From the NCBI GenBank assembly GCA_030295235.1, contig AP026136.1, positions 930,001 to 994,000 on the forward strand: DNA of 64,000 nucleotides, in the 5' to 3' direction. Under the pieces are notes generated by a model. It did no database searches and was not told the origin of the DNA. It saw nothing but the letters and a program-made list of their open reading frames with translations. Position 1 is the first letter of the stretch. Each line of letters opens with the position of its first letter. Of the stretch, positions 1 through 64,000 are shown piece by piece. Source of the stretch: Fistulifera solaris (Eukaryota). The position numbers and the translations under genes are program-made.

Positions 1-1427
1 AGGAACTAGATGAATTGACGGATCGCATGCTGGAAGAGCTGGGTTTGAATAGTTGTGCAGACTCTTTTGTGGGTGGTCCTCTAATCAAGGGCATTTCTGG
101 AGGAGAGAGAAAGCGTACCAGCATTGGTATTGAGCTGGTGACAATGCCTTCAATCGTTTGTCTTGACGAACCCACCTCTGGGTTAGACGCGTTCTCTGCA
201 CTTCAATGTTGCGAAGTATTGAGAAAAGTTGCCAACGCCGGAGCTAGTGTTTTGTTCACCATTCATCAGCCTTCTTCCGAAATATTTGAAAGCTTGGATC
301 ATCTTATTTTAATGAACGGTGGACGCGTAATGTATCAGGGCTCGGTGAAGAACGTTTCACCGTTCTTTGGCGCCCGAGGTCACCCAGTTCCGAAAAATTA
401 TAACCCAGCGGATTGGCTTATCGTAAGTTGCTTGCTTGCATTCAATTTGCAATTTAATGTGTATTGTCTCACAGTTGATGTGCAGGATGTTGCTCAAGGT
501 GTATCCATGGAGGAGTTGAGCGAAGCTGGGTACTTCAATTCTGAGCAAAGAGTTAGAAGCTACAGAAAGTCCGTTTGTTGTCTTAAAGATAACGATTCAA
601 TAAGTCTTTGTGAAGAAGTAGTAAATCTCTTTCGAAGAGAGCTGCTGAACCTAAGACGTGATTGGACGGCGCCTTTTAACAGAGTGTTTGTGATGGGAGC
701 CTTGTCACTCTTCATCGGGATGATCTTCCTTGACGTTGGGAATGGAGACAAGCTCGATCCTTTCACCCTTCAAAGTCAGTTCGGTGCCATGATGATCGTG
801 TTAATCACATGTATGATGAGTGCCGTGCAGTTGACAATGTTTGTTTACCCTGAACAACGACCGATATTCCTTCGCGAATATAGTACAAATCATTATTCAG
901 CCTTTTCCTACCTCATGGCTCATCTAACCGCTGAAGCAATCTTAGTTGCCGTGAAAGTGTTCATTGTCGTCACACCTATCTACTTCATGGTTGGTTTATC
1001 GGGAAGTTATCTCATCTACATTCTGCTTACATTTACGCTATCAATGGCCATTACCGCGCAAGCGACTTGTGCGGCGTGTCTCGGTGGCGACAATGTGAAG
1101 CTGGTGACTCAGTTAACGCCTCTGATTTTTCAACCGCAGCTACTTTTCGCTGGCTTCTTCCTAAGCCCAGAGTTGATGCCAAACTGGATTCGTCCTATCC
1201 AGTTAGTTTGTACTATGACATATGCAACTCGAATATTGGTTGTGGAGGAGTTTCACGAGTGCAGCAGCGATGCCAGGGAGAGCAACGCTTGCCAAAAAAT
1301 GCTAGCGAGTACTAGGTCCGACCCGGATGACGTCTGGTGGAATTGGCTTATTTTAGCTGGTATTTTTGTTTTCTTCAGACTGTTGGCTATCTTCTTGCTG
1401 CAGCGATCAGCTAACGAATTTTACTAG
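1..1427 (+). CDS. ABCG (White-family) half transporter, 5'-truncated by window edge
   Basis: ISGGERKR signature, CLDEPTSGLD Walker B, TIHQPS H-loop, then ABC2 membrane domain (ERPIFLRE-like QRPIFLRE, LLFAGFF). Probable in-frame intron ~423-486 (gtaagt...tgcag). Confidence 0.93.
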   Translation, partial: ELDELTDRMLEELGLNSCADSFVGGPLIKGISGGERKRTSIGIELVTMPSIVCLDEPTSGLDAFSALQCCEVLRKVANAGASVLFTIHQPSSEIFESLDHLILMNGGRVMYQGSVKNVSPFFGARGHPVPKNYNPADWLIVSCLLAFNLQFNVYCLTVDVQDVAQGVSMEELSEAGYFNSEQRVRSYRKSVCCLKDNDSISLCEEVVNLFRRELLNLRRDWTAPFNRVFVMGALSLFIGMIFLDVGNGDKLDPFTLQSQFGAMMIVLITCMMSAVQLTMFVYPEQRPIFLREYSTNHYSAFSYLMAHLTAEAILVAVKVFIVVTPIYFMVGLSGSYLIYILLTFTLSMAITAQATCAACLGGDNVKLVTQLTPLIFQPQLLFAGFFLSPELMPNWIRPIQLVCTMTYATRILVVEEFHECSSDARESNACQKMLASTRSDPDDVWWNWLILAGIFVFFRLLAIFLLQRSANEFY

Positions 1428-1455
1428 GCAGTTATACCTGAAAGACGAATTTACA

Positions 1456-2097
1456 TCATGAGTACTTGTGCCGTTTGCGTTCTGTTTCTGATGGTCCTCC
1501 TGATTGTCGTCTCATTGTAGCTACAACCCCAACTTTCAAGCCTTCATCTTGACTGGTTGAAAAGATACTTTTCTCCTTAATTTTCCTTTTCTTTTGAAAT
1601 GATTGCCAGGACTTCTGCTTCTTCTCCGACTCGATCTCCTTCATCTCTTGACGGTGTTTGCTTTTTAATGTTTTTATCGCTCGACGCTTACGATTTTTCT
1701 CAGCTTCTGTATCATTATCGCGCGGAATCAAATGATCGGGTATCTGAAACTCCTTGACTTTTTTCGAGGCCTTTATGGGTTCTGCTGGCTCACCTTCGGC
1801 TCGAGGGATTGGAAGAGCATGGGTGTCCTGTTCGCCGAGCTGTGTCCCAGATAGATCTGTTTGCCCAACAGAGGTCTCAACTGCGGCTTCTAAAGCCTTT
1901 TCAAGAATATCCGGCTCAAATTTTGTTGTCGATCTCTTTTCGCTCTCTAATGATTGTTTAGTAATAGAGAGAAGTTCTAAAAGGTCTGATTTCAGGGAGA
2001 GCAACGCCTCGTCGGTCGGAGATGCCCCCAACAGCTGCTCTACATCGGCCAGCTGGTTCTGATATTCTCGAATTTGCTCTGCAATCTCGTCGGCCAT
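1456..2097 (-). CDS. SPF30/SMNDC1-like splicing factor, apparently without Tudor domain
   Basis: N-terminal 'EYQNQLADVEQLL...LKSDLLELL' helix and C-terminal 'KQKSWQSF...SIFST...KVGV' resemble SPF30 termini. Confidence 0.65.
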   Translation of the reverse strand: MADEIAEQIREYQNQLADVEQLLGASPTDEALLSLKSDLLELLSITKQSLESEKRSTTKFEPDILEKALEAAVETSVGQTDLSGTQLGEQDTHALPIPRAEGEPAEPIKASKKVKEFQIPDHLIPRDNDTEAEKNRKRRAIKTLKSKHRQEMKEIESEKKQKSWQSFQKKRKIKEKSIFSTSQDEGLKVGVVATMRRQSGGPSETERKRHKYS

Positions 2098-2571
2098 AGC
2101 TTTGTAATGCTCAGTGCGCTTTCAATGAATAATTACCTCGTGTTATTGCTTAGCTCTTGTTTTTCGCACCCAACTCGCGTCTCGGTTCGGCGTTTCCTGA
2201 AAACTGAAACGCACCTATCACAGACGACGGTCAGAACCTGACATGCTATGTCTGCGTTTCATATCATAAAATCCGTACTATTTTAGCCATTTTTTACATG
2301 ATTGATGTTCAGATGTAGCTATTTCACGCAAATTACTCTCAAACACCAAGCACTCATTATCTAAAGTCTCTGTGACGCGTCTAAATCGCACCACCAACGA
2401 AATGGCTCGACCTAGCTATTCAAAGATTATCAGTACAAACTCCATTTACAGCGTCCGGGATAATAGGCTTTGGCCTTCTCTAGACCTCAGACCAAAGCTA
2501 GAAACCAGATGAGCATGGGGGGATTTATGTCGACACAGTACTCTCTGCTTGCCTGCTTCTGTAGAAGCAAG

Positions 2572-5500
2572 TTATAGAGCTAACACGGAGCTCGATTTGG
2601 CTCCCCCTGTTCGTCCGCACAGCTCCTTTATCAGCCTTGCTAAAAAGGAGCCTCTTCCAAAGAGCCAATTTTTAGTTTTCGCTGCCAAACCTGTTCCTAC
2701 TTTGGTGGCCACAAGCGACGTTCCGCAATCGTCGATGAAAATTTTTGGAAAGAACAATTTGCGCGCTGTGTCAAGCCAAAGGACAGTTGAGCTGAGCATT
2801 GCAATATAAATGATATCTTCGATGCTGATTGCTTCCGTTTGAAATACCTGCTGAAATGGAGGCGCAAAGACAATTAAAAACTGCCCCACCATGCTCAAAC
2901 CAACTGCCCAAATGAAAGCCATGTTCTTCAGTTTTGCAAGAAGGACAACGTTAGGTACCACAGGACGTTAAACCTCCTCAAAATATCTTAAAATGATACT
3001 GGAAATACTTACTCCAGAGACTGAAATTTCGTAAAAACACTTATTGGCCGATCGACATACGTACGCATTGAAAAGATCGCAGTTGACAAACGTCATGAAT
3101 GTCATCGTCGTGTCTCGCTTCGAAACGTTGCCGTCTTCCAATTCATGCGAGAAAACTGGCAAAAGAATCAATGTTGGTGAGACGTGTGGGTAGGATGATC
3201 GCTTCCTGTTTAGCATCGTTTGCGAAAATTTACCTTTTAATGTCAGAAACAGAATAAGGACTGAACTTGTTATGGCACGCAATAGTAAGGCTCTCGTTAC
3301 AATAGGGTCATTAGAGCGCCTCGGTTTCGCCTCTAAAATGGCGTCAGAGACGGGTTCAACTCCAAGGCTTTGTGCAGGAGGACCATCCATGACAACATTG
3401 ATCCACAGAATTTGCATGGCATTCAAAGGCGGTGGCAAACCCAGCGCGGTAGCCATGCCAGCCAGGGATAGTGCCGCGAAGGATGTGCTTAATTGGAAAG
3501 CAAGGAAGCAGCGTATATTGAAAAATATCCCTTTCCCCTCTCTGATGGCAGTCGTTATGGTGCTGAAATTGTCATCGGCAAGTACCACGTCGGCAGCTTC
3601 TTTAGCAACATCAGTGCCCTTTCCCATAGCTATTCCTACATCCGAAGCCTTTAGCGAGAGAGCGTCGTTTACTCCGTCGCCGGTCATTGCTACGATTTCG
3701 CCACTCCTTTGCACTTTTTTAAACAAGGTAAGAGAATGGTCGAACTCAATGGTTCACACGAGTTGCATCACTACGTACGTGCTCGAACAATGGCGAGTTT
3801 GTGCCGTGGAACTACACGGTAGAAAACTCGCACATTTAAAATACTAAATGGCAGATTCTCGGGTGGTATCGCATCGAGCTCAGCCCCACTCAGCGACTCC
3901 GTGACGCCATTCTCGACATCGTTAGACGACAAAAGTAGATCACTAAGGCCATCTACTAAGAACTCAGGGTCGATGTCTCCAATGATGCCACACCGCTTAG
4001 CAATTGCAATGGCTGTTTCCTTCGAGTCGCCGGTCACCATCATCACTTTTACGCCTCCCGCCCGTAATTTCCGGATAGACTCAGAGACGCCCTCGCGTGG
4101 AGGGTCCTCCATTCCCATGAGTCCAGCAAATGTCAAGTGTCCCAATGTTCGGCCAAATGCGAAAGCAAGAACCCGAAGTCCACTTGCGGCCATACGCCGA
4201 GACTGAGAAAGCACAAGTGCTCTGTCGTCTTCGGCAAGATTGTCCGATGCGCCATTTGGGAGAACAAAGGACACACACTCGCCCAACACCTTCTCAGGCA
4301 TTCCCTTGACAAAATAAAGACTCCCATCAGCAGACAACCGACTCCCTCGTTTTGGAGGTGTTTGCACGGAACACGCGTCTGTAAATGTTTCGCAAACATG
4401 CATTCCGTTCACCGGCCTAGCCCTAACTTCCATGCATTTCCTATCACTCGTAAACGGCACTTCCTGAAGTCGATGATACTGAGGCCTAGGATCAGGAACA
4501 CCAGTCTTAGCCGCCGCTACTAATAGCGCCAGTTCTGTAGGTTGACCAGAAAGCGTACCACCCGTGTGACCTTCGGCCTCAGCGTCAATGCATTCAACAA
4601 GCGTTGCATTATTACAAAGACAAGCAGTGTTCAAAAGAGCATGCAGCGCCTTAAATTCGGCAAAGTCAACTTGTTGTGCTTTATAGGAAGCCACTCGCTG
4701 CTCGCCCGAAGGACTTAACCATGTCAGCTTCCCAGAATGAACCCCATAGCCGACACCTGTATAAGTGAAGTTGGTCTGAGGCCATGCAAGAGTGAACATA
4801 CTTCGAACCGTCATCTCGTTTTGCGTGAGAGTTCCCGTTTTATCTGACGCTACAGATGTTATGCAACCTAGTGACTCCACAACTGGAAGCTTCTTTACAA
4901 TCGCTTTGTAGCGCGCCATTCTCAACACACCCAAGGCCAATGTAACAGTGACACAAATCGGAAGACCTTCTGGTATAGCAGCAACCGCAAGACTAACAGC
5001 CACCGTGAGCGTTTCTAACAATGGTCGACCCTTACGCCATCCCCATAGGCCAATCACAACAATGGCAAGTGAACTGAAGAACGCGAGTCTTTGTCCTAGC
5101 TCGTCGATTTTAACTTGAAGAGGTGACTTTCGACTGGCTACTTGACCCAACTCCATCGAAATCTTGCCAAACTCAGTCGAACAGCCGACAGCAAGAACGA
5201 TTGCTCTGGCGCGACCAGATATCACCATGGTTCCAGCAAAGGCGACGTTCTCCTGTTGGGTCAACAGAGGATTTGGCGGTAAGCGAAGTCCTTCACCGGT
5301 TTTGCCGACAGGGTGGTTTTCACCTGTTAGCGACGACTCGTCCACCATGAGCTCCACCGAGTCTACTATTCTACAATCGGCGGGGACCCGACTAATGCGC
5401 GTTGAGATACAGACAGAACATTTGTAAGCAATCGCCAAACAAACTTACTCTCCAGTGGATAAAATGACAAGGTCTCCAATCACAAGGTCAACGGCCAGAA

Positions 5501-6224
5501 AGTCGTCCATTACTTTTCCATCCCTTACCACTGTACATTCATGCGGAACCAAATGAGCCAGTTTTTCTAGGGCTACGTCAGATCGATACTCTTGAATAGC
5601 AGCCACCAAGCTCACAATCATCAAAGCAATAGAAATGCTAACAGCATCTGCCACGTTTCCAAGAATTACAGAGATACCAGCCGAACCCAGCAGCATCAAT
5701 ATTAGAGGCTCTTTAAATTGCGACATTACTCCCTCCAGTATGGGCTGTATTTTAGAGAACAAGCGCCCGCGTAAACCTCGAGTCGTCTCATTGTCTCCCT
5801 CGCTACTAACATCACCCTTCATTCGATTCGCACCGAAACGACGGCGCAACAAAGATATTTGTCGCGACGGCCAGCCATGGCTGAGCAGTTGCGAAGTATT
5901 ACTTGTTTCCTTGCTAGAGGCAAGTGCTGCTATATGTCGTGCAACGTCTTCCGGCTGCCAGGAGCATTCTTCGGACCTTGTGTAGGGATACTCTTCTTCC
6001 GTTGCGAGTGCCCTTTTACTGTTTGTTGTTATCATTTCCGTCGCACCAAAGATTAATACAGTAACGGAGTCTAATGAGAAGAAGGAGAATGCTGAATTGA
6101 AAGATGCTTTGATTATTGAAGGTTTCCCTTCTGAAATGACGTCCACAGGCAACTTGCGATGAGGGTGTGAGAAACGTAACTCGGGACCCATTGCGATGTC
6201 ACAGTCACGCACAAATTTCGACAT
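2572..6224 (-). CDS. Secretory-pathway Ca2+/Mn2+ P2-type ATPase (PMR1/SPCA-like), multi-exon
   Basis: DESSLTGE, AIPEGL, DKTGTLT phosphorylation motif, KGMPE, MVTGD, MTGDGVND and MQILWINVVMDGPPAQSLGVEP across ORFs 5445-6224, 3771-5438, 2968-3726 and 2572-2961. Start codon uncertain. Confidence 0.93.
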
Positions 6225-6297
6225 TGCTCAAGAACTAAGTCGAAATTTTTAGAAGTACACAAGTTGAGTTATTCAAAAAGCTTAAAGGCTAAAGGGT

Positions 6298-7953
6298 TCA
6301 CTCATCTGTTTCCTCTTTCTTTCTTGCTTTGAATCTTTCAGCGCCTTCCAAAGCTTCTGCGGCTTGCTGAAGAGCATTGCGGACTTCCTCATCGAGTGAG
6401 GACAAATCGCGACGTGTTGAGGGAGCTTTCTTGTCGACCTTGTCAACTATAGCCTGTTTCGGCGGAAAAGGGGGTGCTTTCAATGAAGACTTCTTGACAT
6501 TTTCCGATGCATCGGGCTGAGTCTTGGGTGGCTTAGGAGGCGCTAATGGCTTGTTCGTGGCTACAGGTGAGGATCGTGGAGTTGGTTTCTGCAGAGCCGC
6601 TGTGGGACTTTTCACTTGTACCGACTGTTTTGCTTTTACTTTCATTGCTTGCTCGGCCGCGTTAGAACTCGTTTGATGCTTCGTTCCTGCTTTATTCGAG
6701 TCCAATCTCTCTACCACGGCATTGTAAGCAGCAGTTCCGATCGCTTTCGCAAGCCACCACGTTGCTTTCCCCGTCGTTTTCAATACGAATCCCGTCACTT
6801 TGAAAACAACATCGCTCGCTTTTGGAGGACTCGGAGGAGGTATTGACGGCGGCTTTGGTTTTGGCTTTTCCAGTCCTACCAACACTTTCACACTTGTGGC
6901 ACCATCGTTCACTGTTTCAATGACTTTCGTGAACGTTTGCTTTGTTTCGTCGGCTTTTCGTTGTACAGTATTTGGTAGATCTCGGACATCCGCAACGAAC
7001 TGCTTTGTAGTCGACACAGTGCTTTCAACCTTGTTTTGGATGTCCTCTACAGTCTCTTTCGCCTTGACAGGTATAGCCTGCATGGTTTCAACTGCATCTT
7101 CTACCGTCTCAGGAATCGTGGCTGCAAAGCGGGCGGTCGATTCGGCGGCTTTTTGAATTTCCCTAGGCATCGATAGCATAAAATTAACAAACGATTTGAT
7201 GCTATCAGCTACCGCATATACAAAATCTTTCACTTCCTCCACCTTCTTTTGAGTTTCTAGTCTTTGCAAGCGGATTCTTTCTTTGCCTTCTAGTTGAACT
7301 AATTCCACCTGGGCTGCCAGCCGATTGAATATATTTCCTGACCGCAAGCGAGGCTCTAACTCAGCCAATACTTGGGGACTCAGCAAGCTACCCTTACTGC
7401 TCACTTCGGCTACCGATAGAACTGGTAAAGAGTTGACCCGTTTCATTCGAACTTCGGCTGACGCCTCGGGCTTGTTTGTGATAGCCTTTCCGGCGATGTC
7501 CAGTGTTCCATAAAACACGTCTTTTACCTGATCAAACGGAGAATCCTTACTCAACTGAAATTTGTCTTCAGTGGCAAACAAAGAGACTGTAGAAGAAGGT
7601 TCAGCCTTTCCCAGTAGCGCTGCTTTCCGTTCCGAATAACCATCGATCACTTTACTCTCTGCGGCGGCTTTTCCTTTAGCCAAGTTTTGAAGTGTATCAA
7701 CACCGGTGTAGATAGTTTTCTTAAACTGATCAAATTCATTTATGCTCTTTTCTTTCCTTATTGTTTGTTGCAATGCTCGTTGAGCCGGAGTCAGGTTCCG
7801 TTTATCATTGTTTTCGACAGCAAACCGTTTCCATTTGAAGTTGCCGGACAGGCTCTGCTGATTTTGTTTACAGCTTGGAAAAGCCTTCGAAAATACCACA
7901 GTTGCAGCAAAAACGAATAGCCGAAACAGTTTGAACCGAGGTCGATTTAGCAT
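6298..7953 (-). CDS. Hypothetical, probably plastid-targeted coiled-coil protein with Pro/Lys-rich C-terminus
   Basis: 551-aa ORF; hydrophobic signal ending 'FSKAF' (ASAF-like); amphipathic repeats in the middle. Confidence 0.75.
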   Translation of the reverse strand: MLNRPRFKLFRLFVFAATVVFSKAFPSCKQNQQSLSGNFKWKRFAVENNDKRNLTPAQRALQQTIRKEKSINEFDQFKKTIYTGVDTLQNLAKGKAAAESKVIDGYSERKAALLGKAEPSSTVSLFATEDKFQLSKDSPFDQVKDVFYGTLDIAGKAITNKPEASAEVRMKRVNSLPVLSVAEVSSKGSLLSPQVLAELEPRLRSGNIFNRLAAQVELVQLEGKERIRLQRLETQKKVEEVKDFVYAVADSIKSFVNFMLSMPREIQKAAESTARFAATIPETVEDAVETMQAIPVKAKETVEDIQNKVESTVSTTKQFVADVRDLPNTVQRKADETKQTFTKVIETVNDGATSVKVLVGLEKPKPKPPSIPPPSPPKASDVVFKVTGFVLKTTGKATWWLAKAIGTAAYNAVVERLDSNKAGTKHQTSSNAAEQAMKVKAKQSVQVKSPTAALQKPTPRSSPVATNKPLAPPKPPKTQPDASENVKKSSLKAPPFPPKQAIVDKVDKKAPSTRRDLSSLDEEVRNALQQAAEALEGAERFKARKKEETDE

Positions 7954-8528
7954 GATCTTTATTCACTATGTGATTTATGCGCGGCGGGAGTTTTCGCAAC
8001 AGACCAAAGAAATTGCAACGTCCAACTTTCAAAATCACTTGAACTAGAAACAGGTTCGTTAATACAGACTCTAATCCAAGTATTGCCTCACGAGAAGCTC
8101 GTTGCTTGTCGCGTTTCGGAACTCGGAACGCTTTTGTTTTTTCGTGGCCGCTTTTCCCATTGTGAGCGAAGATTTTGCCGGATCTTTCCTTCAAGAAAGG
8201 ACGGGTTCTTGCATTACTTGTACGACATTTACCATGACTGAATCCAGTCATGGCAAAGTGCTGCCTACACTCTGGGATTATAGTTAAACTTGAATAGGCT
8301 ATAAAATCTAGGCGCAAATTGCAACCGTGGTTTACAGTCGATAGCATGACATTCTATCCTACTGGCTAATGATTATTGCTACTACCGATCGATATATGGA
8401 CTAACGATCAAACGTCGTAAGGTTGTTCATTGCCTTGTCGGAGAAACACACCGACGAACATCAATCAATTGATACCAACCATATCAAGGAAAACCAGTTA
8501 CAAAAACTGTCTCGTGCAGAATGTAAAA

Positions 8529-10700
8529 CTATAATGTTGATTGCTTACGTTTCTTGTGAGCTTTCCTTGAACATTTTGGATAAAGCAGATTGGATTCGTG
8601 AGATCTAGCAAAGAGTAGGGCGAGTAGCTCAGGAGGGACAGATCCCATCGTTCCGTTGCCGCCCGATTGATCCGACAACACAACGTGAAAGCACCGTTTT
8701 CGCGGATCGAAGTTAGTCATCAATGTGACCTGAAAAGAAATAATATGAGAAAATACCTACCTAGTACATGCGACAACCTGAAGTGCCTCCTTTTCTTACT
8801 CACCGTCATGACAAGCGGGAAAGAAACATTCTCATCATTTCTTTTTCTTGGAAAACTGACGCATGGTAATGTTAGGGTCAATTTTCCACTCAATCGCTTC
8901 ATGCTTCCTTCCTGCGACGGAGAAGACGATCTTAAAGCCTTTGCAACGAAATCGAAAAGTTTTGCGAGCTCTCGTGAAGGCACTAAACTGAAGATTGTCA
9001 ATCTCTGTAATTCCTTGGGCTCAAGACCAGTGATTACCAAGAAGAACGCATTCCCTGTTACAAGACAGTGAGTAAGATATAGAATGCACACATCGATACC
9101 CAATCAAACCACACTGATCACTTACATGCAACAATCTTTCCCGAGTCGGTTGCTAACAACTGAGGAATACTAGACTTGATAAATACGTCCTGAAAATTCA
9201 GATCGAAGTCTCCAGTAGCAACATTCAAAGAGTTGATTCTCCTTGGTCGAGTGTTTCCATTTAAGCCCATAATCCCACATGGTAACGACGTTGTAGATTC
9301 TGTTATAGCCGTTCTTGCCTCATTTTCTACACCGCTGGACCCTGCAGATGATAGGGTAGACTGATGTGAAACTATTAAACGTTGTGCTTTTCGCCCTTTT
9401 GAAGAATCTCTTATAGCACCACCTACTCCAGTGACGGCTTTAGGTGGCATTTTGGCTGACATGGACGAATCGGTAAGATCAGATAAAGTGCTTTCTGGCT
9501 CGGAACGCTCTTGTTGTACCAATTCATCTTCTACTACTCGTAAACGTCTGACCTCCAACTGATTCTTTACATCTTGTAGAGCTTTTTCTTTGAGCTCATT
9601 TGCATTTTTCATGTGCTTAAGATATCGAGCACACCTTGAGTGAGATTGGAGGCCTAATAGTTAGTGCGTGTTGCTGTAAAGCTAGTCATCCGGAACTTAA
9701 CTTACGAGGATAAAGTGTGGAACTTGCTGTTCACTTCAATCTTCCAACCATCCTTTTCCATTTTGACGCGCAACTGTTCAATTAAATTAGTTATTTGTTG
9801 AGCCCGCTTCTGCTCCTTTGCATTCTTGACTCCTTTACTCTCAACAGTACACGCCATTGCCCCAGGCAACCTGTTGTTATGTTCGTGGGTGGCTACGAAT
9901 TCCGGCATGGGGACACCAAATGGAAAATCGTCAAGACTCTGAGGCGTCTTTTGCGACGCAAGGAAGTTTGCATACAATTCCGCGGAACTACTCGAAATCA
10001 TAGAGGTACTCTTCTCTTTGTTAAAGTAGGAATGTGAAGAGGTGTCTTCAGCGTTCTTCATCTGCTCAGCCTCTACTGCCGTATGAAATAGAAAAGGGCT
10101 CGCACCCCAGGCCGCTGCAAGATTATTGAACGCTGCTTGTGCCATATTCAAAGCGTCATATGGCGGACACGCAGCTGATGACTGTATACCTTGAGGATGC
10201 AATTGGGTAGTTGTTTCCGGTCTGAATACATGCCCCGATGAATAATCACCGGTATGATCGATTTCATTGTAACTGCTGTTTGTGAATTCCAACGGTTCGT
10301 TCGATGACACAATTTCTACTGGTTGTTGCGTCAAACCTTTTAACTTTTCGTTCTCATGTAGGTGGTCAACTGTACTCATTCTACTCTCGCCTTGCTGATC
10401 GGATGGGATTGAAGATGTTGAACTCCTCGAGGTTAATCTTGTATTCGTCCCGGGCTTTCCGTCTGTTTCGATCCCGTCACCATCATCGCCATAATCTGTC
10501 ATCAACGTGTATTCGAGATTATTGCTGTTCGTTAATTCCCTCCAAACTGGGGCCCTATCTCGCCTTGAGCTCAAGAACCCCGTTTCGTCTCCCTCGAGCT
10601 TGTCGTTGCACTCGCCGTCCAATAACGAACAGAAATCGAGGTCCATCAGGTCCATTTTTCGATCATCATCTAAATCGTTCGATGCTTCCGATGGGGTCAT
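8529..10700 (-). CDS. bHLH-PAS transcription factor, multi-exon
   Basis: bHLH 'KNAKEQKRAQQITNLIEQLR...SKFHTLS' continued after an intron ('CARYLKHM'). PAS-like 'FQDVFIKSSIPQLLATDSGKIVAC/NAFFLVITG...LTIFSLV'. Last exon from ORF 8529-8723. Confidence 0.8.
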
Positions 10701-11330
10701 CTCTCGTTTAACTTAAGAATAATGACTTATCTTTTCTCTTCTTGTTCGACGTAGCTATTGTATCTCATTGACTTTTATTGCTTTGCGACGACCGCCTTGT
10801 GCTTCACGATTTCAAGATCAGAGATGCGCAGCGATTGCCATCTGTCGAAAACTCCTTGGCAACCGGCCCTTCGGTTTCAAAACTGGAAACTGGAAGTACT
10901 AACAAGTTTTATACTAGAAAAATTAGTACTGATTGTTACCAGTTGTCATCTGTCGCGGATGTCACTTTCCCACATTTTTCTAAAGAATTCAGAAGACCCA
11001 GTTGAAGTTTCAATTACTGTTTGTGGACGGGTGGTGGACAGGGAACGAACAAGCACGATTAAGGACAAGGGCACATCATAATACAACTACTAATCTAGCT
11101 TTTCACCTTTCACCGTTCCCTAAAATTCATGAAGTAACTCTCTATTGAACAAGCACATGGGTCGATTGCGGCAGAACTCTTAGAAACGAGAATCCATTTG
11201 GTATCGTTTTCCACAATTCAATAATATATTCGTATGTCTAATGTAAAGGTCCAGCACTATGCCAAATGCAATGTATCAAGAGCGTGCAACAAAACATGCT
11301 GGTTGGTTTCTTAACACAGGCTACCTAACT

Positions 11331-12659
11331 CTAGACAACCAGAGACGGCTCCTCTTCGTCGCCGGAAGAGTCATTTTCAACGTAAGCTTCCATGCCAGGC
11401 CCAAACGAGACGAGTAGCAGGTCACTTTGAGCCGCAATTGGAGGAGGAAACGTTACAACAAATGTAGTAGAGCCGTCATCACTTGCGCTTTCCCAAGTAG
11501 TCGTCGTACCAAGAAACGGCAATTCGATGCGCTGTCGTAGAGCTTCGGGGATAGATAGTTCATCGTTCAAATGTATGCTTTCAGCGAACAAACCACTCTG
11601 ACTCGTAAATTTCTCAGAGCTCAAAGGAAAGGGTTCTTTGGCGGTATCGCTTATAAGATGTTGTCTAATAGAGTGCGGCAAACGTTCAACGCCAACCGGT
11701 TTACACTCCATATCCCAGATATTGACGAGAAAGGTCACTCGAATGTTCGAGTAGCTTCTATTGTCGCCAACGCCAGGTCGCCGTAGTGAATGGTTCGCTG
11801 GTGCCCCATGAAGAAGTCGGCCATCAAAGACAAGATGATTTCCTTGTCGAGGGTAACTCAAGAGCATCTCGGAGATAGTCTCATCTTCAGGCTGATCATA
11901 ACGCTTAGAAAATACGACAGTTGGGGGAGCATCACCGGAGTCCGTCAGATACGTGACAGTCGATATCAATGGGAAAACACCAATTCCAAACTTCTCAGCG
12001 ATGGTCTCATCTTTATCATAGTGTAGATCAACCGCTTCAGAGGCATTGTCTAGCGTTCGGACTTCCCCACTCGCTCTTTGCGATGAAACATTTTTGACTT
12101 GCACCCACCATTCGGCTCCATATCCTTTCAAACTATACCTTTGACAGTGACCATCCAAGATAGTATAGGCAAGTAATTCAAGTTCACTTAATTCTAGTGG
12201 ATCAAGCGATGGATCTACCCAAAACGTTTCCTTGGAATGCTTCACTAGCGTTTGCGTCTGAAGCTGTAATCTGTCAGCGAGTTCCTTTCCTTCAATCAGT
12301 GAAAAAAGGCGACTGTCTTTGACAGAAGTCAGTGGTCTATTGGTCGATGGTTTCTGGCTTAGGCAGGGTCTGCCGTTCAGTAATCGCTTCGCCTCTCGAT
12401 CTGACTCAGTTTCGATCCTGCAGCCGACCAGGATCTGTCTACAATCACAATAGCACGGGCCCATACCCACATACTCTAACCCATCATGATCGGCGTGACA
12501 ATGGTCAGCACAAGCTTGGCAAAGGCAGAGCAGCTGGCCGTCTTCGGGCGTACATGAGTGACACACAAAGATCGACTGAAAAACTGACTTGGATTGCGTC
12601 AAAGGGAAAGTGCAGTACTGGCACCTTTCATCAATTGCAGAGCCTTGCTGATCCGTCAT
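11331..12659 (-). CDS. UBR-type zinc finger fused to 2OG-Fe(II) oxygenase-like domain
   Basis: 'CT...QSIFVCHSC...CLCQACADHCHADH...CYCDC' UBR-box pattern; 'LHYDKDE', 'FDGRLLHG', 'RVTFLVNIW' HxD...H...R pattern. Confidence 0.75.
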   Translation of the reverse strand: MTDQQGSAIDERCQYCTFPLTQSKSVFQSIFVCHSCTPEDGQLLCLCQACADHCHADHDGLEYVGMGPCYCDCRQILVGCRIETESDREAKRLLNGRPCLSQKPSTNRPLTSVKDSRLFSLIEGKELADRLQLQTQTLVKHSKETFWVDPSLDPLELSELELLAYTILDGHCQRYSLKGYGAEWWVQVKNVSSQRASGEVRTLDNASEAVDLHYDKDETIAEKFGIGVFPLISTVTYLTDSGDAPPTVVFSKRYDQPEDETISEMLLSYPRQGNHLVFDGRLLHGAPANHSLRRPGVGDNRSYSNIRVTFLVNIWDMECKPVGVERLPHSIRQHLISDTAKEPFPLSSEKFTSQSGLFAESIHLNDELSIPEALRQRIELPFLGTTTTWESASDDGSTTFVVTFPPPIAAQSDLLLVSFGPGMEAYVENDSSGDEEEPSLVV

Positions 12660-13175
12660 AGCAAGGTGTCTTTGCTTAATTTGTAGTCTTGCTGAATCCT
12701 AAAGGAAACATCATGATGTGATGCTACGGAAGAAAATGTTCTCGGAACACATCACGCATCGGAGGGAAACGGAAGAAAAAGTCGCAAATGTGACGGGTGG
12801 CGAAGCGAAGATTGTGACGCCATACGTAATACGTACTTCGTAAGTAAGAAAGTAAGATCTTGACGGTTTTTATTTACATAATACTTTGATGCTAAGACTG
12901 TGAAGACGGACGCTGTGATGAGAACTGAGACAATAAAAAGTCCCGCATATTTAAGTCACGTGTTAGGTGTTAGGCATTCCGAAAATCCATCTCAAGGCAA
13001 TAACCAAGACATAAACTTTAAAAATGTGTTGCATCGGTTTCAATCAAGTCAACAAGCTCGTTCAAATGCAGCATCGATTCACTTATAGGACAAGCATCGC
13101 TTCCATACAGTACCAACAACAGACATAAAGTCAAATCAGAGCGTAGTATATTGTGTTTATGAGCATAACAACTAA

Positions 13176-14546
13176 TCAATCAAGCTGCCAGCACTTGATA
13201 GTTTGATCGACGCTCGCAGAAACGAGCACAGGGAATTTGTGATGCATGTCAATCGAAGAAATAAAATGATCGTGTGCTTTTTCTATGGTCCGCAGACATC
13301 TTTCAGCCTTGATGTCAAACACTCGTATCGTTTTATCGTCAGAGCAGCTTATTAGATAATTGCCATTCGGATGAATGAGGACACTTTGAACCCAGTTTTC
13401 GTGCGCTTTGAAGACTGCTAGGCAAGACCCTTCCGATACTTTCCACAAACGTACGGTGCGATCTCTTGATGCTGATGCTAAATAGTCGCGAATCGATTCT
13501 GTGTGTTTGTTTTCTCTCGCCACGACTTTCAGAGGTTCCTCTGTAACAAAGGCCAGAGACTCGATAACGTGTTCGTGCCCTCGCAATTCGACCGAAAGCG
13601 TTTTCAATCCATCGTACACACAAATGACCTGATCGTTTCCAGCGGATGCCCAAAGAGCTCCATCCGATTGCCGAACTGCTAAACAACGAACCCAGTTTGT
13701 ATGGTTCGAAAAAGTGTGATCGCAAAATCCGGTTTCAACATCCCACACTTTGACCGTATTATCTCGAGACGCAGAAATTAAATGCTTGCATCCCGCCATC
13801 GTGGCTTCGATACCTGTGGTTGTACTAGAAGGTGATCCTCCTGCTGCAGTCAAGTCGAGTGATGGCAAAAACCTTACACAAGAAATGGTATGGTCGTGTC
13901 CTCGCAGGGTCCGTAAGCAGGCGTGCGTTGTAAAATCCCAGAGTTTGATCGATAAATCTGTCGAACATGATGCCAAATGACTACCCTTAGGAGTAAAGCA
14001 TACAGAATTGACAGTATTCGTATGTCCTTTCAACGTCTTCATGTATTCACCACTTTCATGATCCCAAATCTACGTTTCCAAGGTGAGACGGAAGATATCA
14101 AAATGTGACACAAAACGACCTGTTCCCCATTTACCTTGATGGTTCCGTCTTCGGATCCGCTGACTACGACGGTATAATCTGGATGTAAGGCGATTGCCGT
14201 GACACCCATCGAATGCCCCTTCAATGTATGAGTGGGGGAAATCGCGGCAATAGACGACGCTGCCCCCCTCCGGCGTCGGTCACGACGCGATGCGCATGAA
14301 TTTTCACCGATTCGGCCGCCTGTCGCTCCAACTCCAGTACTTTCTTCTGTAGCCGCGGAATAGCAATCCATTTCTTTTCCAACAGCGGTATTTTGCCGGT
14401 GGACGACCCGTTGGTTTTGCCACAGGCTTCGGGGTCACCCTCCGCGAGTGCGTCGGCCGCTTTTTGAAGGCTTCGCCGGATCTGCTCCTTAAGTATTCGT
14501 AGATTCCGGCGTGTAGATCTGTTCTTTGTCGATCTGTCAAAACCAT
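13176..14546 (-). CDS. LIS1: LIS1/PAFAH1B1-like dynein regulator (LisH, coiled coil, WD40)
   Basis: '[19 protein letters not shown]', '[20 protein letters not shown]', WD40 repeats (GH...WD). Frameshifts at ~14460 and ~14265; intron ~14071-14133. Confidence 0.88.
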
Positions 14547-15007
14547 CGCTCTTTTTAATTGTCAACAAGAGCTAAACGGAGTTTGTTCTTGTCCTTATTA
14601 GGTCTTATAATGATTATACTCATTCATGACGGTCTCATGGTCACGCACATTGGCGCAAGAAGGGCTGCGCGTTGCTCAGCGCGCAGTCATTCGCAATATG
14701 GAACAATCAGTGGCATTTTCTCCTCCATCTTGCACTTCGAAAGTTCCAACCGAAGCTTTAGCCGTTGAGAATTTTTATGTGCACAGTAAATTGGCCGATG
14801 TACACCGAAGTTCCATGTCATGAAACAAGTAGCCTTAGGGGAGTTTGAACTGCTGCGATCATGGCTTTGAATAGTAAAAACCAACAAATCAAACGATCCT
14901 TCTGTTGCACTGTAACACGACAAATCATCAAATGAAAGCATCAACAAACGTCTTTATTCCCCTATCCCTTCTATAATAGCTACTCTTTCACGTTAAAGAC
15001 ATCTAAT

Positions 15008-16966
15008 ATGCGTCACCGGTTCTTAATAGCTTTACTTTCTATTATATTGACGGCTTCTGCTGAAGACGAATGCGGCCTGTATCTCGCCATTTCGTCAACC
15101 GCTACAGCGGAAGAAAATACTTGGGGAGTCTACGCAGGGCGCGATATTCCTGCCCACAGCACCATAGGATTTCCTGAGATTGGTATCAACATGCCTCACT
15201 TGAAAGCAAATACGTATTTTGCGGAAGACGGCGATGAAGAAGACGAGGAATACCTGGGGCAGATTGTTGATTTCCTCGAATCGAACATTTGGGTGCCCGG
15301 ACCGGCGGGAGCCTTGTTCGAGCTGGCCAAGGGACGAAGTACTTCAGCAATTCCCGGTGCAGGTGCTCTAGCGGCTTTCAATACGAAATTGACCAATATA
15401 GAGTGGAATGCTACGGCTGCCTACATGAAGCCCTATTGGGGAGAGGAAATGGAAAAGACGCATTCCAATCGAGGTGCGATCTCTCCATTCTATCATGTCA
15501 TGGTGCAAAGTAAGGTGGATATACCGGCTGGTTCGGAACTTTTTATGGATTGTGAGTCACCCGATTGCGTACTGTGATTTTAATTCGAGACAAAATCCTT
15601 ATTTCTTTTCGACACTCACATCGTTGTCGTACTTTCAGACGGTGAAAACTGGGCCAATGACGAAGAAGAAGCCGATCTTCACGGCGAAGACTGGGACAAA
15701 CTTGATCAAACTATTGACGACATGATACAATTCTTTGACAAACACAAAGAGAAACTTGATGCTGACGCCAAGCTTCAAGTTTACAACTTTTGCTCAAGGA
15801 TGTGATGAATGCCGCGGTTGGAGTCGACAAGGCGCATCGCATTACGAGTATCCTTCCCCCCTCAACCGGACGATCTCTACCAGGTAAAAGAAGCTGGAGG
15901 TGCTCTCAAATACAGTGAACCCGACGTTTATCGCAAAATCGAGTGGCTGAAACAATACGGTCGTTGTATGGATAACATTAAACCAGGTCCATCTACGATC
16001 CCCAGTGCGGGTCGAGGAGCTTTTGCGAACCGCAATATTCCACAAGGAGGTCTCGTTGCGCCTGTCCCCTTGGTCCACATTCCGGATTCTATCATTTTCG
16101 ATATCCATGATCTTACCCTTTCGGAGGACGGCGATTACATGCGCGAGTCGGACGATGTTGTGCATCGCCAACTACTTTTGAACTATGTGTACGGGCACCC
16201 AGAATCCAGTATGGTGTTCTATCCAACCGGATCGACCGTTTCATTTATAAATCATGGTGATGAACCGAATGCGAAACTGGTATGGTCCGATCACCCTAGC
16301 AATTCCAAAGTTTGGTTTGAAACGGAACCCGAAGAACTTATCTCCGAAGAACACCAACATATTGGCCTTTTGATGGAAATCGTTGCTATCAGGGAAATTA
16401 AGGAAGGTGAGGAAATATTCATTGATTACGGAAAGGAATGGAAAGAGGCATGGCAGGAGCACAACAAAAAATTTGACCAGTTGCTAAAAGAGGGTCAGAT
16501 TCCTAAGAAATGGCCTGTTCGAGCCGTGGATATGAACAATAAGTACCAGTCGGTCGGATACAGGACGAAAGAGGAACTCGAGAACGATCCTTACCCGGAA
16601 AACGTCCGCCTGGCTGCGTTCATCGTTTTAAAGGGAGGTAAACAGACTGGTATGACGAAAGAGAATGCTTACGAATGGGGCTTCCAGGAAGAAGAGAGTA
16701 GCTTTCACCATGATCAACTTCGTACTGTTGAAATAGTGCAGCGTCGATCAGTGGAGGAATCGAAGTCAGCGGTTCCCTACGTGTACCTCGTCAAATCGAT
16801 CAGTAACAAGAAGAGAGAAGTTTTCATTGACAATGTTCCCCATGAAGCAATTGTTTTCGTCGACGCTCCTGGTACAAGCGATCAATTCTTCAACGATAGT
16901 TTTCGTCACTACATCGGAATTCCTGACGAAATATTCCCTCAAGGCTGGCGGAATGCAATTAAATAG
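15008..16966 (+). CDS. Signal-peptide-bearing diatom double-SET-domain protein
   Basis: Signal MRHRFLIALLSIILTASA; SET motifs WGVYAG/DIPAGSELF and GRGAFA/INHG/IKEGEEIFIDYG; C-terminal FRHYIGIPDEIFPQGW. Intron ~15553-15639 plus frameshifts. Confidence 0.85.
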
Positions 16967-17428
16967 GATTAATACTCAACTTTAAAGACGCATGGTTAAT
17001 ATTTGTCACCGTCTATTGACAATAACATTCTTTTATTTATCGCTAAAGCACCGGTGACGCTAACATGAAAGAAAAAGACAATAAAGAGAAACCTCAAAGT
17101 CTAAAGTAGTGCTTCTATTGGGTATCAATTGATGGGAAATCACAGAGTAAAGATGATTATCTATCGTGTTGTAATCATAGAGACCATAGCTGGCCATAGC
17201 ATCGTTGTGGGAGGTGCGCCTGTCAGCCGTCAATCTCTTGCACACGTCATCACGACGAAGCCTGATTTTCGTGAACATCTCGCCGTCCTGTTGCATTTTT
17301 TGAAAACAACAGCACACCTGTTATTATTAAGCCATCGATTATCCAATAGGTTCACGCTCATTTAGCGGGTGTCAGCTTCTTTCATTCGCCGCATTTAGTT
17401 CGTCGAAAGAAGGAACAGTTAGGCAGCA

Positions 17429-18060
17429 ATGCAATCCGCAACATCCGTGTCCTCTTCATCAGCCCGCATCGCTGCCGAGAATTGCTCTCGGCGATTACGC
17501 AATGTATTATTTCTTTCTCTTGTTTTAATCAATCTACTCTCGGAATGTCCTTGCAACGCTTTCATTCTCAGCGGGAGACACTTTCGTCGCAACCGAGCGT
17601 TATCATTGTCAATGGCAGTGGGAAAAACAGGTAGCAAAGTTATCGAATCACCCGATCAATATGCCGAGATGGTGTCAACATCTAGCAAAACACGTCCCGT
17701 TCTTATTTTTTGGACTGCACCTTGGTGGTAAGTTAGAAGGGGACTCAATACATCTAGATGGCGTACAAAGGGTTCTCATACTGCGTCTCTCTTTGTTGTA
17801 GCGGTCCCTGTCGTCTTAGTGCACCCGTTGTTAAAGAGGTCATGAAACAATTCTCCGGAGACATCGAGGTTGCGGAAGTATGTACAGATGATTTACCAGA
17901 AGTTGCCTCAGATGCCGGTATCGTTAGTATACCAACGATACAGCTGTGGTATGAGGGAAAGCTTCGAGATACGATCATTGGGTGTGTTGCAAAGAGTGTG
18001 TTGGCTACCGCAGTTGAGAAAGTACTGGAAGACACGACCCAGCAAAAGAAAAGCCTTTGA
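17429..18060 (+). CDS. Plastid-targeted thioredoxin (m-like)
   Basis: WCGPC active site is rebuilt by splicing intron 17728-17801 (TG|gtaagt...tag|C). 'CNAF' bipartite motif; 'GIVSIPT' cis-Pro motif. Confidence 0.9.
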
Positions 18061-18153
18061 TAATCTTTTAAAGCTACAAGTAAAACAATTCTAGCATGGC
18101 CAATCCATTCGTCTGATTGCTTAAGAAACGCTAATTGTCGCTTGATCTTGCAA

Positions 18154-20027
18154 TCACGGCCGGAGATCTCGCCATGCTTGTGGGAACATTTCATCCGGAA
18201 TTTCAATCCAATGTCGGAACGCTCCAAATGTGTGCATATCTGACATGTACGGCTTTTCTAGTAGAATAATTGCGGAATGGGGCACTCCTTTGACTTCAAC
18301 AATGTCGTTGCTTCCTTTAAACCTGGTCAAAACGGTGTAGGTATACCCCGATATTTCATCGCCTTGAGAGCTCTGCAAATCACACACCATTAAACTCTGA
18401 CCCTCGAAGTCTTCGTAACTTCTGGGTCCGATCCACTGAAAAATCTCTTGGCCGTCGGCGTTATCTTTGGGCTCTCCATCCGCTACGGCATCTGTTTCGA
18501 GAAAGCATGCCGTAAACGAACTTGGTGGGTACGGGATTTGCTTCCTTTCAAATCCGTCGGGTACGGTTTGGTTTTGAATTCTACTCGAGCGTCTTCCGAT
18601 CGTCGTGGCCATACGTCGCCGGTTGTATCCAAGTATTCATCAAATCGTATGAGATGTTCTTGCCATGAATTTTCCCAGCTAGGTCCGTAGTCGATGAAGA
18701 TCTCTTCTCCTTCTTGAATGTCTCGGTCAGCAATCAAGAGGAAAACGAGCTGGGGATCTACTTCCGCCATGTTCCATTCACGGAAGTCTATATCGTGTAT
18801 ACCATGATCAAAGCCTACATGGTCATGAGATGACCACAGAAGGCGTGCGTTCGGATGCTGCGCATGATTAATCAAATTCACCATGGGACTTGTGGGTACC
18901 ATGAGAAGACTAGATTCTGCGTGTCCGAAAGCATAATTCAGTAACAACTGCTGCCCTATTGGTCGTTCACGGTCGTAGGTGATTCCTACCTGGCCATTTT
19001 CATCGGTGTAGTCTGTGATCATGAACATGTCGAGAATGTCTTCGGCCAGGATAGGTATCATCGGCATGGGGGCGATCACTTCACCTTCCTTGAAAGAGCG
19101 ACTCGCAAATGCTCCCCGACCAGCATGTGGAATGGTACTTGTTCCGCTGCGTAGATAGTCTACACAGAGTCCATGTGTTTCCAGCCACTCAATCGATTTG
19201 ACTAAATCCTGATTGCGGTACATGAATGCGCCGCCAGCTTCAATGGCTTTTCTCACTTTAGCTGGTGTTTGCGGAAGTAGCGACCTCAGGACCTTACCAC
19301 GTTTCCCTCCCACTTCTTCGACCATTGTATCGAGAATGAAATCCAAGACATCTTGTTGAAAGCTTCCTTTCATTTCTTTCTCGTATTTGTTCCTAAAGGT
19401 TGCAATCTTCGCCAGAATATCTTCAGCCTCGTTATAGTCTAAGCGAGTGATGCGATCCTGATACAAGTCTTCACGGTCGTCATCGAAAACGTCGCCTAAA
19501 TTTGCAAAAAGTTCCATTCCCGCTGGAATATTTTGAACCGCCCGCATCGTAAGATTGTAATAGTTGGTAAAGGCGCCTCTCCCCGGCGATGCCTTGCCCT
19601 CTTCGACGACGCCATCTTGACGCTCACGGAGCAGAACTCCGGCTTGAAACCAGTCAATATTGTAGTATCCAGAATGATGATTCGCGATGGTAGCGACTCC
19701 CGGACTGAATAGTGTTGTCGTGTGATTCCCTTCCCATTGCATGCCCGCAAACGACGACATCCAAACCTTTCCCTCTAGGAACTGGATGATGGCATTGTAC
19801 AGCTCAAAGTTCTCCTGATCCACGTAATTGCCTATCGCTATATCCACTAGTGGTATTCCGATCTCTGGGTTGGGAAGAGTCTCGTTTTGTCGAAAGTCAA
19901 CACCCGCAAAGAGCCCGAATTTCGGATTGTCGTCTCGGTAGAAATGCGATTTAGCAATGTAGAGGCGGCATGTTTCTGCGACAGCAACGGGAAGGAGCAG
20001 CAGTCCCGCGGCTCGGAAAAGCAGCAT
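18154..20027 (-). CDS. Second signal-peptide-bearing double-SET-domain protein (paralog of 15008-16966)
   Basis: Signal MLLFRAAGLLLLPVAVA; FGLFAG/NIPAGMELF, GRGAFA/INHA/IQEGEEIFIDYG; C-terminal FRHWIEIPDEMFPQAW after a frameshift at ~18545. Confidence 0.85.
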
Positions 20028-20396
20028 TTTCGTTTAGTGATAAGTAATTTTACTTTTGTTTTCTATTCAGTGACTTCTTGCTGCATCAAGATCATTATTA
20101 TTTGACGTCAAGATCATTATCGCTGGATCGATTTTTTGAACCGTTCGAAAAGCGACCGTTGATTGGTTTTTGCAATTTGCAACCCTCGCAGTCCCGAGAT
20201 ATTTGGTTCCCGAATAGACGTATGTACTGGCAGACGTTGCTCTTTCCGTCTTCGGCTTCTTTCTCCCTTATCTGCGTCATCGGATGGCCCACTCTTTATT
20301 ATTGCCGTCAAATTTCCTTTGGTGCTTCAACATTCTTTTTCTTTTAGTCGAACCTCTTTTTCATTCGCCTTTACGAGTATATTAGTTGTAATTATC

Positions 20397-20642
20397 ATGA
20401 AGTCTTCGTCCATCGCCATCTGTGTTGCTGTTTGCGCCATGGCCCAGGCTTTCTCTGCCCCGCCCGCGTTTGTACGAACTGCTTTGACCACGCAACTCTT
20501 TTCGGAGCCCAACAATAACAGTGAAGAAGAGGAAGGTGGCTTGGATTTGGATCTTGGAGAAATGTTTGAAATGTTCGAAGCGGCTGCCAAGGAGGAAAAA
20601 TTCGATGATGCTATCAAGAAAGTCAAGAAGGGGGACAAGTAA
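20397..20642 (+). CDS. Small plastid-targeted acidic protein, unknown function
   Basis: MKSSSIAICVAVCAMAQAFSAP bipartite presequence, '...TQLFSE' transit end, ~45-aa acidic mature part. Confidence 0.7.
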   Translation: MKSSSIAICVAVCAMAQAFSAPPAFVRTALTTQLFSEPNNNSEEEEGGLDLDLGEMFEMFEAAAKEEKFDDAIKKVKKGDK

Positions 20643-20796
20643 ATTAACAGGATATTATATAAAACTGATGAGTCGACGAGTGATATAATTACTGCTTTCA
20701 GATTTGTCTGATAAGAAATAAGCGGGCTATTTTATCGTAGCTTTCATCCGAGTACATTTATTTGTGTATAGCATAGTGAGTTCGCCTGAGTTTTGT

Positions 20797-21210
20797 CTAG
20801 TTCATTTCAACCGGTGGCAGCATATCGGCCGGAATGAATTCACGAGAAATCATGAATGGAATCAGAAATAGAACCGGTAGTAAGGAAATGAGTGTGTAAA
20901 GAATAACCCGCGCTTGTTTGGGATCCGATAGATCCGGATTGAGCACTCCTTCAGCCAATTCTTCACCTTGACTGATGAACGGCGCGACGACTTTTTTGGT
21001 TTTGGTTTCGTCTTCCCCTGTATCGTCTCCCAATTCCACCACAGCTTCTTCTTTGTCACTCATAAAGATTGGTGAAAGCCGGAAATGTTTGCTTTGTGAT
21101 CGTTGTATAAATGAGAGCTGTGAATCCGAGCGCCCATTCGTGAAGCCAACTACAGAATGTTCTGCAATCAGACATAGGAAGGCTGCCACTAAAACGGATA
21201 GCAGCTGCAT
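20797..21210 (-). CDS. Small plastid-targeted single-TM protein
   Basis: Signal ending 'VVGF', transit peptide, C-terminal TM 'VILYTLISLLPVLFLIPFM'. Confidence 0.7.
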   Translation of the reverse strand: MQLLSVLVAAFLCLIAEHSVVGFTNGRSDSQLSFIQRSQSKHFRLSPIFMSDKEEAVVELGDDTGEDETKTKKVVAPFISQGEELAEGVLNPDLSDPKQARVILYTLISLLPVLFLIPFMISREFIPADMLPPVEMN

Positions 21211-21469
21211 TGTTCTGTGTTGGAAATATAATGTTACTAAATAATACTAAAGGACAATATCTATTATCTTTCGTGTGCTGGAAAAGTCAGCACATCGCCG
21301 TCAATCATAAGATGTCCAGCTTTACATCACCCAAAAATCGTGTTTGGTTTTCAATTTTCCTTCCATGCGAATGACGTACGAAACAGTCAAGAGCTCACTA
21401 TCCCTGGCCCTAATAATCTACCAGGTAGTCGATTACATTGTTATCATAAACTATATTTTCCTTGTCGAA

Positions 21470-22520
21470 TCAACTAGAGACTAGAGACCGCCATCGATCG
21501 ATATCTAAAGGCTTACCCACCGCATTTTTTTTCTACAATGCTACCTGTTCGAGCATCTAGAACAGCTAAATGAGGGATCCCTTTGACACGAATGTATGAC
21601 ATGAGTTCTTCCCGCGCGTCCTCCTCGTGAGCAACGGCTAGCCACGGCATGTGACTGTAATAGCTTTTAAAGCTATTCGCATCGTGATCAGCCGATAAAA
21701 AGACGACTTCAACAGTTTTGTTCGGACCAAGCGAATTGTACCACTTGGACAGCATCGGTGTGAACTGTCGACAAGGACCACACCAAGACGCTGATGCATA
21801 CAGCAAGACAAATTCTTTTCCTCCGAGTGCATCGACCAGAGGAAGACCAGACGAACTCGAAGAATGTTTTAGCAACGTCCCTTTCTCCAGAGAGCGAAAC
21901 AAGCGCTTGATACCGTCCGAAAGTCCAATGGCTGTGACCGGAGTGGACGGAACGGAAAAGGGCAATGGTGATCCCACCAAATTTGGCCGAACACGAAACT
22001 GATAGCCGGCCGGGTTACTTAAATTATTCTTTTCACTTGCGTATTGGAAAAGTTACTCGCAATAGTGACCCATTCACTACCACCGATGTTTTCTCTCATT
22101 TGAAGGGCATAATCCGTAGCACCGTCATGGGGTTTCCAGGAAATAATCAAAGCATCATTCGCACCTGCAAGAGTTACACTGGGTGGAAGAGGTCGGGATT
22201 TTTGAGCATCACTGGTTAGCAATTCGAAAGCATTCGCGTGAGTGATCCACGTTGTGGGAAGGGATGAACTATCGGATCCATTGAGACGAGCGCCAACCCG
22301 GAAGAAATACCGACCCGGAGTTTCGTCCTCTCCCGATGTCAAGTTTTTTCTTTTTGGCTTGCGTTGAAGTGAGCTTATCACTCAAAGTTTCAAAATCAGA
22401 GTTCGTATTGTTATCGCTGCCTGCTCTGCAATACTGCAACACGTAACGGTCAGCATCCTTCACGGCAGTCCATGAGATCGTCATTGAGTCATCAGTTGCG
22501 TCAACAAGTATAATTGTCAT
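21470..22520 (-). CDS. FN3-repeat plus nucleoredoxin/tryparedoxin-like protein
   Basis: Two FN3-like strands ('SMTISW...YVLQY', 'ALIISW...YALQ', 'YFFRV'), then 'LYASASWCGPCRQFTP', 'EVVFLSAD', 'MPWLA', 'VKGIP'. Joined across frameshifts in poly-A tracts. Confidence 0.8.
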
Positions 22521-23415
22521 CTTTGCTTTCAGCTAATCTTCAAAAATTGGATTATTCGTAAAATGACGTGGGAAAGGTGAGCGATACAAGTACCATCAAG
22601 AAAAGAGAGCATAAGATTGTGAATGAAGAATGAAGAATGAAAATACGATTGAGAAAGATGGCGGCGGGAGGAAAAAATTATCGCATCAAGCTCCTGTAAG
22701 GTTAGCTTTTCATGACTGAAATGCAGTCATGGTAAAGTTTATACTACACTGGAGTAGACCCAGATATGATTTTATTTTGCTTAGCCCGTGTTCGTGACAA
22801 ACCTTCACAATTCACAAGAGGGACTGGGAACTGGGGGCATAATAAATGACGTTTTCCACTGTCGTCTACCTCTACTATCAACAAGAATCAAGAATGTCTT
22901 GCAGAAGTTGACGCCCAACGAGAATTTAGAATTTTGCCCCCGGAATTTCGGAAAGAACAGTCTTAGTCACAAAGTCACACAGCAAGGAATGTTAATGTCG
23001 CAGTCATGATAAATTCAGACGTCACAAAACCGTTAGGAACTCCGTTCACCGTTAAGTCTATATAGATTGGAAAACGGCAGTCACTATACGTTTTATTATT
23101 TGATTACCGTAAAGTGACTTAACACGATTTACAAATATTGTTTTCTCGCTTCGACCTTCGAATAGAAAGGAAGTTCCGCGTCGCGTGTTTGAGGGTTTTG
23201 CCTTGACACCAAAGAGTCTTTGTTCGCTCAGCCGAGTTTGTTCTCATTCTTCACATTCGCATAAATTCGTGTTAATAACCACAACAACCCCCAAATATAA
23301 AAAGACGGACCTTGTTGAAAACATCAACCGCGTCAACCAGAAAGCCCTATCGAAAGATAAATTCTTGAAAATTACGACTCCATCGAATAATCACAAAACC
23401 TCTCACTCTGACACC

Positions 23416-23661
23416 ATGCACTCCACGATTGAAAGACATGCACTCACTTCTGAAGAACCTACCTTTATCATCAACCCACAACGCAAGCAAACTGTCTGGA
23501 GTGGTCGATACAGTCCGGGTGTTACAGGTAGTCCACCAATGTCATCTTGCAGTGACGTGATGAAGATTTACGAGGCGTGCAAGTTAGACTCGACCGAAAG
23601 CATGTGCAAGTCCGCGGCGAGCTACTTCCGCATTTGCGCGAATGGTTTGATAGATGAATAA
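23416..23661 (+). CDS. Small twin-CX9C (CHCH-like) protein
   Basis: 81 aa from ATG 23416; C-SDVMKIYEA-C and C-KSAASYFRI-C. Confidence 0.6.
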   Translation: MHSTIERHALTSEEPTFIINPQRKQTVWSGRYSPGVTGSPPMSSCSDVMKIYEACKLDSTESMCKSAASYFRICANGLIDE

Positions 23662-24181
23662 GTTGATGAGGGGGGGAGTTTGTGTGCCACTGGTCCGGCT
23701 AGGATTGTGACGCCGCCCGCATTCTTGACACTTGCACAGTTTTTCAAGCCAGCTCATGCTATCATTAGATCCACTTAAACTTATAATCATCGACCCTTGT
23801 TGCAGTTACCACACCTTTTGATAGATTATGTGGGTCTTAGGTAACGTTCCCCTCCTATGGTCCTCTTTAAGTTGGTCCAAATCTATTGTTGCTCTCTCGT
23901 GTTGCGTGGAGTGCCAAATGCCAACAATTTGCTTGACTGACGTCACAATTGGAAGTCGTTCGGAATGCTATTCCAGAATTTCTTTCGGGAAAAAACCTCG
24001 TCCGCACAAACAATGAACTCGGTCGGCATTTGTGATGGTTGGAGCGTGATGTCGGTTACCAACTGTCTTTTTTACAACTGACAACAAGTTGAAAAACGCG
24101 ACCTAAACAAAACGCATTCGACTTGCATTGTCACGAGAAACAACTTCTGACGGATTGGGAGGGACTTTTCATATCGCCTCG

Positions 24182-25672
24182 ATGGGGAAGCCCTGGACAC
24201 TTGTTCTTCTTTTGCTAAAACTCTTTGCAGAGGCACAATCGTTTCGTGGGCCCTGTAACTACCGACGCCATGAACCCCTTCCGTCGAATGAATTATTTGT
24301 GTCAATTTCAGCGAATAGAGAAGTCTCAAGAGATATACTGGCAGAGGAATACGACACAATCATACATCTTTCGGAAACAGCACTTTTAAATCCAGGACAA
24401 CCAAGTTGTTTGCGAGCGTTGGAAACTCTTAGCCAGTTGTGTCGTCAACGCAAACCGTACCGTTTCGAACAAAGCAATCATCGTCGCGAAGGAAGTCTTC
24501 TCGAGAAAATCGAGGGGCTGATTCCTACTGAATCGACAGAGAAAATATTTCAAATAGTGACAGAAATGCAAGAGAATGGATGGCTCAGCACGAATCCAGA
24601 CTCTGTCGACGGTCTCCCTAGCTTTCATCTCAATCTCATTAGCTCAGGAAAGAAGATTGTCGACGACGAAACCTCACAAACATGCGACACAGTACCATCA
24701 TTCGAAGATGATGTTGACGCATTAATACGGCTTGTTTCGCCATATGTCTACGAACAACTTCTACCTCTGGTACAGCAACGACTGGCTACCAAAGATATCC
24801 AGGTCTCTGATGTTTTTCTTCGTCGATACGGGGACGATATAATTGACGGTCAGTCTCGCCACGGAATTTCGGCGCATTACGACGTCTTTTCTAGAGCCAC
24901 TTGTGTGATAGCCTTGGATGATACAGTGAAGGATGGAAGAAACGGGCTTTACACAACACAAGAATCTTGTCGTGGTGATAGGACGTGTTCTAATCATCGC
25001 TCGTTACGACGGTTTTTCCCCTTGTCATCTGGCGATGCCGTTTTTCACACTTGGGACGTACTTCATGGTGTTGATGTCGAGCCAGGCGTCGACAGAACTA
25101 GTTTGATTGTCTGGTTTACCTCCAAAGAAAAAACAGAAAATCAGAGTGCGGTACCATGGCTCACCAATCGGAATGATTTAAAGACAAATCATGTTGCTCA
25201 GTTTGTTTTAGCGAGCAGCCTTGAAAGCAGCGAAGATAATCTTTTGGGTGTAAAGGCTCATGAGTTATACCTTCAAAGTGCTACACGCGGCAACCTTTTT
25301 GCAATGACCAGACTAGGAAGTCTTTGTGAGAACGATGAACTAGCTGGCGATGAACGAGATCGGATTAGTATGCTGTTGACAGCTTTAGAGAAGAGACATA
25401 AGTCTCTCCCAGAGCAGTTTCTTTCAAAGGAACGAGATTCACACCTAGATTTGGCGAAACGCCTTTGGTGGCAAGCATCGATGCGTGGCAATCCGATAGC
25501 TCAAGTTGCACTTGCAGATGAGTTGATGGCAACCGCTATGTCTCAAGAATGTGATGTTGAAAAATATTTTGAAATGGCAAGTGTTCTCTTTGCCTTAGCC
25601 GCTCAGCAGGGTAACGATCATGCAATTGAATCGTTGCATCGCATACAAGCTTTGGAGGCCGCTTTTCGGTGA
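24182..25672 (+). CDS. 2OG-Fe(II) oxygenase with C-terminal Sel1-like repeats, probable plastid presequence
   Basis: 'AQSF' after hydrophobic signal; SAHYD, VLHGV, RTSLIVW; 'SATRGNLFAMTRLG', 'ASMRGNPIAQVALA', 'AAQQGNDHA'. Confidence 0.78.
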   Translation: MGKPWTLVLLLLKLFAEAQSFRGPCNYRRHEPLPSNELFVSISANREVSRDILAEEYDTIIHLSETALLNPGQPSCLRALETLSQLCRQRKPYRFEQSNHRREGSLLEKIEGLIPTESTEKIFQIVTEMQENGWLSTNPDSVDGLPSFHLNLISSGKKIVDDETSQTCDTVPSFEDDVDALIRLVSPYVYEQLLPLVQQRLATKDIQVSDVFLRRYGDDIIDGQSRHGISAHYDVFSRATCVIALDDTVKDGRNGLYTTQESCRGDRTCSNHRSLRRFFPLSSGDAVFHTWDVLHGVDVEPGVDRTSLIVWFTSKEKTENQSAVPWLTNRNDLKTNHVAQFVLASSLESSEDNLLGVKAHELYLQSATRGNLFAMTRLGSLCENDELAGDERDRISMLLTALEKRHKSLPEQFLSKERDSHLDLAKRLWWQASMRGNPIAQVALADELMATAMSQECDVEKYFEMASVLFALAAQQGNDHAIESLHRIQALEAAFR

Positions 25673-25777
25673 AACCAATATGCTGCAGAACTCAATCTAC
25701 TCATCACACGATCAGTAACAAAGTCGGCATTAGTAGTTTCGAACAAGTAAGATTCTAATACTCCGTATTAAGTAGTC

Positions 25778-26906
25778 TTAACGTTTGTATCCTGCAGCTT
25801 TTTTGTTTTTCTGACGGATTTCATCGTCTTGCACATTGTGAATAAAAATCTCGTTACCTGGTTGTACATTAGTGCTGCCTTTGCTCCAATCATAGCTGCT
25901 AGCATATGCAAACAGATTTCCTTGTGCGTTGAACGCGGCGCAAGGTATCGTACGTTGCGTTGCATTGAAGCCTTTAAGTCTTTGCTTGTTGTCTTTGTCC
26001 CAAAAGTTCACTACGCCATCACTTCCAACAGTCGCAAATGTTCCATGTCCCGGGTGAAACGCGATACCATTTACGGAATAAACAGATGAATCTTGGCGAT
26101 GACATTTGAACGCAAAGCTTTCTTTTCCGGCGACTTTTTGTAGATAGTGGATGCCAACGCGTCCCTCGATACTTCCGACGGCGAATCCTGTAGAATCGGG
26201 GAAGCAAGAGATGCAACGAGATTGATACTTAAGAGGCGACTCTCTGCGGGAATGCTCCCGGGGTTGACCCGAGCAATCGTACGCGATGATGTGTCGACCA
26301 GCCGTTGCAACTACCAAAAGGTTCTCATGGACGTCAAGATCGTACACTCGTTCGGGCAAATCAAACACTCCCACCGGTTGCTGTTGTCGCTGGTCCCAGA
26401 ATTTCAGTTTCGAGTCCCAACCTCCGCTAACGACTAAATTGGATGACCGAATGTATCCTACACCTTTGACAGGCTGATCATGTGCTCCAATTTGATTGGG
26501 GACATTATTTGGGGGTGCTTGTCCTAGCTGATACATGCGCACCGCCTTGTCACAACCCCCCGAAAATACCTTTGTTCCGTCCGCACTGAAACACGCACTC
26601 AGAACAGGTGCATTGTTTTGGTGATTGACTAAAAGAAGGCGAAAAAAATGAGTTCGGCAGTGTGAAGTGAATATCAAAACACCTCGTTTTCTTACCTTGA
26701 GCTGCAGGCATGGCCTGGATCTGTCCTCCTTGTTCTTGGACTTGCCAGCAGCGAAGACCACCGTCCCAATTTCCTGAAACAAGAATATTCGCTGTAGGAC
26801 TCCACTTCAAACAGGAAATACCATCATTACCCGGCTGGGGCACGCAGCAGTCACTCGGCGTTAGAGCATTCGGATTACCCGCAGGAGGAGCACCAAACGT
26901 TGACAT
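25778..26906 (-). CDS. RAE1: mRNA export factor Rae1/Gle2 (WD40)
   Basis: SPLKYQSRC, GSIEGRV, FAFKCHR, FWDKDNKQRLK, YASSYDWSKG; intron 26629-26695. Confidence 0.93.
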
Positions 26907-27600
26907 GTTTGCGGAGCTAGGAGGCTTCTGACCTTTTAATAAAGACTATTCGATAACTCTGGAGAAGTCTGGAGGAGAAAGAAGCGATAAATTGGTTTTG
27001 AAATATTATCGTCGTCACCCAAAAGATCTCATTAACGTTATGGACCAGGTATGCTGCAAAAGGAGACGAGTGTTTGGTGTGAAGTGTGCTGCAAAAATTT
27101 ACCCCTTCTGTGCTTAGCGTACGTACGGCGTACGTCATTTTCTCCATCTTGCAGTTTATCCTACAGCGTACAGTATCATCTACAGGGCACGGCGTTAAAA
27201 ATTCCCCGCCTTGCCGTCGCAGCGTGTTAGGAAAGACCTTTTCGATTAGGGTTTTTCATGACTCCATCGCACAGTCTCTCACTCTCTCAGCGTGCAGAAT
27301 TTTGTAGCGGCTGTGTTAGTGCGTAAAAAGACCTCGTACTTCGTCCCCGACGCCGTTTTACTCATTCATCTATATAAATTGTAAGGCATTTCACATAATG
27401 TCTATGAAATTCCCTATAGAGTTTAATGTAGTCTTTAACCACATTTTTGCTTATAGTCGCTCACGTTTGTGTTTCAACGGCTCGCCAACGGATTTCATGT
27501 GGCACTCGCTAATACGGCAGTTCAGCGGTCTTTCAAAATCTACGTTTATTGAGAGGCCCGATAACGCAAACTACGTTTTGGTCTCAAGCATGTGCAACTT

Positions 27601-27710
27601 CCCGCCATTCCCCAACTTTCCCCGCCATTCCCCAACTTTCCCCGCCATTCCCCAACTTTCCCCGCCATTCCCCAACTTTCCCCGCCATTCCCCGTACTTC
27701 CCCAGATTTC
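27601..27710. repeat. 20-bp tandem repeat (CCCGCCATTCCCCAACTTTC) x4 plus degenerate copies
   Basis: Four exact copies at 27601-27680. Confidence 0.95.
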
Positions 27711-28254
27711 TCGTTAGCCCAGAATTTCCTGGAATAAATTCGTGAATTACCAATCACGAGTTGCGCATTCTGATCTACCAGGTACCTTGAAAATGACAAG
27801 TAAACTTATTGATGGCTGAGACAATTAACGAATTTTAAAAGTAAATAGAATTTTTATGAATTGAACTGATGCTCTACAGTAGTCTTTCACGACCTTGGTC
27901 GATTGTCTAACTCTTGGCCACGTGCTACACGATCAGTTGCTCCTAGCGCTGGGCCCGTCGTCGAGTCCATTCCAGTCCGTCTGCTGCACCAAGCATTTCT
28001 GCCAGTGCTGTTCCGAAAGCGGAAGACCGCGAGTGAGGTGCCCAGCCAGCTCGTCTCCCACGGATAGTCCTGCACCCTCTAGTAGAGCGGAGCTCCAACG
28101 CCTTTTCCAGTATCAGGTATGCTCTATTTTCGTGATGTACAAGTACTACGCACGTAGTCTGTACATTTTCGATTCGCTCAAATTTGAGACTTTGAAAGAG
28201 AGCTCTTTGTTCGCGTAGGACAAGGGTAAGAACGCTCTGACATGTCTTTTATAC

Positions 28255-28402
28255 TTCCCCGGATATCCCCGATAATCCCCGGGATTCTCGGGGATTCTCG
28301 GGGATTCTCGGGATTCCCCGAGATTCCCGGGGATTCTCGGGGATTCCCGGGGATTCCCCAACTTTCCCCAACATTCCCCATCTTTCCCCGAAATTCTGGA
28401 AT
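28255..28402. repeat. Degenerate ~10-bp periodic C/G-rich tandem repeat (GGGGATTCTC/CCCC-type units)
   Basis: Runs of ggggattctc/ggggattccc grading into ccccaacttt units shared with the 27601 array. Confidence 0.9.
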
Positions 28403-29064
28403 TGAGCGAAACGTAATTTACACCGGGGTAAATTCACGTAAACATAGTTTTTGCGATGCGACAGGCAAAATGCGTTTTTGTCAACGAGTACCAGATGCAA
28501 TCCGTTGGCGAGTCTTCGAAACACCAACTGGAGCGACTATTGAACAAGATGGTGTCTTAAGACTACATAAAAACTTAGAGACAAAGAATAATTGATATAA
28601 TGTGAAACGCCTTACCATTTTATATAGGCTATTTAAGTGGGGCCCGTTGGAGATGAAATACGAGGTCTTTTTTTACGTAGTAACACAGCCTTTACAAAAT
28701 TCCGCACGGTGAGAGAGTGAGAGACTGTGCGATGGAGTCATGAAAAACCCTAATCGAAAAGGTCTTTCCCGACAAGCAGCGACAAAAAGGCGGGGAATTT
28801 TTAACGCCGTGCCCAGCAAATCAATCTAAAACTTTTTTCTCTAGTCTAGTCGAATCTATACATCTGTCTAGCCTAGTCTGATGTAAACAAGGAATAGAAG
28901 AATCGCTGCGGCTACTCGGTTGACTCTACTGGAAATGCGCGCGAAATATTCGTGCAAAGAGATTTGACTATTAAAAGAGCAACGCAAGCAAAGGGATGGA
29001 AAAACAAATAGCCGCTTTTTTTGGAGAGCATTCAACTATTCATTGTTTGACTGTCGACAAAAAG

Positions 29065-29698
29065 CTACTTTGTAGGAGCTGTCTCCTCGTCCGAGTCATC
29101 CAAATGAGGTGGTATGTATTTCTTCTTCCACGAGCTGTAATGAGATGTCTTCTTCCACATGTAGTAAAATTCTATCACTTCTTTGGTTGTTTTGCTGCCA
29201 ATTTCACTTTGCACTTTTTCAAATTGCTTGCCGTGTTGTATTAAGGCAGCTTCGAAAACGGCGATTTCGTACGGGGACCATTTCTCGATCACGAGGGACC
29301 GACGCATCGGGCTTTTCAAATATCCTAGTGCGGAAACGGCTTCTAAGGGGAACTGGAGTTTGCTGGGGTCGTAACCGTACGATCCGAGTTCGGAAATGGG
29401 CGTTAGCATTAGGTTGCTCGCAAAATCTACATATTCTTCTGTCAGACGATGGACTTGTGCGGGGGGTAAGGATGCGACTGTTAGCATTTTCTTATCGAAA
29501 TTGTACTTCTGTTACAAAAGTGTGCGAGAAATTACCTTTCCACCGCGTACGTTCAACAGGTGTAGTGGTATCTGTTGATTCATCGGATCTCATTCGTTTT
29601 TGGTCAATTCCTTGTTCGTCACTTCCTTGGGTACGACTGCGTTTGTTCGTATCGTGTTCTTCCAAAGTAACTCCTTTTTTATTATCAGAGGATGGCAT
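29065..29698 (-). CDS. SANT/Myb-domain protein (ELM2-SANT/MIER-like C-terminus)
   Basis: 'KWSPYEIAVFEAALIQHGKQFEKVQSEIGSKTTKEVIEFYYMWKK'. Junction near 29500 unresolved (intron or frameshift). Confidence 0.8.
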
Positions 29699-30607
29699 AA
29701 TTCTCGTTACTTCGTAGATAGCTTTATGCACGTGGATGTTTATGGTTGAAGCGGGCAACTTGTAATGTTGTTTCCTCCTACGCAGTATCGCTTTTCTTTT
29801 CGTTTTATGACCTGATTGACTTTGTTCTTCGTTGTCATTGAAGGTTCGAGGTCAGCCAAAAAGGAGGAGGAGGAATCGATAACGCCGGACGAGCTAAAGA
29901 GGGTTTCCATCTAGATGCTTTTAGTCGTGACAACTTTGTTCACGGTACATAAAATTTGATTTACTACCGGTCCTTCGGAGTTACAATTATTGTTAAAAGT
30001 ATCATGCCAATCCTCCACCCCGCAACACTTACCTGGTAACAGTAACTCGAACCGAAAGTGAACATGGAACGACAACAAAAAAAAATAATCAAAGCAACTT
30101 TGCATTAATTCTGACCATACCAAGTTGGCTTGCTCTTTTCCTTATTTTCATGACTTTTGTGTATAAAGATGACGACACTGGTAAGTCCGCCGAGCTTACT
30201 TGATTACTTCAAAGCGTTTTGTCGGTCGACTTATTGAGGCGAATAGTTGCGGTAATATTGATTTTCCGCCATCGTGAAAAATAATGGAAACATGGTTTAT
30301 CAGCGTAGTTGGTGGTCAATCCGACATTTGATCGGGGGGAATAGTTATCGATGCTTCCAACGAAAATGACGTCTCTCTCGTTGGGAAAGCAGGGAATGGG
30401 AGAAGAGCGATACTTGCTGCCATTTTCTCGTTTCGTTCGACTAAACGTGATAACTACTGCAAGTACTGTCTTATTGATCTTGTTTGCGTTGAATATTCCC
30501 GTTCATTTCCTTTTCCTGATACTCTTTTGTCGCTTCTATTATTCATTGTCAAATTTTTGTTTTGGCTCACTTTATGTTTAACCTGATTGATATACAACAT
30601 CACGCAG

Positions 30608-32284
30608 ATGTCTGGAGATAAATCGTCTGACTTGATCATACAAAATCTTCTGGGCGAAGGGTCTTTTGGTGCCGTGTACAAGTCGATTCACAAAGCCACG
30701 GGAGCGGTTGTTGCTGTGAAAATCATCCCCAACTCCACCATCGAGGATGAAAAGATCAAGGGTGAAATAGACATTCTGAGCCGCTGTGATTCGCCTTACA
30801 TTGTAGGGTATTTTGAATGTATCATTCGTCCCCCAACAGATAAGCCGGGTGAACTATGGATTGTGATGGAATATTGCGAAGGCGGCAGTATGACGGATCT
30901 GTTGGAAGCGAGTAATGGATATCCATTGCCTGAGGATTCTATACGAGTTGTCTGCGCTTCGGTTGTGCTGGGACTTGAATATTTGCATGGAGTAGCAAAT
31001 GTTTGTCATCGCGATATCAAATGGTAAGAGTTTGACGTTGTTTATTGTATGATGGCCTGACTTTGACTCAATTGTTTGCCTTCTACACTCAGCGGTAATG
31101 TTCTGCTGACCGAGGATGCGCATGTCAAACTCGCTGATTTTGGTGTTTCGGCGGAATTGAGCAATACATTGAACAAAAGAAAGACAGTCGTGGGTTCGCC
31201 GTATTGGATGGCGCCAGAAGTCATCCGAGAATCGCATTACGATGGTCGTGCGGATGTTTGGAGTCTCGGTATTACAGTAATTGAAATGGCCGAGGGTGCA
31301 CCACCGCATGCAAACCTGCATCCACTTCGAGCTATCTTTGTGATTCCGACTAAACCTGCCCCTACTCTAGCTGATCCCGATATTTGGTCGCCAGAAATGT
31401 TGGATTTCGTTCGCTGCTGTTGTCGGAAGGAACCAAGTCAGCGATATGATTCCGCTCTTCTTAGTTCGCATCCTTTCATTAAGCAAGAAGTTATTGCACT
31501 TCGGGAAATGTATCGTATCGAGAATGAGCATTCTACTGCAAATGGAGACGCAAGGGCAAAGTACACACGAATGGCAGAAGCTCATCAGCGACCACCTGGT
31601 CTGCCGGCACTTCGACGTGTCTGTGAGGCATTGACAAAGCGAATGAGCGCAGTGAAAGATAAGAGAGGTAAAGACAAAAGCGATTCTGCAAAGGATCCTG
31701 ACTTTTCAGTAACGCCCAAGTCACTTGGTACCAATCCGGATTTAAAAAACCAAAGCGCAGCAAGCGGAGAACCTCAAACGCCTATAGAAGATGGAACATT
31801 TCATGTTGGACAGTCCGGGCAGCCAGCCTCGGTCTCAGGGACGCATCGATCGGCTCAGTTCGATGGGTTAGAGTCGGATACTTTTCTTTTCTCTGCCCTG
31901 AATATTGACGACGACCCAAGCCTAGCAAATGATTCAAAACTACGAGAGGATCTCAATACATTATCTGAGGCGTTTCAAGCTCGTAAAAATGCTTTGTTGA
32001 TTGCCTTTAAGATGGCACAGCAGCAGCTGATAGTTGAGTCACAAGGGCGAAACATGTTACCAGTTGATGTGGGAGAACTCATGTCAGCTGCTGCGTCCCA
32101 TCATCAACTCAATCAGCAGGCAGTTGTGGCGATGGAAGAAGCAGCGAAGCTTCCAGCAGTAGCAGACATCATTAGCAAAGTAGAGGACAAAGCATTTCCG
32201 GATTCACTGGCTGATGAGATAGCCGAATTTACCGCTATGGAGCAGAACCATTCAAAAATGAGAGTCAAAATGGCGTATCGGTAG
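30608..32284 (+). CDS. STE20-family MST/Hippo-like Ser/Thr kinase
   Basis: LGEGSFGAVYK, VAVK, WIVMEYCEGGS, HRDIKCGN (across intron 31024-31092), KLADFGVSA, TVVGSPYWMAPEV, HPLRAIFVIP. An upstream exon is possible. Confidence 0.92.
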
Positions 32285-32753
32285 AAACTGCGAAATATGG
32301 ACTCACTGAATTAATGTTGGCGCCCATTGAGGAAAGTGAAAACCAACAACCTCTGGAGGCATCATGAATTTTATTACAATAGTATCCAAGTATTGCGGTT
32401 CTCCTGGTCTTGGCGGCTTTGAGGACCGCGAATGCACTTTATGGATACTGTAAGTAATAACATGTTGGTCACACGGAAAACGTAGGTAATGCATAATAGG
32501 AGACGGTAAATCTTTCGTTTGATCTGCACTTTTCGTTCAATCATCATTGAAGTAAACCAATCTATTGACCTCTTACGTGAAGAAGGCATCGATCCGCTAG
32601 GATTTGCGACACAAAGAATCGAAGCGTGCATCAACAATGCTGCTGGAGGGACTGCATCAATTTAAGAGAATAGTCCGAGTGTCTTTTATCAAGCTAGCCG
32701 AATATTTGGAGCTAGATACCAGTAGCAAGGTTAGGCTCGGAAGAAAATGTATC

Positions 32754-33030
32754 CATGACTGAAATGCGAGTCGTGTCGAAAAAGTCGCCTTCAATTTGGG
32801 GCTATAGTAAATAGAGAAGACCACTACTCGCTAGGCTTTTCGTCATTACAAGTACCAGGTACCTGGTATGGTACATCCATCCGTGCATTGAAAATGTTGT
32901 CCAAAGGTAGTTTTATCGCGACAGCGACCTGTGCAGCTCAACAACAAAAACATTCTGGAATGAACGGACAGTGACTCATGACTGAATTGCAGTCTTGGTA
33001 AAGTTGATACAACTTGGGACTGTACTGTAT
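32754..33030 (+). repeat. Degenerate tandem dimer of the 226-bp family
   Basis: CATGACTG hairpins at 32754 and 32977 (223 bp apart). The first copy keeps cgaaaaa, ctatagtaaata and aggcttttcg. Confidence 0.75.
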
Positions 33031-33120
33031 GTAGTGTAAGTCCAAGCTTGGGGCGTTCTCGGAAAAATAATACGTTCATTCGAATGAATGGATCCATGAT
33101 GTATATTTGATTCAATAACA

Positions 33121-34317
33121 ATGGACAGTTCAGATAGGCTAAAGTATGAAGTTCACATCGATGGATCTACTTTAGAGGGCGGTGGACAAATCTTGCGGAA
33201 CGCGATCTCCTATGCCAATCTGTTGCGCAAAAGCCTCAGAATCGACAAAATTCGATTTGACCGCCCCCGACCTGGTTTGGCGGCACAACATGCCGTGTCT
33301 CTTCAAATAGCGACCAGCATTTGCGGAGGAAAACTTTCTGGTGATTCGATTGGGTCTACTAAGATATCATATGAACCTCAGCGTTTTGTAGGTAACGGCT
33401 TGGCGGCCGAAGAAAAAGAAGTTGTTGGGGATACCGGTACTGCTGGATCCATTTGTTTACTGCTACAAGCTGCCCTTCCCTGTGCACTTTTCAATCAGAG
33501 CCCCGTAAAGCTTATTTTGAAAGGAGGAACGAATGCTACCATGGCTCCTCAATTTGATTACTGGGAAAGAGTATTTTGGCCGACTATGCGATATAGATGT
33601 CAGTTAGATCCAAGCCAAGTCGAAGCAAATGTCATCCGGAGAGGCTACTATCCCTGTGGTGGCGGTGAAGTCCATGTGCAAGTGAAACCACTGAAACAAA
33701 AATTGGGTCCTATTCGAATAACAGAACGAGGCGAAATCAAAATCGTACGGTTACGATGTTTTCATGCCGGAAGGGTACCACGATATCTCGCAGAGAAAAT
33801 GCTTCAGGCGGCGAAAGCAGAGTTATTTCAGAGCAGTTTGGGTTTGAAAATGGAGCAAATGGAGGCTGTGGTGGTGAAAGAAAACAATGCAGTTGGTAAT
33901 GGTCTTGGCTTGATGATAACAGCTGAAACGACTACAGGTTGTTTCTTTGGAGGATCAGCTTTGTGTGCTCCAAAAAACGATGCAAGGTCGGTGGCAAGGG
34001 ATTCTGCTCAAGAGCTTATTGCATCTTTGGAAGGGGGAGCTTGTGTTGATCAGTGGTTACAAGATCAACTTATTCTTTACATGGCCCTTGCGGATGGAAT
34101 ATCGGAAATCATAACTAGTTCATTGACGCAACACACACAAACTGCTATTTGGGTGGCCGAATCTTTAACGGATGCTCGCTTTGAAGTCACGACTTTGGAC
34201 AATGGTAATTTGCAACATTCTGCGTTAGTTGATCGAAACTATGGATCGGAAGGTCAGATATTGGGAAAGCATCGAATTCGTTGTGAAGGAATAGGCTTTG
34301 AACCACAAATAAACTGA
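33121..34317 (+). CDS. RTCA: RNA 3'-terminal phosphate cyclase
   Basis: DGSTLEGGGQILR, RPRPGLAAQH, TAGSICLLLQ, LKGGTN, RRGYYPCGGGEV, LQDQLILYMALA. Confidence 0.92.
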   Translation: MDSSDRLKYEVHIDGSTLEGGGQILRNAISYANLLRKSLRIDKIRFDRPRPGLAAQHAVSLQIATSICGGKLSGDSIGSTKISYEPQRFVGNGLAAEEKEVVGDTGTAGSICLLLQAALPCALFNQSPVKLILKGGTNATMAPQFDYWERVFWPTMRYRCQLDPSQVEANVIRRGYYPCGGGEVHVQVKPLKQKLGPIRITERGEIKIVRLRCFHAGRVPRYLAEKMLQAAKAELFQSSLGLKMEQMEAVVVKENNAVGNGLGLMITAETTTGCFFGGSALCAPKNDARSVARDSAQELIASLEGGACVDQWLQDQLILYMALADGISEIITSSLTQHTQTAIWVAESLTDARFEVTTLDNGNLQHSALVDRNYGSEGQILGKHRIRCEGIGFEPQIN

Positions 34318-34701
34318 AACTCATGAATTGTTTTGAATAAAAAAGTTTTTGGTTTTCAACTACTCCATAGTCATTATTTGCAGGTACCGGTACCGTACCA
34401 GTATCGTTACCTCAAATAACGACGACCCTTCTCCTCGTGTTTTAACGACGGGAATGAACGCCTTCAGATGATTCACGAACGTACCGTACGCCGTACGTCA
34501 ATACAAAGTAGATACGTCAGTTTTCTCCCTCCATCCGGGTTAAAAAATGAGACCACGTCCACGTGCGTTTATACTCTGACGGCAAAGCAAAGAATAAAAA
34601 CCACGAAGCCACCGACATCAACATTGCTGTCTTATTTCGCTAGATGTAAAACAGTGTGATTGTTTCTCTCTTCGTCATACTACCTAGAAGTATATTGCAA
34701 T

Positions 34702-36436
34702 ATGATGAAACTCTTCCTACTTCCTCTTTTGTTCGGGTCTGCGACTTCGTTTGCACCCACACGGCCATCCCTCTGGACACCCACCAAACTCGCGAGCACC
34801 ATCGCGGATGCGACGTTTACCTCCGATGGAGCCAAAAGTCAAATCGGCAACAACTCTTTCTTGAATGAAGATTTGATGGCGCGAGCACAGAAAGGACCGG
34901 GCAAGAAAAATAAAGAGAAACTAAAGATCGGGATTGTCGGCGCCGGTTTGGCTGGAATGGTGGCCGCGATGGATTTGGCGGATGCTGGTCATGACATTGA
35001 AATGTTTGAAGTACGACCTTATGTCGGTGGAAAAGTAAGCTCCTGGAAGGATAAGGACGGAAATCACATTGAGATGGGTCTTCACGTTTTCTTTGGCTGC
35101 TACTACAATTTATTCGGTATCATGAAACGCACCGGTTCCTTCGATACAGCGCTGCGCATCAAAGAACACACTCACACATTCGTCAACTCTGGAGGAAGAC
35201 TTGGTGCGCTCGATTTCCGCTTTCCCATTGGTGCTCCGGTCAGTGGTCTGCAGGCGTTTGCTCGTACAGAGCAGCTCGATTTGGCAGATAAGGCTGACAA
35301 TGCCCTTCGTTTAGCGATTTCCCCATTGTTCGAGCACTTGTTGATTTTGACGGGGGTATGGACATGGTTCGAGAGCTGGATGATATCACATTTACGGAAT
35401 GGTTCACTGCTTTGGGAGGAAAGCGAGGAAGTCTCGATCGGATGTGGGATGCCATTGCTTACGCTCTCGGCTTTTTGGACTGTGACAGTATCAGCGCACG
35501 ATGCATGTTGACAATTTTCATGCTCTTTGCTATCCGAACGGAAGCCAGTGTTTTGAGAATGCTGGATGGCAGTCCCCAAACTGGTCTGCATGATCCCATC
35601 ATCAAATATTTGGAGGACCGCAATGTGAAGATTAACTTGAGTACTCCTGTGCGAGATGTTGTTCACGATCTTGATCCGAAAACGGGTTTACCCACCCGTG
35701 TGCGAGGAATCAAAGTAGGACCCAGTGAAACCTTCCGAGAGTTCGATGTCGTAATTGCTGCCACCGATGTTCCGGGTATCAAAAGCTTCTTCCTGCAACC
35801 TTCCGACAGTACGAATTCTTCGACAAAATTTACAACTTGGATACGGTCCCGATTGCTACAGTCCAAGTTCGTTTCGATGGGTGGGTGACGGAGCTGCAAG
35901 ACGAGAAACGTATGATGGACGTTTCCGGTGATCAGAGCGATGGACGTGGAGCAGGAATTGACAATTTGCTGTACAGTGTGGACACTGAATTCTCGTGCTT
36001 TGCCGATTTGGCTCTCACAAGTCCTGGGGAGTACTACAAGCCGGAAGAGGGCAGTCTCATTCAAGCTGTTTTCGATGAACGCGCATTCAAGCGCTCCAAT
36101 GAACAGTTAGTAGAGGACTGCATCAAGCAATTGAACGACATCTTCCCTTCGTCACGCAAATTAAAGTGCACTTGGAGTTCCGTTGTCAAACTCGGGCAGA
36201 GTTTGTATCGTGAGAAGCCTGGTCAGGATAAATTCCGCCCGAAACAAGCCACTCCCATCCCGAACTTTTTCATGGCTGGCTCTTATACCTACCAGGATTA
36301 TCTTGACTCGATGGAAGGCGCGACCCGCTCTGGACTCATGGTGGCCAACGAAATAATCGACCGAGCTGATGGTCCTGATGGATTAAAAGCACTGTCCGCA
36401 AAAGCCAAAGAAACGGATCTATTCTTCGTTAGCTAA
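34702..36436 (+). CDS. ZDS: Zeta-carotene desaturase, plastid-targeted
   Basis: 'ATSFAP' presequence; GAGLAG; HIEMGLHVFFGCYYNLF; ISARCMLTIF; GIDNLLY; GSYTYQDYLDSMEGA. Frameshifts at ~35322 and ~35785. Confidence 0.92.
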
Positions 36437-37159
36437 CTAAAACACCTAAATACATATTTCATCACGGAGTATTACTTTCCCTCAGTAGTGCACGATTTAC
36501 TATCTCAAAAAAGTCCATATCATATACGCGTGGTTTTCCCGTTTCTTACCGCCAATGATAATAGAGAGCTTTTTTATTTGATTTACGGACTTGCTATAAG
36601 TTTTCTGGTTGTCGGACGAATTGCTTGATATAATGAAAGAAGAATGAAAACAGAAATGCTCCGAGCCGACACTTGTCTTCACAATTCCACTTGCAAAATG
36701 TCACGGATTGTACTCGTGAGAGTGGGACACTTTTTATCAGATTATATTTAGCAATCTAAAACCATAGTGACAGTATTAAATATGTGTACCTTGAAAACTA
36801 TAATCGAAATAGATTTTCGCCAGCAAACTTAAGGTTATTCAGTATTTATATAAGATAACCTTAATTTATTCTCGAAGTCGTTGCTCTTTTATGGTTTTCC
36901 TTCTTCACATTTCGCGGGAGTGACGAAGCGGCTTCAAACAATTATTGTGTCGAGGTACAAAATATTGTACTCCGTAGTAGATTGTATCCGTGAATTCTGT
37001 ATTCTGCAAGGCATTATAAGTAAAAAGGAAAAATCCAGCCATTTTTGGATTTCGCTTTCGACGTCAATGCGAGGAGGATGCGAGGAGGTCGTCGCAAGTT
37101 TCATAAAAGAAAAAGATACCAGAACGGTGTAACAATAATGAAAACCACGTTTAAGAAGT

Positions 37160-37999
37160 ATGGGTAAGACTAGAAAAGGAAGTGAGGATTCCAGCAAGAA
37201 ACGAAACAGTCGACAAGACGTTCAAAATGGACCGTCCGCCGATGGAGATCGTGATGAAAAGCCAAAGAAGTTGAGATCACGAAAAACAACCGATCGGAAC
37301 AGCAAAAACAATATAGATGGAAATGATCCGGTTCTGGAAGATGAAAAAGTAAAATCACTTTTAGACGAGACTTCGGACGCGGAGGCGGCGCAAGATGGAG
37401 CAGTTGGTGAGAATGATGGCAATGACAGGGATGATGTCCTTGGGGGTAAAGCACTGCCAGGAAAATGGGACTTTGAAAGTGCTCTAAATTATGTTGTATC
37501 TTTGGGAGAGGGATGTAAAGAACCTCTTTCTAAGGATGTGTACCTTTCATTTCGTGTCGGTCAATCGGGCGACTCTTCCGCAATCGAAAACTGCTACCGA
37601 ACTGCCCAAGCACAGTCATTCAAGGCGTTCGAAAAATCAGAAGTTGAGGAGCAGGACATAAACAAATCAGGCCAGCAGTTAGCAAGCCTGTCAAGCGAGG
37701 AGCCGATAGCTCATTTGACCAAGGCGCTAGGCGACGAAGATAATCCTCTGTTCGTATTTGCCTTACTGGCGGAGGTTTCTTCCTCGGTCGATATTAGCGC
37801 TCCAAAAAGCATCGCAGCAGCTGCATTACTTTCCAATGAAAGTGTGCTTTCTAAAATTCGTGTAGAATGGATGTATGTTGATCAAAAGCTAGAAGTTGCG
37901 GCAATTTTGGAGCGCAGACTTTGGTTGCGATTGTGCGCGCTCTCCGTTCTCATGTCGTGTGATTTCGTGGGTGCAACTCTACCCGAAGATCGACTTTGA
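37160..37999 (+). CDS. Hypothetical protein, basic N-terminus, possible degenerate GNAT-like C-terminus
   Basis: 279-aa ORF with Lys/Arg-rich NLS-like N-terminus; 'KIRVEWMYVD' strand. Fold call is weak. Confidence 0.6.
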   Translation: MGKTRKGSEDSSKKRNSRQDVQNGPSADGDRDEKPKKLRSRKTTDRNSKNNIDGNDPVLEDEKVKSLLDETSDAEAAQDGAVGENDGNDRDDVLGGKALPGKWDFESALNYVVSLGEGCKEPLSKDVYLSFRVGQSGDSSAIENCYRTAQAQSFKAFEKSEVEEQDINKSGQQLASLSSEEPIAHLTKALGDEDNPLFVFALLAEVSSSVDISAPKSIAAAALLSNESVLSKIRVEWMYVDQKLEVAAILERRLWLRLCALSVLMSCDFVGATLPEDRL

Positions 38000-38140
38000 C
38001 AAGACGCAGAAAACGGGGTGAGCAAATGACTAGCTGTACGGTTGTAGACGACGATAGGATAGGTTCGGTTCGGATCGGAGGAAACTGCATTTCCTGTTCT
38101 ATTGTAGTATAAGGAAGTGAAGGCAGAAGGCGATCCTCTT

Positions 38141-39195
38141 TTATACGGGAGGAGTCCTGTATTTCTTTCGGGACATGAGAAACACGTCATCAGGATCTTG
38201 TTCACCCAACCGCTTGGCGACCCAAGGATTGGGTACAACTCGAATCTCTCGCATACCCTGGTATCTATCTAACTTCACAACGGTTTTGTCGCTTCCGTCG
38301 TCGTATTTCCCTATCACAATTCCTGTACGTCCCTTATCCGGACCTTTGATCAATACTACCAAGTCTCGCACCAACGGCACATCTTTTTCTGGATCCGCAT
38401 ACACCAACGTTTCATCGGAAATTCCTTGAAAATACGTTTCCAGCGATATTGTGTTGTCATAATACGTGTAAATCCCTCCCACTCGTATGTAGCGATCAAA
38501 ATGAAGTGACATTTCGGAATACGCAATATACGCAGCATCCAGTGACCGTCGTTGCACGGCTCCCTTGAACCGTTCGAGCGAAGCGAAAAATCGTCCCACT
38601 TCATAGCGTAGGGCCACCCGGAGACCCTTGTCCGTGGGAGCATCCGTCGGAAAAGCGGCATCGGTATAAGTGGTAAATACGGGCACATAGGATCGTAAGA
38701 CGGCTGGATACTTTTCAACCAAATCCCATCGTTCTTGCATTAAATCTCGTTGTAATTCGTCCTTTTTTTATGAAAAAGTGAGTGAGAGAGACAAAGATTG
38801 TTTAGAAAGTGGTAGAAACGGAACATACCAGTACGGTACCAATTGATCTTATTTTCGCGACCAGGCCGGAATTTCGTTTCGTTCGGGGACCGTACGGATC
38901 CATGACATTGTTCGTTGTCGTCGATTTGGTGTCGGAGGAAGATACAGCAAGAGCATTCGTACTACCCGCCGATAAAACAAGTCCCATACAAGCCATCTGA
39001 GAAAAAAAGAGTCCTCCGGTTAAAAGAAAAATTTGGTAGAAATGGAATGGGCTCACTATCTTTCATTCGTAGATTTAGATCGGCATGAGGACGATGATTC
39101 GTCGACGACTCGGCCCAACCGTGCACAGTGGGTACGCCCAGGGTTAATAGTACTGTGGCAACATGTACCACTTGCGATCGATTCATGATAATCAC
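38141..39195 (-). CDS. Plastid (possibly thylakoid-lumen) protein with helical PsbQ-like region and KOW motif
   Basis: Signal ending 'VHGW'; 'RRTLFF' twin-Arg-like motif plus hydrophobic stretch; KOW 'LVVLIKGPDKGRTGIVI'. Intron ~38762-38828; frameshift ~39005. Confidence 0.6.
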
Positions 39196-39482
39196 GAGAT
39201 TGTGTCAACTGATTTACGTATGAATGATGGTCTTCTTTTGTTCTCGAGTCGATTACAAGGGGTGTGCTTGTACAAGGACAAGGATTCTCTATTCAAGGAA
39301 GCATGCGAAAGAGTGTGTCAAAGCAAAAAATCCGATCTCTCACTTCTTGATCCACACGATGACGTCATCACGGACGAGCTGACGCGGCCGCGCGATCCAG
39401 CCTTTGTTCCAGCTGCGACAGAATTCATTGCGTTTGTCCTTTCTTGTTGCTACAACACGAGGGAAATACGATTTTGCATACC

Positions 39483-40112
39483 ATGAGACATAGTTCGTTG
39501 ACAATCTACTTCATCACAGTATTGCTTTGTGTCGCTCAATCCGGTGTTATGGCCTGGATCCAACTACGGCGGCCATCGTCGATCCGATCGACTACAAGTA
39601 TAACCCAATGGATGACTTTCATCGAAACACCCACCACGCTCCCTCCGCGTATCGTTTCACAACGAGTCTTCCAAAACGACCAACGACCCGTCATATTGTT
39701 TGACGGCGTGTGCAATCTCTGCAACAATGCCGTCAATTTGGCACTGGACTGGGATCCGCACGGACGTTTGCGCTTCGCCGCCTTGCAAAGTGCGGTGGGT
39801 CGATCCTTGTTGCAAACACACGGTCGTCGGGCGGATGATATCAGTAGTATTGTTCTCGTCAATAACGATGGTGCGTACATCAAATCCGATGCCATTCTCA
39901 AAATCACCGAAGCACTGTCTCCTCCCTTTCTTCCGACCCGGGAAGTGGCAATGTTGGGTCGATTCTTTGTGCCGGCGATTTTACGGGATTTGATATACGA
40001 TCAAGTAGCGGATAATCGATATCAACTCATGGGAAAACGGGATGTCTGTCGTTTCGATGCGGATAATGAGTTTGCGGATCGATTTGTTCCGGACAGTCTG
40101 GCCTATGAATGA
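39483..40112 (+). CDS. DCC1-like (DUF393) thiol-disulfide oxidoreductase, plastid-targeted
   Basis: FDGVCNLC (DxxCxxC), RLRFAALQS, YIKSDA, RDLIYDQVADNRY. Confidence 0.88.
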   Translation: MRHSSLTIYFITVLLCVAQSGVMAWIQLRRPSSIRSTTSITQWMTFIETPTTLPPRIVSQRVFQNDQRPVILFDGVCNLCNNAVNLALDWDPHGRLRFAALQSAVGRSLLQTHGRRADDISSIVLVNNDGAYIKSDAILKITEALSPPFLPTREVAMLGRFFVPAILRDLIYDQVADNRYQLMGKRDVCRFDADNEFADRFVPDSLAYE

Positions 40113-40594
40113 AATGAAATGCAATGAAATGAACTATTGTACAGACGTTTAGTATAGAAAAACTTTACTTGTTGAGAGATGCGAAAAGCATGGGAGCGAT
40201 TGTGCTCGGACTCATTTGTGTTGATAAGCATAAACTTTTTATACACGAATCGCAAGTCAAAGTGATGATTATTGATGACGAACCTACTCAGTTCATTAAA
40301 ATGAGGTCATGGTTATTTCATTCTGTCCCCGTGTGTATGGTTGAATAGTACTGCGTTGTCATGATATGCTCGAGAGAGCTATTCGATTGTCAAAAGGAAG
40401 CATCTCCTGTAATGTATGCGTCGATTATTCACTGGCAAAATGATGCTAGGACTACGCTGTGCTCTGTAGGTGCTCTGTAGGTTCGGTCATGAATAAAGTT
40501 TCCTGAAGACGGAGATTAGTCCTTAGTCACTGACTTCCACCTAGTGTTGTAGCAATGATAGCTCATAATAGTGCGTACTTGTAGTTACCTTTCT

Positions 40595-40870
40595 CATCAT
40601 TCGACTATAGGCTGGAATGTCATTTGACGATGATTCCGCGATTGCATTGCAGTCACGAACAAAATCTTTCTCTAGCAAAAAAGATGAGTCTGTGCTCAAC
40701 TAACTTTCGACCTATTCTTCTAGTATTACTAGCTGCGAATCCTTCTCGTAAAAGCGAAGTTGCAAAGGAACTCAATACGCGAAAAGCCTCCCCGACAACA
40801 CTGTTTGGGAAAGTACTATAACCTCGAAGTGTTGGTCGTTTTTCGCCATGACTAAAAGATTCAGTCATGA
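40595..40870 (-). repeat. Degenerate copies of the 226-bp family upstream of TOR
   Basis: Reverse complement from 40869 reads catgactgaatcttttagtcatggcgaaaaacgaccaacac...tatagta...aggcttttcg. A second copy from 40657 reads cgtgactgcaatgcaatcgcgg...ctatagt. Confidence 0.75.
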
Positions 40871-41276
40871 GGCGACGTCAACACCAAACACCGTCGAAGA
40901 AGCCGCCGCGTTAAAAAAAAAAAAATCCAGAGCAAAAATTATTGAACTCCTCATTATTGCTGTGAAGCGATGGAGTATTCTCGGACTTACTCGCATCTTT
41001 GGCTTGTCTGAGTTTTTATTATCTCACAACGAATTGTTCCCTTAAATAAGAGCCAGTATTGAAGATGCGGTGGGATGTACAATCGGATTTTGCATTGTTG
41101 GATGCTGCCCTCTTGACACAGACGACGGATACCGGAGATCGTCAGCGCTTGGGCAGCAAGTCGTCAGTCAAAAATTCTTACGTGTCACCGTTAATTGCCA
41201 TTCATCAATCTATCCGAAGAAAAAATCCGGTTGCTGCTGCGGCCGCGACGACACCAGTGGTCATAATCAATTATTC

Positions 41277-44200
41277 ATGAACGATGATTTGGGAACGGAT
41301 GATTTGCCTTCTTCGGATTTATTTGATTCGACCGATCCGTGGGAGTTTACATTGTCGCCGTCGCGCACTCCGAAATACACAATCAAGACTCCAAGTGAAG
41401 AGAACATATTGGATTCGGAAAGAATTGGAGACGAAAAATCAATTGAGGAATGTTCTTGTCGATACATCGGTCGTCGGAGTAGTATTCAAGGAGGAACGTC
41501 CGATATATGCGCCCATTGTGGGAAACGACGGACGCTGTCGTCGGGTGAACTACGGCGACATCGATCTGTCAGTGTTTCCCAGCAGCTACAAACCCACTTA
41601 TCGCAACTGCAAAGGAAGCCATGCGACAAGATCCGCAACACACACAGGCCCTGCTCCAGACAACTCCACAACTTCGATTCATATGCGCGGCTTCCACGGA
41701 TATGCAAGTCGCTGGTCACCTGAGCGACATGAATCTGCTACAACGCTCGTTATTCCCACTGGTTCAGCTGATAGACGGGCAGGCGGATGGTTCGAGTTCG
41801 GCCCGAACGCCAGGATCTTCATTGATGCCAGGAATGTCGGAATACAAGGATAGTTTGCTCCGTGACCGCGCGAATCATCAAGCGGCCTCCGAACTCGCGT
41901 CTCTTATGTGGGTATTGGCTCACGAAATGAGCCAAGAAGATTTCTTCGCCGTAGAGTCTCAAGTATTTACGGAAGTTTTTGGTTTGGTTCATTCATCAGA
42001 CAAGCAACTTCGTATGGCTGGATTGGCCGCCTTGGATGCTCTTCTGGCTGCCCCTTCGGCCGATGAAGAGAAAAAATCGATCAAGTGTGCCAATACCTTG
42101 TCGGCGGGATTGCGAGCTGCCAATGGTGATTTCGAATACCTTTCGGCGGTTTCGCTTGCTCTCGGGCACATGGCAACACGCACCGCGAACGTCGATTTGG
42201 TCGAGTGCGAAGTGTCCCGTGCACTGGAGTGGTTGGGGTCGGAGCGCTCGGATCGAAGGTGAGTTGAGTCATGGGGGCGTGAATTTGTATTATTGGGGTG
42301 TTCTTACTTTTTTTCTTGTCGGTCAGACTTGCGGCTTGTCTTTCATTGAAGCAATTGGCGATCAATGCTCCAACGACTTTTCATTCCAAGACAAGTCAGT
42401 CTACATTAGGTCAAGGAGGTTCCAACGAATTCTTGGATCAAATTTTCCAGGCCATTCGAGATCCACAGCCTATTGTTCGTGCCTGTGCAGCGGATGCGCT
42501 TTCTCAGTGTCTAAAAATCATTGTCGAAAGAAGGCATTTTTCGATGACGGGATTGCTTTGCCAAGTCTATTTTGCTTTAATGGAAGGAATGAATCAAGAT
42601 GCTTCTGGCAAGAAACGCCCTCGCCAAGCTGTCATGGCTACTGAGGCCTCTCAGCACGGTTCATTATTGGTGGTCTCTACGATGCTTACATTTACAGGCG
42701 ACTTCATGTTACCCAGGTATGAAGAAGTATGTCGGGTGGTACTCGCGTTTCGCAATCACGACAAAGCGTTGATCCGCCTTGAAGTTATTCGTTTGCTTCC
42801 CCGTCTTGCCAACGCAAATCCAAAAGCTTTTGGTAGACGTTTTCTTGAAGATAGCTTGACGTTCTTGATCGAGTCCGCTTCGAAACCAACTGCCCCCCGC
42901 GTTGGAGTTGACGTTCGTCCATCGGCGTATAAGGCGATCGGGGAACTTATCCTGGCAATGATGGACGAGGAAACAGGACATGTAATCGGGTCTTTAAACG
43001 CACCCACAATAAAGATGATTTCTGATCCGAAAGGTCCGGGTTCGGGGACAATTGTTGAGTTGAAGGCTCAGGGAATAGTGTACGAAAAGTTGGCTGATAT
43101 TTTCTGTCTCGTCAAGGCTGGACTACAGTCTTCTTGTGATACACCAGTTAGTTCGCAAACGATGAAGAAAGCTGATTCATCAAAGCTTTCTCTGAGCCCA
43201 GTGCTTCATTGCGCTGCAAATCTTGTTGCTGCTTTGGGTGATTTGGCCAAGCCTTATGTTCCGGATTTAATTGATGATATGTTCCGAGCAGGGTTGAGCA
43301 ACGACTTAATTCATTGTTTACAATCCATAGCCCAGTGTGTCCCTGACCAGCAAGAGGTTATTGAGTACAGAATGCTCCAAGAAGTTTCAATTTGCTTAGC
43401 TGGCTTAAGGGACGTTTATGACACCCTCTCGTCCACTATCATATCCGGATCAAATATTCCTCTTACTCTACAACCGTCAAATGGGAACAGGGTGAATGCG
43501 CCAGGCGACAGAATCGGCAAAATTCGAATTCAGATGTCGGGCGAGCCTGTTGTTGTGCATTCTTTGGTCCTTAGTCTGCAGACACTTGCTTCGTTCGGTG
43601 TGACGATTGGTAAGACAAAAGCTTCAGGTAGCGCCGTTTCTCTCCTTCCCTTTGTGGAGAATGTGGCTTCCCGTTATCTTGCTCACCCATCAAGTGAAGT
43701 AAGGAGGGCCGCTGCGTTGACTTGCTGCGCTCTGCTGCTACCATATGAATTTGCCTATAACAGCCGACTTGGAGGACATACCGGTGTCATCGTTGATAAC
43801 GTACTTGACAGTTTGCTCAGGGTGGCTGTGTCGGATCCCTCCGGATCGGTACGAGTATGTGTAGTCCAGGCGCTCGACTCGCGCTATGATTCATTCTTGT
43901 GTCAGAGACACCACCTCTCTGAACTCTTCTTACTATTGCAAGACGAAAACCTTGCTGTACGCACGGCGGGTCTCCGCCTCCTTGGACGTCTTGCTGCAAT
44001 TAATCCTGCTACGATTCTTCCGGTTATGCGCCGTTTCTTGATCGACTCGATCATTGAAATGCAATGTGGAATCTATAACGGTAGAGGACGAGAAGAAGCC
44101 ACACGTTTATGTGTTGTCTTTTGAAGGCTAAACCGCTGCAGCGACTTGTACAACCTGTGCTGCCGTCGCTGATAGATGCCCTACCATTCCACGACGCCGC

Positions 44201-47200
44201 TCCGCCGAGATTAGCCGCGGCTTCCTTGGAAGCTCTTGGTGAGTTAGCCCTGGCAAGTGGCGTTGCGCTAAAGCCATGGATAAAAGATCTTGTCCCTCGT
44301 GTACTTGAGATTATGGCAGATCAAAGTAGTGCCAGCAAGCAAAGGACTAGTCTAAGGACCTTGGGTCAAATCTCACGTGCCACAGGATACGTTATCAAGC
44401 CTTATTTGGATCATCCTGGGCTTTTGCTACAAGCGACAGACATGTTGCCTGCAACAAAGAGAGCCCCTGGTCGCTTCGTCGAGAAGTTATTCGTACACTA
44501 GGAATTTGCGGAGCATTGGATCCTGACATGCAGTTAAGCTCTGCTTTAAAGGCGAGAAAAGGAGGAGCTGTTGGAGGGGCTTATTTCGAGGAGGCGGACT
44601 TTCGCGACCAAGGACAAATGGATCAGGAGGAAGGATATGATCATTTCGCCCACATCGACTTGGAAGATAAACAACGGATAAATGGATCACAAGAACTTTT
44701 CATTGAAAACGACGAGAACCTCCCCCGCGTATCTATTCATGCACGAACAGTATGCCATGTTTGCCCAACCCATGTCGGAGCTAATTCCCGCTAAACGCAT
44801 ATCACCAGCGGATGAAGATTTTTATCCAACAGTTGCTGTGCAAGCTTTGATGAGAATATTCAAAGATCCCAATTTAACTGTACACCACAGCTTGGTGATT
44901 CAAGCTGTCATGTATATTTTCAAATCGATGGGACTTGGATGTGTTTCCTACCTTCATAAGGTTGTTCCTCACATGATCTTGTCGATCCGCACATGTGTCT
45001 CAAACAGTCTGAGAGAGTCTATATTAAAGCAGCTTGCTAGGCTCAGCCTCATTGTTCGAGAACATCTTAGACCCTACGTATCAGACATCTTTGATGTGGC
45101 TGAAAGCCTCTGGTCATCGCGACATCTTGCCACTGTCTTCAACTTAATTTCAAATATCGCAGTAGGAGTTCCGGATGCATTCCATAAATTCATACCCAGG
45201 CTAATTCGAAGGTTACTGTCTACTTTTGATGATTTGCAGGTGGCTGACTGGACCGAAAATGAAAAGCGAAACCCATTGAATCGAGGAAGAGAAGGGACCG
45301 AACGTCTACATTTGCTCCTTTTCAGTCTCTCAAGTTTGAAGGGGGTGCTTGGCGACTATCTCCACATTCTTATTCCAGCGTTACTCAAGTTAGCCGATGG
45401 TTTGGCGTCGCTCGGATTGAATCTCGATGCGGGCATTCCTGAGAAGTCTCTCAGTGATCTTTCCGTCATGGTATTTCGTACTGTATCAATTCTGATTGAG
45501 AGCAAGAACGCCGCGAACAACAGGGTACCGTCAACATACGAAGGCCACAGCCAATTTGATTTTAAGTTTCGAGAAAGCTCGGAGAAAGGATTGCCTTCCC
45601 GAGTCGTACAGCCGATCACCCGACTTCTCAGAGACAAACCTCCACATAGCATCCCAGTCTGCTTAGTCATGGTTGAAACATTGTGTGTATGTGCGAGACT
45701 GATTGGTCTATTAACGTGGTTAAAGCTTTACGATAAGGAAGTACGAAACGCGCTTTGTGAATGGCAAGTTGGCTATCGCATCGCTGCTATGAATCTTGCG
45801 ACTTTCACCTTGGATGTAGTTGGAGATGATCACCCTCGGTGCCTTCAGGTGTATGACGACTTTTGCAAAGTCTAAAAACGTTGACATTCGATCAACAGAA
45901 AATTCCTTTGATTTTGCAACGAGATTTACCCTGACGCCGAACGCAGTATATATTTCAAGTATCGACAACACTCCTGAGGCTTATGAGCAGCAAATAATGC
46001 TTCCAAGCCCCGCTGGCGCAACGAAGCACAAAGTGAACCAGCGCAATCTCGAACGAGCATGGGACGTCTCCCAGCGATCATCTCGTGACGATTGGGACGA
46101 ATGGATGCGTAGGTTTTCCATTCAACTCCTACGTGAAGCACCTGCACCAGCATTGCGAAGTACAGCTAGTTTGGCCCAAGCATATCAACCACTAGCTCGG
46201 GAACTCTTCAGTGCTGCGTTCGCTTGTTGTTGGAACGAGCTCAGCAATCCGTTTAAGGCAAATCTTGTACATGCGCTGAAAACAGCTTTCGTTGCTGACG
46301 TTTCACCTGAAATTCTACAAGCACTTCTTAACCTGGCTGAATTTATGGAATATGATTCTGCTGGTGGACTTCCGATTGAAATACCGGTTCTTGCAGATTT
46401 GTCCTTGAAATGCCGTGCTTATGGCAAGGCACTTCATTACAAAGAACGCGAATTTTCTCTGAATGGAGGTACTTCATGCATCGAATCTCTTATCAGCATC
46501 AATAGGAAACTAGACTTACACGGTAAGTTGACTACCAAGCAATTCCTTTCTACTATTTTCAATGCACTCACCGTCACAATGCGACAGAGGCTGCTCTTGG
46601 TATTCTTAAGGCGTCGAGTTTGAAAGATGCGCGTCCCGGTGACACACCTTCGTCAAGTTTATCTACGAGATTCTCACGTCATCACGCGCGTGATATGTTC
46701 TACTCTGTTATTTGGAGCACTCAAGAACACCAACAGTCGAAGACAGATGCTGCGGACATGACAGCAAAGGAAGAATTGTGGTTAGCCAGGCTTGGTTCAT
46801 GGACCGATGCTTTAGCTGTGTACGAAAACAAGTTGAGTAGGAATCCAGATGACCCCGAAGCAATTTTAGGATGTATGCGATGCCTAGGAGCAGTTGGTGA
46901 ATGGAGAAAGGTGCTTGATCTGGCGCACGAGAACTGGGGTATAATGAGTGGAACATATCACAAACTCAGCGACGGTGTTGAGCATGGTCATACGAACCCA
47001 AGGTCTAAGCGAAAAGCTTTAAGGATCTGCGCTCAATCTGCCTGGAGACTTGGACAATGGGACAAACTTGAAAAGTTTGCCACGCAACTTGTTGGTAGTT
47101 CCAGTCCTCAGCCAAATCAACCAAGTTACTCTTCTGTTGACTTTGATGGTGCCTTCTATAGTGCTGTGTTACACGTGCATCGAAAAGAGTGGGGGCCCGC

Positions 47201-50200
47201 CGCCGAAGCGATTGATGGGGCTCGAAAAGCTATGGACAGCAGGCTAACTGCCTTAATGGCTGAATCGTATAGTCGCGCCTATCCAAGTATGGTAACAGCT
47301 CAAAACCTAGCCGAAATGGAAGAGATAATTGAATTTCATAAGCTCGAGGAACATGCCCTGTCAAGCAACAACCAGCATCCAGCAAATCGTCCGGATGCAG
47401 AAAGAGCCCGAGCTCGCTTGTTAGCAGTTTGGAGGGATCGACTCGCTGGATGCCGCATGGATGCGGACGTACATGCGTCTATACTTGCTGTTCGGTCGCT
47501 CGTCGTGAAACCGGAGGAGGAAGTTGAGGCTACTCTTACTTTGAGTAATCTCTCGAGGCATGCTCAGCAATTTAAATTTGCCGAAAGAGTGCTTCTAGAT
47601 TCGCTAGAGGCACTAAAAGCCGACCTCGATGGACCCGTGTTTGGTTTGGGCCTTCCTCCGTCCCTTCGCACCTTGCACGACTTTTCGTCGGTTCCAACAG
47701 CTGCGTTACCAAACATCGTCGACAATCTGCTTGCAGGCGACTTTAGAAACATCGTTGCAAGTTACGGGTCGACACACGAACAATGGAGTAAAAGCTACTA
47801 GCTGAAGCTGGTGGGCTACAGAGGTGAGTGCGTTACATGTAATTTTTGCTCACATCGTTATCGGTTACTCAGTTGCCACAAAGACTTGATATCCAGCATC
47901 GTCTCTATTTCGCTTATGTAAAACACCTTTGGTACACTGAAAGAAAAGATGAAGCCATGTCAAGGCTTTCTTGCTTCTGCGACGTTATGGAGATGATTTC
48001 GAGATGTGAGCAAGTTGCCGATTCATCGCTTCGTGTTGCCAGCTGGCTGGAGCTTGGAGAGTGGAAGCTTTCACAAGAAGCGCCGCCTGCCCTTCTAAGC
48101 AGTCCACTTCAGCTTGAAACACTGACCATCTTTAGGCGTGCCACGACGCTACACAATTGTGGTTATAAGGCCTGGCACACTTGGGCTCTTTTGAACCTAC
48201 GAATCGTCCTAGAGCAGCGCGAGCGGGAGAGCTCGGGCAAAATCTCTGTGGCTCATTCAGGAAGAAATTTAAGGAATCACGTTGTTGCCGCAGTCAAAGG
48301 ATTTGTCAATGCAATTAGTTTAGGGACTAAAAATGGAGTGCATCCGTTCAACAGGATCTGCTGAATGTGCTTACCTGCCTATTTCAGTATGGAAAGCTTG
48401 AAGACGTTGCGACTGTGATTAACGAATGTATTGGGAACGTAGCTATCGAAGCTTGGCTAGGTGTCCTTCCACAGCTATTGGCTCGCATCCATATTGTGGA
48501 ACCTTCGATTAGGGCGGTTCTCCATCCCTTGCTCATTAGGCTTGGCGAGAAACACCCTCAGGCATTGATGTACCCGCTTTCCGTTCTCCTCAACAGTCCC
48601 GTCGCCGAAAGGAAAGCATCAGCAGAAAGTCTGATGAATTCGGTAAAAGCTCATTCAAGTGCTTTGGTGGAAGAAGCCCAGATGGTTTCGTCTGAGCTTA
48701 TACGAGTTGCAATCCTGTGGTTGGAAATGTGGCACGAGGGCTTGGAAGACGCGTCTAGACTCTATTTTGGAGAAGGAAACGTAACAGGAATGCTGGACCT
48801 TTTGTTTCCATTACACGAAATGCTTGAAAAGGGAGCAGAGACACGAAAGGAAACAGAATACCTGAGTAACTACGGACAGGATTTGTCAAAAGCGTTCGCT
48901 TATATTAAAGAGTACAGTCGCTTGGCAACTATGGATGGAGAAGATTCGTCTCGTCGTGATGGCGGTAATGTCCGAGTAAGCGACGAAGCAGAAACTGCGA
49001 TGAACAGAGCCTGGTAAGTTTATTGAGCATGTTGGTTGCTTGTATAGCTTAGGCTTCACTGATTAGTTTTCCTTTCTTTGAATTTATTATGACGTAGGGG
49101 TAAGTGTGCAATTTTGCGTTTGGTTCACCGGACAATTTGGGTACTCTAACTCGTCTGTTATCAAAGATATCTATTACATTGTCTTTCGCAAGATCAACAA
49201 ACAGCTTCCTGCTTTAACGAAGCTGGAATTGAATCAGTGCTCACCGTCGCTGAGTAAAGCACGAAATTTAGAGCTCGGTGTACCTGGAACTTACAGGATA
49301 GACGGTTCCTACATCAAGATAGATAGAGTGCAATCGGAGGTCGAAGTCATTACAAGTAAGCAGCGACCGCGAAAGATAACGATGAGAGGAAGTGATGGAA
49401 AAATTATCTCTTTCTACTTAAGGGACACGAGGACTTGAGACAGGATGAGCGTGTCATGCAATTGTTTGGGCTAGTTAACGCCTTACTGGTCCGTGATTTG
49501 CAGACGAAAAACATGATCTGAAGATACAACGTTATGCAATTTCTGCACTCTCTCATAATTGCGGTGTCGTTGGGTGGGTTCCGCATTCCGACACTCTTCA
49601 CAGTCTCATTAGAGACTACCGTTTAAGCAAAAAGCTACCCTTGAATATGGAAAACCGAGAGATGACCCGCATTGCTCCAGACTATGATTTATTAACCGTG
49701 ATGCAAAAGTGGAAGTTTTCTCAGAAGCACTGAGAAAGACACCTGGTGGCGGCAACGACTTGGGTGAGATTTTATGGCTGAAAAGTACAAACAGTGAAGA
49801 GTGGCTTGATAGAAGGACAAAATTCACAAGAAGTTTGGCTGTCATGTCGATGGTTGGATATATCCTTGGTCTTGGAGATCGCCACCCATCTAATCTCATG
49901 TTAGACAAAGTGTCCGGCCGAATCCTACATATTGATTTTGGGGACTGTTTTGAAGTTGCAATGAATCGCGAAAAGTTTCCGGAGAAAGTGCCTTTTCGAC
50001 TCACAAGGATGCTTATTAAAGCGATGGAAGTGTCCGGAGTGGAGGGAAGTTATCGCTCGACTTGCGAGCGCACCATGTCAGTTCTTCGCGACAGCCGAGA
50101 TTCTCTGGTCACGATGCTTGAGGCTTTCGTTTATGATCCATTAATTAGTTGGCGTTTGGCAGACTTGTCGAATAGTGGATCTTCGCATAAGCCATCGACT

Positions 50201-50800
50201 CATCATACTGGGGCCGAGATTGGACCACGATCGCTCAGTGATGATGTTCCGATGGAAATGATCCGTACAGGCAGACCAAGAGTGCAATCAATTCGCGAGC
50301 TAGCAGATGAAGACATTGACGATGACGATATTTATGGTATTGACCAACAAGCACGAGGATCCTTTCCAAACGACCCAAGCCAAAGTAACAACGACACGCC
50401 GGGCAGAAGTCAAGCTCGATCCATGCAGATGTACGCAAACATTCAAAATTGGGCAGCAAGTTTGACCACGGATGCTAGAATTGCTAGTATTGCTGCAGAG
50501 CGATCCGAACAAGCGTCTGTCGAAGGGTCACTTGCTCGCTCTCGAATTGAAAGAAGCATGAAGCAACGCGAATTACTAAGTCTTCTACGTGGAAACGACG
50601 GTGTAGCGCTAGAGGAGGCGTTAAATGAAAAGGCTCTGAAAGTTATTCGACGCGTGCAAGACAAGCTGACTGGAACCGATTTTCCGGACTGCGAAGGGGT
50701 GCCCCTAGACGTTGCAGACCAAGTGCAAAGGTTGATCGTCCAAGCTACTAGCTGTGAAAATCTATGTCAGCTTTTTATTGGATGGTGTTCGTTTTGGTGA
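41277..50800 (+). CDS. TOR: Target of rapamycin kinase, multi-exon with many frameshifts
   Basis: HEAT repeats, '[19 protein letters not shown]', FAT, FRB '[22 protein letters not shown]', 'ITSKQRPRK', '[19 protein letters not shown]', 'GLGDRHPSN', 'HIDFGDCFE', FATC '[14 protein letters not shown]'. Start uncertain. Confidence 0.96.
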
Positions 50801-51719
50801 TCTTCTTTGCTACCCGAGTCGGGTAACATCCCTGGGGAATGTAGATGGCACGTTGTGTGAAAAGAAAGTAGAATGACAGATTGCCACTTGGAGTCGAGGT
50901 GGGACGAGATATCGGTTATGCTTGCAAAACTTCAATTCTGCAATAAAAAGGCAGAGGCATAGACCGGACTAATGAATAAATAGTTGAGTATTGTCGACCA
51001 GCTCCACTAAAAGCGTCAATAACTGTAACAATGAACGCCATTTGTGTCGATTTCGATGCTCTAATAAAATAAATACATAAATACTGCACAATGAAGTATC
51101 ACCAGGAATTCAGCTAATACATCGCCCCCACTTCCGGGGTGTTCGATTAAATTAGTTACCCCCGACATTTGACTAACAAATTCGTTTATGTTGCACATTA
51201 AAAGTAATGCCGTCGTCATGGGACTGGGGTCAGTCGTCCTACTCTCTCCCCTCTAGATTTGAGGTCATCCTAAATTACATCTTTATAGGTCTATAGCTTC
51301 AATTGTACGCCAGCTGCTTTCATGTCCAAACGGATCCCGGATCATCGACCGAGTGATTTGCAATTTTGCACCCAGAAACCAGACGGTAACACCGGCTGCA
51401 TTCTACTCTTGGGTCTACACAAGATGATTTGTTTTCTGACTTGCTTACTTATGGATGTTGAGCGACAGATGGCCAAGTCTTTGGAGAGAACACAATGACA
51501 AAGGAATGGCGAATGGGATTGGTGTCGTTGTTCGCGTCGGGGTGTCGATCGGCTTTGATGTTTTCCACCTATCGCATTTCGTTTGCAGTCGCGGCGAACA
51601 AGAACAAAAGACCGTGCTGTTGATGGTCCAAGGTCCTTGATGGCGTGGTTGCCTTTTTTCTATTCGCAAAGTAATAATTATTCATTCTTTAATGTCTCTG
51701 AAAATACTTACTTACAACA

Positions 51720-53944
51720 ATGCAAAACAACAATTCACAATCGAGAGATACAAGGCAATCTTCTGATTGCATGCCCGTGCGAGTGCAGGACAATGATATG
51801 AACGTTTCATCAAACGCTGCCCAACCTCAAACATCTCGTGGGCCAATAACGGCTACCTCGCAGAACAGTAGCAGTTGCAGCAATATTCAGGCTCTACAAC
51901 AGCAGCAACTGCAAATTCTGGCGGCATGTAATGCCGCTACTGCATGTGCAAGCCATCAGCTTCAAACGCAAGGAAGTAACAATGGGACTTTAGTGACATC
52001 GAACCTCCCTTCGATTGCACCAAACTCTTCAGTTGCCAGCGCCCCTATCCCTCCTGCATTTATGATGAACTACCTCATGGCTGTATCTGCTATGGGATTT
52101 CCTTCTGGCTTGGGAGCGGGAATGAACCCTTCATTTCCCCTTACTGCATTAGCTTCGGCGCATAAACCAAAACCTGTCCCTCACACTCCTGGAGTTTTTC
52201 TACATTGCAGTCTTCGAAGTGGTAAATGGATCGAGGAGGAAGAAAAGTACGCTGCCTTGCTCATCGAGCTCTTCGAGAAGGGTAAAATCCCACAATGTGA
52301 AAACGGAAGCACCTTACGATCGTTCTTGAGTCAAAAATTACACTGTCCGAAAATGAGAATCAGCAAGAAGTATGCCGGACGTGGCATTGGCAAGCTAGTA
52401 TACACTGACAAAAGCAAAGTAGTCATGACCTCGGAAGAAGAAACCGAGCACATGAGCCTCGTGGCGAAAGTGTTGGAAGCTCAAGAAAAGTTCCATCAAG
52501 CCGCATTGCCTAGTCAGAATGCTTCGACGGTACGTCCAATCGATTGCAAAATTGTTCTTATTGCTTGCAAAGAGGATACCAGGTAGCTCTAACATTATCT
52601 TTAATCCGACACTACCAAGGCTACGATGAACGGGTTCGGGTCACTTTCCGCACCTTCTTTGATACCCGGCTTACCGCCGACACCATCGTCAAATCTTGGT
52701 ACGCCATTCACGCCCATACAACCTTCATTGCCAATCAGTGCACAAAAGAGTTCATTTATAGCCTCACAAGTAAGCAGCGATGCACCGAAGAATACATCAC
52801 CAACAGCTATTTTCACAGAACAGAAAGACGTCTCGAGTGAAGAAGCAGCTAAGACTTTACTCGAAGAATCGGCAAAATTGTTGCGCCAATCATTCTTGGC
52901 GGCTTTCTATCAGTCGGATGCGCCGAACTCGATTTTGAACGCTCAAAATGGTTTGGAAGTAAAATCTGAGGTTCCATGTTCGACTACACTTGAAAGCAGT
53001 CAGCCTCTAGTGGCAAAAACGAACGATAGTCAAACTTCATCCAAACCAGGGAAACGAATTGGCCAGTCCTCAGAGTCACTTCACCTTGCGCCCCCTTTCG
53101 ATCTGAGTGTGTCAAGCACTTCTTTGACGAAACAAAAGGGAGAACAATCGATTCCATCTGCTCTCACGAGCCGATCCTACAATGATTTTCCTTTTATCAC
53201 TGGAAATAGCCATCTGTTGGCTGGAAATGTTTCCGCGATTGGTGTCTACAACTTGTCATCGCCTGATGCTTCAAAAAGGGCAGCAAGGTCTAACGCAAGT
53301 TCAAACCCTCTTTTACGGCGGAGTCCTATGCTATGTTTGCCGTTGAATCAGCTATGGAAGCAAGTCAGCATGACGCTTATCTCCCGTGTTCTAGGATCTA
53401 TAGTGGAACAGGAGATGACCAACAGTGTCAAATTGTGTTGCGCTCGAATTCTATTGATAACATCGATGGTGTGGTAAATCTTCTTGCCAAACAATCAACT
53501 CAAAAACAGCAAGAAGTGCCGTTGGAGAAGGGTGAACTTCGAGACAGCAAAAGTCACGGTGCTTTGTCAACGGAAAGCAGTAGCCACGGGGCAGGTAGTT
53601 ACGAAGGGAAGACTTCCTACAGCACACTATCCATGCAACGGGATCCAGGATACACTGCAACGTATGAAGCTATGAATTTCAAGCCCGCATACGTTAGCGC
53701 CAGTGAGCGTTCCTGTTACCCTAGTACGGAATCAGAATCTTTTTCGGCTTTGGAATCATTGCGTGGTTCGACGAATAGCGAGAATACGGAGTCGAGTCCT
53801 TCTGACGGCGGCAGCTCTTCTGAATCGTCTGACTGCGGTCATAGCGTACGGAGAAAGCGAGATCATACAGAAGGCGAACCGAGCACCAAATTACCTATTA
53901 GAGACGCGAAGCGAACTCGAAAGGAATTCGCAATGATCAAGTAA
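51720..53944 (+). CDS. Low-complexity putative transcription factor with a Myb-like domain
   Basis: 'LRSGKWIEEEEKYA...TLRSFLSQKLHCPKMRISKKYAG'; Gln/Ser/Pro-rich flanks; C-terminal NLS-like RRKR. Intron/frameshift junctions near 52530-52620 and 53310. Confidence 0.7.
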
Positions 53945-54156
53945 GACACCTCTTCGACGTGTTCAAATGACGTGATAACGTCGTCGTAACCTTTTGCTGG
54001 CGGGTATACCGAAATCATCACTCCCATGTCATGCTCGACGGGATCTTTTCCCACATTTTTGTGTGCGATGATCTTTTACGCCTGAAGACATAAGTGTTTG
54101 CAATAGGCGGTTAAAAATATAGACGAATGAACAAAATTGATTGTCTCGTTAACGAT

Positions 54157-56541
54157 TTATTTAGTTGCTGCACCAAGAGCGGCGAGAGCCCTGCTTCGCT
54201 TGGCTACATTCTCGCCTTCGACTACAAAACGAATGTTGTGTCGTGCTCGTTGCTTGTCAGCATAAAGATGTTCTACACCATAGACACCGACAGTTGCGTG
54301 TGTCTTGCTATAGTGTTCATGAGCCTTTGCATCATTTTCGTTGTTGTCTTCGACTAGCTTTTCCCTATCATTTGAATCGGGAAGATCTGTGGCTGCTATA
54401 ACAATATTGCTTTCCAGTAAAGTGAAGCGGTGCGCACCCATATCCCACTTATTTTGGTTGAGTAAAACGATGCGACCGGGGACGCGATAGGATGGATCAT
54501 GGTCCTCAGTACCAACCATGACAAAAGAAGTCCCATCGGATGCCTTCTGTCGCTCAATAGGATCGTTCCAAGGATTAATTTCTCCTGGACTCAATGGCTC
54601 CTGACCGTGGCGCCCTAAGACTCGATTTAGTGTGGATCCTAAAGAGCACGGCCCAGAAGTCCACAGAGTGTCAAAGGCATGTAAGATAGAGAGTTCAGGA
54701 TCAGGACAGAAGGTAGCATCTACGTCTACAGAAGTGTATCGGTTGCGAACTTGATTGACCACTGTCTCAATGACTTTAGCAAGAATAGGATGACCTGGAG
54801 CAACTGCCATCAAACCATTCCATAAACACATTTGGTGATCTACTGGTTTACCCGGCTGTAGAGATAGCACATGAAAGAAAAGATCAGGGTGGGCAGCATA
54901 ATTTATGAAGCAAATGCCCAAGAACTTACCTCATCTAATGGTACCATAAAACCCACATCATGAGGAATTGAATCGAGAGACGTTTCTAAAAGAATATCAA
55001 CGTCAGCATAGACTCCGCCATGAATGAGTAGAACGCAATACCGGAAAAGATCAGCTTTGAATGCCCCTGGATTGAGGGCATCGTAAGCCTCGCGTACCGC
55101 AGGCGGGAAATGGGCGTCAAGAAACACGACCGAATCCTCGTCACTGTAAAACTTGTACTCCCACCCCGATTTGCGAAACGATTCCGTCAGGCGGCTCATA
55201 TTTGGATACTTCTCTCTATCGTCTTGAAGCGGTTCAAACCAAGTTTGGTGGACGATTCGAGGAATCAAGCGTCGCGAATCACGGGCATAAACGGGTGGCT
55301 TTATATAGTACGTAGTCGTGTCGAATTCTGGTGGTTCGAGAGTGCAGAGCTTCGCACAAAAGCACTTGCAAACGGCTCCACATGATTTGCAATCTGCTCC
55401 AGCTTTGTCGCGGAGACACTTGGAACACGCTGTTTCCAGAACTTTGGGTGAGCATTGTTTCTGAAGCTTCTCGTAAATTGTTAAGTCCGATCCCTCTTCA
55501 GACGTCTTTTGCGTGTTACCTTGTTTCCAAAGTAGTAATGTAAGGTAATTCGTTTTCTGACCACGAGTTGAAGTTCAGCGGTTTCGGCAAGGAACTGGTT
55601 TCAGGAATTCGGACGACGGGTAATAGCGGATATCGAGACACGGAAACCGTTTCCGTCCCGTCGTGAATATAACAGCAGAATCCTGTTCCCATAGGGCAGT
55701 CATAAAGTAGTCTATCATTGGAAAGCCCCGTGCTCGTTAATCGATGCATTTTCGGGCAAGAACTTTTTAGAAACGTGCAGGATTGCTCGGTAGCCTCACT
55801 CTTCTCCCCATCAATGAACTTAAAAAGCATTTTTGGGATAAGGAGAGGGCTGACCAGCAAAGTATCAAGTGAAGTTTCGAGGAGAACTTTCAACATTTGT
55901 TGAGCGATATCACGTTGTTGCCGAAGTACAACCAGGCTCGTTGTGATTGCATCCTTTCCGAACAATTCTTCGTCCGCCCTCACCAGAATACTCGAGTCTA
56001 CCCGAGCAATAGTATCATGTAGTCGATGGAGTAACGGACTAGCTGCATCCATATACACAGAAAAGTCTGCCTGCGACAATGCACACCACTTGAAAACTTC
56101 TACCGCCAAGAACTCTTGATCATGCGAAACGAACTCATTAAAACGGGCCGTCGCTTGGTGGCAGTTTTGTTGAAGAAATGATTGTTGTTGATCCAGAATC
56201 AGCGCATGAACTTGAAAACGGACTTTGTCGGTCTCTACGGTCTGTTTGAGCCCATGAATTTGCTTTTTGACAGTGAGAGACGTGCCCTCCGGCAGGTGAA
56301 TGTAAACTGGAACAGTTTCGATATCATCCAAGAGTCGTCGATGATGTAGTTCAGCGGAATAAATGTCATTGCCGATTGATGGAATGGAGAGTGATTGGAG
56401 AAAGAATGCTACCGCATCCCCACTTCTCGTATAATGCAATGCCGCGCTCACTGTCAAAATGGAGATGGAGGTAAACAACAACAAGATTGATTTGGAAGTA
56501 AGCCAGTTCCCAGGACTACGTTGCGGCAACGCCTCGTCCAT
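54157..56541 (-). CDS. Type II membrane glycosyltransferase, GT32/Och1-like (DXD), multi-exon
   Basis: N-terminal TM; 'IPRIVHQTW', 'GAFKADLFRYCVLLIHGGVYADVD', 'LWNGLMAVAPGHPIL', 'TSGP'. Confidence 0.85.
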
Positions 56542-57070
56542 GCTATTGATTCTGTCGTATTAGTTTGAGCTGTCGAGTCGGCTACTGGTATTACTGTTAT
56601 TATCCTCGTCAATGACACACAGCCACAAGCAAATGACACGAGCAATACTTATAAAATACTGGTACAACGGCTTTCTGTTTGCCCGTACCAGTACCCGCTG
56701 CTTTCTCGTCAATAGTACACTAGCACCGTAGCGACTTCATTGAAGTTTCCGGACGGCTGACGGTTGACACAGGTTGGCGTACTGCAGCTGCAGCGAAGCC
56801 AATGCATTGCCTCGCGCGATGCTGCGCTGCGCGGCGTTTGGCGTCATTCATGCTCAAGCGACACGCGACATTGCGAAACGACGCGCACGATGAATACCGG
56901 TACAAGTACCGTACCGGTACAAGTACCGCTACGGTATTTGCTACTTCATCCAAAGTCCAAAGGAGTATGCTATTACAACACTTTGTGACCGCAAACGGTG
57001 TCCCTCTTCTCCTTATCATCTTTCGATCCTTTTCACCAAAGCCTTATTGAACATCAAATCATAGAATAGC

Positions 57071-59161
57071 ATGTTTAGCTGGGCTACAAGTCATTTGGAG
57101 AAGCTAGCGAGTACAGTTGCGCCCCAACCCACCGACCCTCCCGGTCGTTTCATTTATGCATGCAAAAATGGAGACGAGCAAGGGGCCATTTCTTTGCTGG
57201 CCGAGTTAGCAGGAGTCGAGTACTCGGTCGATACACAAAAGGACAGACACCGTTGCATTTTGCGTGCTTGTACTCGTTGACAACTTTGATGGAGCAGATC
57301 CTCTCGATGCTGCTGCAAAGACAGATCGACGGTTTGTCTGTGATGGATGTTGAGGGAAATACCGCTCTTCATTTTGCATCCATGTCGAAAAAAGCAAATG
57401 CACTCGACATGGTAAAGATTTTGGTGACAAAGTACGGTGCGTCTGTCTTGGCCAAGAATTCACAAGGTCAAACGGCGTACGATGTTGCATCAATTCCCAG
57501 TCTTCGGCAGTATTTACTTCCATTGCAACTTCAGGAAGAAACTCGTATTGCTCTCAACAACGGAGGCGTAGGATTGATTCCAGGAATGGACTTAGGAGGA
57601 CTGAAAGTAGCAAACTCGCATCTGCCGCCTCCTCCTACAATTCCGGGAAGTTTCCCTCCCCATGAACAGCAATTCGCATCTCCTACGGGTATCACACAGC
57701 AACATTCACAGGGCCCGGATTTTACTCCCACCGACACAGCAACGTCGTTTTCTTCACAATATCTACCCCCACCTCCGGTCATGACCTCGATAGCATCGTC
57801 TACTTCGCCGGATAGCGGCGCTCCTCCTTCGGGTTCTTCCGCTGGCTCTGTCCCAGCTCCTCCTTCTTCGGCAAATCGTGACTACTCTCTTCGAGGATAT
57901 TCTTCTGCGGCTCTAGAGATCAAAACAAGTGACGGACGAAGGGTCTTGAAACCGGATGGGTTCCATTCTTCGAGCTCGGATAAACGACTGCAGCAAAAAT
58001 ACGGTCATCAATCGGGAAATCGTTTCGCGAACTTACCGCCTCCACCACGATCCGGAGAACAAGTCACGCCTCCGGTAACGAGTCCGGCGTCCGGTGGGCT
58101 TTCCGGTGCTCCTTTGAGCGCCAACAGTAACCCTTTGCGGGAGGACGACAGCAGCTCGTTGGCGTTCGTCCGTCTACTCGATACGTTGCCGTGGACCATG
58201 TCACAGGTCAAGCACAGCCAGCACCACCGGCAGTCAGTGGACACCCCACTCCTTACACCACTCCTGTGGCAGCGAGTTATCCCGTGCCTTCCTTCACGAC
58301 ATTTCAAACTAGCCAACTTGCCGGCAACCAACAACCGGTGAATGCCTCCGTGCCGATGGTTCCGCAACCAGCACCGATAGCACCAGTCACCTCGTCGCCC
58401 GCCTTTCCACCACCGCCTCAGTTGACACAAGTCTCCAATTCACCCGCTACTGCCGCGGGTCTCTTTGCCACACCATCACCGGTTCGACGATTAGGAGAAG
58501 CCGATCAGGACTTCTCTAGCCTGCAACAAAGGATGGATCAAACGCCGTCCGCAACCCTTACGACACCTGGCGCTTACAAGATTTCCCCCGCCCCAAAGAG
58601 CGGTGAAAGTCCTTTTTGACTGCTTCACCAACGAGGGCATCCAAAATGTTTTCAGCACCGCCCGAAAATTTACAAACCTTGGCGCCGGCCATTGAGACAC
58701 CGCAAGAAACACAACAAACAGTCACTACCGTGAAGGCAGAAGCCACGCCAGCAACAAGCGTCGACGATGCTGCCGCAATGTTTGCTTCTGCCGCGACACT
58801 ATGCGACTCGTCTACGGTTCCGACAGCAGCTGAATCATCGTCAGTCGTTACTTCTCATCTGGAAGGAACGTCAACGAGCAAAGGAAGTCCGTTTGCACAG
58901 GCTTTGAGAGATTCCTCCACTGCCTCGGATCTGTTCGCGAGTCCGCCCAGCAATATGGCGGAGGAGTCACTGCAAATCGAAACGATGACTGCTACAAAAG
59001 GCGAGCAGCCCCAAGCGTCACCGCAAGCGACGGAAGAAGACGAAGTCTTGGACGAAATTCCTTTATCCCCCACGAAAACATCTACGATGCAGCCAGAAAA
59101 TGGTAAGGATGGTCTCTACCAGGCGATTGGTATGCCACCGCCACCCTTTTTAAGAAAGTAG
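57071..59161 (+). CDS. Ankyrin-repeat protein with long Pro/Ser/Thr-rich tail
   Basis: GQTPLHFAC, GNTALHFAS, GQTAYDVA; joined across frameshifts (~57238, ~58135, ~58615). Confidence 0.8.
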
Positions 59162-59252
59162 AAGAAAACCAGCTGTAATCGTTAACAGGTTAAGCTAATA
59201 TTCCTATTTTTACATTCAGTGCTCTCGTAGTAGTACATCTACCAGCGAAAGT

Positions 59253-60622
59253 CTATAGATCAGAGTCCTCTAACCAGCGGACTATGGCAGACACTGTTTC
59301 GTCTGCCTCGGTATAGCGCAATCCGTCTTTCGCTGCATCAGCGCCCAAAATATCTTCTATTCGTTTTGCTAGCTCTAGCGGTGGCGCAATAAGAGGCGCA
59401 GCATGCCCACCTGGTAAATCGCGCCGTTGTACGTCGATATCTACCATCATAGGCCGCTTCATTACAGCAATTTGCCCGGCTGCTTGTAGCAGCTCTTCTA
59501 TCTCATTCGACTCATCGATAGGATCGTCGGTGTATTTTATTATCAGTGTTCGTCGCGCCCTGTACGCACGACGTGCTGCCTCTTTACTCGTATCGGTGTC
59601 GGGTCAAAGTCCCTGGCCCCTAAAGCGACCTCATCGATCAAGCCGGGAATTTGTTCAAGAGCTTGTAAAACCTCTACAACGAGCGGAACGATCTCGGCAT
59701 TGGAAAGTGCCGTCGTCGTGGGAGCAGTGAGACGCAAAAACGCATCCCGTACTGCCGGTGGGACGACAAAGCTGTCCTCACGAGTAAAGGGCCCTTGGGA
59801 ATAAAATGGAGGCGGTACTAGTAATCGCAAAGCTTTGGATAAGAGTTCATCGGACGGAATCTCGCCTTTGGCAGCACTCTGTGCCAGTCGCAGGCCCGTA
59901 TTGATTACCTCACTGCCGCGAGGACGCGAGGTTTCATTCAAGGCAGCGGCATAGGTGAAAAATGGTACAAATACTTCTTCGAAAAAAGGGACAGCCTCTG
60001 TTACGGGTTTGTTATTGAATGAAAGCAAAGCGTTCGCGGCACGCGGTGTGTCGGGAAAGAGGCTGGTGATGAGGACCTGCAACAATGCACCACACGAATG
60101 GCCCATACCAATCACAGGTAATGCGCCATAAGTTTGCGCTATTTGACCGGCGATTCGCTCAAAGCGAGAGATAACCATATCACATGTACTCAAGTGATCG
60201 AAGGATAGGGTGTAGGGTGTCGCGATGATGAGGAACCCTTGTTCCGCGAGTCGTTCCAAGACGTAACGGTAACTAATATGTGGAGATGCGCCAACCAAAG
60301 CGCCTCCTAAAAAGTGAATGACAGCCCTAGGTGGACCTTGTTCGATAGAAGGTCGTAGTATAAAATTGTTTTCGAGCTCTTCCCACTTGCCAATCTTGAA
60401 TGACGTAGTTACTTTTTCGAATGAATTTGGTGATTCCCCACCTTTCGCCAGAAGGACGGTTTGAGAGGCACAACCCTGTAAGGGATTTCGATTCGGCTTG
60501 TTGTTGACTTGAAAGGGTACCGCAAACTGACATAACGCCACAAGAAGAAAGAACCGCAGTCGAAAATTTGAAAGACAAATGAGCGGTGCTGCCCCTCGGC
60601 TCATGGTGCGTTTTCTACTCAT
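59253..60622 (-). CDS. DUF1350-family alpha/beta-hydrolase-like protein, plastid-targeted
   Basis: 'VIHFLGGALVGASPHISYRYVLERL', 'IIATPY', 'GMGHSCGA', 'LLSFNN', C-terminal 'LPGGHAAP'. Frameshift ~59585. Confidence 0.8.
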
Positions 60623-60883
60623 GGCTCTTCTCAAGGCCAAATATTCGCAGCAACCACAATGCGATTTCAGTTTCGATAATACTCAATGTGTCGCCTTTCT
60701 TTTGCCGACTACTCTCCCTCTTAATTCTTTTCCTATTTCTATTGTTACCGATTAGCTTGAAAAGAGTGAGTCAGTGCGCTCGTTGTTGAGCACATCGTTG
60801 TTGTCGATTCAACTTTCCGACTGAATTCCAATCACGAGTCTGGCAGTTCTGAAACCTTTACCAGTTACCGACGCGACGCGAAC

Positions 60884-61052
60884 GACCGGTACGGTACCGT
60901 ATGTACCTGGTACCGGTACTTGTACCGGTACCGGTACCAGTAAACCAACTCCGGGTGTACCTGGTACATCGGTACTATTATCCGGCAACCATACCATGTT
61001 GGTGGATGGTGATGGTGGATGGTGATGGTGGATGGTCATGGTGGATGGTGGA
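60884..61052. repeat. Low-complexity GTACCG tract followed by (GATGGT/GGT) microsatellite
   Basis: Directly visible. Confidence 0.85.
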
Positions 61053-61213
61053 CTCAATTGGAACGTCCGTCGTAAGGATTACATAGGAAATTATTGAACC
61101 GTAGCGACATTTTATCCAAAAGGTCCCTCGTTTCGACCAATCAGATGAGTACTTCTAATCGCTCTAGCCAATCAGATGGCTAGTTCCAATTGCTCTTTCA
61201 CTTTTCAAAAAAC

Positions 61214-61971
61214 GTATTCATGACTGAAGTGCAGTCGTGGCGAAAAACGGTCAACACCATTGTCTATAGTAAATACGCAGACAACGTTTCGCAAGGCTTT
61301 TCGACATACAAATATTAAGGTGTGTAGTACAAAACGCTGCTAAAGTCTATTTCACTACAATAACGACAAATGGTTTCCAAAACAATCTGCTAAACGAACG
61401 TACCTGGTATTGTAGGCAGCATTGTCGCTCGAACGAATGTGTATTCATGACTGAAGTGCCGTCGTGGCGAAAAACGGTCAACACCATTGTCTATAGTAAA
61501 TACGCAGACAACGTTTCGCAAGGCTTTTCGACATACAAATATTAAGGCGTGTAGTACAAACGCTGCTAAAGTCTATTTCACTACAATAACGACAAATGGT
61601 TTCAAAACAATCTGCTAAACGAACGTACCTGGTATTGTAGGCAGCATTGTCGCTCGAACGAATGTGTATTCATGACTGAAGTGCCGTCGTGGCGAAAAAC
61701 GGTCAACACCATTGTCTATAGTAAATACGCAGACAACGTTTCGCAAGGCTTTTCGACATACAAATATTAAGGCGTGTAGTACAAACGCTGCTAAAGTCTA
61801 TTTCACTACAATAACGACAAATGGTTTCAAAACAATCTGCTAAACGAACGCATTACCTGGTATTGTAGGCAGCATTGTCGCTCGAACGAATGTGTATTCA
61901 TGACTGAAGTGCAGTCGTGGCGAAAAACGGTCAACACCATTGTCTATAGTAAATACGCAGACAACGTTTCG
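61214..61971 (+). repeat. Tandem array of ~226-bp unit, ~3.3 near-identical copies
   Basis: Unit starts (CATGACTGAAGTGC) at 61219, 61446, 61671 and 61899; spacings 227, 225, 228 bp. Confidence 0.96.
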
Positions 61972-62648
61972 TCGCTTCGCTCACGACTTTTGCAATTTCC
62001 ATTATTTGGTCCACCTAAGGTTTATACGTCCTTAGGTCCACCAGCATGGTACCGTACCGGTACGGTACCAGTACACGTATTATGCCTATTATCCTTCAAA
62101 TTTTGTAAACTTGTCTCCGACTCAACTAAAATCTCTCCCGGATATATAGACAAAAGAATACGAAGTATTCATTTCCGTGCAATCGAATACAATGGGAAGT
62201 CGTTTCACCATGAATGTCAATAGCTCGCTTCATTTGATCAAGGTCACACCAGTGTGTTGATCTCGTCCGAAATTTCAAGATTCAAACTCATTATTTGCTC
62301 TTCTTAGAATTTTTAATGGAACCTTTGTAGTTGGCTCCTGTTTTACGAGGGAGACTTCCGTTAGGTCTCCAACCAGGGTGAACCTCTTCCGATAGCTCTC
62401 CCGTTAGGAGAGACGTTAACTGACTACATTCAACTTTACAGTAGAGTACGCGCCATTGGATGTGGTACTAATTACTTAAAGGCCTTCCATCCATCATTAG
62501 TTCTACTTAGGTCACGCACAATAACCGCACAATCGTTCGCGTTGTGCGTTTGTTCCGTTCCGACTGCCGACAAGATGATCAGAACGCTGCATTCCTTATT
62601 GTCATAGTTGCCCTTCCGTTCCTACTGTTGCTCTTTTACAACATTAAC

Positions 62649-64000
62649 ATGTCGATCATTGAAACGAAGGAGCGACGATCATTCGTCACGATTATGCAAA
62701 AATATGGGGCACTTCCTCCAACCGGTCCGTATGATTTTGAAAAGTTTCTCTATGACAAACCGATCCCTGAGGATGATCACGAGGAGCTTCTCCGCAGCAT
62801 CGCTTTTGTGTAATGCGATCGAAAGCTCTTACGAGATGTCAGCAAGCACGGAGAAAGCCCTTGCTACGTGTGCACTTGCTGCAAAACGTTCTCACTTAAG
62901 TTCAAGGAAGAAAACGGCGAACTTCGATTGCTACACGACCATCCTAGTACTAACTTCAGGCACAGTTTGTTTTGCACTCCAACAAACGACCTCCCAAAGG
63001 ACTGCCGCAGAAAATCAATGATAGTGCAGAACATTCCTGCTGTTCAAGACTTCTTCAAAACATGCTTCCAGGCACCAAACTTCGACAGTCATGCTACTCG
63101 CAAGAATCTCAACGCCGTCCTCAGGAAAGAGGGTTTCGACATCGAAGTTGGCCCGACAATGCATTCAAATCTCAAGAAACACTTCCGTGAGGTCTACCCG
63201 AAAGGATTTGTTGATGTACAATGAGCTGTTGGCCCAGTATCTTCGGAAATATGTCGAGCTAAATCCAAATGCCTCCGTCAATTTAGAAACTGACCAGAAC
63301 TCATGCTTTTTTCGGTCAACTGTGTTCATTGAGAATGCCGCGCACTTCTTTAGAAATGCCTGCATTCCTGCAATCTTTTAGACGGAACACACATCCGTAT
63401 ACCCCGAACACGATGGAATTGGAGTCCCGATCATAGGGGTCGATGGAAATGGAAGTAACATTCCACTTGGTTTTGGGTTGATTCCCTCGGAAAACAAGCA
63501 AGGGATGATATATATCCTTCTCATGATGTATCAAGCTGGGTTCAATTTCGAAGAGTTTCCAGTATTCACTGACCGAGGACACATTCTCGCCGCTGTCCGA
63601 GCGTTGGCAGAACATTATGGACTGGTTGTTTCCGTGAAGTATTGCTTGATTCATATTCTTCAAACATTTACCATCTATTCAATATCAATCAACGATCGCT
63701 GAGAGGGCAGAGCGGTCGCTTGGTTTATGCCAGCGAGATGCAAAGCTCCAGATGTTAACGCCTTCTTGGATGCTGCGAAGAAGCTTGTCAAAGCGCTTCC
63801 ACAAATTGAAGAAAACGAAACTCTTAGTACCGGTGCGCGAATTGTTATCTATGTTCTTGGGACAATTCATCCTACTCATTGGACTGTGTTTGGAAATACA
63901 CCGAGTCAACATGAATCTATGTGGGAGCCCCTATATTTTACCTATCTAGCTGAAGTGAATGGCTTCACAGAGATAAGTGGAGACGTCGACGAATGGAGGT
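62649..64000 (+). mobile_element. Mutator/MULE transposase gene, frameshifted, 3'-truncated by window edge
   Basis: Cys/His N-terminal region (CTCC...RHSLFC), 'YLRKYVELNPNA', 'FLDGTH', 'GVDGN', 'PSENK', 'FTDRG', 'YCLIH' typical of the MULE DDE domain; split over 5 or more frames. Confidence 0.82.

What the first reader, a model, noticed from the sequence alone, without database searches (positions are those of the whole stretch)
61214..61971. Young ~226-bp tandem array with conserved hairpin architecture beside a MULE transposase; best-preserved member of a dispersed family
Seen: 3.3 near-identical units. Each opens with a stem-loop CATGACTG-AAGTG-CAGTCGTG (one mismatch in the two middle copies), then CGAAAA...TTTTCG complementary arms bracketing a central CTATAG palindrome. 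The same architecture recurs, highly diverged, at 8233, 22711, 32754, 32977, 40869(-) and 40657(-). Stem pairing largely persists while loops change (AATC, AAATG, AATTG, AATCTTT), sometimes via G-T pairs. Inference: the structure is selected or mechanistically required. Candidates are a non-autonomous element or satellite spread by transposition or rolling-circle copying, transposase-binding subterminal repeats of the neighbouring MULE, or a structured ncRNA/cis-element. I do not recognise it as a described family.
Basis: partly seen in the sequence, partly recalled or inferred. Interest (0 to 1): 0.78.

Follow-up and report, generated by a model that had tools for sequence, protein, structure and literature searches.

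The report
Repeat array carried by Dada-like transposon
The tandem array is real, but it is cargo inside a small, separate cut-and-paste transposon of a diatom, not part of the neighbouring MULE, and its repeat unit comes from an old, very common intergenic repeat whose hairpin shows no sign of being kept for its structure.

Summary
The array is real (3.3 copies, 225-228 bp, 98%). It lies outside the MULE, which has its own 130-bp TIRs and 9-bp target duplication. It fills a 1.1-kb non-autonomous transposon (60984-62086) with ~31-bp TIRs and an exact 8-bp duplication, TATTATCC. Array-free sisters exist, and 5-kb copies encode a protein with Dada-type motif order and spacing and an inserted exonuclease. 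Published Dada elements lack TIRs, make 6-7-bp duplications and target small-RNA genes, so this is a variant. The unit belongs to an old intergenic family with 677 exact hairpin matches. Carrier-borne units form one clade, but 9 young copies lack carrier sequence. The stem shows no covariation, the unit folds no better than shuffles, and the CGAAAA/TTTTCG arms persist in 7 of 101 units. How the old family spread is unresolved; no Helitron, Merlin or recombinase partner was found. This scan described what seems the same family four times on other DNA of this genome. The carrier link did not appear in my look-ups.

The parts
60976..60983 (+). Left copy of the 8-bp target-site duplication TATTATCC
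60984..61061 (+). Left TIR of the carrier (GGCAACCATACCATGTTGGTGGA...CTCAATTGG), split by a TGGTGGA/TGGTGA microsatellite expansion at 61000-61052
   Evidence: same TIR without the expansion in L045 and L047
61062..61213 (+). Left subterminal body of the carrier (positions up to 177 of the 1186-bp array-free copy L047), with two CCAATCAGA motifs
   Evidence: 75% identity
61214..61971 (+). Tandem array, 3.3 units of 225-228 bp; captured member of the old intergenic repeat family
61218..61278 (+). Conserved core of unit 1: 23-bp imperfect palindrome, variable 12-14-bp spacer, ACACT box, CTATAGT box. Cores of the other units start at 61445, 61670 and 61898
61972..62007 (+). Right subterminal remnant of the carrier (matches L047 from position 1129; positions about 620-1128, present in sister copies, are missing here)
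62008..62086 (-). Right TIR (GGTCCACC...AGCATGGTA...TTATGCC), interrupted by a short insert with a GGTCCACC duplication and by a GTACC-type insert
62087..62094 (+). Right copy of the target-site duplication TATTATCC
62340..62478 (+). Not part of the array element: 9-bp TSD GTTTTACGA (62340-62348) and 130-bp left TIR (62349-62478) of the independent MULE. Its right TIR and TSD lie beyond the window at L031:6077-6215
   Evidence: Pfam MULE E=0.002
8232..8290 (+). Solo old core
   Evidence: 37 bits
22710..22760 (+). Eroded solo old core
   Evidence: 39 bits
32753..33020 (+). Old two-core array (cores at 32754 and 32977, spacing 223)
40600..40870 (-). Old two-core array (cores at 40869 and 40657, the latter weak)

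Best explanation
Two layers. (1) An old intergenic repeat family: a ~60-bp core (palindrome, variable spacer, two short boxes) alone or repeated with a ~160-bp body at a 200-240-bp period. It has an estimated 2,000-4,000 cores in this allodiploid-like diatom genome and turns over quickly. (2) One subfamily was captured into a 1.19-kb non-autonomous derivative of a Dada-like DDE transposon, replacing carrier positions ~178-620. The carrier moved it by cut-and-paste with 8-bp duplications, and the unit then expanded or homogenised in place by slippage or unequal exchange. The window copy is one such insertion; the MULE inserted independently 245 bp away. Shown: element ends, TSD, sister copies with and without units, one clade of carrier-borne units, the MULE's own ends, no covariation. 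Inferred: the capture event, mobilisation by the 5-kb partner, in-place expansion, Dada affinity. For the old family I favour leftovers of a non-autonomous mobile element whose core was read as double-stranded DNA by a protein, not as a hairpin. That step is weak (about 50%).
For: Exact 8-bp TSD in the window, L110 and L115 and L047; in L045 beyond a 13-bp TIR duplication. 40 TIR-pattern matches, 0 reversed control. Six carrier copies hold units (window, L032, L033, L035, L036, L048); L044, L045, L046, L114, L115 and L110 do not. Window, L032 and L036 share the left junction sequence. The 11 units closest to the window's all have carrier markers nearby, none of the other 90. The 10 full-length carrier-borne units form one side of a branch among 91 rows, 100/100. 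The homeologous gap on C11 has neither carrier nor MULE. Partner protein: weak DUF6729 and 3'-5' exonuclease hits. CCCC spacing 36, C4-D1 143-173, D1-D2 70 in four proteins, against 35, 135, 68 for Dada-U6_DR; exonuclease between the second D and DxxH as in Dada-1_ES and Dada-1_LB (PMC3706591). MITEs that captured a tandem repeat are known (miDNA4, via PMC12628747).
Against: 9 young-type short copies among the top 30 loci have no detectable carrier sequence, so the carrier is not the only route of spread. L044 has no TSD; L111/L112 show 7-8 bp; the first element of L114 has no match. L032, L033 and L035 show only one carrier end. The homeologous gap holds its own old three-core array on the other strand: chance at about 1 gap in 8 (23 of 180), but it could mean these gaps favour cores. 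The empty site could not be aligned to the base. No direct sequence comparison with a published Dada transposase was possible, and the DDE part of the model is of low confidence.
Confidence: 0.7

Rival explanations
1. The old family is a non-autonomous Helitron/Helentron (HINE-like) whose hairpin-plus-CTATAG core is a rolling-circle end. Arrays are concatemers, and young units inserted into the carrier by their own transposition.
For: Hairpin about 25 nt before CTATAG|T; head-to-tail arrays; young copies without carrier; L048 shows a second, different insertion into the carrier with a 140-bp duplication.
Against: Arrays tend to start at the hairpin and run past CTATAG into a tail, so CTATAG is not their end. 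Conservation fades gradually on both sides, with no sharp boundary. No short TIR pair was seen by eye. No PIF1 match (control rang) and no Helitron_like_N match (control silent); both searches are of limited sensitivity.
Confidence: 0.2
2. The core is a host-selected double-stranded protein-binding module (promoter element, or origin or boundary site) that duplicates locally; the carrier merely picked one up.
For: Palindrome and boxes are kept while the spacer varies. Cores avoid ORFs (1 of 45 loci against 441 of 700 random places). They are scarce between convergent genes (1 of 41 against 22 of 139 gaps, p=0.03; 3 of 34 against 45 of 194, p=0.07). The period stays at 200-239 bp in 90 of 101 units.
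Against: Between homeologs the palindrome is 85% identical and the box 79%, against 81% for flanks, and 13 of 30 cores have no aligned counterpart (rough). No strand preference relative to neighbouring genes (7:8; 8:10). Short parts of the published F. solaris centromere/ARS motifs match 0 of 101 units. Gene calls were crude and the homeologs are not independent.
Confidence: 0.15
3. The core is a tyrosine-recombinase-type crossover site; bodies and gene cassettes enter and leave at cores.
For: Two 8-9-bp arms around a 5-bp centre. Arrays often have one more core than bodies. One homeolog-specific LRR-like gene insert ends at a core. Spacers differ more (70%) than flanks between homeologs. Earlier notes report Cryptons in this genome.
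Against: Centres differ within single arrays. The second gene insert does not end at a core. PF00589 found nothing, though that model may miss Cryptons.
Confidence: 0.07
4. The unit is a structured non-coding RNA or ribozyme.
For: The 23-nt stem alone folds well (z -4.2). One-sided changes give G.T more often than A.C (23 against 13).
Against: No covariation. The whole unit is not more stable than shuffles. Units 2 and 3 break the stem (z -1.6). No Rfam match.
Confidence: 0.05
5. The array is a subterminal transposase-binding array of the adjacent MULE.
For: Proximity only (about 380 bp).
Against: The MULE has perfect 130-bp TIRs and a 9-bp TSD that exclude the array, and its right end has no array. 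The array has its own TIRs and TSD.
Confidence: 0.02

Closest known systems
Dada superfamily (Kojima & Jurka 2013, PMC3706591; main text read up to the reference list), especially the exonuclease-bearing Dada-1_ES and Dada-1_LB
   Same: Order and spacing of CCCC finger, D, D, DxxH, E; DEDD exonuclease between the second D and DxxH; C-terminal Cys cluster; autonomous length about 5.1 kb (published 4.7-11 kb).
   Different: About 31-bp TIRs (published: none), 8-bp TSD (published: 6-7), no tRNA or Rfam gene at the insertion sites tested, and abundant 1.2-kb non-autonomous copies. The paper names no target for the exonuclease-bearing members, so their ends may be undefined rather than different.
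MITEs or foldback elements with internal tandem repeats: Xenopus miDNA4 (seen only as passages of the review PMC12628747) and Drosophila Tetris TIR-220 (PMC4079207, abstract only)
   Same: A non-autonomous TIR element carrying a variable number of tandem units; the repeat also exists outside the element. miDNA4 is proposed to have captured a pre-existing repeat; Tetris units are about 220 bp.
   Different: Different superfamily and host. Here the units are central, not inside the TIRs as in Tetris, and come from a far larger pre-existing family.
Helitron1 / HLE2 (Helentron, HINE, FoHeli) non-autonomous elements (PMC11417382, PMC5148889; passages)
   Same: Short hairpin a fixed distance from a CTAG-like word; tandem arrays; dispersed copies.
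   Different: No fixed terminus at CTATAG, no short TIR pair seen, no partner found.
F. solaris centromere/ARS motifs (bioRxiv 10.1101/2021.11.10.468027, section 7 and passages; supplements closed)
   Same: Dispersed, clustered non-coding motifs; one contains AATTCAGTCG, like the right arm of the core.
   Different: Short parts of the three motifs match 0 of 101 units; motifs 1 and 3 mark another repeat, seen at 4 places in my loci.

Membership tests
Dada superfamily (carrier's partner) | DDE triad with DxxH after the second D; N-terminal CCCC finger at Dada spacing | tested here: met
   spacings 36 / 143-173 / 70 against 35 / 135 / 68 in Dada-U6_DR. Motifs were assigned by pattern, not by alignment to a Dada protein.
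Dada superfamily (carrier's partner) | DEDD exonuclease between second D and DxxH (Dada-1_ES/LB type) | tested here: met
   Pfam PF01612 E=2.7e-11; position; WRN exonuclease best fold match, E=3e-11
Dada superfamily (carrier's partner) | No terminal inverted repeats | tested here: not met
   About 31-bp TIRs
Dada superfamily (carrier's partner) | 6-7-bp TSD | tested here: not met
   8 bp in window, L110, L115, L047, L045; 7-8 in L111/L112; none in L044
Dada superfamily (carrier's partner) | Insertion into tRNA/snRNA genes | tested here: not met
   0 tRNA in 14 sources; 0 Rfam matches in 18 sources; a split gene could be missed
Dada superfamily (carrier's partner) | Phylogenetic placement among Dada transposases | not testable with these tools
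   The paper's protein dataset was not among the supplements held as text
MULE subterminal repeats | Repeats lie inside the MULE's TIRs and TSD | tested here: not met
Merlin/IS1595 (GG-start TIR, 8-bp TSD; features recalled) | DDE_Tnp_IS1595 transposase as partner | tested here: not met
   0 matches, control rang; the 5-kb copies encode another protein
Helitron1 | 5' TC, 3' hairpin 10-12 nt before CTRR, A|T insertion | tested here: not met
   Hairpin about 25 nt before CTATAG; homology continues past it; no sharp end
HLE2/Helentron/HINE | Short TIR pair plus 3' stem-loop, T|T insertion | tested here: inconclusive
   Ends of the old family could not be fixed
Helitron-like elements | RepHel partner in the genome | tested here: inconclusive
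   PF14214 none, control silent; PF05970 none of 4 candidates
Crypton | 5-6-bp terminal direct repeats and a tyrosine recombinase partner | tested here: inconclusive
   PF00589 none; CryptonS TATGG termini (PMC3212892, passages) resemble the CCATAG box variant in 13 of 101 units only
Structured ncRNA | Covariation in the stem | tested here: not met
Structured ncRNA | Discrete transcript | not testable with these tools
   Only contigs of uncertain kind were offered

The most novel reading that the evidence does not exclude
The 60-bp core is a sequence-specific protein-binding or crossover site with thousands of copies that organises diatom intergenic DNA. It would drive exchange of spacers, bodies and sometimes whole genes (an LRR-like gene insert ends at a core in one homeolog), or serve as a sequence-defined promoter or origin module, and a TIR-bearing Dada variant now redistributes it.
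Probability: 0.12. Interest if true: 0.8.

Novelty: new variant of a known kind. Interest (0 to 1): 0.45.

Why it matters
A transposon that carries an internal tandem repeat is a known pattern, so the array itself is ordinary. Two things add value. First, a Dada-like, exonuclease-bearing transposase with clear TIRs, 8-bp duplications and apparently free targeting would widen the definition of Dada and bear on whether small-RNA targeting is derived; I found no such description in my searches. Second, the capture gives a well-bounded, recent sample of a very abundant undescribed diatom repeat. Its conserved bipartite core can be tested directly for protein binding, promoter or origin activity in a transformable alga.

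Tried and rejected
Rfam: no match. Whole-unit folding not above shuffles. Merlin, Helitron_like_N, Phage_integrase and PIF1 searches of the genome found nothing. DDE_Tnp_4 gave 24 Harbinger-type matches, but their flanks were not examined, so the lead that cores mark Harbinger ends is untested. Hairpin scans of viral and metagenome contigs gave 2 and 1 matches, with no box or body beside them; read as chance. Sequencing runs: no RNA holder listed. The three runs laid were contigs of uncertain kind from one study; 62020-62220 had no cover; neither says anything on expression. My early readings of a Helentron 3' end from the CCTAAGG hairpin at 62015-62035 and of a Merlin MITE were dropped once the full TIR, TSD and partner were found. 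A search for fixed ends of the old family through its tail motif (38 matches) and a GC-rich side module (8 places) gave no boundary; a FoHeli-like GCCTTCGGC motif occurred at 3 places only. The fold model of the partner is weak overall (mean pLDDT 54), and the Foldseek rows shown list only exonuclease-domain proteins. A search with the N-terminal region of P0002 returned only itself and P0001. DUF6729 occurs in 0 papers of the library. Sequence look-ups among earlier findings returned nothing.

Full report
Observation. Tandem Repeats Finder places an array at 61214-61971, period 225, 3.3 copies, 98% matches. The units are 227, 225 and 228 bp plus a 74-bp part. The stem-loop and its mismatch in units 2 and 3 are as described. 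Five of the six diverged sites score 26.6-39 bits with a core profile, against a best of 11.2 on reversed DNA; 40657 is weak. The wider 'architecture' does not hold: both CGAAAA/TTTTCG arms survive in 7 of 101 units and at 2 of the 6 sites, CTATAG in 47 of 101. The array is among the most homogeneous but not unique; the C2 array is 99.5% and the C40 array has 9 distinct units at 96-99.5%. An independent contig matches 60302-61122 without other letters, but no listed contig spans the array.

The MULE is a separate element. It has perfect 130-bp TIRs at 62349-62478 and L031:6077-6206, each flanked by GTTTTACGA. The array ends about 380 bp outside it.

The array has its own carrier. The DNA left of the array has 8 matches in the genome, the window included. 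The sisters L044, L045 and L047 are about 1.15-1.19 kb, bounded by ~31-bp inverted repeats beginning GGCAA, and hold no unit. In the window the same ends lie at 60984 and 62086, each interrupted by short inserts, between two copies of TATTATCC. Exact 8-bp duplications also flank L110, L115 and L047, and L045 beyond a 13-bp TIR duplication. L111/L112 show 7-8 bp, L044 none, and in L114 only the second element fits. The TIR pattern has 40 matches against 0 reversed; two of the 30 inspected lack the outer TIR and look like chance. Of 12 copies mapped, six hold units. Window, L032 and L036 share the left junction near carrier position 170-177. L033, L035 and L036 rejoin at 620-668, the window at 1129. 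L048 is a separate insertion with a 140-bp duplication. Among 101 core-to-core units in my loci, the 11 closest to the window's all have carrier markers nearby and none of the other 90 do. In a tree of the 91 units of 200-245 bp (10 dropped for length), the 10 carrier-borne ones form one side of a branch, 100/100. Against a carrier-only story: 9 short young-type copies among the top 30 loci have no carrier sequence. The genome behaves as an allodiploid (C1/C2 blocks align at 80-93%). The homeologous gap on C11 has no carrier and no MULE, but an old three-core array on the other strand.

The partner. 5-kb copies with the same TIRs (L110-L112) hold broken reading frames with a 3'-5' exonuclease (E=2.7e-11) and a weak DUF6729 match. 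The nearest protein, P0001, is 98% identical and labelled Fistulifera solaris by its source; 10 more relatives were found. In the four long proteins examined, a CxxC-36-CxxC finger, D, D, exonuclease, DxxH and RGTNxxE follow in order, with D1-D2 of 70. Dada-U6_DR has 35 and 68, and the exonuclease sits at the same place in Dada-1_ES and Dada-1_LB (PMC3706591). The model shows three strands and a helix at D1, as an RNase H fold would, but at low confidence; Foldseek returned exonuclease domains. Published Dada elements lack TIRs, make 6-7-bp duplications and sit in small-RNA genes. None of these three features is met here. I therefore call it Dada-like and do not file it as a member. Searches of the library showed no TIR-bearing Dada in the listings or passages seen; Repbase was not available.

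The repeat family. The exact hairpin pattern has 677 matches and 0 reversed. In 400 kb of continuous sequence, 30 cores scored 20 bits or more, of which 9 are exact matches, which scales to roughly 2,000-4,000 cores (my estimate; the region was chosen for density). The conserved part is palindrome, variable 12-14-bp spacer, ACACT, CTATAGT. Bodies are one family (96 of 101 linked above the null), and 90 of 101 periods fall at 200-239 bp. 45 of 125 cores have no body on either side by one reference. Old arrays often begin CATGACT|CATGACTG and end in a tail with CAGACGGAAATTCTG, but I found no sharp terminus.

Is the structure selected? Not detectably. On 126 cores (146 before collapsing near-copies; many picked by the exact pattern), 1049 of 1134 stem cells pair against 1051.4 +/- 2.5 shuffled, and 2 compensatory changes stand against 1.3. 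On 63 cores (60 of the 70 variant ones, 10 left out as poorly anchored, plus 3 window cores) 89.8% pair against 90.0%. One-sided changes give G.T 23 times and A.C 13 times, a mild lean in favour of pairing on the plus strand. The unit folds no better than shuffles. Between homeologs, 13 of 30 cores have no aligned counterpart; in the other 17 the palindrome is 85% identical, spacer 70%, box 79%, flanks 81%. That estimate is rough: pairs are counted from both sides and some alignments are spurious. Persistent pairing is thus shared descent of a palindrome. For a host role: cores avoid ORFs (1 of 45 against 441 of 700) and are scarce between convergent genes (p=0.03; p=0.07), with no strand preference.

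How it works. Shown: a non-autonomous TIR element with an 8-bp duplication holds the array. Inferred: an ancestor of it took up one or two units in place of its middle, most simply by template switching during gap repair. The 5-kb transposase moved it, and the unit was multiplied or homogenised at each site, since units cluster by array in the tree. This matches the miDNA4 model (PMC12628747, passages) and resembles Tetris (PMC4079207, abstract). For the old family the partner is unknown: Merlin, Helitron, recombinase and PIF1 profiles found nothing, with limited power. I favour decayed non-autonomous mobile DNA with a protein-read core, ahead of a Helitron-type end, a host module or a crossover site. 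The published centromere/ARS motifs are a different repeat; the preprint's supplements were closed, so overlap with its 16 centromere sequences is unchecked.

Earlier notes. They are not independent support. None of the lines shown mentions the carrier.

Verdict. A real array, wrongly tied to the MULE and to structural selection. It is captured satellite-like cargo of a Dada-like element with unexpected ends. New variant of a known kind; interest 0.45.

Noticed in passing
window 62349-64000 and L031:349-6206: Complete 5.86-kb MULE with perfect 130-bp TIRs and a 9-bp TSD. An independent contig differs from the window by 12 small indels and no substitutions and has depth 397 against 10-20 for single contigs nearby, suggesting an intact multi-copy element and indel errors in the assembly.
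   Followed up: partly
L164:3620-5600 and L188:5374-7627: LRR-like genes present in one homeolog only, each with a core about 300 bp upstream of the start. In L164 the insert ends at the core.
   Followed up: partly
L111/L112 (C39), L114 (C11), L113 (C4): Head-to-tail tandem copies of the Dada-like element: two 5-kb copies, two 1.2-kb copies, and three single ends at a 3.3-kb period.
   Followed up: partly
L046 (start of C25): A carrier copy broken off after about 600 bp and capped directly by GGGTTA telomere repeats.
   Followed up: no
L016:2222, L025:1321, L034:8133, L206:1112: Matches to the published F. solaris centromere/ARS motifs 1 and 3, three of four within 600 bp of a core. The loci were picked for cores, so this is no enrichment test.
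   Followed up: partly
L023, L016, L018, L165:5300-7000: A second repeat family built on CCAGA(A/T)TTTCTGG motifs; in L023 a unit fragment sits between two inverted arms of it, and L165 holds a long tandem array of it absent from the homeolog.
   Followed up: no
L201:2318-2830 (C11): Old three-core array on the minus strand in the gap homeologous to the window's array.
   Followed up: partly
window 27601-27694 and 28261-28396: Two decamer-based arrays (CCCGCCATTC/CCCAACTTTC and GGGATTCTCG types) about 570 bp apart.
   Followed up: no
window 60880-60960 and 62050-62078: GTACC/GGTAC palindromic micro-repeats flank the carrier and interrupt its right TIR; similar runs recur in many intergenic loci.
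   Followed up: no
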